Source: Savitreella phatthalungensis (taxonomy: Eukaryota). Taken from it: a DNA stretch of 64,000 nucleotides. The notes beneath the pieces were generated by a model that did not search any database, had not been told where the DNA came from, and worked only from the letters and a program-made list of their open reading frames with translations. The stretch covers positions 310,001-374,000 of the forward strand of contig AP039701.1 of assembly GCA_051599415.1 (NCBI GenBank), read 5' to 3'. This document shows, piece by piece, positions 1 through 64,000 of this stretch. Each line of letters begins with the position of its first letter. Positions within the stretch are counted from its first letter, which is position 1. The translations under genes were made by a program, and so were the position numbers.

Positions 1-1241
1 TCATCCATGTCAATCGCGCCAGCGACCATGACCGACGGCACGCGCTGTGGGGATAACTCACATGCATCGACCGCGCTGTTGCTCGCTGGCACGACCGCGG
101 CGATGCCAGCTGATGTCAGCGTTTCGAACGCGTGGTCGAGTGCTGGGTTGCGAGCACTTGAGGCGGTGAAGAGTAGTAATCTCGCAACGTCCTTGTTCGC
201 TCCAGCTTGACCTATGAACGTCAGGCGATCACAGAGACTCATGACTTGCTGAAATCCGTGCTCGGCATCCACGGTACCCTGCTGCGCGCCTGGCTCGAAG
301 ATTCGCAAGGCTCTCAAGTAAGTGTTGCCGATGCCAAACTGCGGGCTGACCACGACTCCTGCTACCTGCGTGCCGTGGCCATGCCAGTCGGAGTTGTCCA
401 TCCAGGGCGATAGGAGCGGCAGGTCACCATCACATGCGACGATTGGGTTTGGCGTGCCGGCGGAGGTGAAGGCTCGGTGGTTGCACGATACTCCGGTGTC
501 TGCAAGGATGACTTCAGATGCAGGCGCCGTCGTCCAGCTTGCGCGTACGTACGGGAAGACCGGTACGGGCACACCTGTTGTCGGAGTGTCACCTGTGCTC
601 GACGCCTTGGCTAGCGAAAGAGCCCGGTCACGACGATAGACTCGAGATTGGTGCCAGTATCCCCATCCGGTCAGTGGCATTCGCGGACCATACGGCTGTA
701 TACGGCGCAAGGCTGCAGCAGCGGGCCTCTGGTGCAGAGCACGCTGAGTTCGACCTGAGTCGCTGGCCGGAGCTTTGCCTGTCGTTGCTTGACGAGACTG
801 TGACGAAGCATCCTGGGCCGAAGCATGCTTGTCTGGACGCTGGTGGAAGGCGGGACTCTGCTCGGCTTGTCTGCTGGTCGAAGCGTATTCATCCGTCGAG
901 GCAGGGCTTGGAATCGGTGTTGTCTCGCCTGCAGCAAGATGTAGACGCGTGTGTCCGGCTACTGAGACTCCTCGAATCATAGCCATTGACTGCACAAATG
1001 AGGGAGGTGTATGAGAGGCAAGAATGATGCTGTTCAGGGCTTTCAGATGACTGAAAACACTACCGCCATCGTGATGGTTTCGTAGGTGAAGGTGCCACTG
1101 CGGATGAATCATTGCAGTAATGTCGACGCGAGCGCCAGTGTAGATGGTGTAGCCTGGCACTCGTTCTTCCGGTGCGTCTGCTTCATGAAGGCCCAATGCA
1201 ATAGCGCGGGCGAACAGAATGCTCAGGACCGAGGCAAACAT
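1..1241 (-). CDS. Secreted subtilisin-like serine protease (S8, proteinase K-like); 3' end lies outside the window
   Basis: Not in the ORF track because no stop falls within the window. Manual translation from ATG 1241 gives signal-like MFASVLSILFARAIA, then WHQSRV, catalytic Asp VILADTGVSCNH, His HGHGTQVAG and oxyanion region VPASNSAVDACELSP. The frame is open to position 1. Prodomain is similar to that of the gene at 23794. Confidence 0.9.
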   Translation of the reverse strand, partial: MFASVLSILFARAIALGLHEADAPEERVPGYTIYTGARVDITAMIHPQWHLHLRNHHDGGSVFSHLKALNSIILASHTPPSFVQSMAMIRGVSVAGHTRLHLAAGETTPIPSPASTDEYASTSRQAEQSPAFHQRPDKHASAQDASSQSRQATTGKAPASDSGRTQRALHQRPAAAALRRIQPYGPRMPLTGWGYWHQSRVYRRDRALSLAKASSTGDTPTTGVPVPVFPYVRASWTTAPASEVILADTGVSCNHRAFTSAGTPNPIVACDGDLPLLSPWMDNSDWHGHGTQVAGVVVSPQFGIGNTYLRALRIFEPGAQQGTVDAEHGFQQVMSLCDRLTFIGQAGANKDVARLLLFTASSARNPALDHAFETLTSAGIAAVVPASNSAVDACELSPQRVPSVMVAGAIDMD

Positions 1242-1431
1242 GGCCGGGAGTATGGCAAAGCACCCCAAGTACTGATATGGGCGATCCTATCATCTATACC
1301 GATGAAGGCGATCAGGAACAGGTACTATCAATGGGGTCGTGTCATCGAGCATGAGTTGGTCATGCGGAAGGGCAAACGAGATTAGCACAGGTCATGACGT
1401 GCTGCTAGTTCCGATGAATGGATTGTGCCAT

Positions 1432-1498
1432 CGGAAGAGCTTGTGCTCTGATCCTTGCTAGGACGGAAGAGCTTGTGCTCTGATCCTGGCTAGGACGG
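1432..1498. repeat. Tandem duplication of a 32-bp unit (CGGAAGAGCTTGTGCTCTGATCCTKGCTAGGA x2)
   Basis: Two adjacent copies with one mismatch, about 190 bp upstream of the subtilase start. Confidence 0.9.
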
Positions 1499-4400
1499 CT
1501 GAGAGATAGGGTCACAAATTGGTGACCTGATCCATCGCACTGTGCAACAAGTCCATGTCCGGTCAGAAAACGAAGCAAGATCACAGGTATGCGTCAGATC
1601 AACCTCGCTTGCAAGAGTCCTCGAATATAGAGTGTCAAGCGGTCATGAGAAGTTCATCCTGTGTCGGTCGAGACGCAGCACGGACCGATTACATGCGGCT
1701 GACGCTCATGAGCACATTCATCGGGAGGACCATGCTCGAGCATGACATCCTGAGCGATCGAACTCAACCATGATTCATGTAAGCTCGAGTGATGAAGGAA
1801 TTCTGGACACAGGGTGTTGAATTGTGTTGGAAGCAACCTCGTTGACCTTGGTTGGCGTCGAAGTGGGTCGACGGGAGGTGGCGGAGACGATCGGTGGTCA
1901 CAGTTGATTTACATTGAAGATCGGTGGATTACGTGATTGTGATTACCTCGTGCAGGGATCATCGTGTTGATCGATTTGAGTTGATGATACTGTAGACATG
2001 GGAATGTCAGAGCTGCTAGTTCAATCCTTGGCATGCATGAATCTATCTATCCGGAACACAGCATGCATCATGATGCATCGTTGTCGCCACGCACAACAAT
2101 GTTTCGTCTACCGTTTCATCTTGAGAGCTTGCATAGAGTCAAGCCGAGGCTTTCACCTGGGACTTCAACATGGCTTCAATAGAGTAGCACTCATCTGTAA
2201 AAGATGGAAACACGATAGGATCACTGATTCGTAGTTACTTGTCTAAACTCGCGCTCGCTTGTTGAAGCAGATAATGAGTGTATATATGAGAGATAGGTCG
2301 TTCAGCAGGGAAAGGAATGGTTCGAGATTTCTGCTGATGTGGTATATTAATCCTTGCATTCGCGCCGCGGCTTCTATCCGATCGTGGCTGGATTTGGTCC
2401 GCACAGCCCTGAGATTGCGGCTCAACCATTACCTCGCTCTCAAGATGTCTTCTGAATCACGCCTTGGTCAATTCGGCAATTTAAAAGGTAGATTGCAATG
2501 GTACACGGTGATCAGACCGAAGCGGTCAAACAGAATATGACAGAACATTTGCACTTCTGAGGCTCAAAACATATTCTACGCCTGTCGTGGGAGTCCTGGA
2601 TCTGATCTACATAATGCTTCCTTTCCTTTTCTCATGAGTGGAAGCAATAATACGAGGATCCGATACAAATTTGTGAGATGGGGGAAGCTGAAGCTGCTGC
2701 CTAGTGAGGGAAATTTGAATCTGCCCCACCTCTGATGACAGCTGAGACCCGGCCGGAGTATCGTTCTAGGCTTCATTTGATACGGCTTCCAGCCAATGAT
2801 GATCGATCGCATGGCTCAGTCCTCTATATGACCGGTGAAAGCTTGTAATGATAATAATAGCTCTCGCATTTCTTCACCCGTCCCTCTTGCCTATTTCTAA
2901 TTCCCGATTCCTCTTTCCTTCTTCTTCTCTAGCCTCTTGAGATTTATTTCTTGACATCCTCGTGGTTGGAAGCCAAACCGATCGATTCATGCGCTATATC
3001 ATTTTCCACTCTCGAGCCTGAAGTCTGTTCCAGGGAGCTATTCTCACATACTGCAAGCAGAGAGACACGCGTGCGTTAGATTCGCAAAAGGTTTCCCGAT
3101 TCCATCTCCATGCGATCTATGCCTTTGCCGCTCATCGCAAAGGGGTTCCCCTCTCGAGGGTATCGCCGCTTTCGCTAGCTGCCTCGTGGCCTGTTGTATT
3201 GATCTCACGCCGACGGCCTGGAACCATCTGATCCTGTCATGCATGTGATGTACAAGCTCGTCGATGCGATCGGATTGTCTTGCTTCGCGACCTTTAAGCC
3301 GATTCCTTTCCTCTTTGTCGTGGTTGGAAGTCGGGATGGCACACTCGATGAGGTAATGTGTGAAGGCGACTAAGGCCTCTTGTCTTTCTTTCGACGCTGT
3401 CCAGCTCCTACCGACAGAATGGAAGCCGATGACCGCTTCTTCCGATAAAGCGACTGCGGTCGGATCATGTGAAGGGCGGCATTCCTGGATTAGATTAAAT
3501 GGTCATCAGAATTTTAATTTGTTTGCGGTCGGTCGGCACCATACCCGGGGTTTGTCACTTCTTCCGGTAGATCCTTGCCTGTTCATTCTCGTGCACCTAA
3601 TCACCTCGTCAAGCCTTCCCGAATCTTGCCCGTGTGCTCACAACTTGAATTCCAATTAGCATTCGGTTCAGCGTGACGCCATTCATCGTGGCTTTCGTCT
3701 TCCACTGGTAGCAGATTTGGATCGTATGATGAAACAGATGGGCTATTAACTCCGATTGGCTACTCTGCAGTCCATCACACGTTCTCAATTGTCTTCCTTT
3801 TTTACATGGACGAGCTGGAACTGAATTACACTGCGAGAGAGATTCACTGAGTTCTTCTTGTCAATGGAACACCGCCGTAACTCAACTGAATTATTCAGAC
3901 CTAGCACAAGTTACAAGCCCCAATTAATACTTCAGCAAGAATTCTCCAATATCGTCGATCTTCATGCTAGAATGACCTCTGTGGCTTGCGCGAATGCTTG
4001 AGCAAACTCCTGAGGGAACTCTGACCTTGGACAAAATTCAAAATGAATCAGAACTACGAAAAGCGCACAACCTTAAGGATCTGATGATACCCGGAATAGA
4101 ATCAGGGTCGAATCAAATTCCACTTCATACGTTGTGCCTCCCTCTGCAGAACAAAAGGTGGGATTTCCAACGGAGTATCACTTTCGAGCCAAAACAGAAC
4201 CACTAGCTGTGTTTGTCGGATATTGACCTATTGTTCATCCGCCCCGCCGTAATTAATAACTCCTCGCCTGCATGGCTCTTCCGAGTAATTGAGGCACACG
4301 ATAGATCCCAGATCTCCTCTCTTTTCTTTGTCCCTCCCTCTCTGAAGCTAAAGTCAGTGCTACCGCTAATCCTGCTAATCATGTTGATCCTGCTCCGGGT

Positions 4401-5363
4401 AGTTCTACCCACCTCTCATTTCACTGCTTCAGGATTCATCTACCATCTGCCGTCCAATTCCCATCCGAGCACCAGTCACTCGGTTCCACTCTACACAGAT
4501 TGAAGAATCATAGAATAGCCTAGGACGGCTTTTGTATGATAGGCATTTATACTCCCTGATCTGATTTGCCTTCTGCCTCTTCTTAAGATCTACTCCTGCT
4601 TGGGAAAGTCAGCATCTCTTTCTAGCTGGGTAGAGGCAGGATCGGTCGATACCCACGCATTTCTGCCATGCTCATATACGTATAGGCAGTAAGATTGAAT
4701 GAATCAGTAGCTTGGGTCAGTTGCTCAGTCATTCGCTCACTCACTCTCACTGTCTGAGTATCATTCCGGTCGATCGAGCAGTGATTGTCTACAGCTAAGT
4801 AGGTGAGGCGAGGTGGGTCCATGGGTCAGCACATGCTCAACGCCAGCTCGCCAATCTAGCGACTTGACGATCGAGTGGCATCACTTGGTCAACTTCAAGA
4901 CGTGTCTAGTAGGTCACGACCAGTCTGCTTTCGCTAGTCAGAGCGCCAAGTTCCTGTGGTACTCATCACTCGATCAGCCAAGAGCAGTCGACGTTTTCCC
5001 ACAGAGGGATCAAGAACGACAGCACGTCACCATACGCAACAAGAATTCTCCGAGTGTATCAACCACACTTATCGCTCATTCCTTTGACCAGCAATCTCAT
5101 CAACTTGAAACACAGCGTTTCAAACACGGACAGCATCATCGTCGTGTCCCAGTATACGCTGACTTGCTAGCTTGCCGACTCTAGCGTCTCGTCTCTTTCG
5201 TGTCAAGACTATTAAATCCTTGAGCTTGCTCAAGCTATCCCACGGAACCGAATCAACCGCGAAAGGACGTCTACCTCACCTTCCAGACACGTGTATCTCA
5301 TCCCATATCCCGCAGCAGCATCGACAAGCATGATACGGTAATATATTGCTGGAATTCGTCAGC

Positions 5364-7346
5364 ATGACATCTTACAGCTTCATTGCTGCTGATCGGACAC
5401 GATGTCCTCCTTCGCAGCGTAGTAGCAATACCGATCACAGGCAGGACCACGAACGCATCTTCAAGCAGGAGCAAACGACAAGTGACGGCACGCAAACAAT
5501 CCGTGATCACGACGATGTGAATGCCAGAAGGTCGATCTCGTCATCAACATCCCCATCGGTCGCATTCGATCTCATCATCAGACAACAGCCCGATCGAGCA
5601 CGTGTCTGTTCGTCGCGCGGCAGGGACAGGCGCAATGTCGACCCGCCGCCCATCATTCAACTCAGGATCAGTCAGCTCGGTCGACGGCGGAGCGTGCATG
5701 CATCCTCCGCCAAATCAGAATACCTTGGAGAAGATCCCGAGACGTCGAATTATCTACAAAATCCCTATCTTTTCATGTGCTGTGTTCTGGTCAATGCTCG
5801 AGACGAGCGACCATGCACAGTACCAGCCTCAGACTGTCTCTCAGGCACCATTGTGTCCTCATTGTTCCGCCTGAAGGATCCTGATTCACCTGGCGGCGCT
5901 GGTAATGGTGGCTTTTTCATTTTTGCTGACATCTCAATGCGCCTTGAAGGCGTCTTCCGCCTCAAGTTCAGCTTGTTCGAGGCAGGTGCGATCGCAGGCG
6001 GTCCAGAAGCCTCTGCAGGTTCCCCTTCGCTCATTGCAGGTGGCGAAGGAGGTAGAGAGGTTTCGCATATCGCCAGTGTCGTCTCGCAGCCATTCCAGGT
6101 CTATTCTGCAAAGACGTTCCCTGGCATGTCCCATTCGACTTTGCTGTCGCGGTCGTTCTCCGATCAAGGTGTCCGTATCAGGATCCGCAAGGAAGCCGGT
6201 GCGAAAGGTGCTGGCGGTAACGGCGGTTCCAGTCTTGGCCGAACGAGAAGTCGCGACGATTCACGATCAGACTCAGACGATGATGAGGATGGCAGACCTG
6301 TGCAAAAGGTCGCACGATCTTACATGCCGCCGATCGCACATCATGCACGCCCGCAACCGCTTGCATTGACCGACAGCGCGTGGCATCCGCACTCTTCGTT
6401 GGCGTCTCAGGAGATGCGGTCTCCAATGTCTGGAACATTTGCAAGTCCGTCGCACGGCCCGTTATCGGCCTCGTCGTCCTCAACATCCGGAGGACACCAT
6501 CATCAGTATCACTCCTACCACTCCCGGCCGACCGCACCAGGTATGCCTTCCCCGCTGAGGTCTTCCCACTCCGATGGCCCAGTGTCATCCTCGTACGCAG
6601 GAGACTTGTCGGGTTACTCACTCGGCGGAGGCAGTAGCAGCTTTGCCCGAAGAGAGAGTGTGGATTCCGGCAGGACTTCGCTTCCGGGCATAAGCTCCAT
6701 GAACGCTCCGTGGACACCGTCCACCCCCAACTATCCTTACGCCTCGCCTCACAACGCGCAATTAAGCAGCAGCCTTAATCAACCGCCGTCTACAGGTCTC
6801 GCTTCGGCTCCACGTCATCCTCTGCCCGGTCATGTATCTCGAGAATCGTCCACCGGCACCAACTCCGGCTCATCGTCCGGTCCAGCTGGTGGTCCTAATT
6901 CAACTTCGAGCGCATCGCGCGATCGAGACTTGTACCACCCAATGCCTCCACCTCCTGGTGCTGGGTCAAGTTTTCCATCCCGCCCGCCTCCACCCCACCA
7001 CGCATTCCCCCCACCACCACCTGCACCCCATCAGCAGGCATCTTACCGCCAGCCTCCGCAGCGTGAAGCGGAAACTTACTCAAATCGATACCCTCAAGAT
7101 CGATCATCTTCAGGACTTCCACCGATCATGCCAAACCACCCGGATGGTCCAGGCAGAGTATCCTACCCTTCCTTGGTAGATCGATCACCTACACAATCTC
7201 AAAGCCCCGCAATCTCGTACTACCCACAACAGCAGCAACAGCAACAGCAGCAACAGCGGCGTAGTGGTCAGGACGGCGAGCGGGATTCAAGTGGTGGTAA
7301 TGGTGATGGTAGACCTCGACTACCAGGTGTAGCTTCCTTATTGTGA
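5364..7346 (+). CDS. Velvet-domain transcriptional regulator (VosA/VelC-like)
   Basis: Velvet motifs LIIRQQPDRAR..DRRNVDPPPIIQL, YLQNPYLFM, GFFIFADISMRLEGVFRLKFSLFE and SQPFQVYSAKTFPGMSHSTLLSRSFSDQGVRIRIRKE, followed by a long S/P/Q-rich tail. First ATG is at 5364. Confidence 0.93.
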   Translation: MTSYSFIAADRTRCPPSQRSSNTDHRQDHERIFKQEQTTSDGTQTIRDHDDVNARRSISSSTSPSVAFDLIIRQQPDRARVCSSRGRDRRNVDPPPIIQLRISQLGRRRSVHASSAKSEYLGEDPETSNYLQNPYLFMCCVLVNARDERPCTVPASDCLSGTIVSSLFRLKDPDSPGGAGNGGFFIFADISMRLEGVFRLKFSLFEAGAIAGGPEASAGSPSLIAGGEGGREVSHIASVVSQPFQVYSAKTFPGMSHSTLLSRSFSDQGVRIRIRKEAGAKGAGGNGGSSLGRTRSRDDSRSDSDDDEDGRPVQKVARSYMPPIAHHARPQPLALTDSAWHPHSSLASQEMRSPMSGTFASPSHGPLSASSSSTSGGHHHQYHSYHSRPTAPGMPSPLRSSHSDGPVSSSYAGDLSGYSLGGGSSSFARRESVDSGRTSLPGISSMNAPWTPSTPNYPYASPHNAQLSSSLNQPPSTGLASAPRHPLPGHVSRESSTGTNSGSSSGPAGGPNSTSSASRDRDLYHPMPPPPGAGSSFPSRPPPPHHAFPPPPPAPHQQASYRQPPQREAETYSNRYPQDRSSSGLPPIMPNHPDGPGRVSYPSLVDRSPTQSQSPAISYYPQQQQQQQQQQRRSGQDGERDSSGGNGDGRPRLPGVASLL

Positions 7347-7445
7347 CAACAACAACATACAACTTGATAAATGATGAATTGGGCTAGAATCTACTAGTGT
7401 ATAAAGATGATTTTTATATTTTAGGAGGATTCGGACCCGACTTGG

Positions 7446-9643
7446 TTACTTTGGAGTGAGATCGCTAGAGGAGTCAGTGGTGGCGAGGTTGGACGATTGA
7501 GCTTGCCTGACTGCTAGGAGTCGACGTTTTTCAAGCCACCTGTGTTCCGGGACTACGAGCCAAGAGATGAATCCAAAGATTGTGATTGCACCGAGGATGA
7601 TACCGGCGTAGTTGAGCGTCTGCGCGGTGACAGGGAAGACGTAAGGGGAAACGAGGACAGCGACAGCGAACCAGTTGAAGGGAATCGACAGGAAGATGAG
7701 AGGACGTGATAGGAAACCGAGTCTCCAGGCGCCGTCAGTGAACTCGCCAGGGGTGAGGAAGGCTCTGCCAAGGGCAACGACACCGTACGCGGCAAAGGTC
7801 GGCACACCCGCAGCCGAGACGAGAGAGGTGAAGGCGACGGCGGACGGGAGGATGGTGAGGAGGAGGAGGGAGGAGACTAGCCAGATGACGGTGATGGCGT
7901 TGCGCGGGTTGCCGTGGTGGTCGACGCGAGCGATCCAGTCTGAGAATGGGAGGACGCCGTCTCTGGCGACTGCGAAGACGAGGCGCGATGCTGCGACCGA
8001 GGCGACTGAGCAGTTCAGGACAAGGCCGACGATGCAGATGATGTTCATCAGGATGTGACCACCTTGGCCGAGCGCGAGCGCGTACACGTTCACGAACGGT
8101 TGTGGCGACACAAACGACAGGAACGTGTCGATGTCGGGCGCACAGAACAGGAACAGGATCACGATCGGGATACCCAGCACTGCAGACCAGAAGGCGGACC
8201 ACCAGAGACCACGTGCGGCGTTGCGCGACGCGTGTTTCGTCTCTTCTGCCACGTGACCTGACGCGTCGTACCCAACCAGAATACCGGCCGTCGACAGGAA
8301 CGACAGACACCAGTCCCAGCCGGTGGAGGCGCCCGTGCCGTTGTACTGCGTGAGGAATGCGTCGTGGGCGGATCTGAAGCCGTACGTCTTCGAGACCGCG
8401 ATCGGGAACCAGATGATGTTGAGGATGAAGTCAAGGAGAACGACAGCAGAGGCGACTCGGAACACGTACTTGTACGTCTTTGGCGGGAGGTACTGGATTC
8501 CCATGGCGACGGCCAGCAGGGCTTCTGCACAGATCCACTGGACAGCACGGAACTTGACGTCCGTTGTGTCGGTGGTAAAGGACAGGTCGAAGACGCTGAT
8601 CTCCGCAAGCATGTAGTTCGCAGCTGACTGAGAAACACTTGCAGTGAAGGTCGTCCATGCCGTCGTCGTCCACCACGCGACGATGAATCCAGTCAGACGA
8701 CCGTACCGCGGGCCAGCGGCTTCGGCAGCCCAGAAGTACAGGGATCCTGCTGCAGGCAGGGCAGAACAAATCTCAGCGAGCATGCCGGCGGTGATGAAGG
8801 TGAAGACACAGGTGACGAGGTAGGAAGTCCAGTAGGCGAGTGGACCGCCAGCGCCGATGCCGAGGAAGTAGGTAACACGGATGCCGCCGACAAAGTACAT
8901 GGCCGCAAAGGCAGCGCTGAAGTTGTCAATCAGCTGGAAGCTGCGGTGCAGGACGGGCTTGTAACCAAGACGTTGCTAGAAGGGAAACAGGTCAGCGCTC
9001 ATGGATTCTTTGAGAAGTGCAGTCGTACATCATCTGCACGACCACAAGTCATCGGTCCACTCTTCCGCCCAACCCATGAAAGCCTCGACTTGTCAAAAGA
9101 GAGAGGGGCAGACGCAGGCGGTAGGAGGAAGGGATGAAAGATGACTCAGACACAGGCTCGCTTTTTCTTCCGCAGGTGTGACCCTGTTCAAGTTCACGGG
9201 TATAATCTCAGCCTTTCACGGCGGATCGAGTGTCTCAAGAGCGGTCTTGCGCCGCAAGAACACCATCGGAGAGACACACTATCCGCCGTTTCCGACACCC
9301 CGAAAACAAGCCTTGTGTGTACATGCAGGATGTACGTGATGGACGATGAGAGTGGAGGTAACTTTTTTTTTGGAGAGAGGAAGAGAAGATGCAAGCCTTA
9401 CCACGGTAGTCCTCACCTTCGATCTCTTCATCCTCCCGTGGAGATGATGAAAGAGGAGGGATTGGACTACCGGAACACGTGAGTGTGTGTGTCTGATGAT
9501 TTTGAGGTCCGTGAGCAAAGGGGAACACATACAAGTTGCTGTTCATCAGAATTGAATGAGGTGCGTGGTGTCGAGAGTGGGTCAATGACCTCCTGATCGT
9601 GCGTATGCGCGCCAGTCTGCTTGGTGGAGCGCATCGTAGCCAT
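7446..9643 (-). CDS. APC/ACT-family permease, putative Thi9-like thiamine transporter; exons 9643-9533 and 8975-7446 (about 546 aa)
   Basis: Multi-TM APC permease (LAEICSALPAAGSLYFW, GYDASGHVAEET, SRLVFAVARDG). Splicing GTATGT (9532) to TTCTAG (8976), with branch GCTGAC, joins ...SDEQQL|QRLGYKPVLHRSF in frame. Thiamine specificity is inferred from the intronic TPP aptamer. Confidence 0.9.
9150..9320 (-). promoter_or_regulatory. TPP (THI-box) riboswitch aptamer in the permease intron
   Basis: Minus strand reads AGGCTTGTTTTC-GGGGTGTC...GGCTGAGATTATACCCGTGAACTTGAACAGGGTCACACCTGCGGAAGAAAAAGCGAGCCT. It contains the UGAGA motif, P2 GGGTG/TACCC, long P3 (ACGGCGGAT/ATCCGCCGT, GTGTCTC/GAGACAC), P5 CAGG/CCTG and an extended P1. 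Confidence 0.92.
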
Positions 9644-10237
9644 CACTATCAAGACACTCGTTCAGGAATAACGACTCTCGTTGCAGGTGTTTTAGGAGGA
9701 GTTTGTTGAATGTAGCGCTGGTGCGCTGGGAGAGTCGACGAGTGAGTAGTGATTCACTGACTGGATGGTTGAGGATAGGTACTGAGTATGTGGATGTAGG
9801 AGGTGGATGTGGATGTGGGTGTCTGTGTTGGTAGGAGAGTGGAGGATATGGTTGGGAAGAATGTTTAGTGACGGTTCATAGTCCCCAAGGGTGATTGGTG
9901 ATTCACATATGTGCATGGGAGAGTGATATATTTGATAAGACTGACAGAAAATTTTTCTTCTTCTCTTCTTTCTGCAAGTGTTCAGCTGCAGACCGTCAAC
10001 TGATTTAATCTGACAGGATTTGACACTTATTTCCGATCTAGGCTGAAGATTAGAGTTGCGGTGAAGACTATAAAACTCAACATTGGTACACGTGCAAATA
10101 GTCAAGGCATTGCATGAACCATGCAGTAGTCCAGGTGAATGCTTGCACCATTGACTCCAGCTTTCTCTTCCTGCTTTCCAGTCGTTATGATCTTCTATAC
10201 ATTGTGCTGGAGTACGCTAAGTTCCTACTTTTGGGAG

Positions 10238-10282
10238 CTCGATGATCAGAACAGGATCTCGATGATCAGAACAGGATCTCGA
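10238..10282. repeat. 20-bp tandem duplication (GATGATCAGAACAGGATCTC x2) spanning the MCM10 stop codon
   Basis: Exact copies at 10241-10260 and 10261-10280. Confidence 0.9.
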
Positions 10283-12263
10283 GATCATCATCCTCATCAT
10301 CCTCATCTGCGTCTACTTTGCCCTTGGCTTGCAATTCGAGCTCCTTCTTACGACGCTTTGCTTCCTCTAGACCGTCTCTTGTGAATTTGAGACTAGCCTC
10401 TGTGCGTTTGATGGTGAGATCGACATCTGCTGCAGATCGGCCTTGAGCCAGATTGCCTGTGTCTGCGTCTTCTGGGCCATTGCCACCTGCAGGAGCGGCC
10501 GCAGCGGTGGCAGAAACACTCCCGAATAGGCGTTTCGTGGGGTCAAACCCGATCTTCCGTAGAGTTTGCGCAGAGAACATCCTGCCATCTGCTTGATCGT
10601 CGGCAGGCTTGCCATTCGGATCGGTCGTCTCGAAGTATTCGTGCCCTGCTGATTGCGCTGTGGTGCTCATGAGTTTTGCTAGCATTTCGCGCTCGCGCTG
10701 GCGTTGATCGGCTTCGCGCTGGAGGCGATGCACACCGCGGACTGTCGACTCGAACTCGCTCTGGCTGACCTCATTCGATTGCAGGCCGCCACCGCCACTG
10801 TAGCCTGTCACCCGGTCGCCGCCTTCGGAATGGCCGTGTTGTGTGACACCGTACTTGCGCCTCCGCTCCATCTCAGGGTTGACCTTCTGGGCGCGGCGAT
10901 ACTCGTTGCCTGGCTGCCAGGTCGACCCGCCTGATGACTTTTTGCCTGATCGAGGATCAAACAGGCGCGTCCCAACCGCAAATTCGATCCGCTTGTTGAC
11001 CTGCTTCGACAGGGCGACGTCGATGTGGTAGTCACACACGTCCTGCTTCGATGCATCGATCCAGGCACCACACCGTTGACCATCCGCCTTCATGCTCCTG
11101 CAGATTCCGAAATCAGCGGCTCGCGCGATTTCCAGAACGGCCTCCCCGTCTGCGGCTTTCAGACTCAGCCGCTGACCAGAGCCAGGGCGGGGCTTCTGCA
11201 CTTGCGGATTGAGCAGCAGTACGACCGCACCGACGGAGAGCGTCCAGTGTTGGTCGAATGCGGACTCATATAGGAAGACTGCGAGCTCCATCTGGAGATC
11301 GGTCAGTTGGAGTACGCTGTACTTGGCCTTACCGTCTTGAGTCTGCCGAGCATCTGTCTTTGCAGCAACGATGCCCCAGACCACGACGTCCTCGCATTCC
11401 CCATCTGATCGCATCTTCGCAATCTCGTAGTCCGGCGGACTGGCGAGAGCGAACAGCTGACGAATTGACATGGTCTTGTCTGCTGCCGCACAGCACCTGA
11501 CGGCGTCATTGTCGGCCACACGTCGGTCGTAGATTCGGAGCCCGGTGACGCTACAGCGTTCCTTGATTGTTGAGTCGTCTGCAGCGGCGGAAAAGGCAGG
11601 CACTGGGTTGAACTTGCTCAGCTTCCTCGACTGTGCCTTTAGACGTGTTACTGCACGCTTTTCAGCAGCAGCCTGCTCGTCACGTGCAAATTTGAGCTTT
11701 TCGTTGAAGCTGTGCTTTGGCTTCGATTGAGGCCCAGACTGGGGCACAGACTTCTGCTTCTCTGGAGTGCGTCGTAAGGAGACGTCCTTGGCTGTTTTCC
11801 CCTTGTCAATGCCAAGCAGGACGCGGGCTGGAGATACCGGTGGCTTCCGTTTTTGTGGAGAAGGAGAGCTGGCGACCTGGAGTGTGCTTCCAGTGGTAGC
11901 ACGTTTTGGACTAGCGAATGGGAGGACAGATCTGATAGACGGACTTCGACCTGGTGAAGCGCCTGTGATATGGGCAATTGGTCGAGGTGGGGGTGTCACA
12001 GGTCGAGTTGGAAGCTCCGCAGATTGCTTGTCCGATGGATTTGAGTCAAAGGTGGAGACTGTCGATGCATGAGCAGAGGACTCGGGCACGTGGATCAAGT
12101 GTGTTGCTGTGGCATCTTGGGAGTGGGCACAGTTCAGAGGTGTTTCTGCCGATGGATCTCTATCAGCGAGTTTGCGCTTCTTCTTCAGCTTTGCTCTGAT
12201 GAGCTGTTCCTTGAGGGCGATGACTTCTTCGTCATCACTCGAGTGGATGATGAGGTCGTCCAT
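10266..12263 (-). CDS. MCM10: DNA replication factor Mcm10/Cdc23
   Basis: OB-fold (VVWGIVAAK..KYSVLQLTDL..WTLSVGAVVLLLNP) plus the CCCH zinc finger FGICRSMKADGQRCGAWIDASKQDVCDYH. Confidence 0.9.
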   Translation of the reverse strand: MDDLIIHSSDDEEVIALKEQLIRAKLKKKRKLADRDPSAETPLNCAHSQDATATHLIHVPESSAHASTVSTFDSNPSDKQSAELPTRPVTPPPRPIAHITGASPGRSPSIRSVLPFASPKRATTGSTLQVASSPSPQKRKPPVSPARVLLGIDKGKTAKDVSLRRTPEKQKSVPQSGPQSKPKHSFNEKLKFARDEQAAAEKRAVTRLKAQSRKLSKFNPVPAFSAAADDSTIKERCSVTGLRIYDRRVADNDAVRCCAAADKTMSIRQLFALASPPDYEIAKMRSDGECEDVVVWGIVAAKTDARQTQDGKAKYSVLQLTDLQMELAVFLYESAFDQHWTLSVGAVVLLLNPQVQKPRPGSGQRLSLKAADGEAVLEIARAADFGICRSMKADGQRCGAWIDASKQDVCDYHIDVALSKQVNKRIEFAVGTRLFDPRSGKKSSGGSTWQPGNEYRRAQKVNPEMERRRKYGVTQHGHSEGGDRVTGYSGGGGLQSNEVSQSEFESTVRGVHRLQREADQRQREREMLAKLMSTTAQSAGHEYFETTDPNGKPADDQADGRMFSAQTLRKIGFDPTKRLFGSVSATAAAAPAGGNGPEDADTGNLAQGRSAADVDLTIKRTEASLKFTRDGLEEAKRRKKELELQAKGKVDADEDDEDDDLEILF

Positions 12264-13756
12264 AGGAAGCTGATAGGTCTATCAGAGATGCATAGCTCAG
12301 AATATGCGTTGGCATCGATTGCCTTTCTAATCAGCCTGTGGATTTGCTTGGCAACATGAAGAGAAGTGCGGGCCTGTAACTTTGGGAGCTCGCTCCTTTG
12401 AACCCCGGAGTACACGAATGCAGTGGAGTTGGAGATTCACACACAGAGAGATATACACAGGTACTGAGCGATCTATGGATGAAGGTGATGACTGGTGTAG
12501 ATGACGTTGTCTATGTAAGAGGGATGGTTGGCTGTCATCTGTGCATCCTTCAGTTGATCAACGATGATTTCCATGCTGCAGATATATGTGATGCTTCCTC
12601 AACAAGATGCAGATGGTATGTTGATCACGTGTAAGGCTCCTTTGCAGCATAAATCTATTTGCCTTAAGAGCATATCCATCCCTAATTTTATATTGAGTTG
12701 AGCTGAGCTGAGCTTTGAATCATTCGAAATGGGTGACGTACACTGATCGAATCTGGGTCTTATATCCATATATTTATATATATATGTATATATATCTATT
12801 GTAGAAGCTATATATCTGTAATTAAAGGTTCCGAAGATGCATCTATCGATTAATTAGAGAAGAGTAGAGGCATCCTTGTAAACACATAAATTATATCTCT
12901 GATAGACGTGAACAGTACTACTAAAATTTATTTCAATTATTTCAATTCAATCCTACGTAAGTACGTACGTACGTATAAGATATATCCACATGATATCGAT
13001 CAGAATAAGTGCCTACATATTATAATCACAATTTAGATTAAGGCTTAACACCTGTGTAGTATACACTACATGTACATGCACTGTACACACATAAAGCCGT
13101 CCACATCTGTGCATACATCCAACTGCATATCCAACTCCTCTTCATCATACACCAACAACTACTACACTCAGATACCAAATACACATCACTCTCACTTCAC
13201 TCACTCCACTCACCTCACTCACTTCGCTCAACTCATCTCATTCATCTACCTCTGCCTATTTGACTCAGACACCAACCTATCTGGCTCTCTATCAACCTTG
13301 ATACACCCTCTAGAGACACAGAAGAACTTCTCAGACCTTCTTCAAAAGAAGGCGCATCTCTCGAGCGAGCGCATCGTAATCTACAACAACGAGTCAGGTG
13401 ATCCAAGTCGAATACAGCATCTGACAAGCTTGGTGAATCTTTGTCCTACATCCATTCCTGACAAACACACTCTCACCCGCACATAATCGCGCAGGCTTTG
13501 GTCCCGCGTCCTCTGTCACTCACTTGCTCTCTCGCTCTCTCTACCTTTTTCGCTCTCCCTTCTCTATTCTGCGCAGAGCTCTTTCGCGAGTCTTCATTAG
13601 ACCAACCCCGATCAACTTCTCCTCTCCCGAAACAGGACCTCGCAACTACCTTGCGAACCTATCCGATGCGCACTCACTAAGCGCAGCTGCTCCATCAACG
13701 ACTTATACACCGTTCAGTTCCGAAGCTTTGTTCCTTTCAAACGTATTGATCTGATC

Positions 13757-16700
13757 ATGAGCGATAGAAAGGACGAAGCCTTCACTAGTATATTCGGCCA
13801 TGACCGCAGACCGCCAGTACGGCAACAGCCATCCGTCGATGACTATGCCCGACCTCCACAGCCTGCAGACTACGCTCGTCAGCCACCATATCCGCAGGCA
13901 CATCATACACAATCGGCGCAATACCCGCCACGTGTCCGGTCAGGTTACATTTCACCGGCAGGCTCCATGTCACCTCAGCCATCCTACGCGCAATATCAGC
14001 AGCACCCTCAACAACCTAGATGGCAACCTGCTCAGTCTGCCGTCATCGAGGACACCAACGCATACTATCCTCCGCAACCTCCACCTCCGCAGCAGCACCA
14101 ACAAATGCAGCAACAGCATCAGCAGGCCTATCCACCGCCTCGACAAGCATCGTTCCACCATCAGCAACCAGAGCGCAAGTCATCGCAGCACGAACCGAAT
14201 TATCCCGCACAATTGACCAATGTTGCTGGCGTACGTCCTCATCGCGACATGTACGAGATGCCAACAACTCGGATGGGCAATAGCGCTCCCGCGACAGCCT
14301 CCCGACAAGACCCTGAGCGCGCGCAGTCCCTTCAGTCCTATGTCACCAGGCCGAACCTTGGAGCACCACGTCACACGGGCACATCTGCAGCAGCAGTTGC
14401 AAGAGCATCTTCCGGCGCAAACAACTACTTTGTGCCCCACGCACCCGAGGCACCCTTGCCTGACGTGAACGGACAAACAGCCGCACTCCAGCCGGCACGG
14501 CGTCTTCCGCCGACACCGTCAAATGCCGACGTATCCCCTGGCGGTCGTGCGCCTACACTGCCACCGATCGATCAGCTCTATGTACAGCGGCCTCTCCAAC
14601 ACGACCATTCTCCTGGCAGAGCAGACACAGAATCCTTGACATCCACCTATCTCCCCTCCAGATCCGCATCCAACGCTACATCCATCACAAAGGGCCCAGA
14701 TCGTACGTACAGCATGTCCTCTGTCGGCACAAAGAACGCCCCGGATCGTGCCTTCTCATTCTCCAGCGGGACGACGGAGAAGCGGCCGTCCTATGCATCA
14801 CAGAAAAGCAATCATCAGCACAGTGGCAGTGGACAAGCGATTTATACCACTAGCAAGAGAGCGCCGATTGTCTACCCAGCACTTTTGTCACGTGTCGCCG
14901 ATGCCTTCCGACAGCGCATCGTCCTTGGTGAAAAAGCAAAAGATGGTCTGTCCTACAAGGACGCTTTTCTTGGATCAGAGGCGGTCGATATCATTGCGTA
15001 CATCATCCGTACGACTGACCGCAATCTCGCACTCCTACTAGGACGTGCCCTTGACGCCCAGAAGTTCATCCACGATGTCACATACGACCACCGTCTACGC
15101 GACTCGAGTCAGGATGTGTACCAGTTCAAGGAAACAATGGGTATCGGCTTCACACAGGAAGAACAACAGAATGGCATGCTCAGTACCCATTCGAGCATCA
15201 GCCAGCGGAAGAGACCATCACGTGCTCCAACGATCGACAGTGTCGACTCGACCTTGATTGATTCGACTCGAGATGGCACTGTCCTACACTCCGGAGACTA
15301 CGAGGACGACCTGCCGAATGGCGTGTTCACACTACTGACTGAGTGCTACTCGCCTACCTGTACACGCGAACGACTCTGCTACAGTATCGCCTGTCCTCGA
15401 CGACTGGAACAGCAGGCAAGGCTCAACATGCGCCTGTCTCCGGGTCTGAAGCGGGCTGAATCGCGGGGTTCGCTCACCGACGCCGCCGATGGGCAGCAGG
15501 AGAACAAGCTCTGGATCAATACGGTCTCGCAGGAAGTGGTCAACTCAGTAGACGAGCAGGAGAAGAAGCGCCAGGAGATTATTTGCGAAGCTATCTACAC
15601 TGAGCGCGACTTTGTCAAGGACCTTGAATACCTGCGCGATTTCTGGATCAAGCCCTTACGCACCTCACCCTGTATTCCCGAGGCTCGCAAGGACAAGTTT
15701 ATCCGGACTGTCTTCAGCAACGTTCTTGAGGTGCATAGCGTCAACTCTCGACTAGCAGAGGCTCTCACCCACAGGCAAAACGCGCAGGCTGTTGTTCATG
15801 AGGTCGGCGACGTCTTCCTAGAGTTCGTGCCTCATTTCGATCCTTTCATTCGCTATGGTGCACAGCAGCTCTTGGCCAAGTTCGAGTTTGAGAAGGAGAA
15901 ATCGACCAATCCTGCGTTCGCGAAATTCGTTGAGGAGACCGAGCGATTGAAAGAGTCAAGAAAGCTTGAGCTGAACGGATACTTGACAAAGCCAACAACA
16001 CGTCTTGCAAGATATCCGCTTCTCCTCGAAGCCGTGCTGAAGCAGACAAAGGACAACAACCCTGACAAAGTCAATATCCCGAAGGCTGTAGCTGCCATCA
16101 AGGTCTTCTTGTCCCGTGTCAACGCAGAGAGCGGCAAAGCTGAGAACCGTTTCAATCTGATGCAGCTCCAAGCGCAGCTCGTCTCCAAGCCGGGCGAGCA
16201 AGACTTCCAGAATCTCAAGCTCAGTGACGAGTCTCGTCAGTTGATCTACCGTGGTCCGCTTAAGAAGAAGAATGTCGGTGGTAGCTCCTCTGCAGCAGGA
16301 GCGGATGCTGCCAGTGATATTCAGGTCTTCCTCTTCGATCATGCTTTGCTGATGGCTAAGGCTAAAACAGTCAACAAGCGTGAGCTCTTGCGTATTCACC
16401 GCAAGCCTGTGCCGCTTGAACTGCTTGTCCTGCAACGTGCCGAAGACGAGCTGAAAGAGGCTGCAAAGTCGTCGAACTCTATCGCAAAGCGACCTTCGTC
16501 ATCACTCCTCCCAGGCGCCGGCAAATCGTCCATGTCTCTACCTGGTCGCGCAAGCGACAACACAAAAGGATACTCGATCACGTTCCAGCATCTCGGTAGA
16601 CGCGGCTACGTTTTGACGCTATTTGCCACGTCACTCATCTCCCGGAAGAAGTGGATCGAGACGATCGAACAGCAGCAGCGTCTTCTCAGGGAACGCTCGT

Positions 16701-17869
16701 CAATCTTCCAGCGCGTCACAGTCTGCGAGAAGTATTTCCTTGGCAGCAACAAGGTGCAGTGTGTCGTGCCGTACGATGGAGGTCGCAAGCTGATCTACGG
16801 CACCGACAACGGAATCTACGTGTCTGACCGACGACCAGGATCCGCAACACGGTCGACGCCTGTTCGGGTGCTGGCCATCCAGGGCGCTACACAGATCGAC
16901 ATCATCGAGGAATACGGTATCCTGCTTGTACTACAAGACAAGACGCTCGTCTCGTTCTCCATGGAGGCGCTCGACGTAAATGACAACAACATCACCAACA
17001 AGCGTCCGAAGAAGGTCTCCTCTCACGCCTCTTTCTTCAAGGCCGGAATCTGCCTCGGCCGCGTGCTCGTGTGTGTGGTCAAATCGTCAGTCCTTTCATC
17101 CACCATCAAGGTGTTTGAGCCAGTCGATCACCGTGGTCTTGGCAAGAAGCAGCCGGCCTTCCGCAAGCTGCTCGCTGGCGGCAACGATCTCAAGGTCTTC
17201 AAGGAGTTCTACATCCCCACTGAATCTTCTTCCATCCACTTCCTCAAGTCGAAGCTCTGCGTGGGCTGTGCCAAAGGATTCGAGGTCGTCTCATTGGAAA
17301 ATCTGGAGACGCAATCGCTGCTAGACCCTGCAGATTCGTCGCTCGACTACTTCCAGAAGCGCGAAGGTGTGCGACCTGTAGCCATCTACCGTCTGAACGG
17401 TGAATTTCTGCTGTGTTACGACGAATTCGCCTTCTTCGTCGACCGCCACGGCTGGCGTGCTCGTCCGAACTGGTGCATCCAGTGGGAAGGTATTTGCGAA
17501 GCCACCGCGCTCCACTACCCTTACATCCTCGCCTTTGAGCCGTCCTTTGTCGAGATCTACCACGTGGAAACGGCGCAACGCGTCCAAATCATCCCGGGTA
17601 ACCACATCAGGCTCCTGCACGAAGGCAGAGGCAAGATGGGCGAAGGTGGTGAGATCCTCTTTGTCTCTGACGGCGGTCCTCTAGACGTCGCAGGCCAGAC
17701 GATCGCTGCAGCCGCAGGAGACTCCGTCGTCTCAGCCCTATCCCTTCGCAACAACAACATCTCCATTCAACCAAACCAGCAAAACGGGCATCCACTCCCA
17801 CCACAGCAGTACACCCCACACCCTGGACACCAACAACAGCGATCTTCCCGAATCTCGCAACTCGAGTAG
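13757..17869 (+). CDS. ROM2: Rho1 guanine nucleotide exchange factor (Rom2/Rgf1 family)
   Basis: DEP domain (GRALDAQKFIHDVTYDHRLRDS), CYSPTC..CYSIACPRR, DH domain (TERDFVKDL..LTKPTTRLARYPLLL), PH and a C-terminal CNH domain. 1370 aa, intronless. Confidence 0.95.
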   Translation: MSDRKDEAFTSIFGHDRRPPVRQQPSVDDYARPPQPADYARQPPYPQAHHTQSAQYPPRVRSGYISPAGSMSPQPSYAQYQQHPQQPRWQPAQSAVIEDTNAYYPPQPPPPQQHQQMQQQHQQAYPPPRQASFHHQQPERKSSQHEPNYPAQLTNVAGVRPHRDMYEMPTTRMGNSAPATASRQDPERAQSLQSYVTRPNLGAPRHTGTSAAAVARASSGANNYFVPHAPEAPLPDVNGQTAALQPARRLPPTPSNADVSPGGRAPTLPPIDQLYVQRPLQHDHSPGRADTESLTSTYLPSRSASNATSITKGPDRTYSMSSVGTKNAPDRAFSFSSGTTEKRPSYASQKSNHQHSGSGQAIYTTSKRAPIVYPALLSRVADAFRQRIVLGEKAKDGLSYKDAFLGSEAVDIIAYIIRTTDRNLALLLGRALDAQKFIHDVTYDHRLRDSSQDVYQFKETMGIGFTQEEQQNGMLSTHSSISQRKRPSRAPTIDSVDSTLIDSTRDGTVLHSGDYEDDLPNGVFTLLTECYSPTCTRERLCYSIACPRRLEQQARLNMRLSPGLKRAESRGSLTDAADGQQENKLWINTVSQEVVNSVDEQEKKRQEIICEAIYTERDFVKDLEYLRDFWIKPLRTSPCIPEARKDKFIRTVFSNVLEVHSVNSRLAEALTHRQNAQAVVHEVGDVFLEFVPHFDPFIRYGAQQLLAKFEFEKEKSTNPAFAKFVEETERLKESRKLELNGYLTKPTTRLARYPLLLEAVLKQTKDNNPDKVNIPKAVAAIKVFLSRVNAESGKAENRFNLMQLQAQLVSKPGEQDFQNLKLSDESRQLIYRGPLKKKNVGGSSSAAGADAASDIQVFLFDHALLMAKAKTVNKRELLRIHRKPVPLELLVLQRAEDELKEAAKSSNSIAKRPSSSLLPGAGKSSMSLPGRASDNTKGYSITFQHLGRRGYVLTLFATSLISRKKWIETIEQQQRLLRERSSIFQRVTVCEKYFLGSNKVQCVVPYDGGRKLIYGTDNGIYVSDRRPGSATRSTPVRVLAIQGATQIDIIEEYGILLVLQDKTLVSFSMEALDVNDNNITNKRPKKVSSHASFFKAGICLGRVLVCVVKSSVLSSTIKVFEPVDHRGLGKKQPAFRKLLAGGNDLKVFKEFYIPTESSSIHFLKSKLCVGCAKGFEVVSLENLETQSLLDPADSSLDYFQKREGVRPVAIYRLNGEFLLCYDEFAFFVDRHGWRARPNWCIQWEGICEATALHYPYILAFEPSFVEIYHVETAQRVQIIPGNHIRLLHEGRGKMGEGGEILFVSDGGPLDVAGQTIAAAAGDSVVSALSLRNNNISIQPNQQNGHPLPPQQYTPHPGHQQQRSSRISQLE

Positions 17870-18024
17870 ACACTCAATGAAAGCCTGCTATGCATCCTTT
17901 TAACCAATCCCCACACGGCTAGGGGTTCTCCTCTGCGAGACGTGTTCCCCGTCTTCCTCTTCTGTAAAATTATAAACGACCGTTCCCTTCACTCACGCGT
18001 ACCTTCATGCATTGATATCATGTC

Positions 18025-19851
18025 CTATGTGGCTGTCGTCCCTGGGGTAGCTGTAGTAGCTTCGCTGAGTGCGCGATTGTATACTTCGATTGCTCGATCT
18101 ACGGCATCGAGGGTAGGTTTCATTCTGATGGTGATAGCTTGAGGATCTGCATTCTCCTTTTTTGCCAACCTTGCCAATGCATCAACGCGATCATAAGTCT
18201 TGACCAACGATCCCTTCACCTCACCCGTACCGGCCATCTTGCCTAACTGGCGAGCGTTCCGAGGATCGCCTGACATCAGCAACCTCCAGAACAGCGCGAG
18301 AAACTCCTGAGCAGCCGCATGGCACATGGCCGTCTGGAGTGACAGCGACCGTGGTAGGGAATCGTGTGCCGAAGTGTCGGACTCCGTCGTTGACGATCGA
18401 TGGGCCGCAGACAGTTTCATCGACCCGATTAACGTAGATGCGGAATCTAGATCGGCCTGTGGCAAGCCTCCAATCAAACGGCCGAGATCTAAATGGTCAC
18501 CGCGGCCTGGAAGCTCGTCGCGCATGTGGCGGAGGATTGTTTTGTCGTTCTCCGGTGAATTGTCTGTGGTTTGGGAGGTGATGGAAGTGGTGGCTGCGAT
18601 GGATGAGGTGTTGCGTAGGAATGTCTGGTGATCGCGGATGTTGAGGATGACGCGCTGGTCTTCTTGCTCTTGACGGAGGTCTGCTAGACGCATGTCGTTT
18701 TCGTAGAAGTCGCGCTCGAAGCGGTTGTTGCGAACGTCTGCAGCGACGCGCTCCGCCGGTGTCATGCCGTCCAGCATCCGCAGGGAGATGGCGTTGATGG
18801 CGTTGACGACGTCCGTTCGTTGAGGCCGCATCGTCAGGTCAGGCGCGTTACCCATCCGGCGAGAGTGGTGCTCCTCGTTGCCCTCCAGGTCGATCACGTA
18901 CGGTACAGCACTTGCACCGTCAGCTTCGCTAGCCTCAGCGCGTCGCCGAGAGATGTCAAACTCGTCGTCGTCAAGGTACTTGTCGAGCGTGGTGTCAACG
19001 GGATCGTTCATGAGGACGCGCTCACCACGAAGCTTCTTGCACAGTCGACTGACGAAGAATCGTGCCCAGAACTCTTCTTCTGTAAGTGGCGGCACTGTCT
19101 CGTCATACACACGCTTCAATAGGGGGTGCTGCTCGAATACATCACGAATCTTCTCCCGCGTCATGTTGACGCGGATCTTGTTGTCAACGGTCTTTGGACG
19201 CACTGTCGCCAGAACGTTGTAAGGGCCTCGCTGCTGTGATGTCTCGACCAGATGCGCTCTCAGTAAGTGTACTCGTGATGACCAGAACTGCGCGTTCGTC
19301 ACGCCGCCATTCACGACAGCTTCTCTGAACGTATTGCTAAGCTCTTTATCAGTACGCAAGAGGGACTGCTGGAGTTCTGTATCATTCTCCACGTCTGCAG
19401 TTGCAAGCATCTGTGCCAAGGATCTCTTCAAGGAGGCTTTGGCAGCGCCTGGATTTGCGTCCGCCACAGGAGTGCCTGCTGCATCTGGTGTGGCGGCGGC
19501 TGATGGGGAATCTGCAGGCGCTGCTCTCTTGTTGGCGACACCTTTTTGTAGAGCTGCAACGAAAGCTTCCATCTGCTTGCGAGCCTCTGGCGGAGGCGTC
19601 GCTGTGAACTTGAAGGTGTGTGCGATAGGCTCGCCACCACTTCCGGCACTCGTCGTCGCAGCGAGGGCGAAGATACGCATCTGCGCAGACGATGCGCTTG
19701 CAGGACTCGCCTGAAGGTTCTGTACATCGCGAATGGCGATGCTCAGGGCGGGCTGCGTCTGTCCTGCCTCAGTAAACTCGAGCAGATGCTCAAGAAGCTT
19801 CACTTGGCCGCCTTTCTTCTTATAGCTGACGGCAGCAGTGGCCACGACCAT
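18025..19851 (-). CDS. TFB1: TFIIH subunit Tfb1/p62
   Basis: N-terminal PH-like region (NLQASPA..AQMRIFA) and two BSD domains (ELQQSLLR..QFWSSRVHLLRA; IFEQHPLLKRVYDETVPP..EEFWARFF). ATG taken at 19851. Confidence 0.9.
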   Translation of the reverse strand: MVVATAAVSYKKKGGQVKLLEHLLEFTEAGQTQPALSIAIRDVQNLQASPASASSAQMRIFALAATTSAGSGGEPIAHTFKFTATPPPEARKQMEAFVAALQKGVANKRAAPADSPSAAATPDAAGTPVADANPGAAKASLKRSLAQMLATADVENDTELQQSLLRTDKELSNTFREAVVNGGVTNAQFWSSRVHLLRAHLVETSQQRGPYNVLATVRPKTVDNKIRVNMTREKIRDVFEQHPLLKRVYDETVPPLTEEEFWARFFVSRLCKKLRGERVLMNDPVDTTLDKYLDDDEFDISRRRAEASEADGASAVPYVIDLEGNEEHHSRRMGNAPDLTMRPQRTDVVNAINAISLRMLDGMTPAERVAADVRNNRFERDFYENDMRLADLRQEQEDQRVILNIRDHQTFLRNTSSIAATTSITSQTTDNSPENDKTILRHMRDELPGRGDHLDLGRLIGGLPQADLDSASTLIGSMKLSAAHRSSTTESDTSAHDSLPRSLSLQTAMCHAAAQEFLALFWRLLMSGDPRNARQLGKMAGTGEVKGSLVKTYDRVDALARLAKKENADPQAITIRMKPTLDAVDRAIEVYNRALSEATTATPGTTAT

Positions 19852-21473
19852 TGCGGTAGTAAGAGCAGCTGTACCAGCGAACAAGAGCGCCTCTGATTCT
19901 CCAACAGCCACTGATGAAAAGAGAAGAGACTAGGTTGAAGGTAGACTTAGCATTGAGGATGAGGTTGAGGACTGCCTTAATCGACGTCACTTCCATGCAC
20001 GTGAATTGATATGAAAAGTCAAAGGTGAATGCACGAGAAATCACAAAAGAAGTCACACACAAGTCAAGCTGCTCATTCAACGTACCCTCAATACTCAAGT
20101 CGGCATCCCTCCGTGTCTCTCGTTCTCTCTGTCTCTGATCAAGACGTCCTTCAAGCTATTCCAAGTCTGCTGACGTCAATCGCTCTCTTGTCGGCTATGT
20201 CATGGCCGGCGCAACCGTGAAGACAGATCTAATGTCACGCCTCAAATGACGCTCGTATCGAAGTAAGAACAGACTCGAGTGATGAGTCGAGTGACAAGAC
20301 TTGAGGGACTAAGGAGTCTTTGGCTGAACAGTCAGAGTCTCTGAAAATTGCCAACCTAGACTTTGACTCGCGCAAGTGAATGCTCTTCTTGACACCTTGC
20401 CACTTGGGCTTGGTCGGAGATGGAGTGGGAGTCACCTTCAGAGGTGTCTGGACGGATGCACGAGCACTGTCCCAAGGCTTCCACAGGGTCAGCCTCTGGT
20501 TTGAGCTTCTCGGAAGACATACCCATTCTGGGGCTTTGGTCTCGGCACTTTTTACCTCTCTGAACTTCAACGGGCACATGCGTTGAGAGTCATAAGGACT
20601 CAAGAGAACGAAGGACGGCGTTGCATGGCGAGCATGTGCTGCCGAGAGAAAGGTTCCAGTGGAGCACGCGTACCCGATGCTCGATGACTATTCGCTGTCG
20701 CTACCAACTGCTACTGTATACTCTGCTACTCCTAATGGTACTGCTTCTGCTTCTCCCATGTCGCTATTACTGCCTCACCCGTCTGATCAGAACAAGATAC
20801 TGCTGCTCTAATCGCGTAGAGATACCCATAGGACTTTGAAGAGGTTGGCCACGAACGGCAGCCACGGGCACAATTTTCATCGACTCGATCACACCCTCGC
20901 CAGGTATGTCGGATCTTACAGACCGAATTCATTTCTTCAGCGCATCTGAACCAGGTCGACAGCAGCAGATTTAGCTTCGACGACAAGCCCAACGACAGGC
21001 GTTCCTCGGCCTCATTTAGTACACGAGACGGGCATATCCGTTGGCGTGCTCACCATTGGCTTCAATGATAGGCTCCACTGTCGATCACCTTTATCCTCAG
21101 ATCGAATCTCTTCCAATCCCTCAGTCTCGTTTGCTCTCTTTCGACATATCGGGCTTCATCTTCTTCCCCCACGCGACCGTTGGACAAGACACATGTCCCT
21201 GAGCTGCTATTGGCTGAACCGGTCTTGATTGATCTTCGGATCCTGGATGGTAGATTGACCTGGTATCCGTCAAGGCCGTAACGTGCAGGGCAAAGCAGTG
21301 TCATGGCAAGCCATGTTGTCTGCTGGTCTGCCTAAGGAACTACGAGGTGCCCCACAGGTACACAAAACCAAGTCTACCTTCCTGCCTATAAAGCACCGCC
21401 AGGGTACCGCCCTCAAGGTTGTCCTCAATAACAGCTAGCAAACCCTGTCACAGGCATCACACCCATCACAGTC

Positions 21474-23300
21474 ATGAAGACCGGGTTCTTGCTCTCTGCA
21501 CTCGCAGCGACCTTGCCTGCCTTGACGCTCGCATGCGATGACGATGACTGGTATTCTCCTGAGTTCAGACATTCCATCCAGAAGCGCAGCCAGCCTGGAG
21601 CTGTCTCTGCACCGACAGCACCAATCCAGAAGCTCAAGTTTGGCCAGGTTAACGTCGCCTACACGACCGACACACACGGATGGCTCGCATCCCACGCTAC
21701 ACTGCCGAGCTACAGCGCCGACTGGGGAGACTACATCTCCTTCCTGGACTGCATGATGGCCAAGGCAGATGCCCTCGGTGTCGATTTGATCGTGGCTGAT
21801 GCCGGTGACCTCCACGACGGTACCGGTATCGGTGATCTTGCCGGCAGTGTCAACGGTCAGTACACTCTGCCTATCTTTGGCGAGACGATCAAGGACAACA
21901 TTGTGGCGTCGATCGGCAACCACGAGCTCTACACTGCGCCGATTGCCAACGACACTTACTACAATCTTGCACCTCGCTTCAATGGTCGTTACCTGACAAG
22001 TAACGTCGACTTCTACGACAACGGCACCTGGAAGCCATTCTCCAATCGGTATGCGTACTGGCAGACAAAGTTCGGCGTTCGCATTCTCGCACTCGGCGTC
22101 CTCTTCAATTTCACGGGAAACACCAACATCACCCGTGTGCAGCCTGTGCTCAACATGACCCGGGAGTTCTGGTTCCAGCAGCAGATCAACCGTACTGATG
22201 TTGACCTCTTCCTCCTCGTCGGCCACACGCCTGTCCGCGGAAGCTACGAGTGGGATACCGTCTACTCTGCCATTCGCCGTAAGAATCCCGCCACGCCCAT
22301 CACCATCGTTGGTGGACACTCGCACATTCGAGACACGACTGTGTTCGACGCCGCAGCAATCGGTGTGCAGGCAGGACGCTACTGTGAGACGGTCGGATGG
22401 CTCGCTCTATCAGGCCTGAATAGCTCGACAGCCAATCTGCCCAGTGGCACACTGCCGGCAATTACTGCTTCGCCGTCCTCTATTCCGAACGTCACCCAAG
22501 CGCGCAATTCCTCCCTCGGCGTCTACCGCCAGTACCTCGACTTCAACCGCTTTGTCTTCAGCTTTCACACAGACACCAACAACGCCACCTTCGACACTGC
22601 ACGCGGCGTAAACGTTTCTCGTCAGGTGACTCAGGCCTTCACTCTGAACCCGAACCTGACAACTGTCATCGGATGCGCTCCTCAGACTTACTACCAGAAC
22701 CAGTACCCACTCGGAGATGGTCGCAACCTGTACACTCTCCTGACTGACCAGGTCTTCCCGAACGTGGTCGTCACGCCAGGTCGCGAGTCGCAGCCACGCA
22801 TCGTCCTCATCAATACCGGCGCCGTCCGATTCGATTTGCCCTCAGGACCCTTCACCATCGATGTCGCAGACTCCGTTCTTCCCTTCACAAACACCTGGTA
22901 CCGCAAGACGGCCCCGTGGTCGCAGGCAAAGAATCTGCTGGCGAGCATGAACACCGACAAGGTGTACAAGCGTCAGGAGTATTCGTACGCCGATGCAAAC
23001 CAGACCACTGGCTACGTGACCAAGGACGACCTCGGTTCAGACGGTGACAACACAAAGCACATTGCACAGGGACGTTACTCACTCCCTCACTACGTCCAAG
23101 GCAATGCGTCACTCCCTACTGGCAGCGACCTGACCGACTCTCTCCAGGTGGACGTGTACGCCGCCTCCTTCTTCATCAACGCTGCCTCTGCATACCTCTC
23201 ACAGAACACCACCGACTGGATCCCAGTCGACGGCTCCTTCTCAGCCTTCGACACTTTGCCGCGCTACGCTGCAAGCTTCTGGAACGGCACGACCTGCTAA
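21474..23300 (+). CDS. Secreted 5'-nucleotidase-type metallophosphoesterase (YHR202W/Efn1-like)
   Basis: Signal peptide; motifs TTDTHGW, DAGDLHDG, IGNHELY, GGHSHIRD and GRYCETVGW; many N-glycosylation sequons. TATAAA near 21387. Confidence 0.88.
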   Translation: MKTGFLLSALAATLPALTLACDDDDWYSPEFRHSIQKRSQPGAVSAPTAPIQKLKFGQVNVAYTTDTHGWLASHATLPSYSADWGDYISFLDCMMAKADALGVDLIVADAGDLHDGTGIGDLAGSVNGQYTLPIFGETIKDNIVASIGNHELYTAPIANDTYYNLAPRFNGRYLTSNVDFYDNGTWKPFSNRYAYWQTKFGVRILALGVLFNFTGNTNITRVQPVLNMTREFWFQQQINRTDVDLFLLVGHTPVRGSYEWDTVYSAIRRKNPATPITIVGGHSHIRDTTVFDAAAIGVQAGRYCETVGWLALSGLNSSTANLPSGTLPAITASPSSIPNVTQARNSSLGVYRQYLDFNRFVFSFHTDTNNATFDTARGVNVSRQVTQAFTLNPNLTTVIGCAPQTYYQNQYPLGDGRNLYTLLTDQVFPNVVVTPGRESQPRIVLINTGAVRFDLPSGPFTIDVADSVLPFTNTWYRKTAPWSQAKNLLASMNTDKVYKRQEYSYADANQTTGYVTKDDLGSDGDNTKHIAQGRYSLPHYVQGNASLPTGSDLTDSLQVDVYAASFFINAASAYLSQNTTDWIPVDGSFSAFDTLPRYAASFWNGTTC

Positions 23301-23793
23301 TCTATAGACCTGTCATATAGAGCGCTCCCTCTCCTCTTCACTCGAGCGCATGTATACCATTCATGATTCACTCCATCTACGTTACCCGTGACTCCACTGC
23401 GTGACGTTCATTCGAATCCCTGCATGACAAAGATGATGTGACTTGCGTTCAGGTGACCTTTGACACGCATGACGTTGTGAGGCTCACCCGTCAATAAGAA
23501 CCCCGTCGATTGAGAGACTGTCATGCCATTGATCATGCAAGGTCTTGCTCCGATAGTGTACCCGCTCGACTCCGATTGACGCCCCTCACCAGTCACGAGG
23601 GCCTATCTTTCCGAGCCATGCCTAGATGTTCACCCGTCCGATCGTCACGTCATGCTCGCAATCACGCCTCGCTGCTGAAGATGTCCGATATCGCTTCATA
23701 TGTCCTCCGGACGCCCGCTTCGATCGCCGACACGTCAGCCGTCGAGGATATCACACTACGCTCCGTGAATGCAGGTTGTCGTCGATAGCGCTG

Positions 23794-26700
23794 ATGTGGC
23801 GACTGGTGTGGTTCAGCTTGCTGCGTGGTCTCTGCTCGGCTAAGGCTTTCGACAGTATCGTCTTCTCGCCTAGTCCAAAGCCTCTCGACCAGCTCCTGCA
23901 TCCCTACATCCACGAGCAACTGAATGTGTATGGTGTCCAATATGACTACTACTCTGCTCTGTCCGGGTTTCGGCTAAGGACAAAAGTGCCGCAGTCGCTC
24001 CACGGATCCATGGCGATCCACCGTGGCTTCCAAGTGGCCAACAATAGTGAGCTGAAGATGAACGCGGATGGGACGTCTTGGCCGCGCGTGAGCAACGCAC
24101 CCTGGCAGCTAGCGCGTATCCAGGCGACGCAGGCTGTGAATGTCGTCCACCAGCTGTTTGAAGACCACGGCTACACGTTCAACCCAGAATACCTCGGCAA
24201 GCACACCGACGTCATCGTGCTTGACACGGGCATCGACTGCGGTCACCGTGATTTCCGGAAGCGATGTCAGGACCAGTCTTCCGGCGCGCTGTTCCGCGGG
24301 TATAGAGATGCGCGTGACGTGAACGGCCACGGCACGACTGTGGCGAGCTGTGCTGCGGGGACTCAGCACGGTGCGGCCAAGGCTGCACGCGTCGTCGGCG
24401 TCCGCATTCTCGACAATACGCTCAAGAGCGATGTGGATGAGGCGATGCGCGGCTTCGACGTCGTCATCGGACGCAACAGCAAGCGGAGAGCCTCAAACAG
24501 GGAGGCCTTCATCATAGCACTCCTCACAATGACCACTGACCATAACGTCGCACTCAACTACGCAGTCTCAAACAGCGAGAGCAGGGGCGTCCTCGTCGTC
24601 GCCGCAGCCGGAAATGCCCATGTCGATGCATGCACGCTCTCGCCGGCATCTGCCAGGGTGGGACTTGTGGTTGGTGGCACAGATTCGAGAGATCGGTACT
24701 GGGCTCAATCTGCGTACGGACAGTGTGTAGATCTGGTCGCGCCAGCTGTACTTGTTCGTGCGGCGCTCTGGGGAGGTCCGCGATTCGACCCGAGGTCTGG
24801 AGACGCGAGGCAACGTGAACGCGCACTCGAATCCGTCTTCACGGGCACGTCGATGGCAGCAGGCACGGTCGCGGGGGTTGCTGCACTTCTCGCTCCACTC
24901 GCCATTCGCGCATCCACAGGCCAGTCCGACCACAGCAAGGTCAACTTCATCTCAGCTCTGGTCAAGCGGCTGGCCCTCGAGACACCACTGCTCGACCTCC
25001 CACCGGCCACGACCAACAAGATGCTCCACTACAGACCGGAGATGCACGCTGCGCTCAACGCAGAAGTCGAGAGTGGTGGAGCTGAGCTGCCCACATCGGT
25101 CGGCTACCGTCGGTACCAGCAAGGCTACAAAGCGCAGCCTTCCGCACGCGGTGCCCGCAGAGGCCAAGCGGATGCAGAAGGCGGTTCTGATGAGCAGGCA
25201 GCCGCAAGTCCCAATGACTACGACCCGTGGCAACCAGCAGAGGAGCCCAGCCGAGGTAGTGGCGGTCCGGGACGACGACGTCATGGCCAATATGCTTCAT
25301 ACCAGCGGCCGTCCGATACTGATGCTCCGCCACTGCGTCGCGCCAAACCTATGCGCATCCGGATCGAGCCAGATGTGCACGGGATAGGGACACCACTCCA
25401 CGCTCGTCCAGGACCCGCACTGCCTCAGTCAGTCACCCCGGCTATCCCAGACCCTGTCGTTCTCCACCAGAGACCGTACGACCACGACCGCGCTCGCGGC
25501 AAGGCCGTTCAGACAAATCTGCCTGAGTCGTCATATAGACACCCAGAGCCGGCAGACGACAATCCGGACTTCTTCAGCGACGACGATTACCGGAACTACA
25601 TGGACATGCTCCGAGGGACACATGACCACGACCATTCGATCGGCGACGGCGGTCACAGCTGGGATCCTGACGGAGAAGCGTCACGCCAGCCCGGGTCAGT
25701 ATGGGGTGACTCATCCTCTCAGCGACACGGGTCCGGACCGCCAGGGACGCATGATGGCTCGACGTCTCGCGCGCATGACGACTTTGAGAGCACAAGTGCG
25801 CGGTATCCTGGCTGGCAGGATCCAACGAGGGCTGGAGAGGAGACTCCCCGGTCTGCTGCGCCACCAGAGCTGAGCTTCCACGACCTTGTCCATCTCGGCA
25901 AGTTCACAGGCGTTCACCCTCACGACATGCTCCAGGGAGTACCCGAACCGCATGGTGCGGTGGCAACAGAGCTCGCATCTGCGTTCGAGTTGCCAGTGGC
26001 CGACTTCCCTCGCGCTACAGCGCACCGAGCAGACCACGCTGGCGATGAAGGACCAAGTCACTACGACCTGCCTGATCCTCGATACGCTGGCAGACGACCT
26101 GCGACGGAGACTGAGCCTGACCACAACGAGCAGGAAGACCAATCAGTCGACGACTGGCTGACTGAACCAGAACCGGAACCAGAGCCTGTGAGCAAGCGGC
26201 CGTCGAAGAAGCGTCCGCTGGGAAGACCAAAGGCCGATACAACAGCCAATGTTGCCGGCTTCAGAGGCCGATTCCGTCCTCAGCCATTCGACGAGCCGCC
26301 GCTTGAGCCCGTAAGGATTCACGACGATGGTGATCCTTACGTCCGAAGTGGTCGTCAACGGGACTGGCCGTTTATCGGCAATCGGAATGGCAAGAGGCGG
26401 CAGGATACTAGGGCGAAGGGTTACGAGCGCTACGGGAAGAAGCCGCGGACACGTGCCGGTACAGACGCTGATATGGATCCCGAAGGAGAACCTGAACAGC
26501 AGCCAGGTCACCAAGGCGACGATATGGACGAGGATCCTGAGGACGGCGGACCTTTACAACAGCAGCCGGGCACACAAACACAGGAAGACGTCCCGGCGTA
26601 TCACGGACGGCCGACACCGGCGACCACGCGCCAGTACACGCCGGTCCCACGCGGCACGGGCAGACGACGTGGTCGGAAAATGGGCTGGCGCAAGTACCGA

Positions 26701-26835
26701 CCGACGACCCAGGCGACTGGAACGATTGCTGCAGCGGCAACACCGCCGCCAGGCGCAGACGACGGTACGGAAACGCGCTCAGGCGCAGTCTACGGGAGAC
26801 GAGGTCGAGTGACACCTGGCGTCGATGGCGTTTAG
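23794..26835 (+). CDS. Secreted S8 subtilase with a roughly 600-aa disordered, charged C-terminal tail
   Basis: Signal-like MWRLVWFSLLRGLCSA from ATG 23794; APWQLARI; triad motifs VLDTGID, GHGTTVA and GTSMA; oxyanion AAGN. Low-complexity tail begins near 25040. Confidence 0.9.
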   Translation: MWRLVWFSLLRGLCSAKAFDSIVFSPSPKPLDQLLHPYIHEQLNVYGVQYDYYSALSGFRLRTKVPQSLHGSMAIHRGFQVANNSELKMNADGTSWPRVSNAPWQLARIQATQAVNVVHQLFEDHGYTFNPEYLGKHTDVIVLDTGIDCGHRDFRKRCQDQSSGALFRGYRDARDVNGHGTTVASCAAGTQHGAAKAARVVGVRILDNTLKSDVDEAMRGFDVVIGRNSKRRASNREAFIIALLTMTTDHNVALNYAVSNSESRGVLVVAAAGNAHVDACTLSPASARVGLVVGGTDSRDRYWAQSAYGQCVDLVAPAVLVRAALWGGPRFDPRSGDARQRERALESVFTGTSMAAGTVAGVAALLAPLAIRASTGQSDHSKVNFISALVKRLALETPLLDLPPATTNKMLHYRPEMHAALNAEVESGGAELPTSVGYRRYQQGYKAQPSARGARRGQADAEGGSDEQAAASPNDYDPWQPAEEPSRGSGGPGRRRHGQYASYQRPSDTDAPPLRRAKPMRIRIEPDVHGIGTPLHARPGPALPQSVTPAIPDPVVLHQRPYDHDRARGKAVQTNLPESSYRHPEPADDNPDFFSDDDYRNYMDMLRGTHDHDHSIGDGGHSWDPDGEASRQPGSVWGDSSSQRHGSGPPGTHDGSTSRAHDDFESTSARYPGWQDPTRAGEETPRSAAPPELSFHDLVHLGKFTGVHPHDMLQGVPEPHGAVATELASAFELPVADFPRATAHRADHAGDEGPSHYDLPDPRYAGRRPATETEPDHNEQEDQSVDDWLTEPEPEPEPVSKRPSKKRPLGRPKADTTANVAGFRGRFRPQPFDEPPLEPVRIHDDGDPYVRSGRQRDWPFIGNRNGKRRQDTRAKGYERYGKKPRTRAGTDADMDPEGEPEQQPGHQGDDMDEDPEDGGPLQQQPGTQTQEDVPAYHGRPTPATTRQYTPVPRGTGRRRGRKMGWRKYRPTTQATGTIAAAATPPPGADDGTETRSGAVYGRRGRVTPGVDGV

Positions 26836-27248
26836 GGATCGTGCATTCGAGGAGATTTTCGACTGTGCTCAACCTGTCTCTAGGACATCGGCCGATGCGT
26901 GGATCTCATCCCACGTACGCTGTTCTCCTTCCCCTGGACAACCTCCATCATGCACTGGAGCCATCTACAGGCCGGGCGGTGCGTGTGATTCATGTTGATT
27001 TCGGCCCGAAGAATCTTTAAGTTTTCCGGTCAAGTTGTGCGAGTGTGCTCAGATCAACCGCTCGCATGAATAAATGCACACATGACATACGTGACATTGT
27101 TCGCGTACACGGTCCCCACAGATCTCCCACCACCCCACGCCCATCCATCGCACAAAGACCGAACACATTCCTTGGAAATCATCACAAGTCCTGCCTTCAT
27201 CAGGTCGTCCTCGTAGACATTTCAGGCTCTCGTGTGTTTGGAGAAGTG

Positions 27249-29045
27249 ATGGCAGCGGTCGTGGCATCGAAGCAGTCTCGACAGTGGTGGAAGTCGGCAA
27301 TTGTGTACCAGATTTGGCCTAATTCGTTTGCGGCGTCTGCTGGGAACAAGTACGGTGACTTCAGAGGAGCGCTGTCGAAGCTTGACCACCTTGTCAGACT
27401 CGGTGTGGACGTGGTGTGGTTCTCACCGGTCTATGCGTCGCCATGCGAGGACGAAGGGTATGATATCTCAGACTACTACAATGTCAATCCGCGGTACGGG
27501 ACGAAGGATGACTTTGACGCACTGCTCCAGGGGTGCAAAGAGCGTGGGTTGAAGCTGGTCATGGACCTCGTCGTCAACCACTGCTCCGACCAGGCAGAGT
27601 ACTTCAAGGACTCAGCTGCTCGCCGGAACGGTCGTGACGATTGGTTCATCTGGCGTGACGGCAAGGTTGGCGAGAATGGTGAGCGTAAGCCACCAAACAA
27701 CTGGCTTGCCGCTTTCGGTGGCTCTGCATGGAAGTTTCACGAGGGCCGAGGACAGTACTACCTCTGCGTGTTCTCTCCGTACCAGCCAGACTTCAACTGG
27801 GAATTGCCAGAGGTCCGTGACGAGGTCCACCGGATCATGCGGTACTGGATGGACAAGGGTGTGGCTGGATTCCGGATGGACGTCATCAATATGATCTCAA
27901 AGACGCCTGGGTTGCCAGACGCCCCGATCACTCGGCCAGGCCAGGAGCTCCAGTTCTTTGATCAGCTCGTGTTCAATGGGCCGAGGCTGAAGGAGTACCT
28001 CGATGGCATTTACGCCGTCTACCGAGACTACCCGGACTCCTTCAATGTCGGAGAGATGCCAGCGACGACTGCAGAGCTCGCCTTGACGTACGTCCAGTCA
28101 GGCAAGCCGCTCGAGATGGTCTTCTCCTTTGAGCACGTCGACGTCGACCTTGGACCTGGCGGCAAGTTCACCCACCGCGATTGGAAGCTGTCTCAGCTGA
28201 AGGAAATCCTGGGACGGTGGCAGCGGACGATGCAGGATCGCGACGGATGGAACTCGAACTACTTGTGGAATCACGATCAGCCATCGCCGTTCTCCCGGTA
28301 CGGAGATGACTCGGCAGAGTGGCGAGAGGTGTCGACGCGGATGGTGGCGATGTGGCACATCTCACTTTCTGGTACGGTGTACGTGTATCAGGGTCAGGAG
28401 CTCGGGGTGGTGAACAGGCGAGCATGGACGCTCGAGACCTTGCGAGATCTCGAATCCATCAACGCATATCATGGTATCCGCACGCAGCGCGCAGAGGCGC
28501 AGGGGGTGCCGGAGGAGGAAGTCGATATGCGTGACGTCCTGGTGGAGATTCAGAAGAAGTCGCGTGACAACGCGAGACGTCCTGTGTCCTGGACTGCAGA
28601 TAAGTACGCTGGCTTCTCGACCGTCCAGCCGTGGATCGACAACGACGATGACTACAAGACGGTCAACGCGGCTGCGCAGGTTGGCGTCCCAGGAAGCGTG
28701 TACGAGTGGTACCGCGCTCTCCTAGCCCTCCGCAAACAGCATGACACTCTGTGTTTCGGCAGATATGTCGATCTGCTCCCGGACAACGAGACTGTATGGG
28801 CGCACGTGAGGAAGGACGAGAACGCTGAGTGGCTGATCCTCCTGAACTTTTCCTCCAAATCGGCTACATTCGCCCTGCCAAAGTCAGATCCCAACGGAGA
28901 GCTCACGAGAGACTACACCACCCTCGAGTCCCTTGACGCCAACACCATCGTGTCGAATTACGACGAGCCAGCCCCGATCGCGGCGACCGAAGCTGGTAAG
29001 TTGACGCTGCGTCCGTGGGAAGGCAGATACATTCGGCTTGAGTGA
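27249..29045 (+). CDS. GH13 alpha-glucosidase / oligo-1,6-glucosidase (maltase/isomaltase)
   Basis: WWKSAIVYQIWPNSF, DEGYDISDY, MDLVVNHCS, QPDFNW, GFRMDVIN, VGE and NHDQ. Confidence 0.95.
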   Translation: MAAVVASKQSRQWWKSAIVYQIWPNSFAASAGNKYGDFRGALSKLDHLVRLGVDVVWFSPVYASPCEDEGYDISDYYNVNPRYGTKDDFDALLQGCKERGLKLVMDLVVNHCSDQAEYFKDSAARRNGRDDWFIWRDGKVGENGERKPPNNWLAAFGGSAWKFHEGRGQYYLCVFSPYQPDFNWELPEVRDEVHRIMRYWMDKGVAGFRMDVINMISKTPGLPDAPITRPGQELQFFDQLVFNGPRLKEYLDGIYAVYRDYPDSFNVGEMPATTAELALTYVQSGKPLEMVFSFEHVDVDLGPGGKFTHRDWKLSQLKEILGRWQRTMQDRDGWNSNYLWNHDQPSPFSRYGDDSAEWREVSTRMVAMWHISLSGTVYVYQGQELGVVNRRAWTLETLRDLESINAYHGIRTQRAEAQGVPEEEVDMRDVLVEIQKKSRDNARRPVSWTADKYAGFSTVQPWIDNDDDYKTVNAAAQVGVPGSVYEWYRALLALRKQHDTLCFGRYVDLLPDNETVWAHVRKDENAEWLILLNFSSKSATFALPKSDPNGELTRDYTTLESLDANTIVSNYDEPAPIAATEAGKLTLRPWEGRYIRLE

Positions 29046-29137
29046 GTCCACTCCAGGCCTCTTTCATTTCTTAGCATTGTAGACGACGGCTTTTTGCTGC
29101 TCACCTTGCCCTCGTAGATTTACATTTTCATCTTGCC

Positions 29138-30106
29138 TTAAGCGACTCTGGCTTTGTCGGGGAATTTGTACGGTTGCCCGGTGAGTTTGCCGTGCCCATC
29201 GAACCTGCATCCTTCATCGCGGAGGAGTTTGATCTTGGTTGGTGCGTTCCTGCCTGCAGGTCCCCAGTCGCCGCCGTAGCCACCGAGCGAGCGATCTGCG
29301 GCGCAAACGCGGTGGCAAGGCACCGCAGGCGCGAATGGGTTGTTGCGCATCCCAGCACCAACAGCACGCGCAGAAGATCCCAAGTATCGAGCCATCTCGC
29401 CATACGTCGTCCACCGACCACGCGGTATATCGAGCAAGGCGAGCAAGCATGCGCGCCGGTGATCACTCCAGCTCGTCTCACGCCGTATCATCTCTCGATA
29501 CTGGTCTGCGTCGTCGTTGTCTGTGGAGTTGACCTCTGCGGCGTTGTCTTCTGAAGCTTCGACAGCTTTCGACGGATCGTGCTTGGCGGCAAAGTATTTG
29601 GACAAGGTGCCGTCGTGTGATGAGTCGTCGCGCTTGCGCTTTGTTGGGGGTTTGGGTGGCGGAGACGAATGCTCGGGCTGGGCGAGCTTCTTGTCGAGGT
29701 GAGCGCGCTCTTTCGAGACAGCCTTGCGCTGCGCGGCTGTACCCTGCTTCCCGCGGGCTTGAAGGGAGTCCTCGTTCAGGGCAACGAGATCGGCAGAGCC
29801 ATCGAGGATGTCATGTGCAAGGGCAATGGCATCGCGTAGCTGCGTTGATGTCATATGCTTGTATGCAGGCGACGCAAGCACCTTTGTCCATGGTACATCC
29901 TCAGTAGAATTGGGATTCTTGGCAGATGAACCGACCACCTTGTCTAGAATGATCCGAGCAAAGCAGTGGTCTAGCACGACCGGCCATATCCGCTGTCCAG
30001 AGTCCTTTGCACGTGCTGCTGTAGGTAATGTCGTTTTGTAGACTTCATTCCATTTGTTGACGAGCTCATCACGAACACTATCATCACTCTGCTCCACTTT
30101 TGCCAT
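29138..30106 (-). CDS. O6-methylguanine-DNA methyltransferase fused to an uncharacterised N-terminal domain
   Basis: C-terminal IPRGRWTTYG..SARAVG..NP..VPCHRV with the active-site Cys intact. N-terminal WPVVLDHCFARIILD..PW..PAY..LN..SL..RGK domain. ATG at 30106. Confidence 0.88.
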   Translation of the reverse strand: MAKVEQSDDSVRDELVNKWNEVYKTTLPTAARAKDSGQRIWPVVLDHCFARIILDKVVGSSAKNPNSTEDVPWTKVLASPAYKHMTSTQLRDAIALAHDILDGSADLVALNEDSLQARGKQGTAAQRKAVSKERAHLDKKLAQPEHSSPPPKPPTKRKRDDSSHDGTLSKYFAAKHDPSKAVEASEDNAAEVNSTDNDDADQYREMIRRETSWSDHRRACLLALLDIPRGRWTTYGEMARYLGSSARAVGAGMRNNPFAPAVPCHRVCAADRSLGGYGGDWGPAGRNAPTKIKLLRDEGCRFDGHGKLTGQPYKFPDKARVA

Positions 30107-30160
30107 GGATTCTGCGGTCTCCTGATAAAGCGAACGGTAAAAGAGGTTTGTTTGAGCTGA

Positions 30161-30218
30161 AAAGACGCGTTTGAAAGGTGGAAGCCTGGGGTAAGTTAAT
30201 GACGTCGTAAAGACGCGT
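30161..30218. promoter_or_regulatory. Two MCB-like ACGCGT boxes upstream of the MGMT fusion gene
   Basis: AAAGACGCGT occurs twice (cores at 30165 and 30213), with TGACGT between them, 60-110 bp from the ATG. Confidence 0.5.
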
Positions 30219-32220
30219 CTCGAGAAATTGCTCCGTTGAGTGTTGAGTGCGCACGTGATGCACAATCATAATTTCAATTTTATAAATTTCAGTTTGGTTG
30301 AATGCAACACTGAAGTCTGGAAGATGCAGTGAGATGCATCAGATGAAGACTTTGGTTGAACGTATAGATTGCCGAGACTGCAACTCCCCGTGACTGCAAC
30401 TCTCCCTGTGTACATTCGACTCTTTCGGTTGGTGAATCGAGGTGGATAGACTTGGATCAGTACAGCGCGGGGCTCATCGAAATCTAAAAGGATAGATCGA
30501 CTTGGAGCTGAATGAAGCTGGAGGTGAAGCTGAAGCTGGAAGTTGTTGATGCGCAGCTGCTAGCCACTCGGTAAGGACGGCAGAAGGAAGAGCAGGATTG
30601 CCGAGCCCCGGTGAATGACTATCACCTTGTTCAAATCTGTGCTCGTCGTTTTGGGAGGAAGAAAAGGGATCGACAGGGACGACAGGGACGACAGTGGACA
30701 ATCGAATTAGTCTATGCAGATTTATTTGAATAGGATCGGTGCTGGAGATTAGAACCTCTTAAGGGCTTATCAGTCGAGTGAAGAGATTAGAAGCGCCGGT
30801 CTGGTTGATGATAGAGTATGTGGCTGTTGAATGACTGCGCTGCAATCACTTTCTCGTTTTTCATCCAAATGCATAAGAAAGTAGATCTATATTCTACGAT
30901 ACTCTACTGTACTCCGTCCATGTGAAGATAAGTGTATGGATGTGTGTATGGATTTGGTTGATTTGAGTTTTGCCGCTCAAAATGGTGAGTGTGGCAGTGC
31001 ATCGAAAGTCTGCTCCACCAGCTATTTCTGACCTGGATCTATTCAGCAGGTGGCGTCATTAGCCTTTCTACCGGGAACAGATTCCCTTCAAGCTAGGAAC
31101 AGTGAAATTTATGATGTTTCATCTTCTTGCACTGCCACCACCATCACTCAAACTAAATCGCCTGTAAGATTTGATTGTGAATCTTCGGGTGATGATAACT
31201 TCCGGGGAATTTTCCCTTTGATTTCCGTCTTCTGAACTCATGCGTCATTCATTCGAATGATCCCGTTCCCCCACTCTGGATCACTACCAGAATGCACACA
31301 CATGCTCCATCAATCGTCCATCAATCGTCCAAAACCATACGTCCAACATCAAAAACTCTCAACGATGCTGTCATCAGTCGGGTCGTTTCGACATGATGTA
31401 GTCTGGTGCAAGACTTCTGTTGCGCTCAGACGCTTTCATTCGTAAAGACTCGACTTTTTCAACTTTACAGTATATAAATTGTCTGGTGGGGCAAATGATA
31501 GGAGTGTCAAGCGATCGAGGCTGAGTGAAGTGCAACCATTCAATTGATTCATACATCCATTCAGTAAGCTCACCCAACTGCGCATCCACCTCTCTCTATT
31601 TCCTCCTCTTCCACTTCACTGGCATCTATGCAGTGCACGGGAATCCGTCCTCGAAATACACTCGCCGATAACTTCACTCGTGGAATCCAGCATTCTGGCT
31701 CTACAGCGATCTACCGTACCATGGAACGCCTTCTTACGGGAAGCAGCGCCATTCCCGTTTTTCCATCTTATTACCTTTCCTGCTGGCCGTAACTAGGCGC
31801 TCGGTTATCTTCCTCTTTGACAGGTATGATCATCCATACTCCTCGGCCTCCAGGTGTTCATGCCGCATCGTCATCGCCTCAAAGTCACGGAGGCACAAAA
31901 CTTTTGGAAGATACTTCTCTCTCAAGCTTAATCCTTGTGACTATCTCTGTCCAGCTGTCGCGCATACTTACCAATCCATCCGTCCGCAGCACATCATCCG
32001 CTTACGCTTATTCCAATGACAAGCTATCCGCTTCTAGTGTTATATAAGTGTCGCTTCCCCTCACCGTTCATCTTCGTAAATCACTCGTCAAAGAGTCTCG
32101 AAGACACTCGTGGTCATCGAGCGATTCTATGCAGAAGCCTGGCTGAACATACACGATAGACACAGGCACACACAGTCCACAATTACAACACACTAATCAC
32201 ACTTGCATTTTGACCCAGCA

Positions 32221-35200
32221 ATGTCAGACTCAGCTGGAAACGAAAAGGTCGCTCAGACACCGCTCGAGCGTGATGCTTATCGCATGAGCTATGCAGATGT
32301 CGCTCGCGGACTTTCTGTCAGCATGGACACAGGTCTTTCTACAAGTGAGGCAGAAGCACGCCTCCGCACTTACGGCAAGAACGAGCTCGACGAGGAAGAT
32401 GCAGTCAGTCTCGGCGCTATTATCATCGGACAGACGCTAAACTCGATGGTCATGGTGCTCGTGATTGCCATGATCGTCTCTTTCTCCGTCGTCGACTACA
32501 TCTCCGGAGCCGTACTCGCGGCCGTGGTCATCATCAATATTATCGTCGGCACATTCCAGGAGTACCAGGCGGCGCGAACGATGGATTCGCTCAAATCGCT
32601 CGGTACTCCGTCTGCACACACCATCCGAGATGGACAGGACAAGACTGTGCCGTCTGGAGATGTCGTGCCGGGAGACATCGTCGTCTTCAAAACAGGCGAC
32701 ACCATTCCAGCAGACATTCGTGTCTTTGAATGCATGAACCTCGAGACGGATGAGGCGCTCCTCACAGGTGAAGCACTTCCAATCGCCAAAGACCCTGAAC
32801 AGGTCTTCGAGAATGACTCTGAGGATGTCCCTGTGGGCGATCGCATCAACCTCGTCTTCTCTTCCTCTACTGTCACTAAAGGCCGTGGCAAAGGTATCGT
32901 GGTGGCGACCGGTATGCAAACAGAACTCGGCGCCATTGCTGCACAGATGCACAAGAAGGACAAGAAGCTTCGGAAGCCGAAGAAGCGTCAGGACGGATCG
33001 ACCCCTTGGTATGGTTGGCCCGTAGCCTTTGGACTTTCCATCGGTGACATGGTCGGCAAATTTCTGGGCGTCAACGTCGGCACACCCCTCCAGCGAAAGC
33101 TATCCCAGCTTGCAGTCGCCCTCTTTCTTCTTGCGATCGTCTTTGCCGTCATCGTTGAAGCGGCCAACAACTTCTCAGCTGATGCGGAAGTCGTCGTATA
33201 CGCTGTCGCAACAGGTGTTGCGATGATTCCCGGTTCGCTCGTTGTTGTGCTTACCATCACAATGGCACTTGGTGTCAAGGCCATGGTGAAGCGCAACGTC
33301 ATCGTTCGCAACCTCGACTCGCTCGAGGCCCTTGGTGGCGTCACCGACATTTGCTCAGACAAGACCGGCACGCTGACGCAGGGTAAGATGGTGGTCAAGA
33401 AGGCATGGCTGCCAGCCGTTGGAACTTTCGCTGTCGGTTCCGCAAAAGACCCAATCGATCCGACGGTGGCGAAAGTCACCATGTTGGAGGAGTCGCCTGC
33501 ACATGCCAATACCGGCAAGGACAACAAGGACGAACCGGTCGATCCGGATGCAGCGGCCGATCCCTCAGCTGAGGACGTCCGCAGCAAGAAAGATCGCCAC
33601 CCCAGCCTCGACAGCTTCCTCGATGTCGCGGCCATGTGCAACCTCGCCACAATCAAGAAAGTGCCCGAGGGCTCGTACAAGGCCACCGGCGACCCGACCG
33701 AGATCGCCATTCAGGTCTTCGCCGAGCGCTTCCACCACGGACGGCACCGTCTCACCCATGTCGCCTCAGGCGATGACGACGAGACGGAGAAATCCGGCCC
33801 GGCGCCCTGGAAGGAGATTGCAGAGTATCCATTCGACTCGGATGTCAAGCGGATGTCAGTCGTTTACCGCCACGAGGACAGCGGTGAGTCTTTCGTCTTC
33901 TCCAAGGGTGCTGTAGAACGCGTGCTCTCCTGCTGTGACAACATGGCCTCGGGAGCAGATGCTACAGAAAACATCACCGAAGACGTGGAGGCACGTATTC
34001 TGAAGAACATGGAGGCCCTAGCTTCTCAAGGACTCCGTGTACTCGCCCTCGCCCGCCGCGCTGTCAACAGTGCGGAGGAGGACTTCTCTTCAGGAGACGT
34101 TCCACGAGACCAAGTTGAATGCAACCTAACCCTTCTCGGTCTCGTCGGCATCTACGACCCACCTAGGCCCGAGTCCGCACCGGCAGTGGCAGAGTGCCAC
34201 AAGGCCGGTATCGGGGTTCACATGCTCACTGGCGACCACCCGGGCACGGCACGCGCGATCGCTATCCAGGTCGGCATCCTGCCGCGCACGATGGGCGCGC
34301 TCCCTGCAGACATCGCCTCGGCCATGGTGATGACGGGCTCGAGCTTCGACCGATTGTCGGAAGACGAGATCGACGCGCTCCCGGTACTGCCGCTGGTGAT
34401 TGCGCGATGCGCGCCATCGACGAAAGTGCGGATGATCGAGGCACTACATCGTCGCAAGGCGTTTGCGGCAATGACGGGCGACGGCGTCAACGACTCACCT
34501 TCGCTCAAACGTGCCGACGTCGGTATTGCTATGGGACAGAACGGGTCGGATGTGGCAAAGGACGCATCGGATATCGTCCTCGCTGATGACAATTTCGCAT
34601 CGATCCTGAACGCCGTCGAGGAAGGTCGTCGAACGTTTGACAACATCAAGAAATTCATCCTACACCTGCTCGCTGGCAACTGGGGTCAGGCCTTAGTCCT
34701 TCTCGTCGGTCTCGTGTTCATGGACGAGTCTGGCAGATCAGTCTTCCCGCTTTCACCAGTCGAAGTGTTGTGGATCATCATGATCACAGCATCCTTCCCA
34801 GCCATGGGACTCGGGCAGGAGCAAGCAGCCTCAGATGTCATGGACAGGCCGCCGCACGACACGAAAGTCGGTGTGTTCACATGGGAGGTGGTGACGGATC
34901 TGTTCGTGTACGGAATTGGTGTGGGTGGGGTCTGTCTTGCCGCCTTCATCACGATCGTGTATGGGTACTTTGACGGAGACCTCGGGATCGGCTGCAATGA
35001 GTCCTACGACGCCAGGTGCGAGGGAGTCTACAGGGCCAGATCGCTCACCTTCATCACCATGACCTGGTCGTTGCTCCTGCTCGCGTTCGAGATGATCGAT
35101 ATGCGTCGAAGCATGTTTGCCTTGCGACCACGTCGCAAGGAGGTTTCTCGAATCCGCCAAATCTGGCAGGATCTGACGAAGAACCGTTTCCTCTTTTGGT

Positions 35201-35568
35201 CATCCATCATCGGTGGTCTGACGACGGTCCCAATCGTCTTGATCCCTGGCCTGAACCGCACGGTCTTCAAGCACGGGATCGTTGGATGGGAATGGGCTCT
35301 CGCTTTGGGCTTCTCGCTCCTGTATGTTGGGTTCATGGAGGCTTGGAAATGGGCGAAGCGAATTTACTTCAGGAGATCGGCCTCTCATGCGCACAACCCG
35401 ATGGACGACCTCGAAGCCACAGGCGGCTCGACCCACTTTGCAAAGTACATCTCCATGAGCAGGTCAGACTACGGCACGCAGTACTCCACCGGCGGCGCCA
35501 CAGCTGTCGGAAAGAGATCCAGAAGGACATCGATGGCGACAAGGACGACGCGAAAGCCATCTGACTGA
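32221..35568 (+). CDS. ENA1: P-type IID Na+/K+-efflux ATPase (ENA/Cta3 family)
   Basis: DEALLTGEA, DICSDKTGTLTQGKM, KGAVERVL, MLTGDHPGTA and TGDGVNDSPSLK. TATATAA at 32041. Confidence 0.93.
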   Translation: MSDSAGNEKVAQTPLERDAYRMSYADVARGLSVSMDTGLSTSEAEARLRTYGKNELDEEDAVSLGAIIIGQTLNSMVMVLVIAMIVSFSVVDYISGAVLAAVVIINIIVGTFQEYQAARTMDSLKSLGTPSAHTIRDGQDKTVPSGDVVPGDIVVFKTGDTIPADIRVFECMNLETDEALLTGEALPIAKDPEQVFENDSEDVPVGDRINLVFSSSTVTKGRGKGIVVATGMQTELGAIAAQMHKKDKKLRKPKKRQDGSTPWYGWPVAFGLSIGDMVGKFLGVNVGTPLQRKLSQLAVALFLLAIVFAVIVEAANNFSADAEVVVYAVATGVAMIPGSLVVVLTITMALGVKAMVKRNVIVRNLDSLEALGGVTDICSDKTGTLTQGKMVVKKAWLPAVGTFAVGSAKDPIDPTVAKVTMLEESPAHANTGKDNKDEPVDPDAAADPSAEDVRSKKDRHPSLDSFLDVAAMCNLATIKKVPEGSYKATGDPTEIAIQVFAERFHHGRHRLTHVASGDDDETEKSGPAPWKEIAEYPFDSDVKRMSVVYRHEDSGESFVFSKGAVERVLSCCDNMASGADATENITEDVEARILKNMEALASQGLRVLALARRAVNSAEEDFSSGDVPRDQVECNLTLLGLVGIYDPPRPESAPAVAECHKAGIGVHMLTGDHPGTARAIAIQVGILPRTMGALPADIASAMVMTGSSFDRLSEDEIDALPVLPLVIARCAPSTKVRMIEALHRRKAFAAMTGDGVNDSPSLKRADVGIAMGQNGSDVAKDASDIVLADDNFASILNAVEEGRRTFDNIKKFILHLLAGNWGQALVLLVGLVFMDESGRSVFPLSPVEVLWIIMITASFPAMGLGQEQAASDVMDRPPHDTKVGVFTWEVVTDLFVYGIGVGGVCLAAFITIVYGYFDGDLGIGCNESYDARCEGVYRARSLTFITMTWSLLLLAFEMIDMRRSMFALRPRRKEVSRIRQIWQDLTKNRFLFWSSIIGGLTTVPIVLIPGLNRTVFKHGIVGWEWALALGFSLLYVGFMEAWKWAKRIYFRRSASHAHNPMDDLEATGGSTHFAKYISMSRSDYGTQYSTGGATAVGKRSRRTSMATRTTRKPSD

Positions 35569-35617
35569 AACTGCATATTTAGCCCATAGCTAGAGAGCTT
35601 CCACATCATGACATATT

Positions 35618-37120
35618 TCATCTCGGCAGCCATACTTTCGTAATCCGATCTCCCCCAACACTCCCAAACACGTACGCCGAAGCTGCGAGATCCACCTCTT
35701 TTGCATCCGCCTCCTTCTTTTTGGGTGGTGCAGCTTGAATACGTGAGCTGTGTTTGATGGTGGATGGATGAGTGTCAGCAGCGAATCTGATTTGAGCGAT
35801 TAGGTTGGTGTGGACGCGCATCAGGGGTGGGAGAGGTTTGACTTTGGATTCAGTAGCGAGATCCCAGAATCGGACAGCACCGTCGTCGCCACATGATACA
35901 AGGAACCTTCCGGACGGGTGCCATGCGAGTGATCGAACCCAGCCACCGTGACCTTCCAAAAACAAGCGCTCATCACCAACACACACCTGGGACGGCGTGG
36001 AGGTGATGTCCCAGAGACCGATGAGCTTGTCGCGGCCTGCGGTCGCGCAGAAGCGCGTGGCCCCTGTGATTTGGGTGGTGGTGGTTGAAAGGCGTGTGAG
36101 GTACCGGTAGGCTGAAGGTGGAGCGAAGATGACAGTCTCGACGACGTGGGTGTGGGCTGAGCAGATGCCTCGGAGTCCGCGGTTGGTGTCTGCGAGGATG
36201 GAAATGCGGCTGGGGAGCGATCGAGCGAGGTCCAAGACGTCCCAGACGCGAGCCGTATTGTCGTGGCCAGAGGTCAGGAGGAGTGTGCCGTCTGGTGAGG
36301 CAGCGATCGAGGTCACTCGCTCGCCACCGTGCACATCCCGAGCTACCAGAATGCACGCGCCCGTCGTGACATTCCACAGCCTGAGGGATCCGTCACGCGA
36401 GCACGATGCCAGCACCGTCGCAGACGCAGTGTCCAGCATCGTTCCCGTCAGGCTGTTTGGTGTTGCGTGGGCAGGGTTCGAGAAAAATCGGATCGCACTC
36501 ACCCCGTCCTCGTGCCCGTAAAGCGTGCGCGCGCCGCGGTAGCCGTCATTTGCATCGAATATCCGGATCGTCATGTCCAGAGATGCTGTAGCCAGCAAGA
36601 CGCCATTATCAGGCAGGCTAGCATAGTCAATTGACGTGATTGGCTTCGCGTGTGCAGTGACGGTGGTTTCGTGAGTGCCGGTCTCATAGTCTGTCACTCT
36701 GACTGTGCCTGCTTCGCAGGCGGTCGCGACGCTGCCGACGGTCGGGTGGAATGCTAGTGAGGATATGGGCAAGCGATGTCCAGTGAGGGTGTGGGTGGGT
36801 GTATTGCTTGGAAGCCAGTTCTGCAGGTCTGCTTTGGTGGAGGTGGTGCCAAATGAGGCGCCTGCCAGTGCCTTCTCCAGGTCGATGACCTGCTTCTGAA
36901 GCCGCAGAACGCCCGTCCACTTGCGCTCTAGGGCACCATCTTCAGCAGAGCTGGGTGCTGGTGACGGCTGCTGAGGTTCTGCCGCATTGTGTCCGTTCGT
37001 GGGAGAGACCTGGGCTTCTCGCGTGAAGACTTCGGCAGATTCGGTAAAGCCACGACCTCGGAGGTATGAAGCGATGGCACGATGCAGCTCTTCACGCTGC
37101 CTGTCTGTCAGGTAGCTCAT
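35618..37120 (-). CDS. PAC1: Dynein regulator LIS1/NudF/Pac1 (LisH, coiled coil, WD40)
   Basis: LTDRQREELHRAIASYL, LERKWTGVLRLQKQVIDLE, WLP..TLTGHRLPI..FHP and several WD repeats. Confidence 0.9.
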   Translation of the reverse strand: MSYLTDRQREELHRAIASYLRGRGFTESAEVFTREAQVSPTNGHNAAEPQQPSPAPSSAEDGALERKWTGVLRLQKQVIDLEKALAGASFGTTSTKADLQNWLPSNTPTHTLTGHRLPISSLAFHPTVGSVATACEAGTVRVTDYETGTHETTVTAHAKPITSIDYASLPDNGVLLATASLDMTIRIFDANDGYRGARTLYGHEDGVSAIRFFSNPAHATPNSLTGTMLDTASATVLASCSRDGSLRLWNVTTGACILVARDVHGGERVTSIAASPDGTLLLTSGHDNTARVWDVLDLARSLPSRISILADTNRGLRGICSAHTHVVETVIFAPPSAYRYLTRLSTTTTQITGATRFCATAGRDKLIGLWDITSTPSQVCVGDERLFLEGHGGWVRSLAWHPSGRFLVSCGDDGAVRFWDLATESKVKPLPPLMRVHTNLIAQIRFAADTHPSTIKHSSRIQAAPPKKKEADAKEVDLAASAYVFGSVGGDRITKVWLPR

Positions 37121-37446
37121 ACGGAAGTGTGTCTCATGGCTGAGCAGACCGGCTGACAGTCGAAATAGGTCGCGTTGCGTCGACGTGTCTGCGCATTTGC
37201 GTCATATGGTAAATATAACATAGAACGTACACAATGAAAGAACGGCGTGTATCACGCATGATGCATCACGCATGATGTTGGAGGGAAGAGGTCAATGCAT
37301 AGTCATGGTGAGAAGGAGAGCGACGAAGAAGGGAAGGAAATGTTTGTCTGTGGGATACATGCGATAGAGAAATGGTGACACGTAAAGTAGTGAGATCTGC
37401 TGAAGGGCGAGGGCTGGAACTCTATAGCTCAGATGTCGCGCTTCGA

Positions 37447-38106
37447 TTACTTGAGCTGAGCGAACAGCTTTGGTGCCATGCACTGGTCGACACAGTGCAT
37501 CAGGTGGAACATCTCCTCAACGCTGTTTGTGTGTGTCAGTTTACGAATCGAGGATAGAGAGAGCGCGTTCAGAGATGCGCGCATGAGTGCGCTCGGTGCT
37601 GCAGCTTTGACCCGTCACGCAGGGTGTCGCGCTGCAGAATGTCTGTGCAGTCTCCTCATCTGCGCTCTTTAGAAAGTTTTGTCTTACCAGTCCTCGTGGT
37701 GGCCGTCATCTTCGCTCTTTCCGAGCACGCGCTCCTGGCATTCCTCAAAGTGGTGCTTGAGTGGAGCGCAGGCCTTTGTGTTCTCACATGCCTCTACGAT
37801 TGCGGGCTTCTGGTCTTCTGCTTCTTCCTCCTCTTCCTCCTCTTCTTCCTCCTCTTCTGCCTCCTCAGCCTCCTCCTCGGGTGCGTCGTCCTGTGCTGTT
37901 TCGTCTGCTGGCTCTGCCTTTGACGATGCTGACTCGGTGTTGCCCCTGTAGATTATGCGGTCAGTCTCTTGTCATCATTCAACGGTAGATGGAAGAGATG
38001 AAGTGGGTGGAAGAGAGTTTTAAACTTACGGTGTCTGAGGGATTGTGACTGTTGCGTCTGCGTGGACGGTGAAGTAGTCTGATACCCAGGATGCGATGGC
38101 GGACAT
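37447..38106 (-). CDS. QCR6: Cytochrome bc1 hinge subunit 6; exons 38106-38030, 37945-37688 and 37522-37447 (136 aa)
   Basis: Not in the ORF track. Acidic run followed by EDQKPAIVEACENTKACAPLKHHFEECQERV..EDC|VEEMFHLMHCVDQCMAPKLFAQLK. Both introns are GTAAG..CTGAC..CAG and keep frame. Confidence 0.93.
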
Positions 38107-38908
38107 GGTCTAGGATTATTCTATAGCGTGACCGGATGGAGGTATACTGTTGATCAAGTCTCTCTTGTTTCTTGTCTGTGCTATGTGCCTCTGGGGGGGT
38201 GTAAATGGAAGGATAATGGTGAAGCGTATAGTTTGCCCTTGCCCGATCCTGCACGAGTTTGTGCTGTGTGCTGCTAGGTGCCGTATGCTGTATTCTGTTG
38301 CTGTAACCCGTGCACCGCCGCCTCTACGTACAAAATTTATCTAGATCTAAATTATATATAAACTGAAATATATGGTAAGCAGCTCTAATTCAGCCAATGT
38401 TCATGCATACAAATGTACTCTATGATAAATTAGATCTAGTCGCATGATGAATAGCTGGTTCAACTGCAGTACGTATACTAATTGAAACAGGTGATCTGTT
38501 GTTCTGCCTTCAAAATTTCAACAAGGTCTCCGCTTTCCTCCGCCGTCTGTGTTGAATCGAATTCGGGTCAATTGATTATTCTGCTTGATTAATCGCTTAA
38601 TAGAATTTCTATGCGCTCGGTCCAGAGACCGCAGCTTATTCTATGGTGGTGTCACGTGTTTTTACTCGCTGAGACCTTCACGAGAGGCAAATGAATCTTC
38701 AAGTCGGACTGGACATTGTTGATGTATCTAGTCGGCTACTGATGTCCGCATTGACTCATGGGCGATCTACTTGTATCACAGCTGTCTGTAATTGTCGGGT
38801 TGTCAACCTTATCATCATCATCATCGTCATTCATTAGACAGCTAGCTGATCAGCTGAGCAGTGCAGTGCAGAGCTCGATGTATCTGCTTGCTCGCTTGCC
38901 TGCTCCCC

Positions 38909-39580
38909 TCAACGTCGTCTCTCCTGCTTCCACTTATACTTTGGCGTGCCATCTGCATCGACTCCGACTTTCCGACGAGCTCCCTTGGTGGCGAGGTGTC
39001 TGTGTAAAGCGACCTGCTTCTCCATCGTCTTGATCTTCTCCAGCCGCTGGAGCCTGGCTTCCTCCTCCGCCCGTGCCTTCGCTCGAGCTTTCAACACTGC
39101 TGCATCTGGCTCTGACTTTGACTCTGTCGGCTGCGAAGACGTTCGGGACGCACCTTCTGTCTTCGGTCCTTGGCCATCGCTGTAACTCACGTGATTGCGG
39201 ACACCGCCGGCGAAATGGCGTGCTTCTCTGCTCTTGTCGAGCTTCTTTGCCTCGACGCTTGCTACAAATCGCACGTACTTTGCGTCCTGGCTCTTGAGAA
39301 TCTTGACCTGGTCCTGCGTCAGAGCCGTGTTGCCGCGGTCGGAGGTCTGGACGCCCTTGCGCGTGGTCGCGTGCACCATCCCATGGTAGTACTCGTCCTC
39401 GTTCTTCCGCTCAGCTTTTCCGCGAAGCGCCTTCAAGCGTGCCTGCTTATCCGCATAGTCCCGCGCACGCAGCACATAGTCCTTCTTCTTTTCAAGCAGG
39501 CCAAATTTCTGTCGACCGAATGGCTGCGCTCGCTCCCTGTGCTGCCGCTTCTGCTGTGTCGTCCGAGAGAATGAACCCAT
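38909..39580 (-). CDS. UTP11: SSU processome component Utp11
   Basis: HRERAQP..RQKFGLLEKKKDYVLRARDY..RKNEDEYYHGM..KSQDAKYV..YKWKQERRR. Confidence 0.95.
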   Translation of the reverse strand: MGSFSRTTQQKRQHRERAQPFGRQKFGLLEKKKDYVLRARDYADKQARLKALRGKAERKNEDEYYHGMVHATTRKGVQTSDRGNTALTQDQVKILKSQDAKYVRFVASVEAKKLDKSREARHFAGGVRNHVSYSDGQGPKTEGASRTSSQPTESKSEPDAAVLKARAKARAEEEARLQRLEKIKTMEKQVALHRHLATKGARRKVGVDADGTPKYKWKQERRR

Positions 39581-40116
39581 CTTGTAATAGTCTCTCTTGG
39601 TCTTCTACACTTCAATATCAGACCAGCGCAATGTTCAGTCCTCTGCGCCCCCGCTTAATCGTCTTGAGTGTATTGCGCTCCTTGATGAGCTGGAGTCTGG
39701 CCTGATCTGCCCTGACGTGTGTGATCTAAATCGAGGCACCACGATAGTATTAAATCGTACAGTCAGTCTATGAGACAAGAATCGACATCATGACGGACGT
39801 TCTGGATGCAGACAGTATCGAAGTATTGATTGAATTGACAATTCATTTTGATTTTGATTTTGAATTTCCATGATTTCAGCTTCACGTGCTTTTCTGTCGA
39901 TGTGATAGATATGCTCTGGATTGTCCCCAGAAGCCTCCGATCGACATCCCGTATGTATGATGGATGACGGTGTTCTTCGGTCTCGTTAGACTCTCTCCAT
40001 CATGTAAATAGTTGTTGCTCGTAAAGTGCTTTGAATCTATTACTGATGAGCAGTTGATTGTACCGTCGACCTCGCTCTAGGCCAGTTTTATCCATTCCGA
40101 TGATACACCGCACAGG

Positions 40117-41055
40117 CTATGTGAGGAAATCACCGACACCGGTCGTCCGGGGTGGACGCTGAGGACTCAACGGTAGCTGCAACGTCTCTTGACGCTGAAG
40201 ATCTTGGTTTTGTCTCGTCGAAGGTCGAGCTGGGATCCTTGGCTTGCGTCGTGGACTTGTAGGTGGACTGACCGCTATCGTTGGGATGCAGCAGCCAGCT
40301 GTTGGCCAGTATTTCGCTTTCAATTCTGCATTCGAATGTTTGAACCCCGGCCTGTGGGTCTTGGTAGAACTTCGACTCGCTGTGTCTACGGAAGCCCGAA
40401 CATTTGTCCGCTTTGGCTGGGCCGCGTTGTCCATTGTCGAGAGTCCAAGAACGAAATGGGCATGCGCAAAAGAAGTCTCGCTTGCGCTGGCACGATGCTG
40501 CTGATGACTCGCTTGAGCGGGTATGTCTTGCAGCTGAGTCGGTAAAGAGTCGCCCGCGAGAATAAATGGGAGTGAGAAGCCAGAGCTACGGCTATCGGTG
40601 ATGGTTGAAATAGTCTGAGCTGATGCGTGGCGTGCGTTGGATTTGTTCCGGAAGAAATTAAAGCTCGTTTCCGACAGACGATCTCGCAAGCTGAAGCGCT
40701 TGCTCCGCCGTGCCAGACCTTCTGTGCTTTTGGCCCTGATCGTATCCTGCGTAGCGATTGATGCCCGCCGTGGCTCGATATATGAATCGTACGAGCTGAA
40801 TCGAGATGGGCCAGCTAACCACTGCGATGCCAAATCAGCATTGTGATCTGTATCATCGGCCTCATCTTCTTGTGGATGATCTAATTCTTTTGCTGGCTCT
40901 TCCTGATGGCATTCAAGCTGACGAGCTTCACCTTCTTCCTCAAACAGATGCTGCATGTTTGGCGATGGCGTTGACCCCTCAAGTAGCGAGCGTTGCGACA
41001 ATGGCGACTGCGGCTCCCAAGCAGTCGTCGTTACGCTCAACCAAGAGCCAGACAT
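40117..41055 (-). CDS. Hypothetical S/R-rich disordered protein (start uncertain)
   Basis: 370-codon open frame with no recognised domain. First in-frame ATG is at about 41055. Confidence 0.5.
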   Translation of the reverse strand: MSGSWLSVTTTAWEPQSPLSQRSLLEGSTPSPNMQHLFEEEGEARQLECHQEEPAKELDHPQEDEADDTDHNADLASQWLAGPSRFSSYDSYIEPRRASIATQDTIRAKSTEGLARRSKRFSLRDRLSETSFNFFRNKSNARHASAQTISTITDSRSSGFSLPFILAGDSLPTQLQDIPAQASHQQHRASASETSFAHAHFVLGLSTMDNAAQPKRTNVRASVDTASRSSTKTHRPGFKHSNAELKAKYWPTAGCCIPTIAVSPPTSPRRKPRIPARPSTRQNQDLQRQETLQLPLSPQRPPRTTGVGDFLT

Positions 41056-41701
41056 ATCGGACGAGTCCACAGACCAGCCATCTGTAGTGCTTTGTATTCC
41101 AAATACCAGCCTTGCGACTCTAGACGAATGGCCCTCGTGGCCGACCTGGTCATACTTCTCGGTGAAACGAAGGCCCACGACACGTGTCGCACTACTTTCT
41201 TCACCCAGGATACTTATTGATCTCGACAAGTCAGCAGAGGTCGCTTGGCATTATGGCGGGAATCTCCGTCGGCGAAGAATCTCGATTACGATAGCTTCAT
41301 CTGTCAGTGGCGGAATCCATGCATGCTTGATTATATTCATCAATACGCGAGCATGGAAGATGGACGATTGCATGGCACGCATGGCTCCCCATGGTTATTC
41401 AGAGATCTGAATGCCCTGGTACAATGACCAGAGCATGCTATACTGCAATTTCCAATCGGACATGGACTTGTGGCATGGCTTTCGTACTGATCTTCAATTT
41501 CCCATCCGCACCTCCACGCGGGCTGACCACCCGTACAATGGTCAAATGCTCGTGTTCTTGAAGATAGGAGAAATTCACGTGCGTGCTAATTGGCAGGGCA
41601 TTTTTTGACGTCACCGAAGACCACAAATTCATCTTCTTCCAGGCGTTCTGTAAATAGATGGCAAGATTGACAAGCGATATTACCATTCGCTAGGTCTTCT
41701 G

Positions 41702-42763
41702 ATGGCGGACGATACCATTTCTCCAGACCATCTGTATCTGACGGCGTCGATTGTCGCTGCTTCATCACCGACAGGATTCAAGATGAGCGTGTTGCGTGGA
41801 CGACTGCGCTTCAGACTCTCGCGGAGCTATGTGGCTCGGTCGATCGACGTCTATATGGAGGGCTTCAAGACAGTGCGGCTGATCGAGAAGGGAAATGTGA
41901 ATATGAATACATCCGTCGAGTTCCGCGAATTGACAGAGCGCATCTGCTGCATTTCCTGGGATCTTGGGCAGGATGTGCAGATCGACGCAGATCAAGAGTA
42001 CAGTTATGACTTCTCTGCATTACTCGATGCACGATTGCCTCGAAGCATCAAAGTCGGTGATGCTATCATCTACTATCGACTGACGGCAGACATACCGAAC
42101 TTGAGAGCGCTTAAGACGGAGACGCGCTTGACAGTACCATGGTCGCGATCTGCCGTGATGGCTCACGAGGAGCTTGACTATGATGCGAAGCCAACGTGGA
42201 TCCAGATCGATGGTCATGATGACCACAATCTAGCGGTCCTGATGCTTGCACCCGCTCGTGCTATGAAGGGCCCGGACCGGTCGACGACAATCACACTCAA
42301 AACATCGCAGCACCCAGTCGACAAGCTCGGACTAACACACGCGGACATCGAGCTGATTCAGAACGTCACGATGTTCCTAGAACGGCTACCACAGCCACAC
42401 GAAGAACCGCCATTATCGATGTCAAAGGTGCGCGGTGAATGGAAGAATGCAACTCAAAATGAAGAGGGCGAATGGATGCTGGAGCTGGATCTGCCATTGC
42501 CTGCCATCATTCACGCGGAAATGGTCCAAAACAATCATCTTCACTGTCGACAGCAGCTTGCACTGACGCTTCACCGCCATGGCCTGCTGAAGCGTGCTAA
42601 GAAGCACGTCCAGGAGATCGCCTTGGTCCACCAGGACCTCGATTCGTGGGCAGGCAAGCAGATGCCTTCCTACGAGACGATCATGACTCAGACGCACGCT
42701 GATCCTGAATACAGCTACACAGGTCGAGATCAGAAAGACGGTCCTTATGGAGGCAACTTGTGA
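41702..42763 (+). CDS. Alpha-arrestin-like protein
   Basis: Arrestin_N-like LRGRLRF..SIDVYMEG..YSYDFSALLDARLPRSIKVGDAIIYYRLTA, with a C-terminal PY-like MPSYE. Confidence 0.6.
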   Translation: MADDTISPDHLYLTASIVAASSPTGFKMSVLRGRLRFRLSRSYVARSIDVYMEGFKTVRLIEKGNVNMNTSVEFRELTERICCISWDLGQDVQIDADQEYSYDFSALLDARLPRSIKVGDAIIYYRLTADIPNLRALKTETRLTVPWSRSAVMAHEELDYDAKPTWIQIDGHDDHNLAVLMLAPARAMKGPDRSTTITLKTSQHPVDKLGLTHADIELIQNVTMFLERLPQPHEEPPLSMSKVRGEWKNATQNEEGEWMLELDLPLPAIIHAEMVQNNHLHCRQQLALTLHRHGLLKRAKKHVQEIALVHQDLDSWAGKQMPSYETIMTQTHADPEYSYTGRDQKDGPYGGNL

Positions 42764-45274
42764 GAGGACTTCCTGCCACTCCAATCACTCGAACATTCCA
42801 GCACGTGCAGCGCATATGCATTCCTGCATGGTCTCCAGAAAAGCAATGCTTCGGAACATTTCACTGTGAGCCGCAGTCAAGCTCCATCCGCGGATAACAT
42901 TGGGCGCATAGACGGCGGAGGACCAATCTCGGATATTCGTCGTCTTGATCATAAGGCTACAGCCGAGCTGGCCTACTTGATCGGAATATATGCAACCTGG
43001 CGTGGCATGAATCCATCCTGATTTGAGAGCAGAGACACACCACACGTGCGAATCAAGTCGACAGCATGCTCTGATGTCGATGGCACTCCCCCTTTTCAAT
43101 ACCAATACAACACCTACGCTATTCATCCAGGGCTCTTCAATATGTACATAAACATTCTCCCGTCCCAGCGCGGGTCGTCCTTGGCATACTTCGCGATGAA
43201 AGAAGAAGGCTTGTCTTTGCGGATAAATTGAACTGTGATTAGTCCGAGATTGGGTCTTCGGACATGTGCGAGACCATGCAGATGGTCAGGGCTCATGTGA
43301 CCACGACGTGGAGTCCTTATGGTATTTCGCGCCCATGCGCATCTCGGAATAATTCTTTCTCCGCCTGAGTGTCCCGTCACTTCCATCTACAGACAGTTTA
43401 GCGGACGGGGAATGATGATGGTCAAGGTTTTAAGATCCTGGTGCCCATCGGAAAAACCTTTGTATTCACTACCATGATCTAGGTGGGTTGGAGAGATGCT
43501 CGGGTGACCTGTCGGCAATACGGATGGTCAGGTCGAGGACTAAGGAGGTGCATGAGATCTGTAGAGAGAAGGCTTGGCTCGAGAAGCGAGCTTCAGGTGT
43601 GAAAGAAGCCGGACTTGCCGTGGATCCGGATGAATATACCAATTGCATGTGCTCCACCATGTCCCTCAAACACTTGCACTGCTCAATCAGGGACAAAAGG
43701 CCGAGCGCAAGTCCAAGAGTTCCTTCGAAGTGTGGGGGTAGTTGAGGGACATCAGATTCACATTTACTTTTCAAGGTAAGAAATCAGATGTTCCATCGAT
43801 GAGATCTTACGGCTGTTTCGCGGTCATTGCCGACTGAAGTATCTGATTGAGGTGGAATCCATCATTCGATTCTGTAAATCCAGGAAAGGCTGTTCAGAGA
43901 AAAGGTGGGATTCCGTGGATACTTCATTTCCTTCCACCTTTCCTGTCCTGATTCCAATCTGCAGTTTCTATGCAGTTTCTCCTTTTCACTTGACCCACCG
44001 TCATTTTATCCGTTTCGAGAGAGACTATAGATACATTGGGAGAAACGAGGCAGAGTAAAGCAGTGCGCGAGTCAGACAGTAATTGAAGAATCACATGTAG
44101 CTAAGCCATGCCGCGAGGCTCATTTTTAGTCGTACCGGGTAAACAGTCTTGTGTTGAGACGTGTTCTGCGTATACACCACCCCAGATAGATTCACGCCAC
44201 TTTCAGTTTATCCAATTCATCCGCACGCGTAGCGGCAGCATCAGCAGCAGCAGCAGCAGCACCATTACCATCGACATAGTCATTGTAAGCACTTCCATCA
44301 TCAGCATGAATATAATCATCCTCAATCACCAATCAATCTACATTAGTCGAGCAAATAAAGACACCTGTATGAGGATGCTCATTTCACGATGTGCGAGATA
44401 CAGAACACAGTCGAGTTCATATCACCAGATGGAAGATATCCAAAAGTATAGAGCTTGGCAGAAGATCTGGTCATGTTTAAAAGTCCGAGTGAACTCACCT
44501 GGTCGTACCGGAAGACTTTTAGATCTAGTGGCAGTGGATCAATTGTCAATGGTGAATTCCTCGACTCGGATTAAATCAGAGCAAAGCCAGGTTGAAAGCA
44601 GCTTTATTTTTCAATACTCCCAGGCCCGAATACATTGCCTGCATATGCCTGAGCTTACAACGATCCGCTCGACCATTTGTTCATTCTTCCATTCATTTCA
44701 TTCATTCGATCATGAATTCATCCTTCGGAGTTTCCCCTAATCTAGGCTGGTCACTTACTAGTGTGGATATACTTATCCGCGGCCACAGGTGTAACTTTCC
44801 CGAGAGCACATAGATCAGACAGTACACAGCATACGTATACGCCGTTAGCTCCACAGCTCGCAACACCTGAACCCTCCCACCTTACTCCACCCACCCTCCC
44901 ACCCACCTATACACCCACACACTGACTCGTTCATCCACCACTCGACCACCGTACTCTGGTAACCTTGCCCAGACACATCGTCCATACACCGTGTGACCTC
45001 TCGCATCCGGGGAACAACTCCATCGCTCGGTTGCTCGCCTAAGTCCCGTAACATTACTTTTCCTGGAGAAACCCCACAAAGCCCTGGATCTATCTACGCT
45101 CATCTGTGCTCACCTGCCTTCAGTTCAGCCTTGTGTCCGAGCCCTTGAGTCTGTCAACGAGTCTCATTCGGTATTCTTCCTTTGATCCGGACTTTCCTTC
45201 CTCATCTTAAGTCTCCAGGTCATCCGACAGGTCGTAAACGACTATAAGTAGACCCCATCTCCCCGCCTTCCACA

Positions 45275-46882
45275 ATGTCTCCTTCCAACAGTGACGAAAC
45301 TTCTTCCTCCTCGACCATGACTCGCGAGCAGTTCGTCGGTGCCATCGACCAGGGCACCACCTCCACACGCTTCCTCATCTTCAACACAAAGGGAGAGATC
45401 GAGGCCTCTCACCAGATCGAGTTCACCCAGCACTACCCTCACCCATCATGGGTGGAGCACGACCCCCAGGAGATCCTCGACACCGTCATGTCCTGCATCC
45501 AGGAGGCGGTCAAGGACTTTGAGGGCAAGGGTCACTCAGCGTCCGACATCAAGGCCGTCGGTCTCACCAACCAGCGTGAGACGACCGTTGTCTGGGACAA
45601 GAAGACCGGAAAGCCTCTTCACAACGCCATCGTTTGGTCGGATGCCAGAACTGTCAAGATCGTCGAGCGCCTAAAGAAGAAGGCAGGTTCAGAGAAGGTC
45701 CAGCCACTCTGCGGACTGCCAATCTCGACCTACTTTGCTGCCGTCAAGCTCGTATGGCTGCTCGAGCACGTGCAGGAGGTCAAGGAGTGTCGCGCACGTG
45801 GTGACCTCTGCTTCGGTACAATCGACTCCTGGGTGCTGTACAACCTGACAGGCGGCGTCAACGGCGGACTCCACATCACCGATGCCTCAAACGCATCTCG
45901 CACAATGCTGTGTGACGTGCGTACGCTCAAGTACGACGACTGGCTCGTCAACGACTTTTTCGAGTTTTCGGGCATCAATCTGCCAAAGGTTGTTTCGTCC
46001 TCGGAGGTGTACGGCGAGATTCCAGCTGGACCTCTCAAAGGTATTCCCATTGCTGGTGTGCTCGGTGACCAGTCCGCTGCGCTCGTCGGCCAGCAGTGCT
46101 TCGCGCCAGGAGAGGCCAAGAACACATACGGTACAGGCTGCTTCCTGCTCTACAACACAGGCGAGAAGCCCGTGATCTCCAACAACGGTCTGCTTACCAC
46201 GGTCGGCTACCAGTTTGGCCCGAACGCGAAGCCGGTCTACGCGCTCGAGGGCTCTATCGCCGTCGCGGGATCTGCCATCAAGTGGGTCCGTGACCAGGTC
46301 GGCCTCATTGACGATGCCGCTCAGATTGGTGAGCTAGCTTCACAGGTCGAGGACACCGGTGGTGTCGTCTTCGTGACTGCTTTCTCCGGCCTGTTTGCAC
46401 CATACTGGCGGGACGATGCCCGTGGCACCATCCTCGGTCTCACTGCATACACAAACAAGAAGCACCTTTGCCGTGCAACGATCGAGGCGACCTGCTTCCA
46501 GACGAAGGCGATCCTGGACGCAATGAACGCCGATTCCGGTAAACCACTGACGTCGCTCAAGGTCGACGGTGGCATGACCAACGGAGACGTGTGCATGCAG
46601 ATCCAGTCTGACATTCTCGGTATCGATGTCGAGCGACCTCAGATGCGCGAGTCGACGGCGCTCGGCTCTGCCATGGCTGCAGGTCTCGCTGTCGGCGTAT
46701 GGCAGTCGATCGATGACCTCAAGGAGGTCAATCAGAAGGGCAAGACCACCTTCTCACCACAGAACGACGAAAAGGATAGGAAGAAGCGATTCCGTCTGTG
46801 GGAGCGCGCAGTCGACAAGGCATGCGGCTGGATGGACGAGGACGAGGCTGACGAGGAGGACTCTGGCGCCGCCAAGCTTTGA
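45275..46882 (+). CDS. GUT1: Glycerol kinase
   Basis: GAIDQGTTSTR, TNQRETT, GDQSAALVGQ, KNTYGTGCF, YALEGS, AFSGLFAPYW and VDGGMT. Confidence 0.97.
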   Translation: MSPSNSDETSSSSTMTREQFVGAIDQGTTSTRFLIFNTKGEIEASHQIEFTQHYPHPSWVEHDPQEILDTVMSCIQEAVKDFEGKGHSASDIKAVGLTNQRETTVVWDKKTGKPLHNAIVWSDARTVKIVERLKKKAGSEKVQPLCGLPISTYFAAVKLVWLLEHVQEVKECRARGDLCFGTIDSWVLYNLTGGVNGGLHITDASNASRTMLCDVRTLKYDDWLVNDFFEFSGINLPKVVSSSEVYGEIPAGPLKGIPIAGVLGDQSAALVGQQCFAPGEAKNTYGTGCFLLYNTGEKPVISNNGLLTTVGYQFGPNAKPVYALEGSIAVAGSAIKWVRDQVGLIDDAAQIGELASQVEDTGGVVFVTAFSGLFAPYWRDDARGTILGLTAYTNKKHLCRATIEATCFQTKAILDAMNADSGKPLTSLKVDGGMTNGDVCMQIQSDILGIDVERPQMRESTALGSAMAAGLAVGVWQSIDDLKEVNQKGKTTFSPQNDEKDRKKRFRLWERAVDKACGWMDEDEADEEDSGAAKL

Positions 46883-47167
46883 TTAGGATAATGATCAAAT
46901 CTCTCGAAAGTGCAGGCACGAAGTGGACCGATCAGCCTCATCAGCAGCAAAGCCCAAGTCGACCAAAACCACTCCACTATTACTGTATTATCGTCGGCTA
47001 GTGAATGTCTTATTTGCAAACGTACAAACGTACCTATGGAATGCTCGACTGCATCATTCATATTATTGATGTCGTGTCAGATACCAAGTTGGTCATCTCT
47101 CGTGAAGTCGTAAAGGCATGGCATCGCGTGGCTGTATCATTTAGAGGGTATCATCATCTCACCGATC

Positions 47168-48295
47168 TCAACCACTCATCTCCAACTCGACCGTCTGTCT
47201 CGCAGGCTTAGCAACGGCGGTAGCGGTGGAAGTCGCTGCGGCTGCATCGTTCAGGCCCCGGAGCAACATGCAGGCCTTGCAGATTGGTGGCGGACGAGTA
47301 CGGTCGTTGGTGGTTGGCGGGCGGCTGTCGCTTGTGAGGTAGCCGCAGCCTGCACAGCGTTCGAGCTTCGGGAGGTTGGTGATGGTGTGGTGGCTGAGTG
47401 TGATTCGGTGTCCCGAGTAGATGAGATCGAGGATGGCGCGAGGCCGGAGCCGCTCGAGTTCCTTGACGAGCGCACGCGCAGTCCCACGGAAGGCCTCAGG
47501 CGAGTACGTGCATTCGGTGGAGAAGTAATCGAGACCTTTGTAGTGCGCGTACAGGACAATCTCCTTCTCGTACGCGTAGAAGAGCGGCTTGCTCCTGCGG
47601 AGAGGCAAGAAGAGGTCGTCGGTGGTGTCGGTGTCGGCGGGAGCGCAGGAAGGGGCAGCGTCGAGTGGGTGGGCGGTTCCATCGCCAGGCAGTTGACCGG
47701 TGGTGATGTCCACACAGCGTGACAGTCTCGCCACGTCCCCACGCAGCAGGTTCATCAGCACTGTCTCTGCAACGTCGTCTGCGTTGTGGCCTGTGACGAG
47801 AGCGTCGAGACCGAGCGATGCTGCAGCGCGGTCGAGCGCCTGCCTTCGCAGCACCCCGCAGTACGTGCAATTCCCCTTCCGCCCGATCTGCTGCACGATT
47901 CTGTCCATCGACCAGCCCCCGTACAGCTGCTCGTACGAGACGATTTTGAGCGGCAGGCCGTACTGAGCCGCATTTCGATGAACGGTTGCGAGTGAGTCGT
48001 CCCGGTAACCCTTGATGCCCTCGTCGATCGAGACCAGGTACAGGTCGAGACCGTAGTCGTAGCGGCCGTTGAGCGTCGTCATCAGATGGGCGAGTACTGT
48101 GGAGTCCTTGCCGCCGGAAGCGCCGATCCCAACACGCTCACCTCGACGGAACAGTCGGTGGCGTGTGATGGTCGTGTGAACCTCCAGCTCAAACACAGCA
48201 AAGAAGCAGGACTTGCAGACGCGCTGGGAAGTCTTTGGGCGGACCATTTGTGGCCGTGCTTGTCCGCACAGATCGCACAGCTTCGAAGGCGCCAT
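47168..48295 (-). CDS. NCS6: Cytoplasmic tRNA 2-thiolation protein 1 (Ncs6/Ctu1)
   Basis: CxxC pairs, PP-loop [31 protein letters not shown] and [15 protein letters not shown]. Confidence 0.96.
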
Positions 48296-48629
48296 GATGA
48301 TCGAAGCGATGGCTAGTTCTACTCGAAGAAGACCTCAGGCTGCAAAAGGATGTGGTTCTCACTCTTGACGACGTTCTTGGCGTAAGGGGTACGAGTAGGA
48401 CGTAGGCATGTGCACGTGCGTGATCATCCGAGAAATTGGAGCACTGGAGTCAACTTGAGTACCTGAGTGTACACAGCCACGCGACGAGATATGTGGCGTA
48501 GGCCTGGAAATCCATCACGATGGATCAATGCATCCAGATCTTGATCGAGAATCAGAACCAGTTGCAGATAAAATGATTGTTGAGGGTGTGGCACACCGTC
48601 TCGCACATACCCCGGACCCGTACATAAAG

Positions 48630-49135
48630 ACGTGCGTGTTCGCAACACGTAGCACTTATGACATTCGTTTTCCTCCAACACAGATCCTCCGATCTTACAC
48701 CTGCCTATCTACAGGAGTCTGATGTCGGATGCACGCATGCACATACTCTAGCAGCGTGGGAAGCGTACATGGGAGGACAGACCACGGCCCTCTGGACATG
48801 CTCGGCCAATCTCCTGAGCAAAATCGATCAGAGATGATGGAGCATCATAGTGGACCACGATGCGTACCTGCAGTCGAGACCTGTGCCGATCGCTGTGGTG
48901 CCGACGACGTCGAGGACCCTGCATGTCATGTACTCGTCGTCTGCATGTCATGTACCACTATGATGCTCCATCATCTCTCATTAACTTGCCCAGGAGATTG
49001 ACCGGGCAGGTCGAAAGGCCCGTGGCGCGTCCTCCCATGCTACTGTGTGTCATGTAAATGTCGGCACCACAGCAACCGGCGCAGGTCTCGACTGCCTCCA
49101 GGTACGCATCGTGGTCCACTATGTTGCTCCGTCAC
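48630..49135. pseudogene. Rearranged RecQ-like helicase remnants (motif V-VI fragments on both strands)
   Basis: Minus strand gives VVGTTAIGTGLDC/QVRIVVHYDAPSSLIDFAQEIGRA, then LLEYVHACIRH..CHKCY, with frameshifts and stops. Plus strand gives HYDAPSSLIN/QEIDRAGR (about 48955-49042) and GTTATGAGLDCLQVRIVVHYVAPS (about 49059-49134). Confidence 0.8.
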
Positions 49136-50640
49136 CTCTGCCCCTCAGAGCAGCCGTCTGCACAGTATACACATAGTCGTTGTGGCCCGGAGCTTTCTCT
49201 ATCTCACCATTTTTTCGGTGGTAGAAACGCTGTCCGGGCTGTCAATGATCGAGAGGCTGCTGCTAGTTGGAGGTACGTGTCAAGATTTGTTGATCTGACT
49301 ATCTAACTTGCCGGATGACGAGGTCTCGACTTATTGAAGCACGTCGACCCTGGCCGGATGGTCTGACTTGGCTGGACTGTGAGCGAGCGTGAAACTACAA
49401 GATCCTGTATGCACAGGCGGGAGAATGTCTGTGCGTGCATGAATGGGAGAATGATGGAAAGAAGGAGAGAAATCGGGTCGAATGCATCGACCCAGAATGT
49501 GATCCGTGCACGAAGCTTAATTCGCTTCTCTACTTAGTGCTCGTGCGAGAGTACCAGAGTAATGGCATGCTTCTCCGACCATAACTGCATGGCAGACATG
49601 AAATCGTTTTCCGCGTGATCCCTCTCGGAGAAATTCGTAGCTGGATTGAATATACTGTATCAAATTACTGTCAATCTGATACTTAGCAGTGGGTCACTTG
49701 CCGGGTATGACGCACACGTGCATACACTATAAACCCAGAAGTTAATGCTGTTCCCTATAGGCAGCTGCTCATCCATTTCCACACACATATACACCGAACA
49801 CAGCTGAACTCAAAATTAAGGTTAGGATATATGTGGAAAGGAACGAGATGGAATCTGCATGTCGAATACTTTTGTGCGGATTGTGAAATCACTATTGCTT
49901 CTTTTATTCTTTCGAATGTCTTGCATTGTTCGGTTTTGGTACCCTCAACGATCCTTTTCAGATTAGATCTCTAAAAACAAATCTAGAAGCAGTGGAATTC
50001 AGACGGGTATGGACGTCACTTTAAGGCGACATGCCAGTACGGAATCCTATAGTCAGTGTCCGAATGCGGGTCATGGATATCAGATACAGGTGAGAATGAG
50101 ATATACCACATGGCGCATCCAGACCTTTGCATTTGAAAGAGGACAAACCCAACTTTTGTCCTGGACGGGATTGACGCCATCAATTGGAATCGAATTTGAT
50201 GGTGTTTGACCTTGTTGAGTATGAGATCCTGAGGATTCCATGCTAATTAGAGATGAAATTCTGAACCCTTCCTTCCTCAATCGATCGCCTAACCATACTC
50301 TCTCATTGATCGGCAGAATATGTTCAGTGTCCTGTGAAGGGTCTACTGAGTAAAGTACTTAGTATTCACTACTGAGTGTTGAGTAATGTGATTCTAAGTA
50401 CTGTGGTTGTTGGTCTGCTCGCTCTCCATGACCAGTATTCTGTCTGGTATTCTGGCGCACTGAAGCGAGTCATAATCTGCACACGGAATCGGACAGCACC
50501 AAATGCATTCAAACAGGACGTGATTCATCAATGACTACACAAAGCTGACACAAGCCAAAACACATTCCGATCCTTCCACCTTGGAACCCGTCACCCGTGA
50601 CCCGCTTTCCAACCAAAACACTCGCAACCAAAACCTTGTA

Positions 50641-50674
50641 CAGTACAACACAGTACAGTACAGTACAGTACAGT
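50641..50674. repeat. (CAGTA)n microsatellite
   Basis: CAGTACAACA followed by four full CAGTA units and a partial fifth. Confidence 0.85.
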
Positions 50675-51481
50675 TTAATCTAGGATTACTATTCCCAGTG
50701 ACCTTCCCGGCTTCTACTGCACTCTCTTAGGAAGCTCTGGACTCTGACAGCACTAACTTCAGCGTGAACTTTACGACTCTTTCATCCTTATAGGCAATAC
50801 CTTACCCATACAGCCCTAACTTCAGCTCAACAATACATCTTAAGGGTTACTCCTCAACGCCGTCATACTCTACTCCAAACGTTTCTCTCCTAACTCTGCG
50901 CTCTTCTGCGCTGACCAGATCACGACCCAACAAAGCACAAGCGCCATCTGTGCCGTGCCTTTGTAGAGCGTCATCGTCTGCTTCACAGCCCTTACTTTTC
51001 GACTAGATTGGAAGGCAAGTTGGGAAAGTGAAGTAGACCCTCGCTTGTAACTGTGCACGCATCAGTTCCTTGACAGTTGACAGGTCGGAAAGTCGTCAAC
51101 AGGAAAAGCGTTCACCTGCCTTTCAAAAGCGAAAGTCTCCGATTCTTCGCCTTCATACAAATCACCAGTCGCATCCGCAATCGGCGACGTGCACTTCCTT
51201 TGAGGATCATCTGCAGACCTGCTCGACAGTGCAAACATTCCGGACGTTCATATACGAAACACTTCGATCACATCGGAAAGCCCGCGCGCACGGACCTCAT
51301 CTTACCGTGCCTGCTATGCACTTCTAGGACCATCACCAACCTCAAGACCTACACAGAATATCACACAGCAGCATTCGCATTGACAAAAAGTCGATTGAAC
51401 AACAGCTTCATCTTGTATCGATTTCCGGTACCCTCATCACAAGAATCACGATCTCTGTGAACGACCATCAACAACGGCATC

Positions 51482-52516
51482 ATGGGTAGGATCATCTCTT
51501 TCGCTCCACCTTCTTATCATTCCCGCGCTTCGTCGCGCGCAGCATCGCCTGAACAGACAGGTCTGACATTGGACCCAGGCATGTCGCCTAGTTTGACGAT
51601 TGGCCGATTGTCAATCTCCTCACCTGGATCACCTGCCATCGCATATCACGAATCCTCGTCTACTGGATTCTTCAGCTCTCCTAACGAAACGACAAATTCA
51701 TACTGCGCGACCTCAGCAAGCACAACATTGTCCTGCCCAGGCATCGGACGCAGATATATTCGTCAGCAATCACTGAGTGCGAGCAAGCAGCGCCGCCTCT
51801 CCCGTGCCAACAAGCATGTTCATTTCTATCTGGACGGCAGGCAGCCGACAGAGGTCTGGGTGGCAGACTACACTTACGATCGGACGCCTTGGGTGCCTGC
51901 GCATCCGGACGCAGCCACGATGCGCCGATGGGCCATGGGCATCGGACTGCTTGACGAGGACGAGGACGAAGGGAAACCACTGTGTGACGAGGATGTCTCG
52001 CCTGGCGACAGTGGAGACGATTTGATTTCATGCTCTGAGACGAGTTCGCTCGACGGCCTGACGATCGACACGACCGCTTCAACGCTCGGCCAAACAGCCA
52101 CAGCCGCCACCCAGACAGATCTACTCCACCAGCAGCCTGCAGAAGACATCTCCCCACGGCATTCAAAGCCTCGGCGGAGATCGCGCAGACACGCACGAAG
52201 GCATTCTGCTGGACCTGGTAACGGTGGTCGCGTGGGACGCTACGGCGATGAGGACTCACCGGACAGTCCCGCTGCGTCCACCTCCGCCAACGGCTCAGGT
52301 TCGCCACACCGACCACGACGATCGAGCGTCGGAGAATCTCACGGCAGACGACGCCATCCTCACTCTCACGACGACCTCTATGACGACAACGACGACAATG
52401 ATCCAACCAAAATTGACTACCAGCGCGATGACGAAAACAGCGATAGCGGGAGCTCGAGTGACGATACAGCTGCTCTCGAAGCAGCCAAGCGCTGGGCACG
52501 CAGATTGTCATGCTAG
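51482..52516 (+). CDS. Hypothetical disordered protein with a candidate PP1-docking motif
   Basis: 344-aa ATG-initiated ORF containing KHVHF..VW..YDR. Confidence 0.65.
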   Translation: MGRIISFAPPSYHSRASSRAASPEQTGLTLDPGMSPSLTIGRLSISSPGSPAIAYHESSSTGFFSSPNETTNSYCATSASTTLSCPGIGRRYIRQQSLSASKQRRLSRANKHVHFYLDGRQPTEVWVADYTYDRTPWVPAHPDAATMRRWAMGIGLLDEDEDEGKPLCDEDVSPGDSGDDLISCSETSSLDGLTIDTTASTLGQTATAATQTDLLHQQPAEDISPRHSKPRRRSRRHARRHSAGPGNGGRVGRYGDEDSPDSPAASTSANGSGSPHRPRRSSVGESHGRRRHPHSHDDLYDDNDDNDPTKIDYQRDDENSDSGSSSDDTAALEAAKRWARRLSC

Positions 52517-52698
52517 CTTTCCGATCGGCCACCAAGATTTGCATACTGTACGTAGTGCAAAATTAACTATGCCTTCACGCATCCCTTCACACGCCCGCAT
52601 CACCAGCAGAAGTGAATCAAGCGAAGAAAAATATATTACTCGGTGCGTACCTTCTCGAACACAGAAATGAGCTTTGTGGATTACCGCGTTTCGACAGA

Positions 52699-53205
52699 TC
52701 AGAAATCGCCGGCATCGGCAGTACGACGTGCCTGAAGCTGACCGATTTGCGGTGGGCGCGTCGCGTGGGTGGGAGGTCTGGTGGTTTGTCGTCTTGATTG
52801 TTGTGTGACTGTGGGTCTGGCACCAGGGTACTGCTGGAGCGTGTACCCGGACTCACCACCACCACCGTGCGTCCGCACGCTCACGCAACCAACCCGCTGC
52901 GGGTACCCTTCGTCAGCACAGTCCCAGAAAGGCGAGAGGTATGGATGCATCGGTGTCTGCTTCGCCACACCCCACCTGGTCATGCTCGTCCGCCGGGCAG
53001 CGGCGGTGGACGAAGATGCTGTAGAGATGACGGATGTGCGAGACGATCGTCCGACATCCTCTGTCGTCACACTCGACCCGAAAGCCGAATGGCCTGACGA
53101 TGCAGAGGAAACGGAAGAGTTGCATGAATTGCCACCGAAGACGCCTACACCGGTCGGAGGAGGTACCGCCAGCAAGGGATTGTCGCGATCGCGCTTGCCA
53201 AACAT
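52699..53205 (-). CDS. Hypothetical Ser-rich protein
   Basis: 168-aa ATG ORF with TATAA about 80 bp upstream; no recognised domain. Confidence 0.4.
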   Translation of the reverse strand: MFGKRDRDNPLLAVPPPTGVGVFGGNSCNSSVSSASSGHSAFGSSVTTEDVGRSSRTSVISTASSSTAAARRTSMTRWGVAKQTPMHPYLSPFWDCADEGYPQRVGCVSVRTHGGGGESGYTLQQYPGARPTVTQQSRRQTTRPPTHATRPPQIGQLQARRTADAGDF

Positions 53206-54846
53206 CAGGCCTGTATGGAATGTGCTGAGAGGGATGGCGGAGTAGGTCGCAGGAGCGTCTGACGAGACTGGGCTCGACCTCCAACTTATAAAGGGTTGAT
53301 CTTATGTATCACGCACGGATCAACCTTTTTTTTGGGCGCTCTTGGCGCTCGATCTCGGTGGGATTATGCAAGTGATCGAGATGAGATGCGAGGTCCGTGA
53401 TCGAGCCGGTTGGAGCGTAAGTATAAGGTGAAACACCCTGACATGACACGGACGACAAAGGCGAACTGCTTTATACAAATATCACTTCCATAGAAGCCGC
53501 GGAAGTATGAGCGATCGACGTTGGCTAAGCCTGATATGCGGAGGAGGATGATGAATGTATTTCTTCGTTCGTGAGCAGATGGCATACCCCATCTGTCCTC
53601 ACAAACATTAGACTCTGAGAGTGTCAGGGAGGGTCTGTGGTTGCTCGTGGCTTGGCTAGCTAGACACATGGACCTATTCTCATACCTGCTCGCTCGAGAG
53701 TGGTGAAGCTCTCCTTCGGCATGACGAGATCATTCCTCACTCGAGGGCGGTCAGAAGAAGAATTGAGGTCGTAGAGGCGAAGTGTTCTGCTGGATTGCGC
53801 AGTCGATGAAGATGCACCTGAGAATGCAGCGGAATCATATGCTGTGCCATCATCAAGCACACCCCGGTCTCTTTTACCATGGCAGTCTTTCACTATCGAA
53901 GTCTATCAGGGTCAAGGGCAGGAGTCCTGGACTGCTTCAACCCATCCAGGTCGCATATACCGAGCGTCTAAGCTGCCGGCCAAGGAGGCCTCGAGATTGT
54001 GAAGTAATGTAGTACGTCCTAAGGGGAAGAGCACTGCCACGAAGGAGGCGCAGCTTACGCTCGATCGGGCGACATCGAGATTAAACAGCAACACCATGTA
54101 CTTATTCTGAATGCCTACATGCTTGCACAGCCGTGCGGGTCTTCTCTTCGACTTGTCATGACAGGATTCATGCGAGCGAGCCTTTGGTATGGTGTGTAAG
54201 ATGGAACAAAGCTGAGCTCGCATCCATATGGTGATAGGACGAATCAGTTGTTTGCTACACGTACATCCTATTAATCCTACAGGATAATCCGGCATACCGT
54301 CCGTTGGAACAATTCGTCGATCTCCCCAATCTGCCAGTGGTAGCTTTGACTGATGATTTTTGCAACAATACAATCTGAAACTGTGGGTATCTGACCTGCC
54401 CAGGTTCAAATTGAACCGAACTCTTGGATGGAAATTGTCCGAATGGGTCTCAGCTCTTCACATATTCATAATATCACCGGTTGCTATTATCAGATCGTCT
54501 CTGACACGTTGGTGAAACTTGCTCACTTCGGCTGCAGAAGACCGGCACTCATGCTCCACATACTGTTCAGCAGCTGTTCTGGGGTCGGGATAGTCGAAGC
54601 TCTTCGTGCTGTTTCCATGGACGTACAATACAGGTAAGGAGCTGAACAAGTTCGCACGCGTGAGATTGACGAGGTAAATTTCGTATCATGAGTAACTACG
54701 GTGGAAATGGATTGCTCTCTTGCATATGGAGGTCGTCATTTGGAGAGGACATATAGGATTCGTGATCGTCGTGTGGAGCGTATGCATAAACTGTTGTGAA
54801 GAAGCACTGCGATGCAGAGAAAAAGATCGCTATTCGTCAGCCTTTT

Positions 54847-55263
54847 TCAAATCTTGATAGAGGCGCGCCGATGTGACGGGAGACATGGAATGAAGAAGGC
54901 GAAAAAGGATCCGACAGTCGGCTTCTGTGTCACTCCCCGAGCAAGCTCTTCGTCTGTGAGAGAGCGAGCTCTAGACCTTGAACGCGGCTCTGACCCGGCC
55001 TTTGACGAACGCGATGCGTCGGGCATCGATGCTTTGCGCGTCTGACCAGAGGAGCTGGACGAAGAGCGCGAGTGGTGTCCAGACGAGTAGGACTTTGTAG
55101 ATGTCCTGGACGTAGAAGACGAACGCGATTGCGTTGAAGGAGAAAATCTTTTGGAGAGCTGTTCGGCAACGTATTCTCCTTCACTGAGGCCGGAAGTATC
55201 CTTGCGACCAATAATGACGTCGGCCGGAGGTGTCGGAGGTCCGAGGCGACAGCTGTTGTTCAT
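54847..55263 (-). CDS. Small hypothetical Ser/Arg-rich protein
   Basis: 138-aa ATG ORF ending in a hydrophobic FFAFFIPCL patch; no recognised homolog. Confidence 0.4.
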   Translation of the reverse strand: MNNSCRLGPPTPPADVIIGRKDTSGLSEGEYVAEQLSKRFSPSTQSRSSSTSRTSTKSYSSGHHSRSSSSSSGQTRKASMPDASRSSKAGSEPRSRSRARSLTDEELARGVTQKPTVGSFFAFFIPCLPSHRRASIKI

Positions 55264-56756
55264 GGATGGTATGTATTGAATCGTGACTGACTAGTGCGTC
55301 ACAAATAAGGGAGACATGGTGCTTTTGTAGACTTCTTTCGTCGTCCCATATGAAGAGCTGTTCATCGATTACTATTCGCTTGCAAATGTCGTCCTTGCTG
55401 ACATACATTTGGCGCAACACACCACGGCGTCTCATATCATTACCTCAAGCTGTTTCGGGTGGAGAGCTTGAGCTTCGGTCCGCCAGTCATTTCTCCGCCG
55501 ATGATTCGATTTACAATCCATGATCGAATGACTGAGTTTTTGGAGCTTGCTAGCTCGGTTAGGTTCCTACAGTACAATCTTATAAATCGTAACTGGATCC
55601 AGTCAAGAGCTAGGCCAGTGGCAGAATTTAGACTCAGCAAAACGATTCTATTAGTCCGGGGGGTTCTTCCACGGGTTTGTCAGCCCTTTTCGCACAAAGT
55701 GAGATGGTGGATCAGGCGATGATTGGCGGAATAAATTAGACGAACGATCTATTCAGTGACCGATCAGGTCTCTCTGTCCTCTGTCTGAGATCAGACTTCT
55801 CAGATGCCATGCATTGCGTAGTGTTACGTCGCCCCACCAACGAAGATCTCTCACACATGGTATTCATTATTCACGGGCAAGTAGTATATTAGTCGTGCCC
55901 CAAAAAGGTAGCTAGCTGGCGATCTTGAGCAGCCAATACTTGACTTGGATGCGAAGCTTATGTGACTCGACCTTCAGCAGCTTTGCCTTCTCCACATCTG
56001 GTGGTATAAGCGTACGATTGCCAAGGTGACGTTCTCGTTGCTTCATTATCTGCACCGCCTCAGCATGTGCTGATGACCATGCTCGTAGGATTTGGCGTAA
56101 CAGCTGCCCTTTTACTCCATGAATCGTATTTGTGACATCCTGCAGCTCGTCCTGGTTTGAGAGCAATAGTACACCAAGTTTGAGCAAGTATACTCTTTGA
56201 ATCGCGACGCACGAGTGATCACAGGCATCCTCACACGCGCACAAAGTTTACTAGATCGGCGAAGCTCACGTCAATCGACTTTCTGAACCTTGACATTCAC
56301 CCCCACGATTCGGACCTAAGCGAGCTTCACCACTTGCTTGTGACTCAGCTCTCTTTGACATCGTGCCTAGTAATGCTTTGCCCCACGATCGTGTAATCTC
56401 TTGGTATCACCGCCAGCGTGTGCTTCGAGCCATGTGAAAAGAGTCTCGAGACGATGCTGTGCACCCTAGATTCTCTGCGCCTTGTCTATTCACTCCAGCA
56501 GAGTGATTCGATCACCGCGTTATGCGGCAATTGCGATGATGAGTCGTGAAAGAGCTGCTATAGCGTCGGCCCGTGACACGGCATTCCTAAGACAGCTTTC
56601 AAGGATTGTGACTCGACGATAGAGCACGCGTCACAATGCCGCTATTCTGCGTTCATGCATACAGAGCTCACGATCGACGCTTGGTGTGAATTCGCAACAT
56701 CAAAGCTGCGACTGATAGAGCAGATCTCATCATAAAACCATGTAAATTGACAGCTC

Positions 56757-57302
56757 CTACTTGCTGCTTGGCGTATATTTAGGGAGTGTTGGGGAGACTT
56801 GCTGGCGCAATTTCGCCTCTTCAAGTGCCCAGGTTGACACACTAATTGACGAGTCAGTCTGTTTGTCCATTATCCAGGTGAGCATACGCGGAACGAACCT
56901 GGTGTCTGGACGATTCACAGCAATAAGAACCCCAAAGAGGCATGCGCCGCCAAAACCGTAGTTCCACAAGTTCTCCCATGGGAGCTTCTGTCGCTTCTGA
57001 CCTTTTGGAAGTATCTATACGAGTCAGCATGAACTAGAAAGCATGAATCATCGGAGTAAGAGAGCCAGGTCGCCCGCAAGGTTGAAGACGTGATCAAGTA
57101 GAGCTCAGTTGATCTGACCGCTGATCAACAATCTGCATCGAGCGAGTCTGGCTCTTGACCCTTAGCTGCGGCTGAGTCTTACCGGTTCGTTAAATAGACG
57201 ACCCTGGGGTGGAAAGACTGGTGGAGCGCCTCCTGCATGGCGGACCTGACCGACGGTGCGCCTTGCGGCCGGCCGCGTGATTGCTGCGTGTCTCGACAGC
57301 AT
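56757..57302 (-). CDS. NADH:ubiquinone oxidoreductase ESSS subunit (NDUFB11-like); exons 57302-57183, 57014-56899 and 56841-56757 (106 aa)
   Basis: Mitochondrial presequence MLSRHAAITRPAARR, then PQGRLFNEP|..KLPWENLWNYGF, a TM segment and RPDTS|VSTWALEEAKLR. GT-AG introns with CTGAC branch points keep frame. Confidence 0.88.
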
Positions 57303-57665
57303 CTCAGCGAATAAAAGACCCGAATAGATTTCGAAGGCGGTAGTATACGCTCTTCTTGCTATCGTTGTTGTCTCCTCATCAGCATGTCTGGCAAGCTCGA
57401 TCGCGATTGATCACGCACGTGTGTCACCAGCCACTCTTTAGCCACTCTTTCGAGATACGCCGAGCGTGAGAAAATGTTTCAATGCATGCAATTCGATTTC
57501 GGTAACTCTCCACCATCCTCTACAGCGTCTGTCGCCGAGCCACTGTCAGAGTGTTACACCGCTCAGGGCAGGGCGACCCTACTGGACACCCGCGGCAACT
57601 ATACAGGATAACGACATTCTATTAGTACAAAGAACATCGTCGACAACTTCCATCACATATACATA

Positions 57666-58979
57666 ATGGTACGGGCTTGAACACTAGCGACGAGGATGCG
57701 TGAGCATCTTCTACTCGCCTTTCGACAGTGGTTTTCGCCCTCGGAATACTGTTGCTTTGACCCGTGTGTACCCTACATATCGGGGCAGTTTCTGATTCGT
57801 CGCCAGTCTTGCGTGTTCTACACTGGAGATCACGCGAGGCTCGACGCAGAAGGAGGAGTGCGATGGCCATGGATCTCATGGCCTCTCACTCTGTTGATCG
57901 CTGTCCTTCCAGGTCGAGAGTATAGCTTTTGCTAGAGCTCGAGACCGGAAAACGTACGAGGAGAGGACTTTCCGGAATTGCACTTCGCATTGCGATGGTC
58001 CTCTGCTCTCGTGCTGACATTGACAACGCTGCTCACCTTTTGTGAGGTGCATGCGTGCCTGGCTCTGCCCGAGGCGATAGTCGTGCTGTTGAAAGGGTCG
58101 AGGATTGGAGAGAGATTGTGAGCTGCTTCTCGCTTTTGCTCACCGTCCTCGTCGCTTTATAAGAATCAGCCGGACAATAGAGACTAACAAATGACACAGG
58201 CACCGAAGGGCAAGACACCTGCTAAGGCACCATTCCCGGCCTCCAAGGCATCGGCCAAGAAGGCCCCTAAGAACCCTCTCCTCGAGAAGCGTTCGCGCAA
58301 CTTCGGCATTGGCCAGGACATCCAGCCCAAGCGCAACCTCTCCCGTTACGTGAAGTGGCCCAAGTATGTGCAGCTCCAGCGCCAGAAGAAGATCCTGTCG
58401 ATGCGTCTTAAGGTGCCGCCGCAGCTCGCCCAGTTCCAGAACACGCTGGACAAGAACACTGCCACTGAGCTGTTCAAGCTGCTGAACGCACACCGCCCGG
58501 AGACAAAGCAGGACAAGAAGGAGCGTCTGTCCAAGATCGCCGCTGCCAAGGCTGACGGCAAGGAGGCCGAGCAGACCCCCAAGCCACAGCACGTCAAGTT
58601 TGGCCTGAACCACGTCGTTTCCCTCATCGAGAACAAGAAGGCCCAGCTCGTCGTCATTGCTCACGATGTCGACCCCATCGAGCTCGTCGTCTACCTGCCA
58701 GCCCTCTGCCGCAAGATGGGTGTGCCTTACTGCATTGTCAAGGGCAAGGCCCGTCTCGGTACCGTCGTCCACATGAAGACTGCCGCCGCACTTGCCATCA
58801 CTGAGGTTTCTGGCGCTGCTAAGGACGACCTTGCCAAGATCGTCTCCGCCGTCAACGCAAACTTCGGCGACAAGTACGAGGAGCACCGCCGCCACTGGGG
58901 CGGAGGTATCATGGGCTTCAAGTCCCAGCGCGCTACCGAGAAGAAGCAGCGCGCAGCTGACGCAGCCATCAAGATCTAA
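57666..58979 (+). CDS. RPL8: 60S ribosomal protein eL8 (L8/L7a); exon 1 is ATG only (57666-57668), exon 2 is 58200-58979
   Basis: [65 protein letters not shown] donor, ACTAAC branch at 58183 and ACAG acceptor give MAPKGK. Confidence 0.95.
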
Positions 58980-59285
58980 ATGGTTTAGTTCCCGTAGCTG
59001 CATTCTCAATCTCACGTTTGTCATGTCAATCCTCTCGTGCGGCTTTATTGTCCTGTTGACGTCCTGCTCGCGCCTCTTGCGGCCTCTTGCCCCCACTTTG
59101 CTCATCACAGGATGCAATCGCTCAGAACAGCGAAGTCAATGCCTTTTGAGATGAGCATATTAATTAACGCTAATTCTAGACAAATTAGAAGCGATTCGCT
59201 CCTTGAGCGACTACAAGAATAAGGTTTGTGATACAAGCGTGGTCATGGTACTCTAGTCATCGTGATATCATTGCTCGTTGGCGTC

Positions 59286-60575
59286 TCAAAGGGTCGTTAG
59301 TGCAGATGTTGCACCGATCAGTCTGCAGAGCTCTTCCTCTGCCGCGAGCTCCTGCGCCCAACTCTGAGGTGGCAAGAAAGTGGTGAGGGGCGAGGAGCGG
59401 GGAGCGTAGTTGACCTCAGTGTTCGGCTTTGTCTTGTCGGTCGATACGATAACAAATTTGCGTGGCTTGGCGAGCAAAGCATCCATCAAGGGCTTCGGTT
59501 CGTCGTCGACCAGGCTCTCGTCATGTTCATCGTCCTCCCCGTCGATTTCTTGAAATGTCCTAGCATCGCAATCAGCAGTTTGGTATCCCGCTTGTGCTTC
59601 TTCATCATCGCAGTCGGAGCCCCAGTCGATGCCGGACTCATGCTCAACTGCGACTTCGGTGCACTGTGCGGGCAACTCGATTAGCTGCGGCAACAGGGTC
59701 GTGATATCGAATTCTCCAGAAAAGAGAGCTTCGAAACCGTCGATGTCTTCAACGTTGTCCACCGCTGGCTCTTTGACGAAGTCTTCGACGTTGTATTCTT
59801 TTGAGAAAGTGGCCATTTCAGCTGCCGAGCAGGTGTCAGGGGTCGTTGGAGCTGAAGACGAGGCGGAAGGGCCGTCGGTCAGGAAATCATCGAGCATCAG
59901 GTCGTCAAGAGAGAAGAATTCGTTGACCATGCCAGAAGTTGTTAGCTCGTGGGCGAGGTCGATCAACTCCAGCTGATCAGCTGGACGTACATTTTTAGCG
60001 CGCATCATTTGAGACCTTGCCTTGAACTGACGATCCATCTCATCGTATTTGGCCATCGCCCGGTCAAAGGGTGTGGCCGCGTGCTTTGGTTTGAGCTGTA
60101 CAGACTGAGCGTGATGAAGAGGAATACTCACGAGCTTGGGCAAAAGGAGCTCATTCTCGAAGTAATCGTTCATCACGACGTCGTCATTAATAGGGATTGA
60201 GGGCAAGTGTACGTGACTTGCTCCTTCAGAGGTGGCAAACACTTCGGTAGAGTAGGAACTCAAGACGGGCTCGGACAAGCTGGTGTCAAAGTGGCTGGCG
60301 ACCGAGACGTTCGGGCGACGAGGCGGGCTGTGACATTGCAACAGGTCTGATGCAAGCCATTCGAGATCGGTTGAGTCAATCGGATATGTAGCACGCACAG
60401 GAACAGCGTAAGGGGCGGAGCCGTGCGTGGTATGGAAGAGCTTGTTCGGGGTTGGCGCACGCTTTACAGGACGCAAGATCTCGATGGGTGTGACAGGCAT
60501 GAATCTAGGCTTCTGTCCATAGCCGAGTCCAAGACGAATGGTTGACCTCTGGTTGTTTGTGCGCGTAGCGGGCAT
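59286..60575 (-). CDS. Hypothetical protein with basic N-terminus and acidic C-terminal half
   Basis: About 430 codons open from ATG 60575, with a CA-rich leader typical of genes here; no recognised domain. Confidence 0.6.
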   Translation of the reverse strand: MPATRTNNQRSTIRLGLGYGQKPRFMPVTPIEILRPVKRAPTPNKLFHTTHGSAPYAVPVRATYPIDSTDLEWLASDLLQCHSPPRRPNVSVASHFDTSLSEPVLSSYSTEVFATSEGASHVHLPSIPINDDVVMNDYFENELLLPKLVSIPLHHAQSVQLKPKHAATPFDRAMAKYDEMDRQFKARSQMMRAKNVRPADQLELIDLAHELTTSGMVNEFFSLDDLMLDDFLTDGPSASSSAPTTPDTCSAAEMATFSKEYNVEDFVKEPAVDNVEDIDGFEALFSGEFDITTLLPQLIELPAQCTEVAVEHESGIDWGSDCDDEEAQAGYQTADCDARTFQEIDGEDDEHDESLVDDEPKPLMDALLAKPRKFVIVSTDKTKPNTEVNYAPRSSPLTTFLPPQSWAQELAAEEELCRLIGATSALTTL

Positions 60576-61425
60576 CCTTTGAGATAGAGAGTGTCGAGTT
60601 GTTGAGATGAGCGAGGATTGCTCGCAAGATAGAGAACGAATTGAGTGTCTGTGGGAAGTATGTATGTGCTTCTGAGTGTGTTGGTGTATGTGTATGTGAA
60701 TGTGTGTGTGTGGTATAATTCGCACGAAGGGTCGCTGACTCGTCTTATAGAATGGTGGGGAGGGTCACTCGACGACGTTCAAGACACTTGGCGCAATTGT
60801 TTGTTGACTGACGAGCCAATCTTTGGACGCGTCGCATTGGCGTCTAGTGGTAAGGGATTGGACCGTGTAACAGCATCATGCGCCTTAGACGGACATGACG
60901 ACAGAGAGTGGAATTGAGCCTTGCAAAAGGCTATGATTGATGGGCGTGAATGATTGCCATCTCTACACAGCGGCAGTTACGCGTGGATTGGCGACGAAAT
61001 TCTCAACATGATAACAGTTTTCTCTGAGTGCCAGCCACTTTCCTCATGGTGGAAGCAGATTTCACAACGCGAAAGTGACATTCGGCTAGATCGCACGCGT
61101 CTGATATATCATCACACACACCACAATGCTAGAACACGTAAGAGTTTACATTGTCAATACGCTGCTCGGATCTCGTGACAGCAGTGCTTTTGCAAAAAGT
61201 CGGGTATCCGTCAGTCATCCATCGACAGAAACGTCCACCTGCTTAGCATTGGTGATCACCAACATATCATGAAGCGCTTCTTTGTGGCAGTGTCAATGGC
61301 AGTAGCAATAGCAATGACGATAGCATTGCTGTGCGCCGCCGCGCAGTGTTCATTGTCGTGACAGGCTTTCCACACGAGTTTCTTTGCCGCACGTCGAAAT
61401 CGCGGAGCCGGACAACCACGAGTGA

Positions 61426-62469
61426 ATGTTTGCCCTGAATCACAACAGCGTCGACATCTCGGGAGCTGGGAAGCAGGAGCCAGCAGTCAGCACAAACGAT
61501 CGACGGGAGTCACCAGTCCGGTTCAGCCGATCCTGCATTCCGATGATCGACTTGCTGGCTCAGTTCGATGGATTCAAGGCACAGATTGATGCACACCATG
61601 ATCGTCGCGAAAGACTGGTGAAAAGCAGCCGTGATGTGACAGCGACCTCGAAGAAGATCATCTTTGCCCTCCACAGGGTGCCGGTGTCAACGACAGGCAC
61701 GATCGTGATTTCAGCACGATCCGTCAAAGAAATTGCAGACCTCAATGCCACATTACGCTCGCTTTTCGACACCATCAGTCACGAGCTATATGCAGATGAT
61801 CCGACGGCTGCCCACCGATATAGCCGCCAGGTGTCGCCCGGCCTACAAGAATACGTAGAAAGTTTCTCACTTCATTGGCACATGGATGCAGAGAATGCGA
61901 TCGCGGGTTTGCCAGAGCAGGCTCGATCGTCGCTATCGAGCGACGCATATGCTGGCAGCTTCGCTTCATGGGAGGTTTGTTCGGCCGCATGCGCACCACT
62001 CGAGCTCACCGACACTGATTATCTGCTCGGTATTGCTGATTTATCGGGCGAGTTGGCTCGAAGGGCGATCGCTGCGCTGTCAGGCACCACGTCCGAAGGC
62101 GTCAACGGTCCCAGAATTGCGCCTGCCGAGGCTACACGAATTCTCGCAGTCTTGCGCGACATGACACGTCATTTCGAAGCACTGAATCCGATCGGCCAAG
62201 CGGCAGGGACCCCCGTCAACTCCCGTCCCGCGACACGCGAAGTGGTTACAAATCAAACCAACGCTGGTGCAGGGCAACCATCGACCGATCCAAAACAGCC
62301 AAACGGGCGACCTTCGGCAGGTCCAGGCTCGACCCCGTTCTCCCGCGAGCTCGCCAAAAAGGTAGAGGTGATGCGAGCGAGTGTAAAAAAGGTGGAGTCT
62401 GGCCTCTTTGACTACCTGGTCCGCGGCAGGGAGCGCATCGCAGGACCTGCTGCTCCGACCGATGAATGA
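61426..62469 (+). CDS. Translin-associated factor X (TRAX/TSNAX); may start at 61543
   Basis: IDAHHDRRERLVKSSRDVTATSKKIIFALHR, SPGLQEYVES, DYLLGIADLSGEL and KKVEVMRASVKKVE. Confidence 0.9.
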   Translation: MFALNHNSVDISGAGKQEPAVSTNDRRESPVRFSRSCIPMIDLLAQFDGFKAQIDAHHDRRERLVKSSRDVTATSKKIIFALHRVPVSTTGTIVISARSVKEIADLNATLRSLFDTISHELYADDPTAAHRYSRQVSPGLQEYVESFSLHWHMDAENAIAGLPEQARSSLSSDAYAGSFASWEVCSAACAPLELTDTDYLLGIADLSGELARRAIAALSGTTSEGVNGPRIAPAEATRILAVLRDMTRHFEALNPIGQAAGTPVNSRPATREVVTNQTNAGAGQPSTDPKQPNGRPSAGPGSTPFSRELAKKVEVMRASVKKVESGLFDYLVRGRERIAGPAAPTDE

Positions 62470-62509
62470 AGGGTGTTTATATACATTGACTACTTATGAA
62501 AGGATATGC

Positions 62510-63355
62510 TTATGCCTTGACTTGAGCATTTGCGCGATTCAGGAGAGCCATCTTGTGAACGGCCTCTTTCTTCTGAAATACTTGAGATGTGCCATCGAGT
62601 ACGGCACTGATCTCCTGTGCGAACCTGACCGGGAAGCGCTTGTCGGAGCGCTTGTCTGCGCTCTCGAGAATCCACGTGATTGCCTTACGGCGACGACCCT
62701 TTTCATTGAGCGGAATCGGCACTGGCACGTTCTTCGAGCCGACCTTGCGCTGGATGAGCTTAACAAGTGGCGAACACTGATCAATCGCATCCTTTAGGGC
62801 ATGAACTGGGTCTGTGAATGGCACCGAGCCGACACCGTTACGCTGAAGGATGTTCAGTGTGTCCTGCACCCGACGAGTAGCTTGCGCCTTCTTCCCATGC
62901 TTCATCGTCAACCCAATCAGATGTTTCAGCACTGGGTCGGAATCTGGTAAATTGTACGGCAATTGGATCTGGCTGGCGGTCAAGCGCTCTGTGACAGGCT
63001 CGAGCGCTGATAGCACTCTCGAGCTGGTGGAGAATTCGCGACGGGTGGACGCACCGGTCGAGCCAGACTTGGGATTGCTCTTCAAACCTTCCTTGATTAC
63101 CTTTGGTGCGGATGGATCATCCTTGAGAAGCTCTCCAACAGAAATACCTTCCTCCTCCTCGGTTGGAGATTTGACGCCTTTGATCACATTGTCGTATGCC
63201 ACTGCTTCCTCGTTCACGTGCGGCATGGTTTGCGTGTCCCTGGGCGTGTTCGAGATACCGCCCTGGCTCTTGGGCACTTTATCGCTCATCAGTCGGGCTC
63301 GACAAGACAATCGCAGACGCGGCGGCCGCGCCAGCGTCATTCGAGCCGGCTGCAT
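62510..63355 (-). CDS. RSM7: Mitochondrial ribosomal protein uS7m
   Basis: MKHGKKAQA..VPVPIPLNEKGRRRKAITWILESA..KKEAVHKMALLNRAN, with an Arg-rich presequence from ATG 63355. Confidence 0.9.
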   Translation of the reverse strand: MQPARMTLARPPRLRLSCRARLMSDKVPKSQGGISNTPRDTQTMPHVNEEAVAYDNVIKGVKSPTEEEEGISVGELLKDDPSAPKVIKEGLKSNPKSGSTGASTRREFSTSSRVLSALEPVTERLTASQIQLPYNLPDSDPVLKHLIGLTMKHGKKAQATRRVQDTLNILQRNGVGSVPFTDPVHALKDAIDQCSPLVKLIQRKVGSKNVPVPIPLNEKGRRRKAITWILESADKRSDKRFPVRFAQEISAVLDGTSQVFQKKEAVHKMALLNRANAQVKA

Positions 63356-63725
63356 TCTCTGGACGCGGTGATGTGATGGTAGCCGCTTTACGTGCAAACT
63401 CAACGTCAGAACGATCTCCAATCCTGACGCTTGCTCGGGTCGAGATCCTGCTGAACAAGTTAATTCTTTAGCGCAGACTGAACACAAATCATGTGCGACG
63501 CCACAATTGGCAATGACGACACGCTCAGCCCCAAATCACGTGTAAAAATAGGCCGCTACGAGGTCATGAGACCTAGCCAACAAGAGCTATTTTGGCCACA
63601 AGGATGGGCATACGACGGAGCCTTTGACGAACCCCGGTGCTGAAGATAGACACGCAGACCCACGGAAACTATAGAAGGGCTGTTCCGCATTTCATTATTC
63701 ATTAACGTAAAATTAGTGCTCATCA

Positions 63726-64000
63726 TTAAGAGAGATCGAACCCAGCAGCTGAGGTGATAGCATACCGCAGTTTGTCGCGCATTGTCTGCTTGTCCTTGTA
63801 TCTCGGCAATTTGAGCAAATTGACACAAGTCGAAGCAGTTGGAAGTCGCGTTGCATCCTCTCCGGCAACCATGCGTACGGAGAACTTCGGCTGCAGCTCC
63901 GAGAATCCGAGTAGTGGAGGTCGCGGCGTAGATGTGACAAACTTGACCAAATTTCGCTGATCGGCTTCGTCCATCTCTCGGACGACTTGCCAAAACAACC
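63726..64000 (-). CDS. C-terminus of a HECT E3 ubiquitin ligase (Hul5/UBE3C-like); 5' part lies outside the window
   Basis: LVKFVTSTPRPPLLGFSELQP..RLPTASTCVNLLKLP..LRYAITSAAGFDLS. Confidence 0.92.
   Translation of the reverse strand, partial: LFWQVVREMDEADQRNLVKFVTSTPRPPLLGFSELQPKFSVRMVAGEDATRLPTASTCVNLLKLPRYKDKQTMRDKLRYAITSAAGFDLS

Follow-up and report, generated by a model that had tools for sequence, protein, structure and literature searches.

The locus examined here raises the question of whether an element resembling a TPP aptamer, lying in an intron of a permease gene, is a working riboswitch, and if so, how it might control the gene and what the gene product transports. The window (the whole stretch of DNA analysed) comprises 64,000 nt of Savitreella phatthalungensis, order Taphrinales (assembly GCA_051599415.1, contig AP039701.1, positions 310,001–374,000 of the forward strand). 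The initial annotation had placed a full aptamer on the sense strand of a 557-nt intron. We conclude, with considerable though not complete confidence, that this yeast carries a functional TPP riboswitch of the fungal THI9, or "amino-acid-transporter", group in the first (coding-sequence) intron of a Thi9-type APC permease gene, and that it probably acts through splicing-based repression.

The host gene lies on the minus strand of the window and encodes a 546-aa APC permease (Pfam AA_permease_2, 1.3e-44; AA_permease, 2.8e-23). When exons 1 and 2 were joined, they gave exactly the annotated Savitreella phatthalungensis protein of 546 aa (P0001; 100% identity), and across the junction the protein aligned without gaps to the Protomyces ortholog P0006. 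The intron measures exactly 557 nt (9532–8976), as the initial annotation had stated. The parts of the gene are as follows.

9533..9643, minus strand: exon 1, with the ATG at 9643–9641 and 37 codons, ending ...S-D-E-Q-Q-L (from the ORF listing)
8976..9532, minus strand: riboswitch intron, 557 nt, phase 0, after codon 37, of the form GTATGT...CTGAC...TAG (from the sequence)
9527..9532, minus strand: distal 5' splice site S1 (GTATGT), giving the productive mRNA (from the sequence)
9467..9469, minus strand: first in-frame stop codon of the intron, UAG, upstream of the proximal donors
9411..9416, minus strand: proximal donor-like site S2a, AAG/GUGAGG (from the sequence)
9396..9401, minus strand: proximal donor-like site S2b, GUG/GUAAGG (from the sequence)
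8991..8995, minus strand: CUGAC, the branch-site consensus, with the presumed branch A at 8992; the AG that ends the intron (8977–8976) lies 16 nt further on
7446..8975, minus strand: exon 2, 509 codons plus stop, containing the entire APC permease domain (from the ORF listing and Pfam)

The aptamer is likewise on the minus strand of the window, that is, on the sense strand of the gene, and every element that the initial annotation had described (the CTGAGATTATACCC motif, P4/P5, a long P3 with an extra hairpin, and an extended P1) was found in the sequence.

9148..9318, minus strand (sense strand of the gene): TPP aptamer (from RF00059, model R1, the fold and the model alignment)
9318–9303 and 9165–9150, minus strand: the two strands of P1, which is long
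9302–9297, minus strand: 5' strand of P2
9296–9213, minus strand: P3, with the tip hairpin UCUUGC-GGC-GCAAGA at 9259–9245
9211 to 9198, minus strand: CTGAGATTATACCC, with CUGAGA at 9211–9206 and ACCC at 9201–9198
9192–9167, minus strand: P4–P5, with the L5 loop GUCACA at 9182–9177
9192–9188 and 9173–9171, minus strand: CUUGA and GCG, the pyrophosphate-sensor nucleotides

The covariance-model search that the initial annotation had proposed as a check gave a match to the complete RF00059 model (1–105) at 9312–9148 on the minus strand (43.0 bits, E 5.4e-7 in E-value mode over 801 bases searched), though it fell about 11 bits short of the gathering score of 54.3 bits, and a default Rfam scan at that gathering score returned no match in the entire window. 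The score is depressed because P3 carries a 78-nt insertion and P3a is missing. Weak performance of RF00059 on fungal sequences whose P3 is long has been reported (PMC11683625, ACS Omega 2024). Among 17 related loci bearing the motif, 13 scored between 34.3 and 59.9 bits, and only one was above the threshold. Model R1, a covariance model built from 11 metagenomic relatives with the window excluded, found 9315–9150 on the minus strand at 44.9 bits (E 1.9e-10; 383,183 bases searched) and gave no other match in the window. Furthermore, the minimum-energy fold of 9320–9140 (−72.8 kcal/mol, z −3.2; one of 200 shuffles was equally stable) formed the three-way junction of P1, P2–P3 and P4–P5; this junction and the two sensor motifs characteristic of RF00059 are both present. 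Aligned to the model of its relatives, the window has standard pairs at 24 of the 26 model pairs. Twenty-nine columns are conserved at 90% or more across the 39 other distinct members, and in 26 of them the window has the consensus letter. The remaining three are accounted for by a flip of C-G to G-C in P2, which is compensated and takes up two columns, and by a U to A change in J4/5. The initial annotation had listed J4/5 as TGAA; the substituted A occurs in the relatives L003 and L020 as well. These observations confirm that the window contains a genuine and complete TPP aptamer. The CUGAGA...ACC (pyrimidine sensor) and C-U-G-A...GCG (pyrophosphate sensor) motifs, which we take to contact the ligand, are all retained, and the RNA would be expected to bind TPP.

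The same module recurs widely among metagenomic loci encoding relatives of the permease. A sense-strand TPP aptamer was detected in 44 of 79 such loci (R1, E ≤ 3e-6), and the arrangement with the aptamer in the first intron was found in 40. Where sufficient upstream DNA was available, the aptamer stood directly before exon 2 in 36 of 54 loci; in the other 18, which include L018 and L019, whose best-segment protein identity (64–65%) is among the highest, the upstream aptamer was missing, so that some lineages can do without the switch. For four aptamers classed as "downstream", tblastn of the L016 ORFs against L006, L013 and L014 revealed no conserved downstream gene. Across 40 distinct aligned rows, from loci that are phylogenetically non-independent, 93.3% of cells paired and two-sided changes occurred at 21 of the 26 pairs; since the alignment used (A4) was fitted to the covariance model, these counts are biased towards the structure. 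The pairing level was matched by none of 500 shuffles, and slid controls reached 32–48%. A MAFFT alignment (A2), in which the window, L003 and L034 had misplaced 5' halves, was set aside in favour of a hand-annotated alignment (A3), the covariance model and A4.

These data also bear on the possibility that the aptamer is an inherited relic that has lost TPP binding or regulation. Such a loss has been speculated on for thi9-type switches in PMC8786325, and it would fit the Rfam score below threshold, the unusual L5, the J4/5 substitution and the relatives that lack the upstream aptamer. We nevertheless regard it as very improbable, given the intact pairs, the retention of every ligand-contacting motif (CUGAGA, ACC, GCG), the compensation on both sides of the sole change in P2, the occurrence of the J4/5 A in L003 and L020, and the variability of L5 throughout the group.

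That variability accounts for the P5 loop that the initial annotation had called atypical: GUCACA in the window has counterparts such as UUCAUG, UUAAUG, AUCAUG, UUCACA, CUUAUA and CUCAGA, among others, in the relatives, and PMC11683625 describes L5 in the THI9/TPPsw-AA group as not conserved and without the RUAAUR of other fungal groups. The Savitreella switch belongs to this published group. As in its other members, the TPP aptamer is on the sense strand and follows a short first coding exon, within an intron of an APC ("amino acid") permease gene that is presumably Thi9-like; P3 is long, L5 has no RUAAUR, and an in-frame stop codon separates two donors ("Type III"). Donovan et al. (2018, PMC5997356), with reference to Moldovan et al. 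2018, describe TPP riboswitches in Thi9 orthologs from Pezizomycotina, from Basidiomycetes and from "other" Taphrinomycotina, so that Taphrinomycotina are among the carriers named there; the wording "other" implies, without stating it, that S. pombe thi9 itself has no riboswitch. The pairing of this aptamer with a Thi9-type gene was thus already in print, a point that the initial annotation had overlooked, and close relatives may already be listed in the tables of Moldovan 2018 or the supplements of Donovan 2018 and Mukherjee 2018. According to statements in PMC5997356 and PMC8786325, no member of the THI9 group has been tested experimentally. Savitreella differs from the relatives in that its intron (557 nt) and the distance from S1 to the aptamer (217 nt) exceed those of all 33 relatives examined, in which the distance is 45–204 nt. 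Most Pezizomycotina-like loci also have a 21-nt micro-exon (x-x-L-G-Y-K-Q/P) after the riboswitch intron, whereas in Savitreella this segment is fused to exon 2.

The layout of the intron points to control of splicing. In the "Type III" regulation predicted for fungi by Mukherjee et al. 2018 (PMC5882874), an internal intron carries an in-frame stop codon as well as the donors S1 and S2. The window shows this layout, with S1 at 9532, the UAG at 9469, donor-like sites at 9416 and 9401, and the AG at 8977–8976; its intron is, however, longer than the 200–400 nt given there for this type. Among the relatives, again phylogenetically non-independent, exon 1 ended in D-E-x-x-L directly followed by the intron GT, 45–204 nt before the aptamer, in 32 of 33 loci examined. 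Between this end and the aptamer, 31 of 32 loci had a donor-like site and 31 of 32 an in-frame stop codon; the window shows all three features. At low TPP, the intron would be spliced out from S1 (9532) to the acceptor (8976), and the 546-aa transporter would be made. When TPP is plentiful, it would lock P1 and P4/P5, and either the intron would be retained or splicing would move to one of the proximal donors just ahead of the aptamer, S2a (9416) or S2b (9401). Any transcript that keeps the stretch 9467..9469 terminates after 58 codons; either high-TPP product would keep this UAG (9469–9467), encode a 58-residue peptide and be expected to undergo nonsense-mediated decay, with the result that thiamine uptake would be feedback-repressed. 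TPP-driven use of a proximal donor leading to a premature stop codon is the mechanism that we infer.

Retention of the intron, or slowed splicing, could also act alone, with the TPP-bound structure impeding S1 or the branch site and the proximal donors remaining unused. Both donor-like sites in Savitreella are weak matches (GUGAGG and GUAAGG), and the predicted fold encloses them in a local hairpin; retention by itself already yields the UAG at 9469, and unspliced products with stop codons are described for Candida DUR31 (Donovan et al., PMC5997356). Set against this, the donor-like site between S1 and the aptamer is kept in nearly all relatives and is mostly strong there (GTAAGT, GTATGT, GTGAGT), which argues that the second donor is part of the device and makes retention alone rather improbable.

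How a proximal donor might be masked was considered alongside better-known systems. In the NMT1 and THI4 introns of N. crassa, the P4/P5 strands mask the donor without TPP (PMC3597705). Savitreella resembles these genes (Cheah et al. 2007, per PMC3597705) in having the aptamer between the proximal alternative donor and the acceptor, in being a predicted genetic OFF switch, and in having candidate strands of the 3' half of the aptamer that could mask the proximal donor region without TPP. It differs in that its intron interrupts the coding sequence, the aberrant product would have a premature stop codon, and the leading candidate for pairing with the donor is P4'/P1' instead of P4/P5, a pairing that is statistically unsupported. 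With NCU01977/DUR31 (Li & Breaker 2013, PMC3597705; Donovan et al. 2018) it has in common that the riboswitch occupies an internal intron of a transporter gene, that there are several internal donors, that truncated products arise when thiamine is high (a prediction in Savitreella), and that the 3' strand of P1 might form an alpha–alpha' pairing close to S1; in contrast, those genes belong to the urea/polyamine-type symporter family, and the candidate alpha of Savitreella is a 9-nt low-complexity match only. Two segments upstream of the aptamer are pertinent.

9483..9496, minus strand: UCAGACACACACAC tract, candidate long-range "alpha" element
9378..9401, minus strand: candidate anti-aptamer, beginning at S2b and pairing with the P4 and P1 3' strands (9171–9154) over 16 bp at −22.0 kcal/mol

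The first of these would serve a long-distance mechanism of the NCU01977/DUR31 kind within the same riboswitch. Without TPP, the P1 3' strand (9154–9146) would pair with the UCAGACACA tract (9496–9488), 36 nt downstream of S1, so that S2a, S2b and the aptamer would be looped out and S1 brought near the acceptor; TPP would lock P1 and break the loop, and the internal donors would then compete. A perfect complement of 9 bp, provided by the first 9 nt of the tract, falls downstream of S1 and ahead of the proximal donors, in keeping with the published model (PMC3597705, PMC5882874). The anti-aptamer segments of the relatives are likewise situated between S1 and S2, and the intron of 557 nt is nearer to the 650–900 nt quoted for this mechanism than to the "Type III" range in PMC5882874. 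The tract is, however, an (AC)n-like, low-complexity sequence for which complementarity to UGUGU comes cheaply, it ranks only fourth among the upstream segments (−17.4 kcal/mol), no shuffle test supports upstream pairing in the window, and PMC5882874 describes the mechanism as restricted to urea-type transporters. We consider this looping-out arrangement unlikely in Savitreella.

The second segment would serve in donor masking. It contains AAGGCUUG (9399–9392), a copy of the P1 5' strand (9314–9307). Masking helices in the window were no better than chance: 32 of 100 shuffles did as well as the best 24-nt duplex (−22.0 kcal/mol), and 66 of 150 as well as the long duplex. When 9435–9135 is folded computationally, the aptamer is formed even in the absence of ligand, and the two proximal donors lie inside a separate local hairpin (9435–9412 with 9362–9338), which, if it forms as modelled, would conceal them whatever the TPP level. 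Among 21 loci encoding relatives, 16 had the best 24-nt partner of the aptamer 3' half in the stretch from S1 to the aptamer (6.7 expected from length alone), and in those 16 loci the segment stood 2–76 nt before a donor-like site. Counted as equal or better pairings in 150 shuffles, the signal was strong in L005 (0), L063 (2), L029 (3), L011 (4), L062 (4), L068 (5) and L024 (6), and weak in four of the 11 relatives tested (L021, 11; L020, 14; L034, 21; L039, 51). A decoy at the proximal donor, competing with the aptamer 5' strands for the P5, P4 and P1 3' strands, is offered only tentatively, as a platform variant undescribed for the THI9 group whose existence we rate as doubtful. The Savitreella decoy would then be the literal copy of the P1 5' strand, starting inside the donor GUAAGG, and TPP would choose between a closed P1 with a free donor and a P1 strand lying on the donor and hiding it. 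If this reading were true, the module of intron position, aptamer, decoy and stop codon would be ancient and common to relatives at 34–71% protein identity, and paralogs would have moved the aptamer into an intron behind the stop codon.

Turning to the protein, the initial annotation had described a generic-looking amino-acid permease and suggested that it imports thiamine or a precursor under repression by TPP. The relatives support a more specific assignment than to APC proteins at large: 16 of the 120 relatives listed carry the source-given name "thiamine transporter thi9", at approximately 59–63% identity, and by these names the permease would be of the Thi9 type. S. pombe Thi9, after which they are named, is an APC-superfamily permease of a Taphrinomycotina yeast (Vogl et al. 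2008, as cited in PMC5997356 and PMC12329505) and a demonstrated thiamine transporter (as cited in PMC5997356); Schizosaccharomyces was absent among the 10 cluster representatives looked up for S. pombe Thi9. The substrate might instead be a precursor, such as the thiazole moiety or HMP, or a different compound for which demand follows TPP status, as riboswitch-linked fungal transporters of several families are described as uncharacterised (PMC5997356, PMC5882874). Considering the names of the relatives and the demonstrated activity of S. pombe Thi9, we assign low probability to a substrate other than thiamine itself. Because relatives are named Thi9, riboswitches in Thi9 genes have been published and the aptamer occurs in the first introns of relatives, TPP feedback repression of an importer of thiamine or a precursor is the best reading, and to this extent the sequence comparisons support the proposal of the initial annotation.

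General knowledge of riboswitches is unchanged by the Savitreella case, which adds a Taphrinales member to the THI9 group and illustrates that such members are missed at the default Rfam threshold. The 44 aptamer-bearing loci, with their conserved intron position, second donor, stop codon and anti-aptamer segment, provide a testable model of splicing control. For S. phatthalungensis, a leaf yeast described only recently, which depends on an external vitamin supply and is reported not to grow in vitamin-free medium (PMC8877625), the riboswitch indicates a likely function, thiamine uptake repressed by TPP, for a protein hitherto filed as "hypothetical".

The permease gene that carries the aptamer is organized as follows.

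9643-9533, minus strand: exon 1, an ATG plus 36 codons ending in S-D-E-Q-Q-L
9532-8976, minus strand: riboswitch intron of 557 nt, phase 0, which opens with GTATGT, closes with TAG, and holds CTGAC at 8995-8991
8975-7446, minus strand: exon 2, 509 codons plus the stop

The joined exons translated to a sequence identical to the 546-aa [quoted passage not shown] (P0001), and the exon junction was spanned by a gapless alignment with the Protomyces lactucae-debilis permease P0006 (72% identity). Exon 2 encodes an APC permease (Pfam: AA_permease_2, 1.3e-44; AA_permease, 2.8e-23). Among the 120 relatives listed for the protein, 16 have "thi9" in their source names, and the case for its being an ortholog of S. 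pombe Thi9 is built on these names and on the literature. The genus Savitreella is placed in the Taphrinales (Taphrinomycotina). Donovan et al. 2018 (PMC5997356) count THI9 as one of five gene groups in which fungal TPP riboswitches occur and, citing Moldovan et al. 2018, report such switches for Thi9 orthologs from Pezizomycotina, Basidiomycetes, and other Taphrinomycotina. The neighboring genes, at 5334-7346 (plus strand) and 10266-12263 (minus strand), encode a velvet-factor protein (Pfam Velvet, 8.3e-44) and an MCM10 homolog (zf-primase, 6.1e-16; MCM10_OB, 2.1e-10), without relation to thiamine. At 10240-10279, two identical copies of a 20-nt unit (cgatgatcagaacaggatct) stand in tandem where the MCM10 frame ends, spanning its stop region.

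An Rfam scan with the default gathering cut-off gave no match in the window. In E-value mode, applied to 8900-9700 only, a match to RF00059, the TPP riboswitch family, was obtained at full length (9312-9148, minus strand, all 105 model positions, 43.0 bits, E 5.4e-7), although it did not reach the gathering score of 54.3 bits; the alignment placed 78 inserted nt in P3 and lacked the P3a stem. The minimum-energy fold predicted for 9320-9140 (−72.8 kcal/mol, z −3.2, equaled by 1 of 200 shuffles) comprised a 15-bp P1, P2, a long P3 with UCUUGC-GGC-GCAAGA at its tip, the CUGAGA junction, and P4-P5 with the loop GUCACA. Because this alignment and this fold display them, the details originally read from the sequence (the CUGAGA junction, P4/P5, the extra P3 hairpin, and the extended P1) are all there, and on the gene's sense strand. 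The unusual P5 loop was also recovered in the fold, and the 2024 ACS Omega survey that names the group TPPsw-AA describes that group as lacking the RUAAUR L5 motif and RF00059 as poor on long-P3 fungal members (PMC11683625). The window shares with TPPsw-AA both an L5 without RUAAUR and a poor RF00059 score with a long P3; the element is an additional member of an already published riboswitch group. Riboswitch-regulated "amino acid transporter" genes were also described by Mukherjee et al. 2018, who state that they are absent from Ascomycota (PMC5882874).

An alignment of 16 protein relatives (A1), used to scan metagenome contigs, yielded 79 loci encoding relatives (28–71% identity), which are not independent of each other. 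In a motif search of these 79 loci, 17 had a TPP-like core directly upstream of the match to the permease and 4 directly downstream. In E-value mode, RF00059 confirmed 13 of the 17 upstream cores at E ≤ 0.01 (34.3–59.9 bits), with only locus L003 above the gathering score, and the 43 bits of the window are therefore typical for the group. A covariance model, R1, was built from the aptamers of 11 relatives (alignment A3, P1–P5 annotated by hand). Searched against the window and the 79 loci, it gave 45 matches (44 loci and the window), all with E ≤ 3e-6 and on the strand of the permease; the 11 loci used for training are bound to match, and the independent detections are the window and 33 other loci. 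The window match covered 9315-9150 (44.9 bits, E 1.9e-10), and the covariance search of the whole window returned no further R1 match. In the model-based aptamer alignment (A4), the window row had standard pairs at 24 of 26 model pairs and the consensus letter at 26 of the 29 columns of high conservation, departing in P2, where a C-G pair is flipped to G-C with compensation, and in J4/5 by a U to A change that is common to L003 and L020. Over the 40 distinct rows of A4, standard pairs filled 93.3% of cells, versus 71.9% after shuffling and 32–48% with the partners slid; both sides had changed at 21 of 26 pairs, and the observed covariation was reached by 0 of 500 shuffles. These figures are generous because A4 is itself a fit to the model and its loci are interrelated; the covariation signal is nevertheless large. 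The TPP aptamer of the window is confirmed as a sequence observation. PMC8786325 speculates on a loss of function of thi9-type switches, an idea against which the intact core and the covariation argue.

Position was counted in 54 loci, those whose match begins no later than residue 61 and that have 400 nt or more of upstream sequence. The aptamer preceded exon 2 in 36 of them, 20–236 nt from the match in 35 and 1064 nt from it in L004, where a TPP-like aptamer that may not belong to this gene (L004:67-245, at a contig end) has a 36-nt insertion replacing P5/L5. The remaining 18 had no upstream aptamer (L001, L007–L009, L017–L019, L042, L045, L048–L052, and L057, plus L006, L014, and L016, which have a downstream aptamer instead), including L018 and L019, whose best-segment identity (64–65%) is among the highest; thus, some members of the family have lost the switch or never acquired it. 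The layout survey covered 33 loci whose upstream sequence was long enough, several near-identical to each other, and omitted 7 of the 40 upstream-aptamer loci (L004, L010, L015, L023, L025, L027, and L036) for contig ends or a distant aptamer. The first coding exon ended in D-(D/S/E/Q)-D-E-x-x-L followed by GT in 32 of 33 loci, 45–204 nt ahead of the aptamer. Between this donor and the aptamer, 31 of 32 loci had one or more donor-like sites (often GTAAGT, GTATGT, or GTGAGT), and 31 of 32 an in-frame stop. The window has the same layout with wider spacing: the distal donor S1 at 9532, UAG at 9469-9467, the donor-like sites GUGAGG at 9416 (S2a) and GUAAGG at 9401 (S2b), and the aptamer start at about 9318. 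Most Pezizomycotina-like loci had, between the riboswitch intron and another short intron, a micro-exon of 21 nt (x-x-L-G-Y-K-Q/P); in the window, the micro-exon is fused to exon 2 without a second intron.

L005:1454-1474: micro-exon
L021:1246-1266: micro-exon
L015, L020, L024, L025, L029, L034, L039, and L040: equivalents

This layout suggests that, at low TPP, S1 would be joined to 8976 and the transporter made, and that, at high TPP, a proximal donor would be used or the intron retained, giving a message that would end at UAG 9469 after 58 codons. The internal intron, the donors S1 and S2, and the in-frame stop between them are shared with the Type III layout, which Mukherjee et al. (PMC5882874) predicted without observing it. 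The device would be a coding-region version of that of N. crassa NMT1/THI4, whose proximal donor, per PMC3597705, is masked by P4/P5 strands when TPP is absent.

Evidence for such a masking element is good in the relatives, whereas the window offers little. Among 21 loci, the 24-nt upstream segment pairing best with the aptamer 3' half (P5', P4', P1') fell between S1 and the aptamer, 2–76 nt ahead of a donor-like site, in 16 (6.7 expected by length). The pairing beat dinucleotide shuffles clearly in L005 (0 of 150) and moderately in L063, L029, L011, L062, L068, and L024 (2–6 of 150), and was not above them in L021, L020, L034, and L039 (11–51 of 150). The best candidate in the window, 9401-9378, begins at S2b, repeats 8 nt of the P1 5' strand (AAGGCUUG), and is predicted to pair with 9171-9154 (16 bp, −22.0 kcal/mol), an energy not beyond chance (equaled by 32 of 100 shuffles); a long-duplex test in the window was also null (66 of 150 shuffles). 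In the predicted fold of 9435-9135, both proximal donors lay inside a local hairpin of their own. Looping-out as in NCU01977 is a candidate alternative, in which an (AC)-rich tract near S1 would pair through a 9-bp complement with the end of P1, but this tract is of low complexity. An apparent partial copy of the aptamer 5' half (GCGGGUAUCC... or GGGGGCUGAGAG...) was present between the two donors of some low-identity loci, at 2106-2129 in L047 and about 60–90 nt before the aptamers of L043, L044, L062, and L071. Because such a copy pairs with the aptamer 3' half, it is a possible decoy that arose by duplication.

Four loci encoding a more distant permease paralog (42–44% identity) had a strong TPP aptamer on the sense strand about 130–160 nt past the end of the permease match, with scores (59.7–61.1 bits) above the Rfam threshold.

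L006:4331-4444, plus strand: downstream TPP aptamer
L013:1902-2009, plus strand: downstream TPP aptamer
L014:2489-2596, plus strand: downstream TPP aptamer
L016:4317-4425, plus strand: downstream TPP aptamer

The permease ORF of L006 stops at 4204; the aptamers of L006 and L016 were directly preceded by the consensus donor GTAAGT and followed by a branch-site/AG. No conserved ORF was found after the aptamers of the four loci. The arrangement resembles plant THIC in that the riboswitch intron would lie in the 3' UTR, although the aptamer could also belong to the leader of an unrecognized transcript.

The expression-platform model drawn from the relatives and the paralogs with a downstream aptamer are most worth following. 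The initial interpretation of the permease, as a putative importer of thiamine or a precursor that would be feedback-repressed by TPP, is supported. The species description (PMC8877625), which does not name the vitamin required, reports no growth of S. phatthalungensis in vitamin-free medium; the vitamin uptake of this yeast therefore matters.

What the first reader, a model, noticed from the sequence alone, without database searches (positions are those of the whole stretch)
8976..9532. Candidate expression platform: three 5' splice sites and competing long-range pairings
Seen: the productive donor GTATGT (9532) and alternative donors GTAAGG (9401) and GTACGA (9028) share one branch point and acceptor. 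Using either alternative retains an in-frame TAG at 9469-9467. A segment just inside the productive donor (ATCATCAGACACAC, about 9500-9487) can pair with TGTGTCTGA at the 3' base of P1 (9154-9146) or with GTGTGTCT..GATGGT in P3 (9279-9262), both competing with the aptamer fold. Inference: a Neurospora NCU01977-like long-distance switch with different pairing partners. The 9028 donor would also put ATG 9052 in frame (MTCGRADD|QRLGY), allowing an alternative N-terminus.
Basis: partly seen in the sequence, partly recalled or inferred. Interest (0 to 1): 0.75.

Follow-up and report, generated by a model that had tools for sequence, protein, structure and literature searches.

The report
Thiamine riboswitch intron in yeast transporter
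A thiamine-sensing RNA switch sits in the first intron of a yeast thiamine-transporter gene and probably decides which splice site is used, a known fungal arrangement whose pairing details here differ from the textbook case.

Summary
The interval is the 557-nt first intron (9532..8976, minus strand) of a THI9-type (APC family) permease gene of Savitreella phatthalungensis. It holds a TPP aptamer at 9312-9148 (RF00059, 43 bits, below the curated 54.3; E 8e-7). The host gene is not of the NCU01977/DUR31 family.

The 9-bp pairing 9496-9488 with 9154-9146 is real. It does not overlap P1, persists when the aptamer is enforced (probability 0.87), and is no stronger than a reversed-sequence control. 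The pairing with P3 has predicted probability 0.

It is a decoy copy of the P1 5' strand lying 3 nt inside the alternative donor GTAAGG (9401). It pairs with the P1 3' strand at -22 kcal/mol (11 of 2000 shuffles; controls 1051 and 1345 of 2000).

Seven metagenomic THI9-like loci carry a TPP aptamer in the same intron position. Across all eight introns the 70 nt after the first donor are complementary to the P1 3' shoulder (combined p 2e-6; controls 0.16 to 0.81).

Donor 9028 and the alternative N-terminus are unsupported. No RNA data could be obtained. Verdict: a new member of a known kind, with an NCU01977-like principle but different anatomy.

The parts
9533..9643 (-). Exon 1 coding part, 37 codons (MATMRST...DEQQL)
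   Evidence: ORF listing. The NCBI protein P0001 equals exon 1 plus exon 2 exactly, 546 aa.
9527..9532 (-). Productive 5' splice site S1, GTATGT
   Evidence: The junction is phase 0, and the same position is used in 7 comparator introns. Mostly unpaired in both modelled states.
9488..9496 (-). alpha, UCAGACACA, 36-44 nt inside the intron
   Evidence: 9-bp complement of 9154-9146, -14.0 kcal/mol. Pair probability about 1.0 free and 0.87 with the aptamer enforced. Not separable from the composition control.
9404..9472 (-). Local hairpin with a 9-bp stem (9472-9464 with 9412-9404). It holds the in-frame TAG 9469-9467 and the donor-like GTGAGG 9416-9411.
   Evidence: MFE and pair probability about 1.0
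9396..9401 (-). Candidate alternative 5' splice site S2, GTAAGG
   Evidence: It lies 89 nt 5' of the aptamer, like the strong S2 donors 56-108 nt upstream in 5 of 7 comparators (L020 36 nt, L003 none). Its use is not shown.
9379..9398 (-). Decoy of the P1 5' strand (AGGCUUGC ... UCUUCC). Its start is part of the 8-nt repeat AAGGCTTG (9400-9393 = 9314-9307).
   Evidence: Pairs with 9171-9154 at -22.0 kcal/mol. Reached in 8 of 2000 and 11 of 2000 shuffles; controls 1051 and 1345 of 2000. Pair probability about 1.0 ligand-free. The repeat is reached in 61 of 2000 shuffles.
9148..9312 (-). TPP aptamer (P1 9313-9303 with 9164-9154; P2; long P3 about 9290-9216; P4/P5)
   Evidence: RF00059 at 43.0 bits, E 8.1e-7, model positions 1-105. 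The isolated fold gives the TPP architecture at -72.8 kcal/mol.
9146..9154 (-). alpha', UGUGUCUGA, directly 3' of the P1 3' strand. Its UGUGU can alternatively pair with ACACA 9318-9314 (P0).
9018..9046 (-). 12-bp hairpin that buries the donor-like GTACGA (9028-9023). ATG 9052-9050 lies just 5' of it.
   Evidence: Pair probability 0.76 to 1.0 in both states
8991..8995 (-). Branch-point motif CTGAC
   Evidence: Only CTRAY motif within 80 nt of the acceptor
8976..8978 (-). 3' splice site TAG
   Evidence: Exon 2 starts at 8975.
7446..8975 (-). Exon 2, 509 codons, APC-family permease (THI9-like)
   Evidence: Pfam AA_permease_2, 1.3e-44. Homologues at about 60% identity are named 'Thiamine transporter thi9' by their sources.

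Best explanation
This is the riboswitch intron of a THI9-type thiamine transporter gene. Thiamine pyrophosphate most likely lowers transporter output by diverting splicing from the productive 9532|8975 junction. The mRNA then keeps the in-frame TAG at 9469-9467.

Shown here:
- the gene model;
- the aptamer;
- the conserved intron position;
- the complementarities and their statistics.

Inferred mechanism, ligand-free RNA:
- The P1 3' strand (9171-9154) pairs with a decoy copy of the P1 5' strand that starts 3 nt inside the alternative donor 9401.
- This helix stacks end to end on alpha:alpha' (9496-9488 with 9154-9146).
- Together they bridge about 340 nt and pin donors 9416 and 9401 at a three-way junction with the 9472-9404 hairpin. 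The first donor is left open, so the full intron is removed.

Inferred mechanism, TPP-bound RNA:
- P1 (9313-9303 with 9164-9154) captures the 3' strand and the decoy helix dissolves.
- Splicing then shifts to 9401/9416 or fails. Either outcome gives a truncated reading frame.

alpha:alpha' would be a largely constitutive bridge, not the ligand-sensitive element.
For: Gene model and aptamer:
- Aptamer: RF00059, full-length match, E 8.1e-7; canonical fold of the isolated segment.
- Gene model: P0001 equals exon 1 plus exon 2.
- The Protomyces homologue P0006 shares the N-terminal motif across the junction.
- The same intron position holds TPP aptamers in L003, L005/L015, L021/L022/L027, L024, L029/L030 (RF00059, E 3e-9 to 6e-3). 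L020 and L040 have them by motif reading only.

Predicted structures:
- The ligand-free MFE and ensemble contain decoy:P1-3' and alpha:alpha' at probability about 1.0 and P1 at 0.
- With the aptamer enforced, the ensemble costs 9.5 kcal/mol (-202.4 against -211.9). That is within the range of tight ligand binding (my own knowledge).
- Ligand-free accessibility: S1 is 0.23 to 0.95 unpaired; S2 positions +4 to +6 are 0.15, 0 and 0; S3 is 0.

Statistics:
- The decoy is specific: 11 of 2000 shuffles, against 1051 and 1345 of 2000 for the controls.
- Class-level complementarity between the S1-proximal region and the P1-3' shoulder reaches p below 0.05 in 4 of 8 introns and 0.057 to 0.059 in 2 more. 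Combined p is 1.8e-6, with clean controls.
Against: - No RNA evidence of any junction could be obtained.
- The aptamer scores below Rfam's curated cut-off (43.0 against 54.3 bits).
- Modelled accessibility of S2 does not clearly rise in the aptamer-enforced state. Positions +3 to +5 open, but -2 to +1 become paired with 9355-9352.
- In the window S1 is the consensus donor and S2 the weaker one, the reverse of the comparators. A shift to S2 is therefore less obviously favoured.
- alpha:alpha' is not distinguishable from CA/UG-rich composition.
- Pairing of the S2 window with the aptamer 3' half has p at or below 0.052 in only 3 of 6 comparators and is absent in the L024/L029/L040 clade.
- No sequence of a close relative was available, so there is no covariation test for the window's own helices.
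- All structures are thermodynamic predictions on a 580-600 nt RNA.
Confidence: 0.5

Rival explanations
1. Splicing block or intron retention without alternative donors. TPP binding simply reduces removal of the whole intron, and the retained TAG 9469-9467 ends translation. The GTAAGG, GTGAGG and GTACGA motifs are chance.
For: - Donor-like hexamers occur at chance density: 4 seen against about 2.4 expected.
- S2 is weaker than S1 and is not clearly unmasked in the aptamer-enforced model.
- Donovan 2018 proposes control of access to the first donor, with stop-containing unspliced product, for Candida DUR31 (passages).
- Comparator L003 has no donor between S1 and the aptamer.
Against: - 6 of 7 comparators have a consensus donor 36-108 nt upstream of the aptamer, and 9401 sits in the equivalent place.
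- The decoy strand begins 3 nt inside 9401.
Confidence: 0.25
2. True NCU01977-type switch. alpha (9496-9488) is the ligand-sensitive partner, competing with the aptamer for 9154-9146 or for P3.
For: - The 9-bp perfect complement lies 36 nt from S1 and is reached in 8 of 2000 shuffles.
- Its pair probability is about 1.0.
- UGUGU of alpha' can alternatively extend P1 by 5 bp with ACACA 9318-9314.
- There is class-level support for S1-proximal pairing.
Against: - alpha' does not overlap P1 proper. The pairing persists at 0.87 with the aptamer enforced, while P0 reaches only 0.12.
- The reversed control is stronger than the real partner.
- alpha:P3 has probability 0, against P3's own -34.1 kcal/mol stem.
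- It has 9 bp rather than at least 11, and lies 170 nt from the 3' splice site.
Confidence: 0.15
3. Degenerate aptamer. The intron is spliced constitutively and the complementarities are relics or chance.
For: - The score is below the Rfam gathering threshold, with a 78-nt insertion in P3.
- A 2022 in-silico paper notes that thi9 riboswitches lack experimental validation and may have lost function (passage).
Against: - The match is full-length, with CUGAGA and GCGGAAG cores and all helices.
- The closest core resembles L003, which passes the threshold at 59.9 bits.
- The intron fold z-score is -3.5.
- Li & Breaker report that shortening P3 is tolerated in NCU01977.
Confidence: 0.07
4. Alternative N-terminus. 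Donor 9028 joined to 8975 lets ATG 9052 start a shorter transporter (MTCGRADD|QRLGY...).
For: - The frame is correct.
- A 53-nt intron with the branch motif 8995-8991 is geometrically possible.
Against: - GTACGA is fully base-paired in a 12-bp hairpin in both states.
- Four AUGs (9431, 9324, 9266, 9077) precede ATG 9052 after the TAG.
- There is no counterpart in 7 comparators.
Confidence: 0.03

Closest known systems
Neurospora crassa NCU01977 (DUR31) TPP riboswitch, 'Type II' long-distance switch (Li & Breaker 2013, PMC3597705; Results read)
   Same: - The aptamer sits in a long intron inside the coding region.
- There are several donor-like sites and premature stops.
- A segment under 60 nt after the first donor is complementary to sequence at the 3' side of P1.
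- The expected logic is that thiamine represses a transporter.
   Different: - The host protein family differs: APC permease rather than sodium-solute symporter.
- alpha' abuts P1 rather than overlapping it.
- The pairing has 9 bp rather than at least 11.
- There is no RGCGGYRRY core.
- alpha' lies 170 nt, not under 60 nt, from the 3' splice site.
- The element that excludes P1 is a second, separate strand next to the alternative donor.
NMT1/THI4-type and 'Type III' fungal TPP riboswitch introns (Mukherjee 2018, PMC5882874, section 7 read; Cheah 2007 recalled, not read here)
   Same: - There are two donors with a stop between them.
- An aptamer strand pairs near the proximal donor when ligand is absent.
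   Different: - The intron is 557 nt, against 200-400 nt for Type III.
- The strand involved is the P1 3' strand, not P4/P5 (the latter recalled).
- There is an additional S1-proximal helix.
THI9-associated TPP riboswitches of fungi (Moldovan 2018, known to me only through citations in Donovan 2018 and a 2022 RNA Biol paper; paper itself not in the library)
   Same: - Same gene family and, in my seven metagenomic comparators, the same intron position.
   Different: - The intron is longer (557 against 193-378 nt).
- Donor strengths are reversed.
- There is no 21-nt micro-exon after the intron.
- The pairing sequences differ.

Membership tests
TPP riboswitch aptamer (RF00059) | Score at or above Rfam's curated gathering threshold | tested here: not met
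   43.0 bits against 54.3. E is 8.1e-7 in a 1.2-kb search. The loss is attributable to a 78-nt insertion in P3.
TPP riboswitch aptamer (RF00059) | Full-length P1-P5 architecture with conserved CUGAGA and GCG.AAG cores | tested here: met
   Model positions 1-105 aligned. The isolated segment folds into P1, P2, P3, P4/P5.
TPP riboswitch aptamer (RF00059) | Association with a thiamine gene, conserved in relatives | tested here: met
   The host is a THI9-like permease. 13 of 18 scanned loci had RF00059 hits at E of 0.01 or less; 12 of them lie in the equivalent intron and one (L013) lies 3' of its gene.
TPP riboswitch aptamer (RF00059) | Binds TPP | not testable with these tools
   Needs in-line probing or ITC
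NCU01977-type long-distance switch | Host gene of the DUR31/NCU01977 sodium-solute symporter family | tested here: not met
   Pfam AA_permease_2 / AA_permease. NCU01977 is in the SSF/SLC5 family according to Donovan 2018.
NCU01977-type long-distance switch | alpha within 60 nt downstream of the first 5' splice site | tested here: met
   alpha at 9496-9488 is intron positions 37-45
NCU01977-type long-distance switch | alpha' overlaps the 3' shoulder of P1, so alpha:alpha' and P1 exclude each other | tested here: not met
   alpha' at 9154-9146 starts where P1 ends. The pairing stays in the MFE and at probability 0.87 with P1-P5 enforced.
NCU01977-type long-distance switch | [quoted passage not shown] | tested here: not met
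   9 bp, UCAGACACA. Criteria taken.
NCU01977-type long-distance switch | alpha' within 60 nt of the 3' splice site | tested here: not met
   9146 to 8976 is 170 nt
NCU01977-type long-distance switch | Thiamine shifts splicing from S1 to downstream donors | not testable with these tools
   No RNA run was listed
Type III / NMT1-like alternative-donor switch | Two donors with an in-frame stop between them, upstream of the aptamer | tested here: met
   9532 and 9401 (also 9416), with TAG 9469-9467 between. This is at sequence level only.
Type III / NMT1-like alternative-donor switch | Aptamer strand complementary to the proximal-donor region | tested here: met
   9398-9379 with 9171-9154, -22.0 kcal/mol, 11 of 2000 shuffles
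Type III / NMT1-like alternative-donor switch | Intron of 200-400 nt | tested here: not met
   557 nt. Criterion taken.
THI9 thiamine transporter family | APC-superfamily permease orthologous to S. pombe Thi9; transports thiamine | tested here: inconclusive
   Pfam match. Many homologues at 59-63% identity are named 'Thiamine transporter thi9' by their sources. No direct comparison with S. pombe Thi9 was made and no transport assay is available.

The most novel reading that the evidence does not exclude
THI9-class riboswitch introns, so far classed apart from the long-distance 'Type II' mechanism, generally use long-range pairing between the region after the first donor and the P1 3' shoulder. 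The Savitreella intron shows a split form of it. One part is a near-constitutive bridge (alpha:alpha'). The other is a TPP-sensitive decoy of the P1 5' strand fused to the alternative donor, so that one 25-nt strand (9171-9146) reads out ligand state and intron geometry at once.
Probability: 0.3. Interest if true: 0.55.

Novelty: new member of a known kind. Interest (0 to 1): 0.35.

Why it matters
TPP riboswitches are the only riboswitch class known in eukaryotes. Only a few fungal expression platforms have been dissected: NMT1, THI4, NCU01977 and Candida DUR31.

The passages I read restrict the long-distance mechanism to urea-transporter-family genes. They also say that thi9 riboswitches are unvalidated.

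If the class-level signal found here holds, long-range intron bridging is a general solution for transporter riboswitches. The Savitreella intron would then offer a compact test case that separates a structural bridge from the ligand-sensitive strand. If it does not hold, this is one more ordinary fungal TPP riboswitch intron.

Tried and rejected
Data sources that gave nothing:
- The window's whole genome is not held.
- Rfam at gathering threshold over the whole window gave 0 matches. The aptamer appears only in the E-value search.
- 18 further THI9-like loci had no TPP match at E of 0.1 or less. The remaining 43 of 79 loci were screened only with a regular expression.
- The Moldovan 2018 paper is not in the library and appears only in reference lists. 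It may already classify THI9 introns by mechanism.
- Supplements of Li & Breaker and of Mukherjee et al. were not opened.

Analyses that led nowhere:
- A naive intron finder meant to derive this genome's donor preferences gave mostly false positives and was dropped.
- Covariation between near-identical locus pairs is too thin to count:
  - L005 and L015: two alpha' changes, both wobble-compatible, and one alpha change that loses an end pair.
  - L021 and L027: one change that loses an end pair.

Readings rejected:
- alpha:P3 pairing (probability 0).
- Donor 9028 with the alternative N-terminus.
- A cassette-exon reading of 9090-9029 was considered but has no support.
Full report
**What is there**

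Read on the minus strand, the interval is an intron.
- Exon 1 runs from ATG 9643 to 9533 (37 codons).
- The intron runs from GTATGT at 9532 to TAG at 8978-8976 (557 nt).
- Exon 2 is an open frame of 509 codons, 8975-7446.
- The join is phase 0. It reproduces exactly the 546-aa NCBI protein 'hypothetical protein PYCC9005_004146 [Savitreella phatthalungensis]' (P0001, 100% identity). This species is a Taphrinales yeast.
- The protein is an APC-family permease (Pfam AA_permease_2, 1.3e-44).
- Many homologues at about 60% identity are named 'Thiamine transporter thi9' by their sources.
- It is therefore not of the NCU01977/DUR31 family, which Donovan et al. 2018 place among sodium-solute symporters (passages).
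- The flanking genes are a velvet factor and MCM10. Neither is thiamine related.

**The aptamer**

- Rfam at curated thresholds finds nothing in the 64-kb window.
- An E-value search of 8700-9900 finds RF00059 at 9312-9148, minus strand: 43.0 bits (cut-off 54.3), E 8.1e-7. All 105 model positions align, with a 78-nt insertion in P3.
- The isolated segment 9322-9144 folds at -72.8 kcal/mol into:
  - P0: ACACA 9318-9314 with UGUGU 9154-9150.
  - P1: 9312-9303 with 9164-9155.
  - P2, a long P3, and P4/P5.

**Check of the observation**

- All motifs are at the stated coordinates, and there is a further donor-like GTGAGG at 9416.
- The TAG 9469-9467 is in the exon-1 frame.
- Donor 9401 would retain 131 nt and donor 9028 would retain 504 nt.
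- The only branch motif near the acceptor is CTGAC at 8995-8991.
- Donor-like hexamers are not enriched. GTRHGD occurs 562 times in the window on both strands against 564 in shuffles. That is about 2.4 expected per 557 nt, against four seen besides S1.

**The pairings**

- alpha (9496-9488, UCAGACACA) is a perfect 9-bp complement of 9154-9146 (-14.0 kcal/mol).
- With the P3 5' strand it can form 14 bp with a bulge (-17.7 kcal/mol). P3's own stem is worth -34.1 kcal/mol.
- In the ligand-free ensemble of a 601-nt pre-mRNA segment, alpha:alpha' has probability about 1.0 and alpha:P3 has 0.
- alpha' begins where P1 ends. With P1-P5 enforced, alpha:alpha' stays in the MFE (-192.5 against -198.7 kcal/mol) and keeps probability 0.87. 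The competing 5-bp P0 reaches 0.12. It is therefore not a ligand-exclusive pairing.
- Statistically, the 9-nt run is reached in 8 of 2000 dinucleotide shuffles.
- By duplex energy the real partner gives 113 of 2000, and a reversed copy of the partner gives 22 of 2000 (likewise).
- The CA-rich alpha region pairs with any UG-rich sequence of that composition. Several such tracts lie nearby.

**What excludes P1**

- In the MFE, the strand 9171-9154 pairs with 9398-9391 (AGGCUUGC with GCGAGCCU) and 9384-9379 (UCUUCC with GGAAGA). This strand is the P1 3' strand plus its 5' neighbour.
- That helix is contiguous with alpha:alpha' on the 3' strand.
- The upstream partner is a decoy of the P1 5' strand. 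The 8-mer AAGGCTTG occurs at 9400-9393 and at 9314-9307 (reached in 61 of 2000 shuffles). It starts inside the donor GTAAGG at 9401.
- The decoy duplex is -22.0 kcal/mol, against -19.5 for true P1 plus P0.
- It is specific: 11 of 2000 shuffles, against 1051 and 1345 of 2000 for the reversed and exon controls.
- A 9-bp hairpin (9472-9464 with 9412-9404) ends two bases before 9401. It contains the TAG and most of GTGAGG 9416.
- Ligand-free, S1 is largely unpaired. S2 positions +4 to +6 are paired, the GU of 9416 is paired, and 9028 is fully paired inside a 12-bp hairpin, 9046-9035 with 9029-9018.
- Enforcing the aptamer costs 9.5 kcal/mol of ensemble energy.
- A weakness: in that state S2 is not cleanly exposed. 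Positions +3 to +5 open, but -2 to +1 pair locally.

**Relatives**

- A scan of JGI metagenomes with an alignment of 13 homologues returned 79 loci.
- A motif screen flagged 26 of them.
- Of 18 submitted to Rfam, 13 had RF00059 at E of 0.01 or less.
- Of 18 others, none did at E of 0.1 or less.
- In L003, L005/L015, L021/L022/L027, L024, L029/L030, and by reading in L020 and L040, the aptamer lies in an intron at the same place as in the window: after a '...L' codon and before 'xxLGYK(P/Q)'. Intron lengths are 193-378 nt. The donor positions in these loci are my inference from frames and motifs.
- Six of the seven have a consensus donor (GTAAGT, GTATGT or GTGAGT) 36-108 nt before the aptamer, and a weaker first donor. 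In the window the strengths are reversed.

Test of the NCU01977 principle: pairing of intron positions 6-75 with the 40 nt from the P1 3' shoulder, against dinucleotide shuffles.

| Intron | Shuffles reaching the observed energy (of 1000) |
|---|---|
| Window | 31 |
| L003 | 59 |
| L005 | 0 |
| L021 | 253 |
| L024 | 550 |
| L029 | 4 |
| L040 | 57 |
| L020 | 1 |

- Fisher's combination gives 1.8e-6 for all eight introns. It gives 4.7e-5 for the least favourable set of six lineages.
- Three control partners give 0.16, 0.65 and 0.81.
- In L005, L020 and L029 the downstream partner covers the P1 3' strand itself. This is the arrangement described for NCU01977.
- The S2-window test is mixed: 3 of 6 comparators at p of 0.052 or below, and none in the L024/L029/L040 clade.

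**Comparison with the literature**

- Li & Breaker 2013 (Results read) define the long-distance switch as follows:
  - alpha lies under 60 nt from S1.
  - alpha' overlaps the right shoulder of P1.
  - There are at least 11 continuous pairs with core RGCGGYRRY.
  - alpha' lies under 60 nt from the 3' splice site.
- The window meets only the first of these.
- Mukherjee et al. 2018 (section 7 read) and a 2024 survey (passage) tie this 'Type II' mode to urea-transporter-family genes. They describe a 'Type III' mode (two donors, a stop between, intron of 200-400 nt) that has not been tested experimentally.
- THI9-associated riboswitches are credited to Moldovan et al. 2018, which I could not read.

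**Conclusion**

- The finding is a real TPP riboswitch intron in a gene family where such riboswitches are already known.
- The specific claims need correction:
  - The ligand-exclusive element is most likely the decoy strand at donor 9401.
  - alpha:alpha' is at best a constitutive bridge.
  - alpha:P3, donor 9028 and the alternative N-terminus are unsupported. Four AUGs precede ATG 9052, and no comparator has a counterpart.
- Everything about actual splice-site use remains inference, because no RNA run was listed.

Noticed in passing
L013:1902-2009; also L006 about 4380, L014 about 2534, L016 about 4362: Four metagenomic loci encode a more distant APC permease (42-44% identical). Each carries a TPP aptamer core about 150-250 nt downstream of the end of the coding match, on the same strand. 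L013 scores 61.1 bits, above Rfam's cut-off, and no ORF of 100 aa or more follows on that strand. This looks like a 3'-UTR riboswitch, an arrangement not among the four fungal types in the section of Mukherjee 2018 that I read.
   Followed up: partly
L024:2372-2410, L029:1440-1480, L040:1778-1818 (approximate): In this clade a conserved CUAAC branch motif, a pyrimidine tract and a YAG lie directly after the aptamer, 30-60 nt before the productive acceptor. In L029, use of this proximal acceptor would give an in-frame stop (N L D *). The S1-proximal alpha element pairs with this CUAAC region. This suggests alternative 3' splice-site control.
   Followed up: partly
L005, L020, L021, L024, L029, L040 just after the riboswitch intron; window 8975-8955: In the Pezizomycotina-like comparators the riboswitch intron is followed by a 21-nt micro-exon (xxLGYKx) and a second short intron. 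In the window this micro-exon is fused to the main exon.
   Followed up: no
window 9517-9512 with 9001-8996: A predicted 6-bp pairing (probability 0.95 to 1.0 in both states) joins the region 15 nt after the first donor to the bases immediately 5' of the branch motif CTGAC. L021 shows an analogous 7-bp pairing next to its UACUAAC. It could help close the long intron, or it could be an MFE end effect.
   Followed up: partly
window 9047-9146 and 9018-9046: About 130 nt of predicted stem-loops lie between the aptamer and the branch point, including a 12-bp hairpin. The comparators have nothing equivalent: their aptamer-to-acceptor distance is about 40-100 nt. The function is unknown.
   Followed up: no
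L003, L020, L021, L025 aptamer cores: The conserved aptamer motif GCGUAAG contains a donor-like GUAAG in these loci. The window has GCGGAAG instead.
   Followed up: no
window 5334-7346 (+) and 10266-12278 (-): The neighbouring open frames encode a velvet-factor protein and an MCM10-like protein (Pfam). Neither has a link to thiamine.
   Followed up: yes

Follow-up and report, generated by a model that had tools for sequence, protein, structure and literature searches.

A strongly folded start-codon intron in the eL8 gene of a deep-branching ascomycete carries a predicted zipper stem

The gene for ribosomal protein eL8 in the window (the whole stretch of 64,000 nt that was analysed) appears to be interrupted directly after its start codon by a 531-nt intron whose RNA is predicted to form one large structure, and the helix closing this structure would serve as a zipper stem that aids the splicing of the eL8 intron, a reading to which we give a probability of about 0.58. 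The structure proved real, a function for it is probable, and its rod interior may have further ones. From the modelled fold and its geometry, we infer that it forms in vivo and that it promotes splicing instead of restraining it. The intron is of a known kind, a zipper-stem ribosomal-protein intron in a known gene layout, the lineage and the gene being new.

The gene occupies positions 57666-58979 of the + strand and encodes eL8 (RPL8/RPL7A), with a match to Pfam PF01248 that bears out the placement of the protein in the L7Ae family made by an earlier note on this DNA. The protein is 61-72% identical to the nearest named fungal proteins (Saitoella, Yarrowia, Nadsonia, Pneumocystis and Pezizomycetes) and 75-88% identical to the closest eL8 sequences, which are known as proteins (P0002, P0006, P0007 and P0008). 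Exon 1 ends with the start codon itself (57666..57668), which adjoins the donor as ATG|GTACGG, and the phase-0 intron extends over 57669..58199. Its branch-point sequence, ACTAAC, is found at 58183..58188 and places the branch A (58187) 12 nt upstream of the acceptor G. The acceptor CAG ending at 58199 is in phase with the GCA CCG AAG that opens exon 2 (58200..58979), which carries the eL8 coding sequence, codon 2 through stop, as identified by PF01248 and by 68-72% identity with named eL8/L7A proteins of fungi. Rereading the sequence gave the same 531-nt intron after the ATG, with the same coordinates and splice signals, as the earlier note had proposed. Joining the ATG to 58200 produces M-APKGK, which matches the M-P/A-PK (MPPK/MPAK) starts of fungal eL8. 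Immediately before exon 2, the acceptor-proximal signature AATGACACAG (58190..58199), the sole AATGACNCAG match in the window, holds an in-frame ATG at 58191, and from this ATG begins a long open reading frame with the translation MTQAPKGK. Taken together, the splice signals and the reading frame indicate that 57669-58199 is a true start-codon intron, which would be spliced out of the eL8 transcript in the host. The host is an intron-poor, deep-branching ascomycete, and for a genome with 26 open reading frames of at least 180 aa in 64 kb the eL8 intron is of unusual length.

A comparison set of 80 eL8 loci from metagenome collections was used to examine the same position in relatives. None of them exceeds 71% protein identity, and therefore the rod described below has no alignable orthologue among them. 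In nine of the 11 related loci inspected, ATG|GT lies no more than 450 nt ahead of exon 2, and related start-codon introns are 202-371 nt long in the 17 loci with a delimitable intron. For example, contig L036 equals contig L033 minus 227 nt (GTAAGC...ATAG; GTAAGCAT...CAATGATAG) between the ATG and codon 2, both being identical downstream of the intron at 935 of 935 bases. L033 and L036 are an unspliced and a spliced transcript contig, respectively, of one organism, and as such they prove the layout in a relative. Also, unspliced contigs resembling eL8 transcripts are frequent among the related loci. The open reading frame call of P0007 begins MTNIQ|APKK and the extension of that of P0002 ends ...STDVLQ|APKGK, both running through CTAAC/CTGAC...CAG immediately upstream of APK. 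The in-frame ATG within the intron thus misleads programs that call open reading frames, so that public protein sets contain false N-termini, MTQ... or longer ones. A likeness between the 41-aa N-terminal read-through of P0002 and the translation of the intron was considered and rejected (score of 25 against 29.2 +/- 4.2, with 452 of 500 shuffled peptides scoring at least as high).

The minimum free energy (MFE) structure of the intron contains 181 pairs, being 101 G-C, 60 A-U and 20 G.U, most of them with pair probabilities of 0.8-1.0 according to the partition function. The closing helix joins a 5' arm (57686..57706) to a 3' arm (58137..58156) and is composed of 57686-57698/58144-58156 (13 bp, mean pair probability 1.00) and 57700-57706/58137-58143 (7 bp, 0.95), giving 20 bp in total with a bulged C at 57699. 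A long imperfect rod continues this helix, with a 5' strand at 57707..57789 and a 3' strand at 58028..58111. Its helices at 57707-11, 57714-30, 57735-44, 57754-56, 57763-77 and 57783-89 find their partners within 58028-58111, the pairings nearest the closing helix being 57714-57730 with 58084-58102 and 57735-57744 with 58069-58077, and a small hairpin (58118..58133, pair probability 0.85) bulges out of the rod 3' strand. At the tip, three branches leave a central junction. Hairpin A (57790..57851, pair probability 0.75-0.99) contains CTTGCGTG/CACGCGAG and has an inner stem at 57805-57815/57831-57841; hairpin B (57855..57892, 0.97-1.00), formed by GAGTG..GGCCATG/CATGGCC..CACTC, has its stem at 57855-57871/57877-57892; and branch C (57893..58027) comprises two hairpins, C1 (57907-57950), which includes the 10-mer GCTAGAGCTC and an internal loop of tandem GA/GA, and C2 (57954-58014), with its stem at 57954-57969/57997-58014. 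The 10-mer of C1 is the sole exact match in the window, and it resembles GCTAGAGCTCCGAGG of one subgroup of relatives. The large multibranched fold of the earlier note was thus recovered, and each helix that it had listed is present in the MFE structure, with probabilities mostly of 0.8-1.0. With respect to the splice sites, the branch point is mostly unpaired and AAUGA is unpaired in the predicted pre-mRNA fold, the donor GU and 57674-57677 are paired with 58168-58175 in the MFE structure (probability of about 0.86), and 57672-57679 pairs alternatively with the junction of acceptor and exon 2 at 58197-58205 (probability of about 0.4 in the pre-mRNA fold). These donor pairings could hinder U1 or could juxtapose the splice sites.

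The significance of this fold was evaluated against shuffled sequences and local controls. The sense intron reaches an MFE of -227.6 kcal/mol, against -181.4 +/- 6.6 kcal/mol for dinucleotide shuffles, which corresponds to a z-score of -7.03 (computed on 530 nt from 57670), and none of 100 shuffles folds as well. The controls are far weaker, being z = -2.51 for the antisense strand of the intron, with 1 of 100 shuffles as good, z = -0.18 for the 531 nt upstream of the intron and z = +1.03 for the first 531 nt of exon 2, so the z-score check suggested by the earlier note comes out in favour of the fold. After correction for GC content, only two better folds are found among 318 local windows of 531 nt, both strands counted, and these two correspond to both strands of a single inverted repeat at about 48.8 kb. 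Moreover, the arm zones of the closing helix form a duplex of -40.8 kcal/mol, a value reached by none of 2000 shuffles. In the genomic control, 56 of 18138 equally spaced position pairs are as good, which places the arms in the top 0.3% but does not make them unique, overlapping positions and the intron itself being included in this control. The symmetric internal loops of the fold show one A.C juxtaposition against the 20 G.U pairs, although MFE folding by construction prefers G.U to A.C. On the other hand, the raw difference in MFE between strands, 52 kcal/mol at the intron, is common locally (at least 52 kcal/mol in 11 of 159 windows), and therefore the strand argument relies on the z-scores together with the number of G.U pairs. 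All in all, it is the transcribed strand of the intron that carries the structure, and neither local composition nor DNA symmetry alone explains it.

The position of the closing helix relative to the splicing signals is what suggests its role. The helix starts 17 nt past the donor (57669-57685) and 30 nt (58157-58186) separate it from the branch A at 58187, in agreement with the spacings of 17 and about 30 nt read earlier, and the linker of 17 + 30 = 47 nt reduces a donor-to-branch distance of 518 nt to an effective 47 nt. In the account of Rangan et al. (2025, PMC12350175), a zipper stem has spacings of at least 10 nt and at least 20 nt, a total linker of 42-85 nt and a helix of at least 6 bp. 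The intron lies within these spacing limits, with 17 nt on the donor side, 30 nt on the branch side and 47 nt in total, and its helix has 20 bp with a predicted pair probability of 0.95-1.00, which is a thermodynamic prediction, whereas helix confidence in that paper comes from DMS-guided bootstrapping (PMC12350175). The word undescribed, which the earlier note had applied to the structure, is not borne out, since the closing helix fits the zipper-stem class as published in PMC12350175 and the start-codon intron had already been described in PMC1626468. In the proposed mechanism, the intron RNA would fold as a long rod with a multibranched tip, and the 20-bp closing helix, acting as a zipper stem, would bring donor and branch point together, with 47 nt of single-stranded linker between them; the pairing of U1 and U2 across a long intron would then become possible and lead to efficient splicing. 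Work on yeast supports such a role: zipper stems are reported in 32 of 88 probed introns (PMC12350175), the RPL7B work indicates that a zipper stem can be a splicing enhancer (PMC12311795), and in ribosomal-protein genes zipper stems and other intron structures are described as boosting splicing (PMC12311795; PMC13232506). However, zipper stems are not always promoters of splicing, because the zipper-stem mutants of yeast RPL28 are reported to have less retained intron (PMC12350175). As an observation that runs against the zipper stem here, the pairing of the donor with 58168-58175 could obstruct U1 instead of helping.

The introns of the relatives contain a conserved element of another shape. 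In 46 of the 80 loci the motif YCAATGA is located no further than 260 nt ahead of the coding match, with about 2.5 expected by chance (at least one of the 46, that in L036, being probably a match of chance), and TAGAG is present at most 175 nt upstream in 34 of these 46; in many related loci CTCAATGAY(C)AG stands directly before exon 2. RNAalifold gave no consensus on the first broad alignment of the related introns, which was too gappy, and sub-regions were therefore realigned. Inspection by hand, followed by counting, showed that UAGAG pairs through its GAG with the CUC that precedes AAUGA, and a covarying stem continues from there and encloses the branch point. In the resulting alignment (A3), 90.5% of cells are paired, against 83.0% in shuffles and 54-71% in slid controls, and 16 double changes are observed against 5.8, none of 500 shuffles reaching the observed value. 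A covariance model built from it, R1, matches 37 of the 80 related loci at E <= 0.01, of which 18 were seeds, the hairpin ending in CUCAAUGA before the acceptor. In the R1 alignment, which is fitted to the model, double changes are found at eight of 12 pairs, in 41 cells against 13.3 +/- 3.1. Rfam returned no matches at E <= 1 in 10 related loci. A box C/D snoRNA reading of the RATGA...CTGA blocks of the relatives was tried and discarded, no terminal stem being visible by eye and Rfam giving no matches in 10 loci. Li & Breaker (2017, PMC5640933) describe a candidate motif, rpl7-l8-s3, with two long hairpins and a conserved purine-rich strand in introns of L7/L8 genes, and their species list covers Pezizomycotina. 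Judging by this description and species list, the R1 element is probably the rpl7-l8-s3 motif (PMC5640933).

The window shares only the acceptor side of this element. It keeps AAUGACACAG at the acceptor, and the counterpart of its AATGACACAG in the relatives is CAATGACCAG or CAATGAYAG. However, the search of the whole window with R1 gave no match, and with filters off over 57400-58400 the best alignment, at 58154-58209, reaches 6.6 bits, with E = 0.27 in 1 kb, and leaves the helix out. An R1 alignment to 58100-58142, where a purine strand, GCUG, a pyrimidine strand and CUCA follow one another, scored 2.9 bits (E = 2.5) and was left unused. Because R1 has no match in the window, the intron was not filed as a member of the R1 family, and by its sequence it would be at most a remodelled relative that retains the acceptor-proximal signature. 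In a wider sense, comparison of these loci shows the start-codon intron of eL8 to be old, with conserved acceptor-adjacent RNA elements in many fungi.

Other explanations of the same data were weighed against the zipper stem. If there were no intron, transcription would begin within 57669-58199 and translation at ATG 58191, giving MTQAPKGK..., as do database open reading frame calls and one named annotation (P0001; P0067, from Nadsonia), and an in-frame ATG does lie 9 nt upstream of the proposed acceptor; yet ATG|GTACGG, ACTAAC and the in-phase CAG all concur, the identical layout is proven in a relative by L033/L036 and is recurrent across fungal eL8 loci, the spliced contigs of relatives start directly with MPPK/MAPK and their MTQ/MTN starts run through branch-point-like sequence, so this reading is scarcely credible. 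In another reading the structure would be neutral, a leftover of a foldback element or of a long inverted repeat that inserted into an older and shorter intron, with symmetry at the DNA level and no RNA function. The rod does amount to an imperfect inverted repeat with long arms of about 100 nt each, the antisense strand retains some folding advantage over shuffles (z = -2.5) and related fungal eL8 introns are shorter (200-370 nt). Nonetheless, the excess of G.U pairs (20, against one A.C juxtaposition) and the z-score of -7.0 on the sense strand against -2.5 on the antisense strand speak for an RNA, no matching target-site duplication is found beside 57686 and 58156, no second copy of the intron rod occurs within the 64-kb window, and the distances of the arms from donor and branch point are those compatible with a zipper. 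We consider a foldback remnant very unlikely. A stable RNA hosted by the intron, be it a snoRNA, a long-hairpin substrate of Dicer/RNase III or a stable excised intron, would be in line with the very stable fold and with a branch point just 12 nt from the acceptor, and ribosomal-protein introns host snoRNAs in many species. Against it, no AGNN tetraloop is present among the hairpin loops of the MFE structure, and the three Rfam matches at E <= 10 over 57000-59300 score 15-16 bits each, with gathering scores of 33, 65.3 and 95.5. The only one inside the intron, mir-9201 (58101-58143), has 15.6 bits for a gathering score of 95.5, the remaining two fall outside the intron equally far below their gathering scores, and the curated covariance models detect no box C/D or H/ACA snoRNA or other Rfam family at the intron. 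A hosted RNA is highly improbable, and the embedded structured ncRNA of the earlier note finds nothing near a gathering score in this covariance-model check.

A further alternative, which could be compatible with the zipper, is an autoregulatory switch in which excess eL8 would bind its own intron and block splicing, leaving an unproductive pre-mRNA, with candidate sites in the AAUGA at the acceptor or in one of the internal loops, for instance the tandem G.A loop of hairpin C1. This switch, argued by analogy, is a reasonable hypothesis but on balance unlikely. It draws on the PF01248 domain of eL8 and on the binding of K-turns by L7Ae proteins (PMC4005666), on yeast RPL7B, RPL18B, RPL28 and RPS22B, which are reported to be self-regulated through intron structures (PMC12311795; PMC13232506), and on the unproductive splice isoforms described for metazoan L7A/eL8 genes (PMC8047918). 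Also in its favour are the AATGACNCAG acceptor common to the window and to fungal eL8 introns, the covarying hairpin around the branch point, with CUC-AAUGA at its end, in 37 of the 80 related loci, the common occurrence of unspliced eL8 transcript-like contigs among relatives and the alternative pairing of 57672-57679 with 58197-58205 at a probability of about 0.4. However, a loose scan of the intron for the K-turn pattern (a C helix, a 3-nt bulge, tandem G.A/A.G pairs and an NC helix) gives 24 scattered combinations against 11.7 +/- 4.7 in shuffles, of which none includes AAUGA and none fits the MFE structure, and the loop of hairpin C1 is a symmetric tandem GA/GA with no bulge. Neither does R1 help: it has no match in the whole window, and its best alignment near the intron, at 6.6 bits (E = 0.27 in 1 kb), omits the helix. 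In the relatives, the invariant CUC-AAU-GA presumably resembles the bulged strand of a K-turn, and its CUC has two competing conserved partners, the GAG of UAGAG and GGCUUGAG; on alignment A4, RNAalifold pairs GGCUUGAG with CUCA...AGCC across the acceptor through eight invariant pairs with no covariation. These two partners could represent a switch or a k-junction. Pairing between the acceptor and the conserved upstream block, though, outdoes the shuffles in two of 25 related loci, where at most 10 of 200 shuffles do as well, and is no better in the other 23, L015, in which the script did not find the motif, being excluded.

A bolder version extends the switch to the family. The start-codon introns of eL8 would carry an ancient autoregulatory RNA across Ascomycota, with the acceptor AAUGA as an eL8-bound site similar to a kink-turn or k-junction that occludes the branch point and the acceptor. 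Here the partners of AAUGA would be the invariant UAGAG and the conserved GGCUUGA/GCUGG block, the two competing partners of CUC would form the switch, and the intron of the window would be a remodelled descendant that kept AAUGAC.CAG and replaced the branch-point hairpin by a rod from donor to branch. This is speculative and we consider it quite unlikely. Yeast L30 controls its own pre-mRNA, and if the family reading were true, eL8 would join L30 as the second eukaryotic L7Ae-family protein controlling the splicing of its own pre-mRNA (PMC5640933 treats L30 under the old name L32). In any case, the conserved acceptor-adjacent elements are a concrete place to look for autoregulation by eL8.

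Coming back to the zipper stem, the intron can be placed among known systems. Nielsen & Wernersson (2006, PMC1626468) describe start-codon introns as phase-0 introns between codons 1 and 2, enriched in ribosomal proteins, and the intron of the window shares with them the ATG-ending exon, the phase and a short lysine-rich ribosomal protein as product; as PMC1626468 defines it, that class depends on intron position alone and not on any structure, whereas the present intron is structured. With the R1 hairpin family it has in common the gene, the intron position, a far longer-than-typical intron and an AAUGA-Y(C)AG that adjoins exon 2. However, the UA-GAG...CUC helix that encloses the branch point in the relatives is missing here, and in its place the window has a rod from donor to branch, with the branch point unpaired. 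With L30 and the other autoregulators (RPL7B, RPL18B, RPS22B and RPL28) it has in common a ribosomal-protein host gene whose 5' intron is structured, and its product is of a family that recognises kinked RNA. The scan for K-turns gave no convincing K-turn geometry.

To our knowledge, the eL8 gene is intronless in S. cerevisiae, and zipper stems have to date been defined and probed solely in Saccharomyces and its close relatives. A zipper of textbook geometry in a distant ascomycete suggests a general rule, namely that long ribosomal-protein introns may remain spliceable by folding their ends together, a solution that may arise wherever such introns grow. In comparison with the zipper stems of yeast RPS17B, RPL7A/B, RPS11A and RPL28, as they are presented in PMC12350175, the host is a distant ascomycete and the structure is predicted from sequence, and the helix, with 20 bp, runs on into a rod whose arms are about 100 nt long. 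What is common to both is a ribosomal-protein host gene, a 5'-proximal intron of about 500 nt and a helix that goes from just past the donor to just before the branch point, with the 47-nt linker of the window inside the published limits (PMC12350175). Moreover, the RPL28 intron is described there as having elaborate multiway junctions, and an elaborate multibranched interior is a feature that it shares with the eL8 intron.

When the intron of the eL8 (RPL8) gene at window positions 57669-58199 is folded together with its exons, CGGGCUUG, located just 3' of the donor (57672-57679), is predicted to pair with the acceptor CAG|GCACCG (58197-58205) with a probability of about 0.4, in competition with an alternative predicted pairing to 58168-58175. 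In the related locus L049, the intron opens with 15-16 nt (88-103, GTACGGACTTGACAC) that closely resemble window 57669-57684 (GTACGGGCTTGAACAC); the eL8 protein of this locus is only 63% identical, and the intron starts of other related loci differ from these two sequences. Inside the predicted fold, hairpin C1 (57907-57950) contains a symmetric tandem GA/GA internal loop, with 57916-57917 opposite 57941-57942, and also a 1x2 loop placing A against GA, being both devoid of a K-turn bulge. Based on the modelled structure, these internal loops are possible candidates for protein binding. Upstream of the gene, a CACGTG E-box is observed at 57416-57421, about 245 nt from the start codon; sites of this type serve ribosomal-protein promoters in some yeasts. 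Elsewhere in the window, the top GC-corrected folding outlier among 531-nt windows corresponds to an intergenic stretch (48768-49140) holding a complex inverted repeat at the DNA level, with arms of 34-54 nt and 81-92% complementarity; the folding energy of a 531-nt window at this site is -264 kcal/mol for one strand and -267 kcal/mol for the other.

An in-frame ATG is present within the intron at 58191 (segment 58191-58199), 9 nt upstream of the acceptor, and ORF calls from it begin with MTQAPKGK. The same start is also present in one named annotation, from Nadsonia. Among the eL8 protein matches, P0001, P0007, P0016, P0067, and P0002 are tied to intronic-ATG or read-through starts, with comparable read-through N-termini in P0016 (Saitoella), P0007, and P0002. 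The MTQAPKGK and read-through N-termini are probably gene-model errors, arising from the exon with only one codon.

Many related eL8 contigs of 1.0-1.5 kb start 17-85 nt upstream of the ATG with the intron still present, and in further ones the intron is spliced out. For example, L033 and L036 form an intron-retaining and spliced pair from one organism, differing by a 227-nt intron; the comparison also includes L004, L005, L029, L031, L043, L063, and L071. If these contigs are transcripts, intron-retaining eL8 RNA would be abundant in several fungi.

Fungal eL8 start-codon introns share a conserved hairpin, in which UA-GAG is followed by a covarying stem around the branch point, then by CUC-AAUGA-Y(C)AG and exon 2. 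The covariance model built from it, R1, matches 37 of the 80 related loci (E <= 0.01; 18 of these were seeds), as in L005:196-270 and L044:111-186. In L006:24-101 and L062:38-114, the conserved GGCTTGAGC block lies within the loop separating TAGAG from CTCAATGA, whereas in the remaining loci it is found upstream of TAGAG; these two loci thus seem to carry the elements in permuted order. An Rfam search with 10 of the loci carrying the hairpin gave no match. The fungal eL8-intron hairpin probably corresponds to the rpl7-l8-s3 motif described in PMC5640933.
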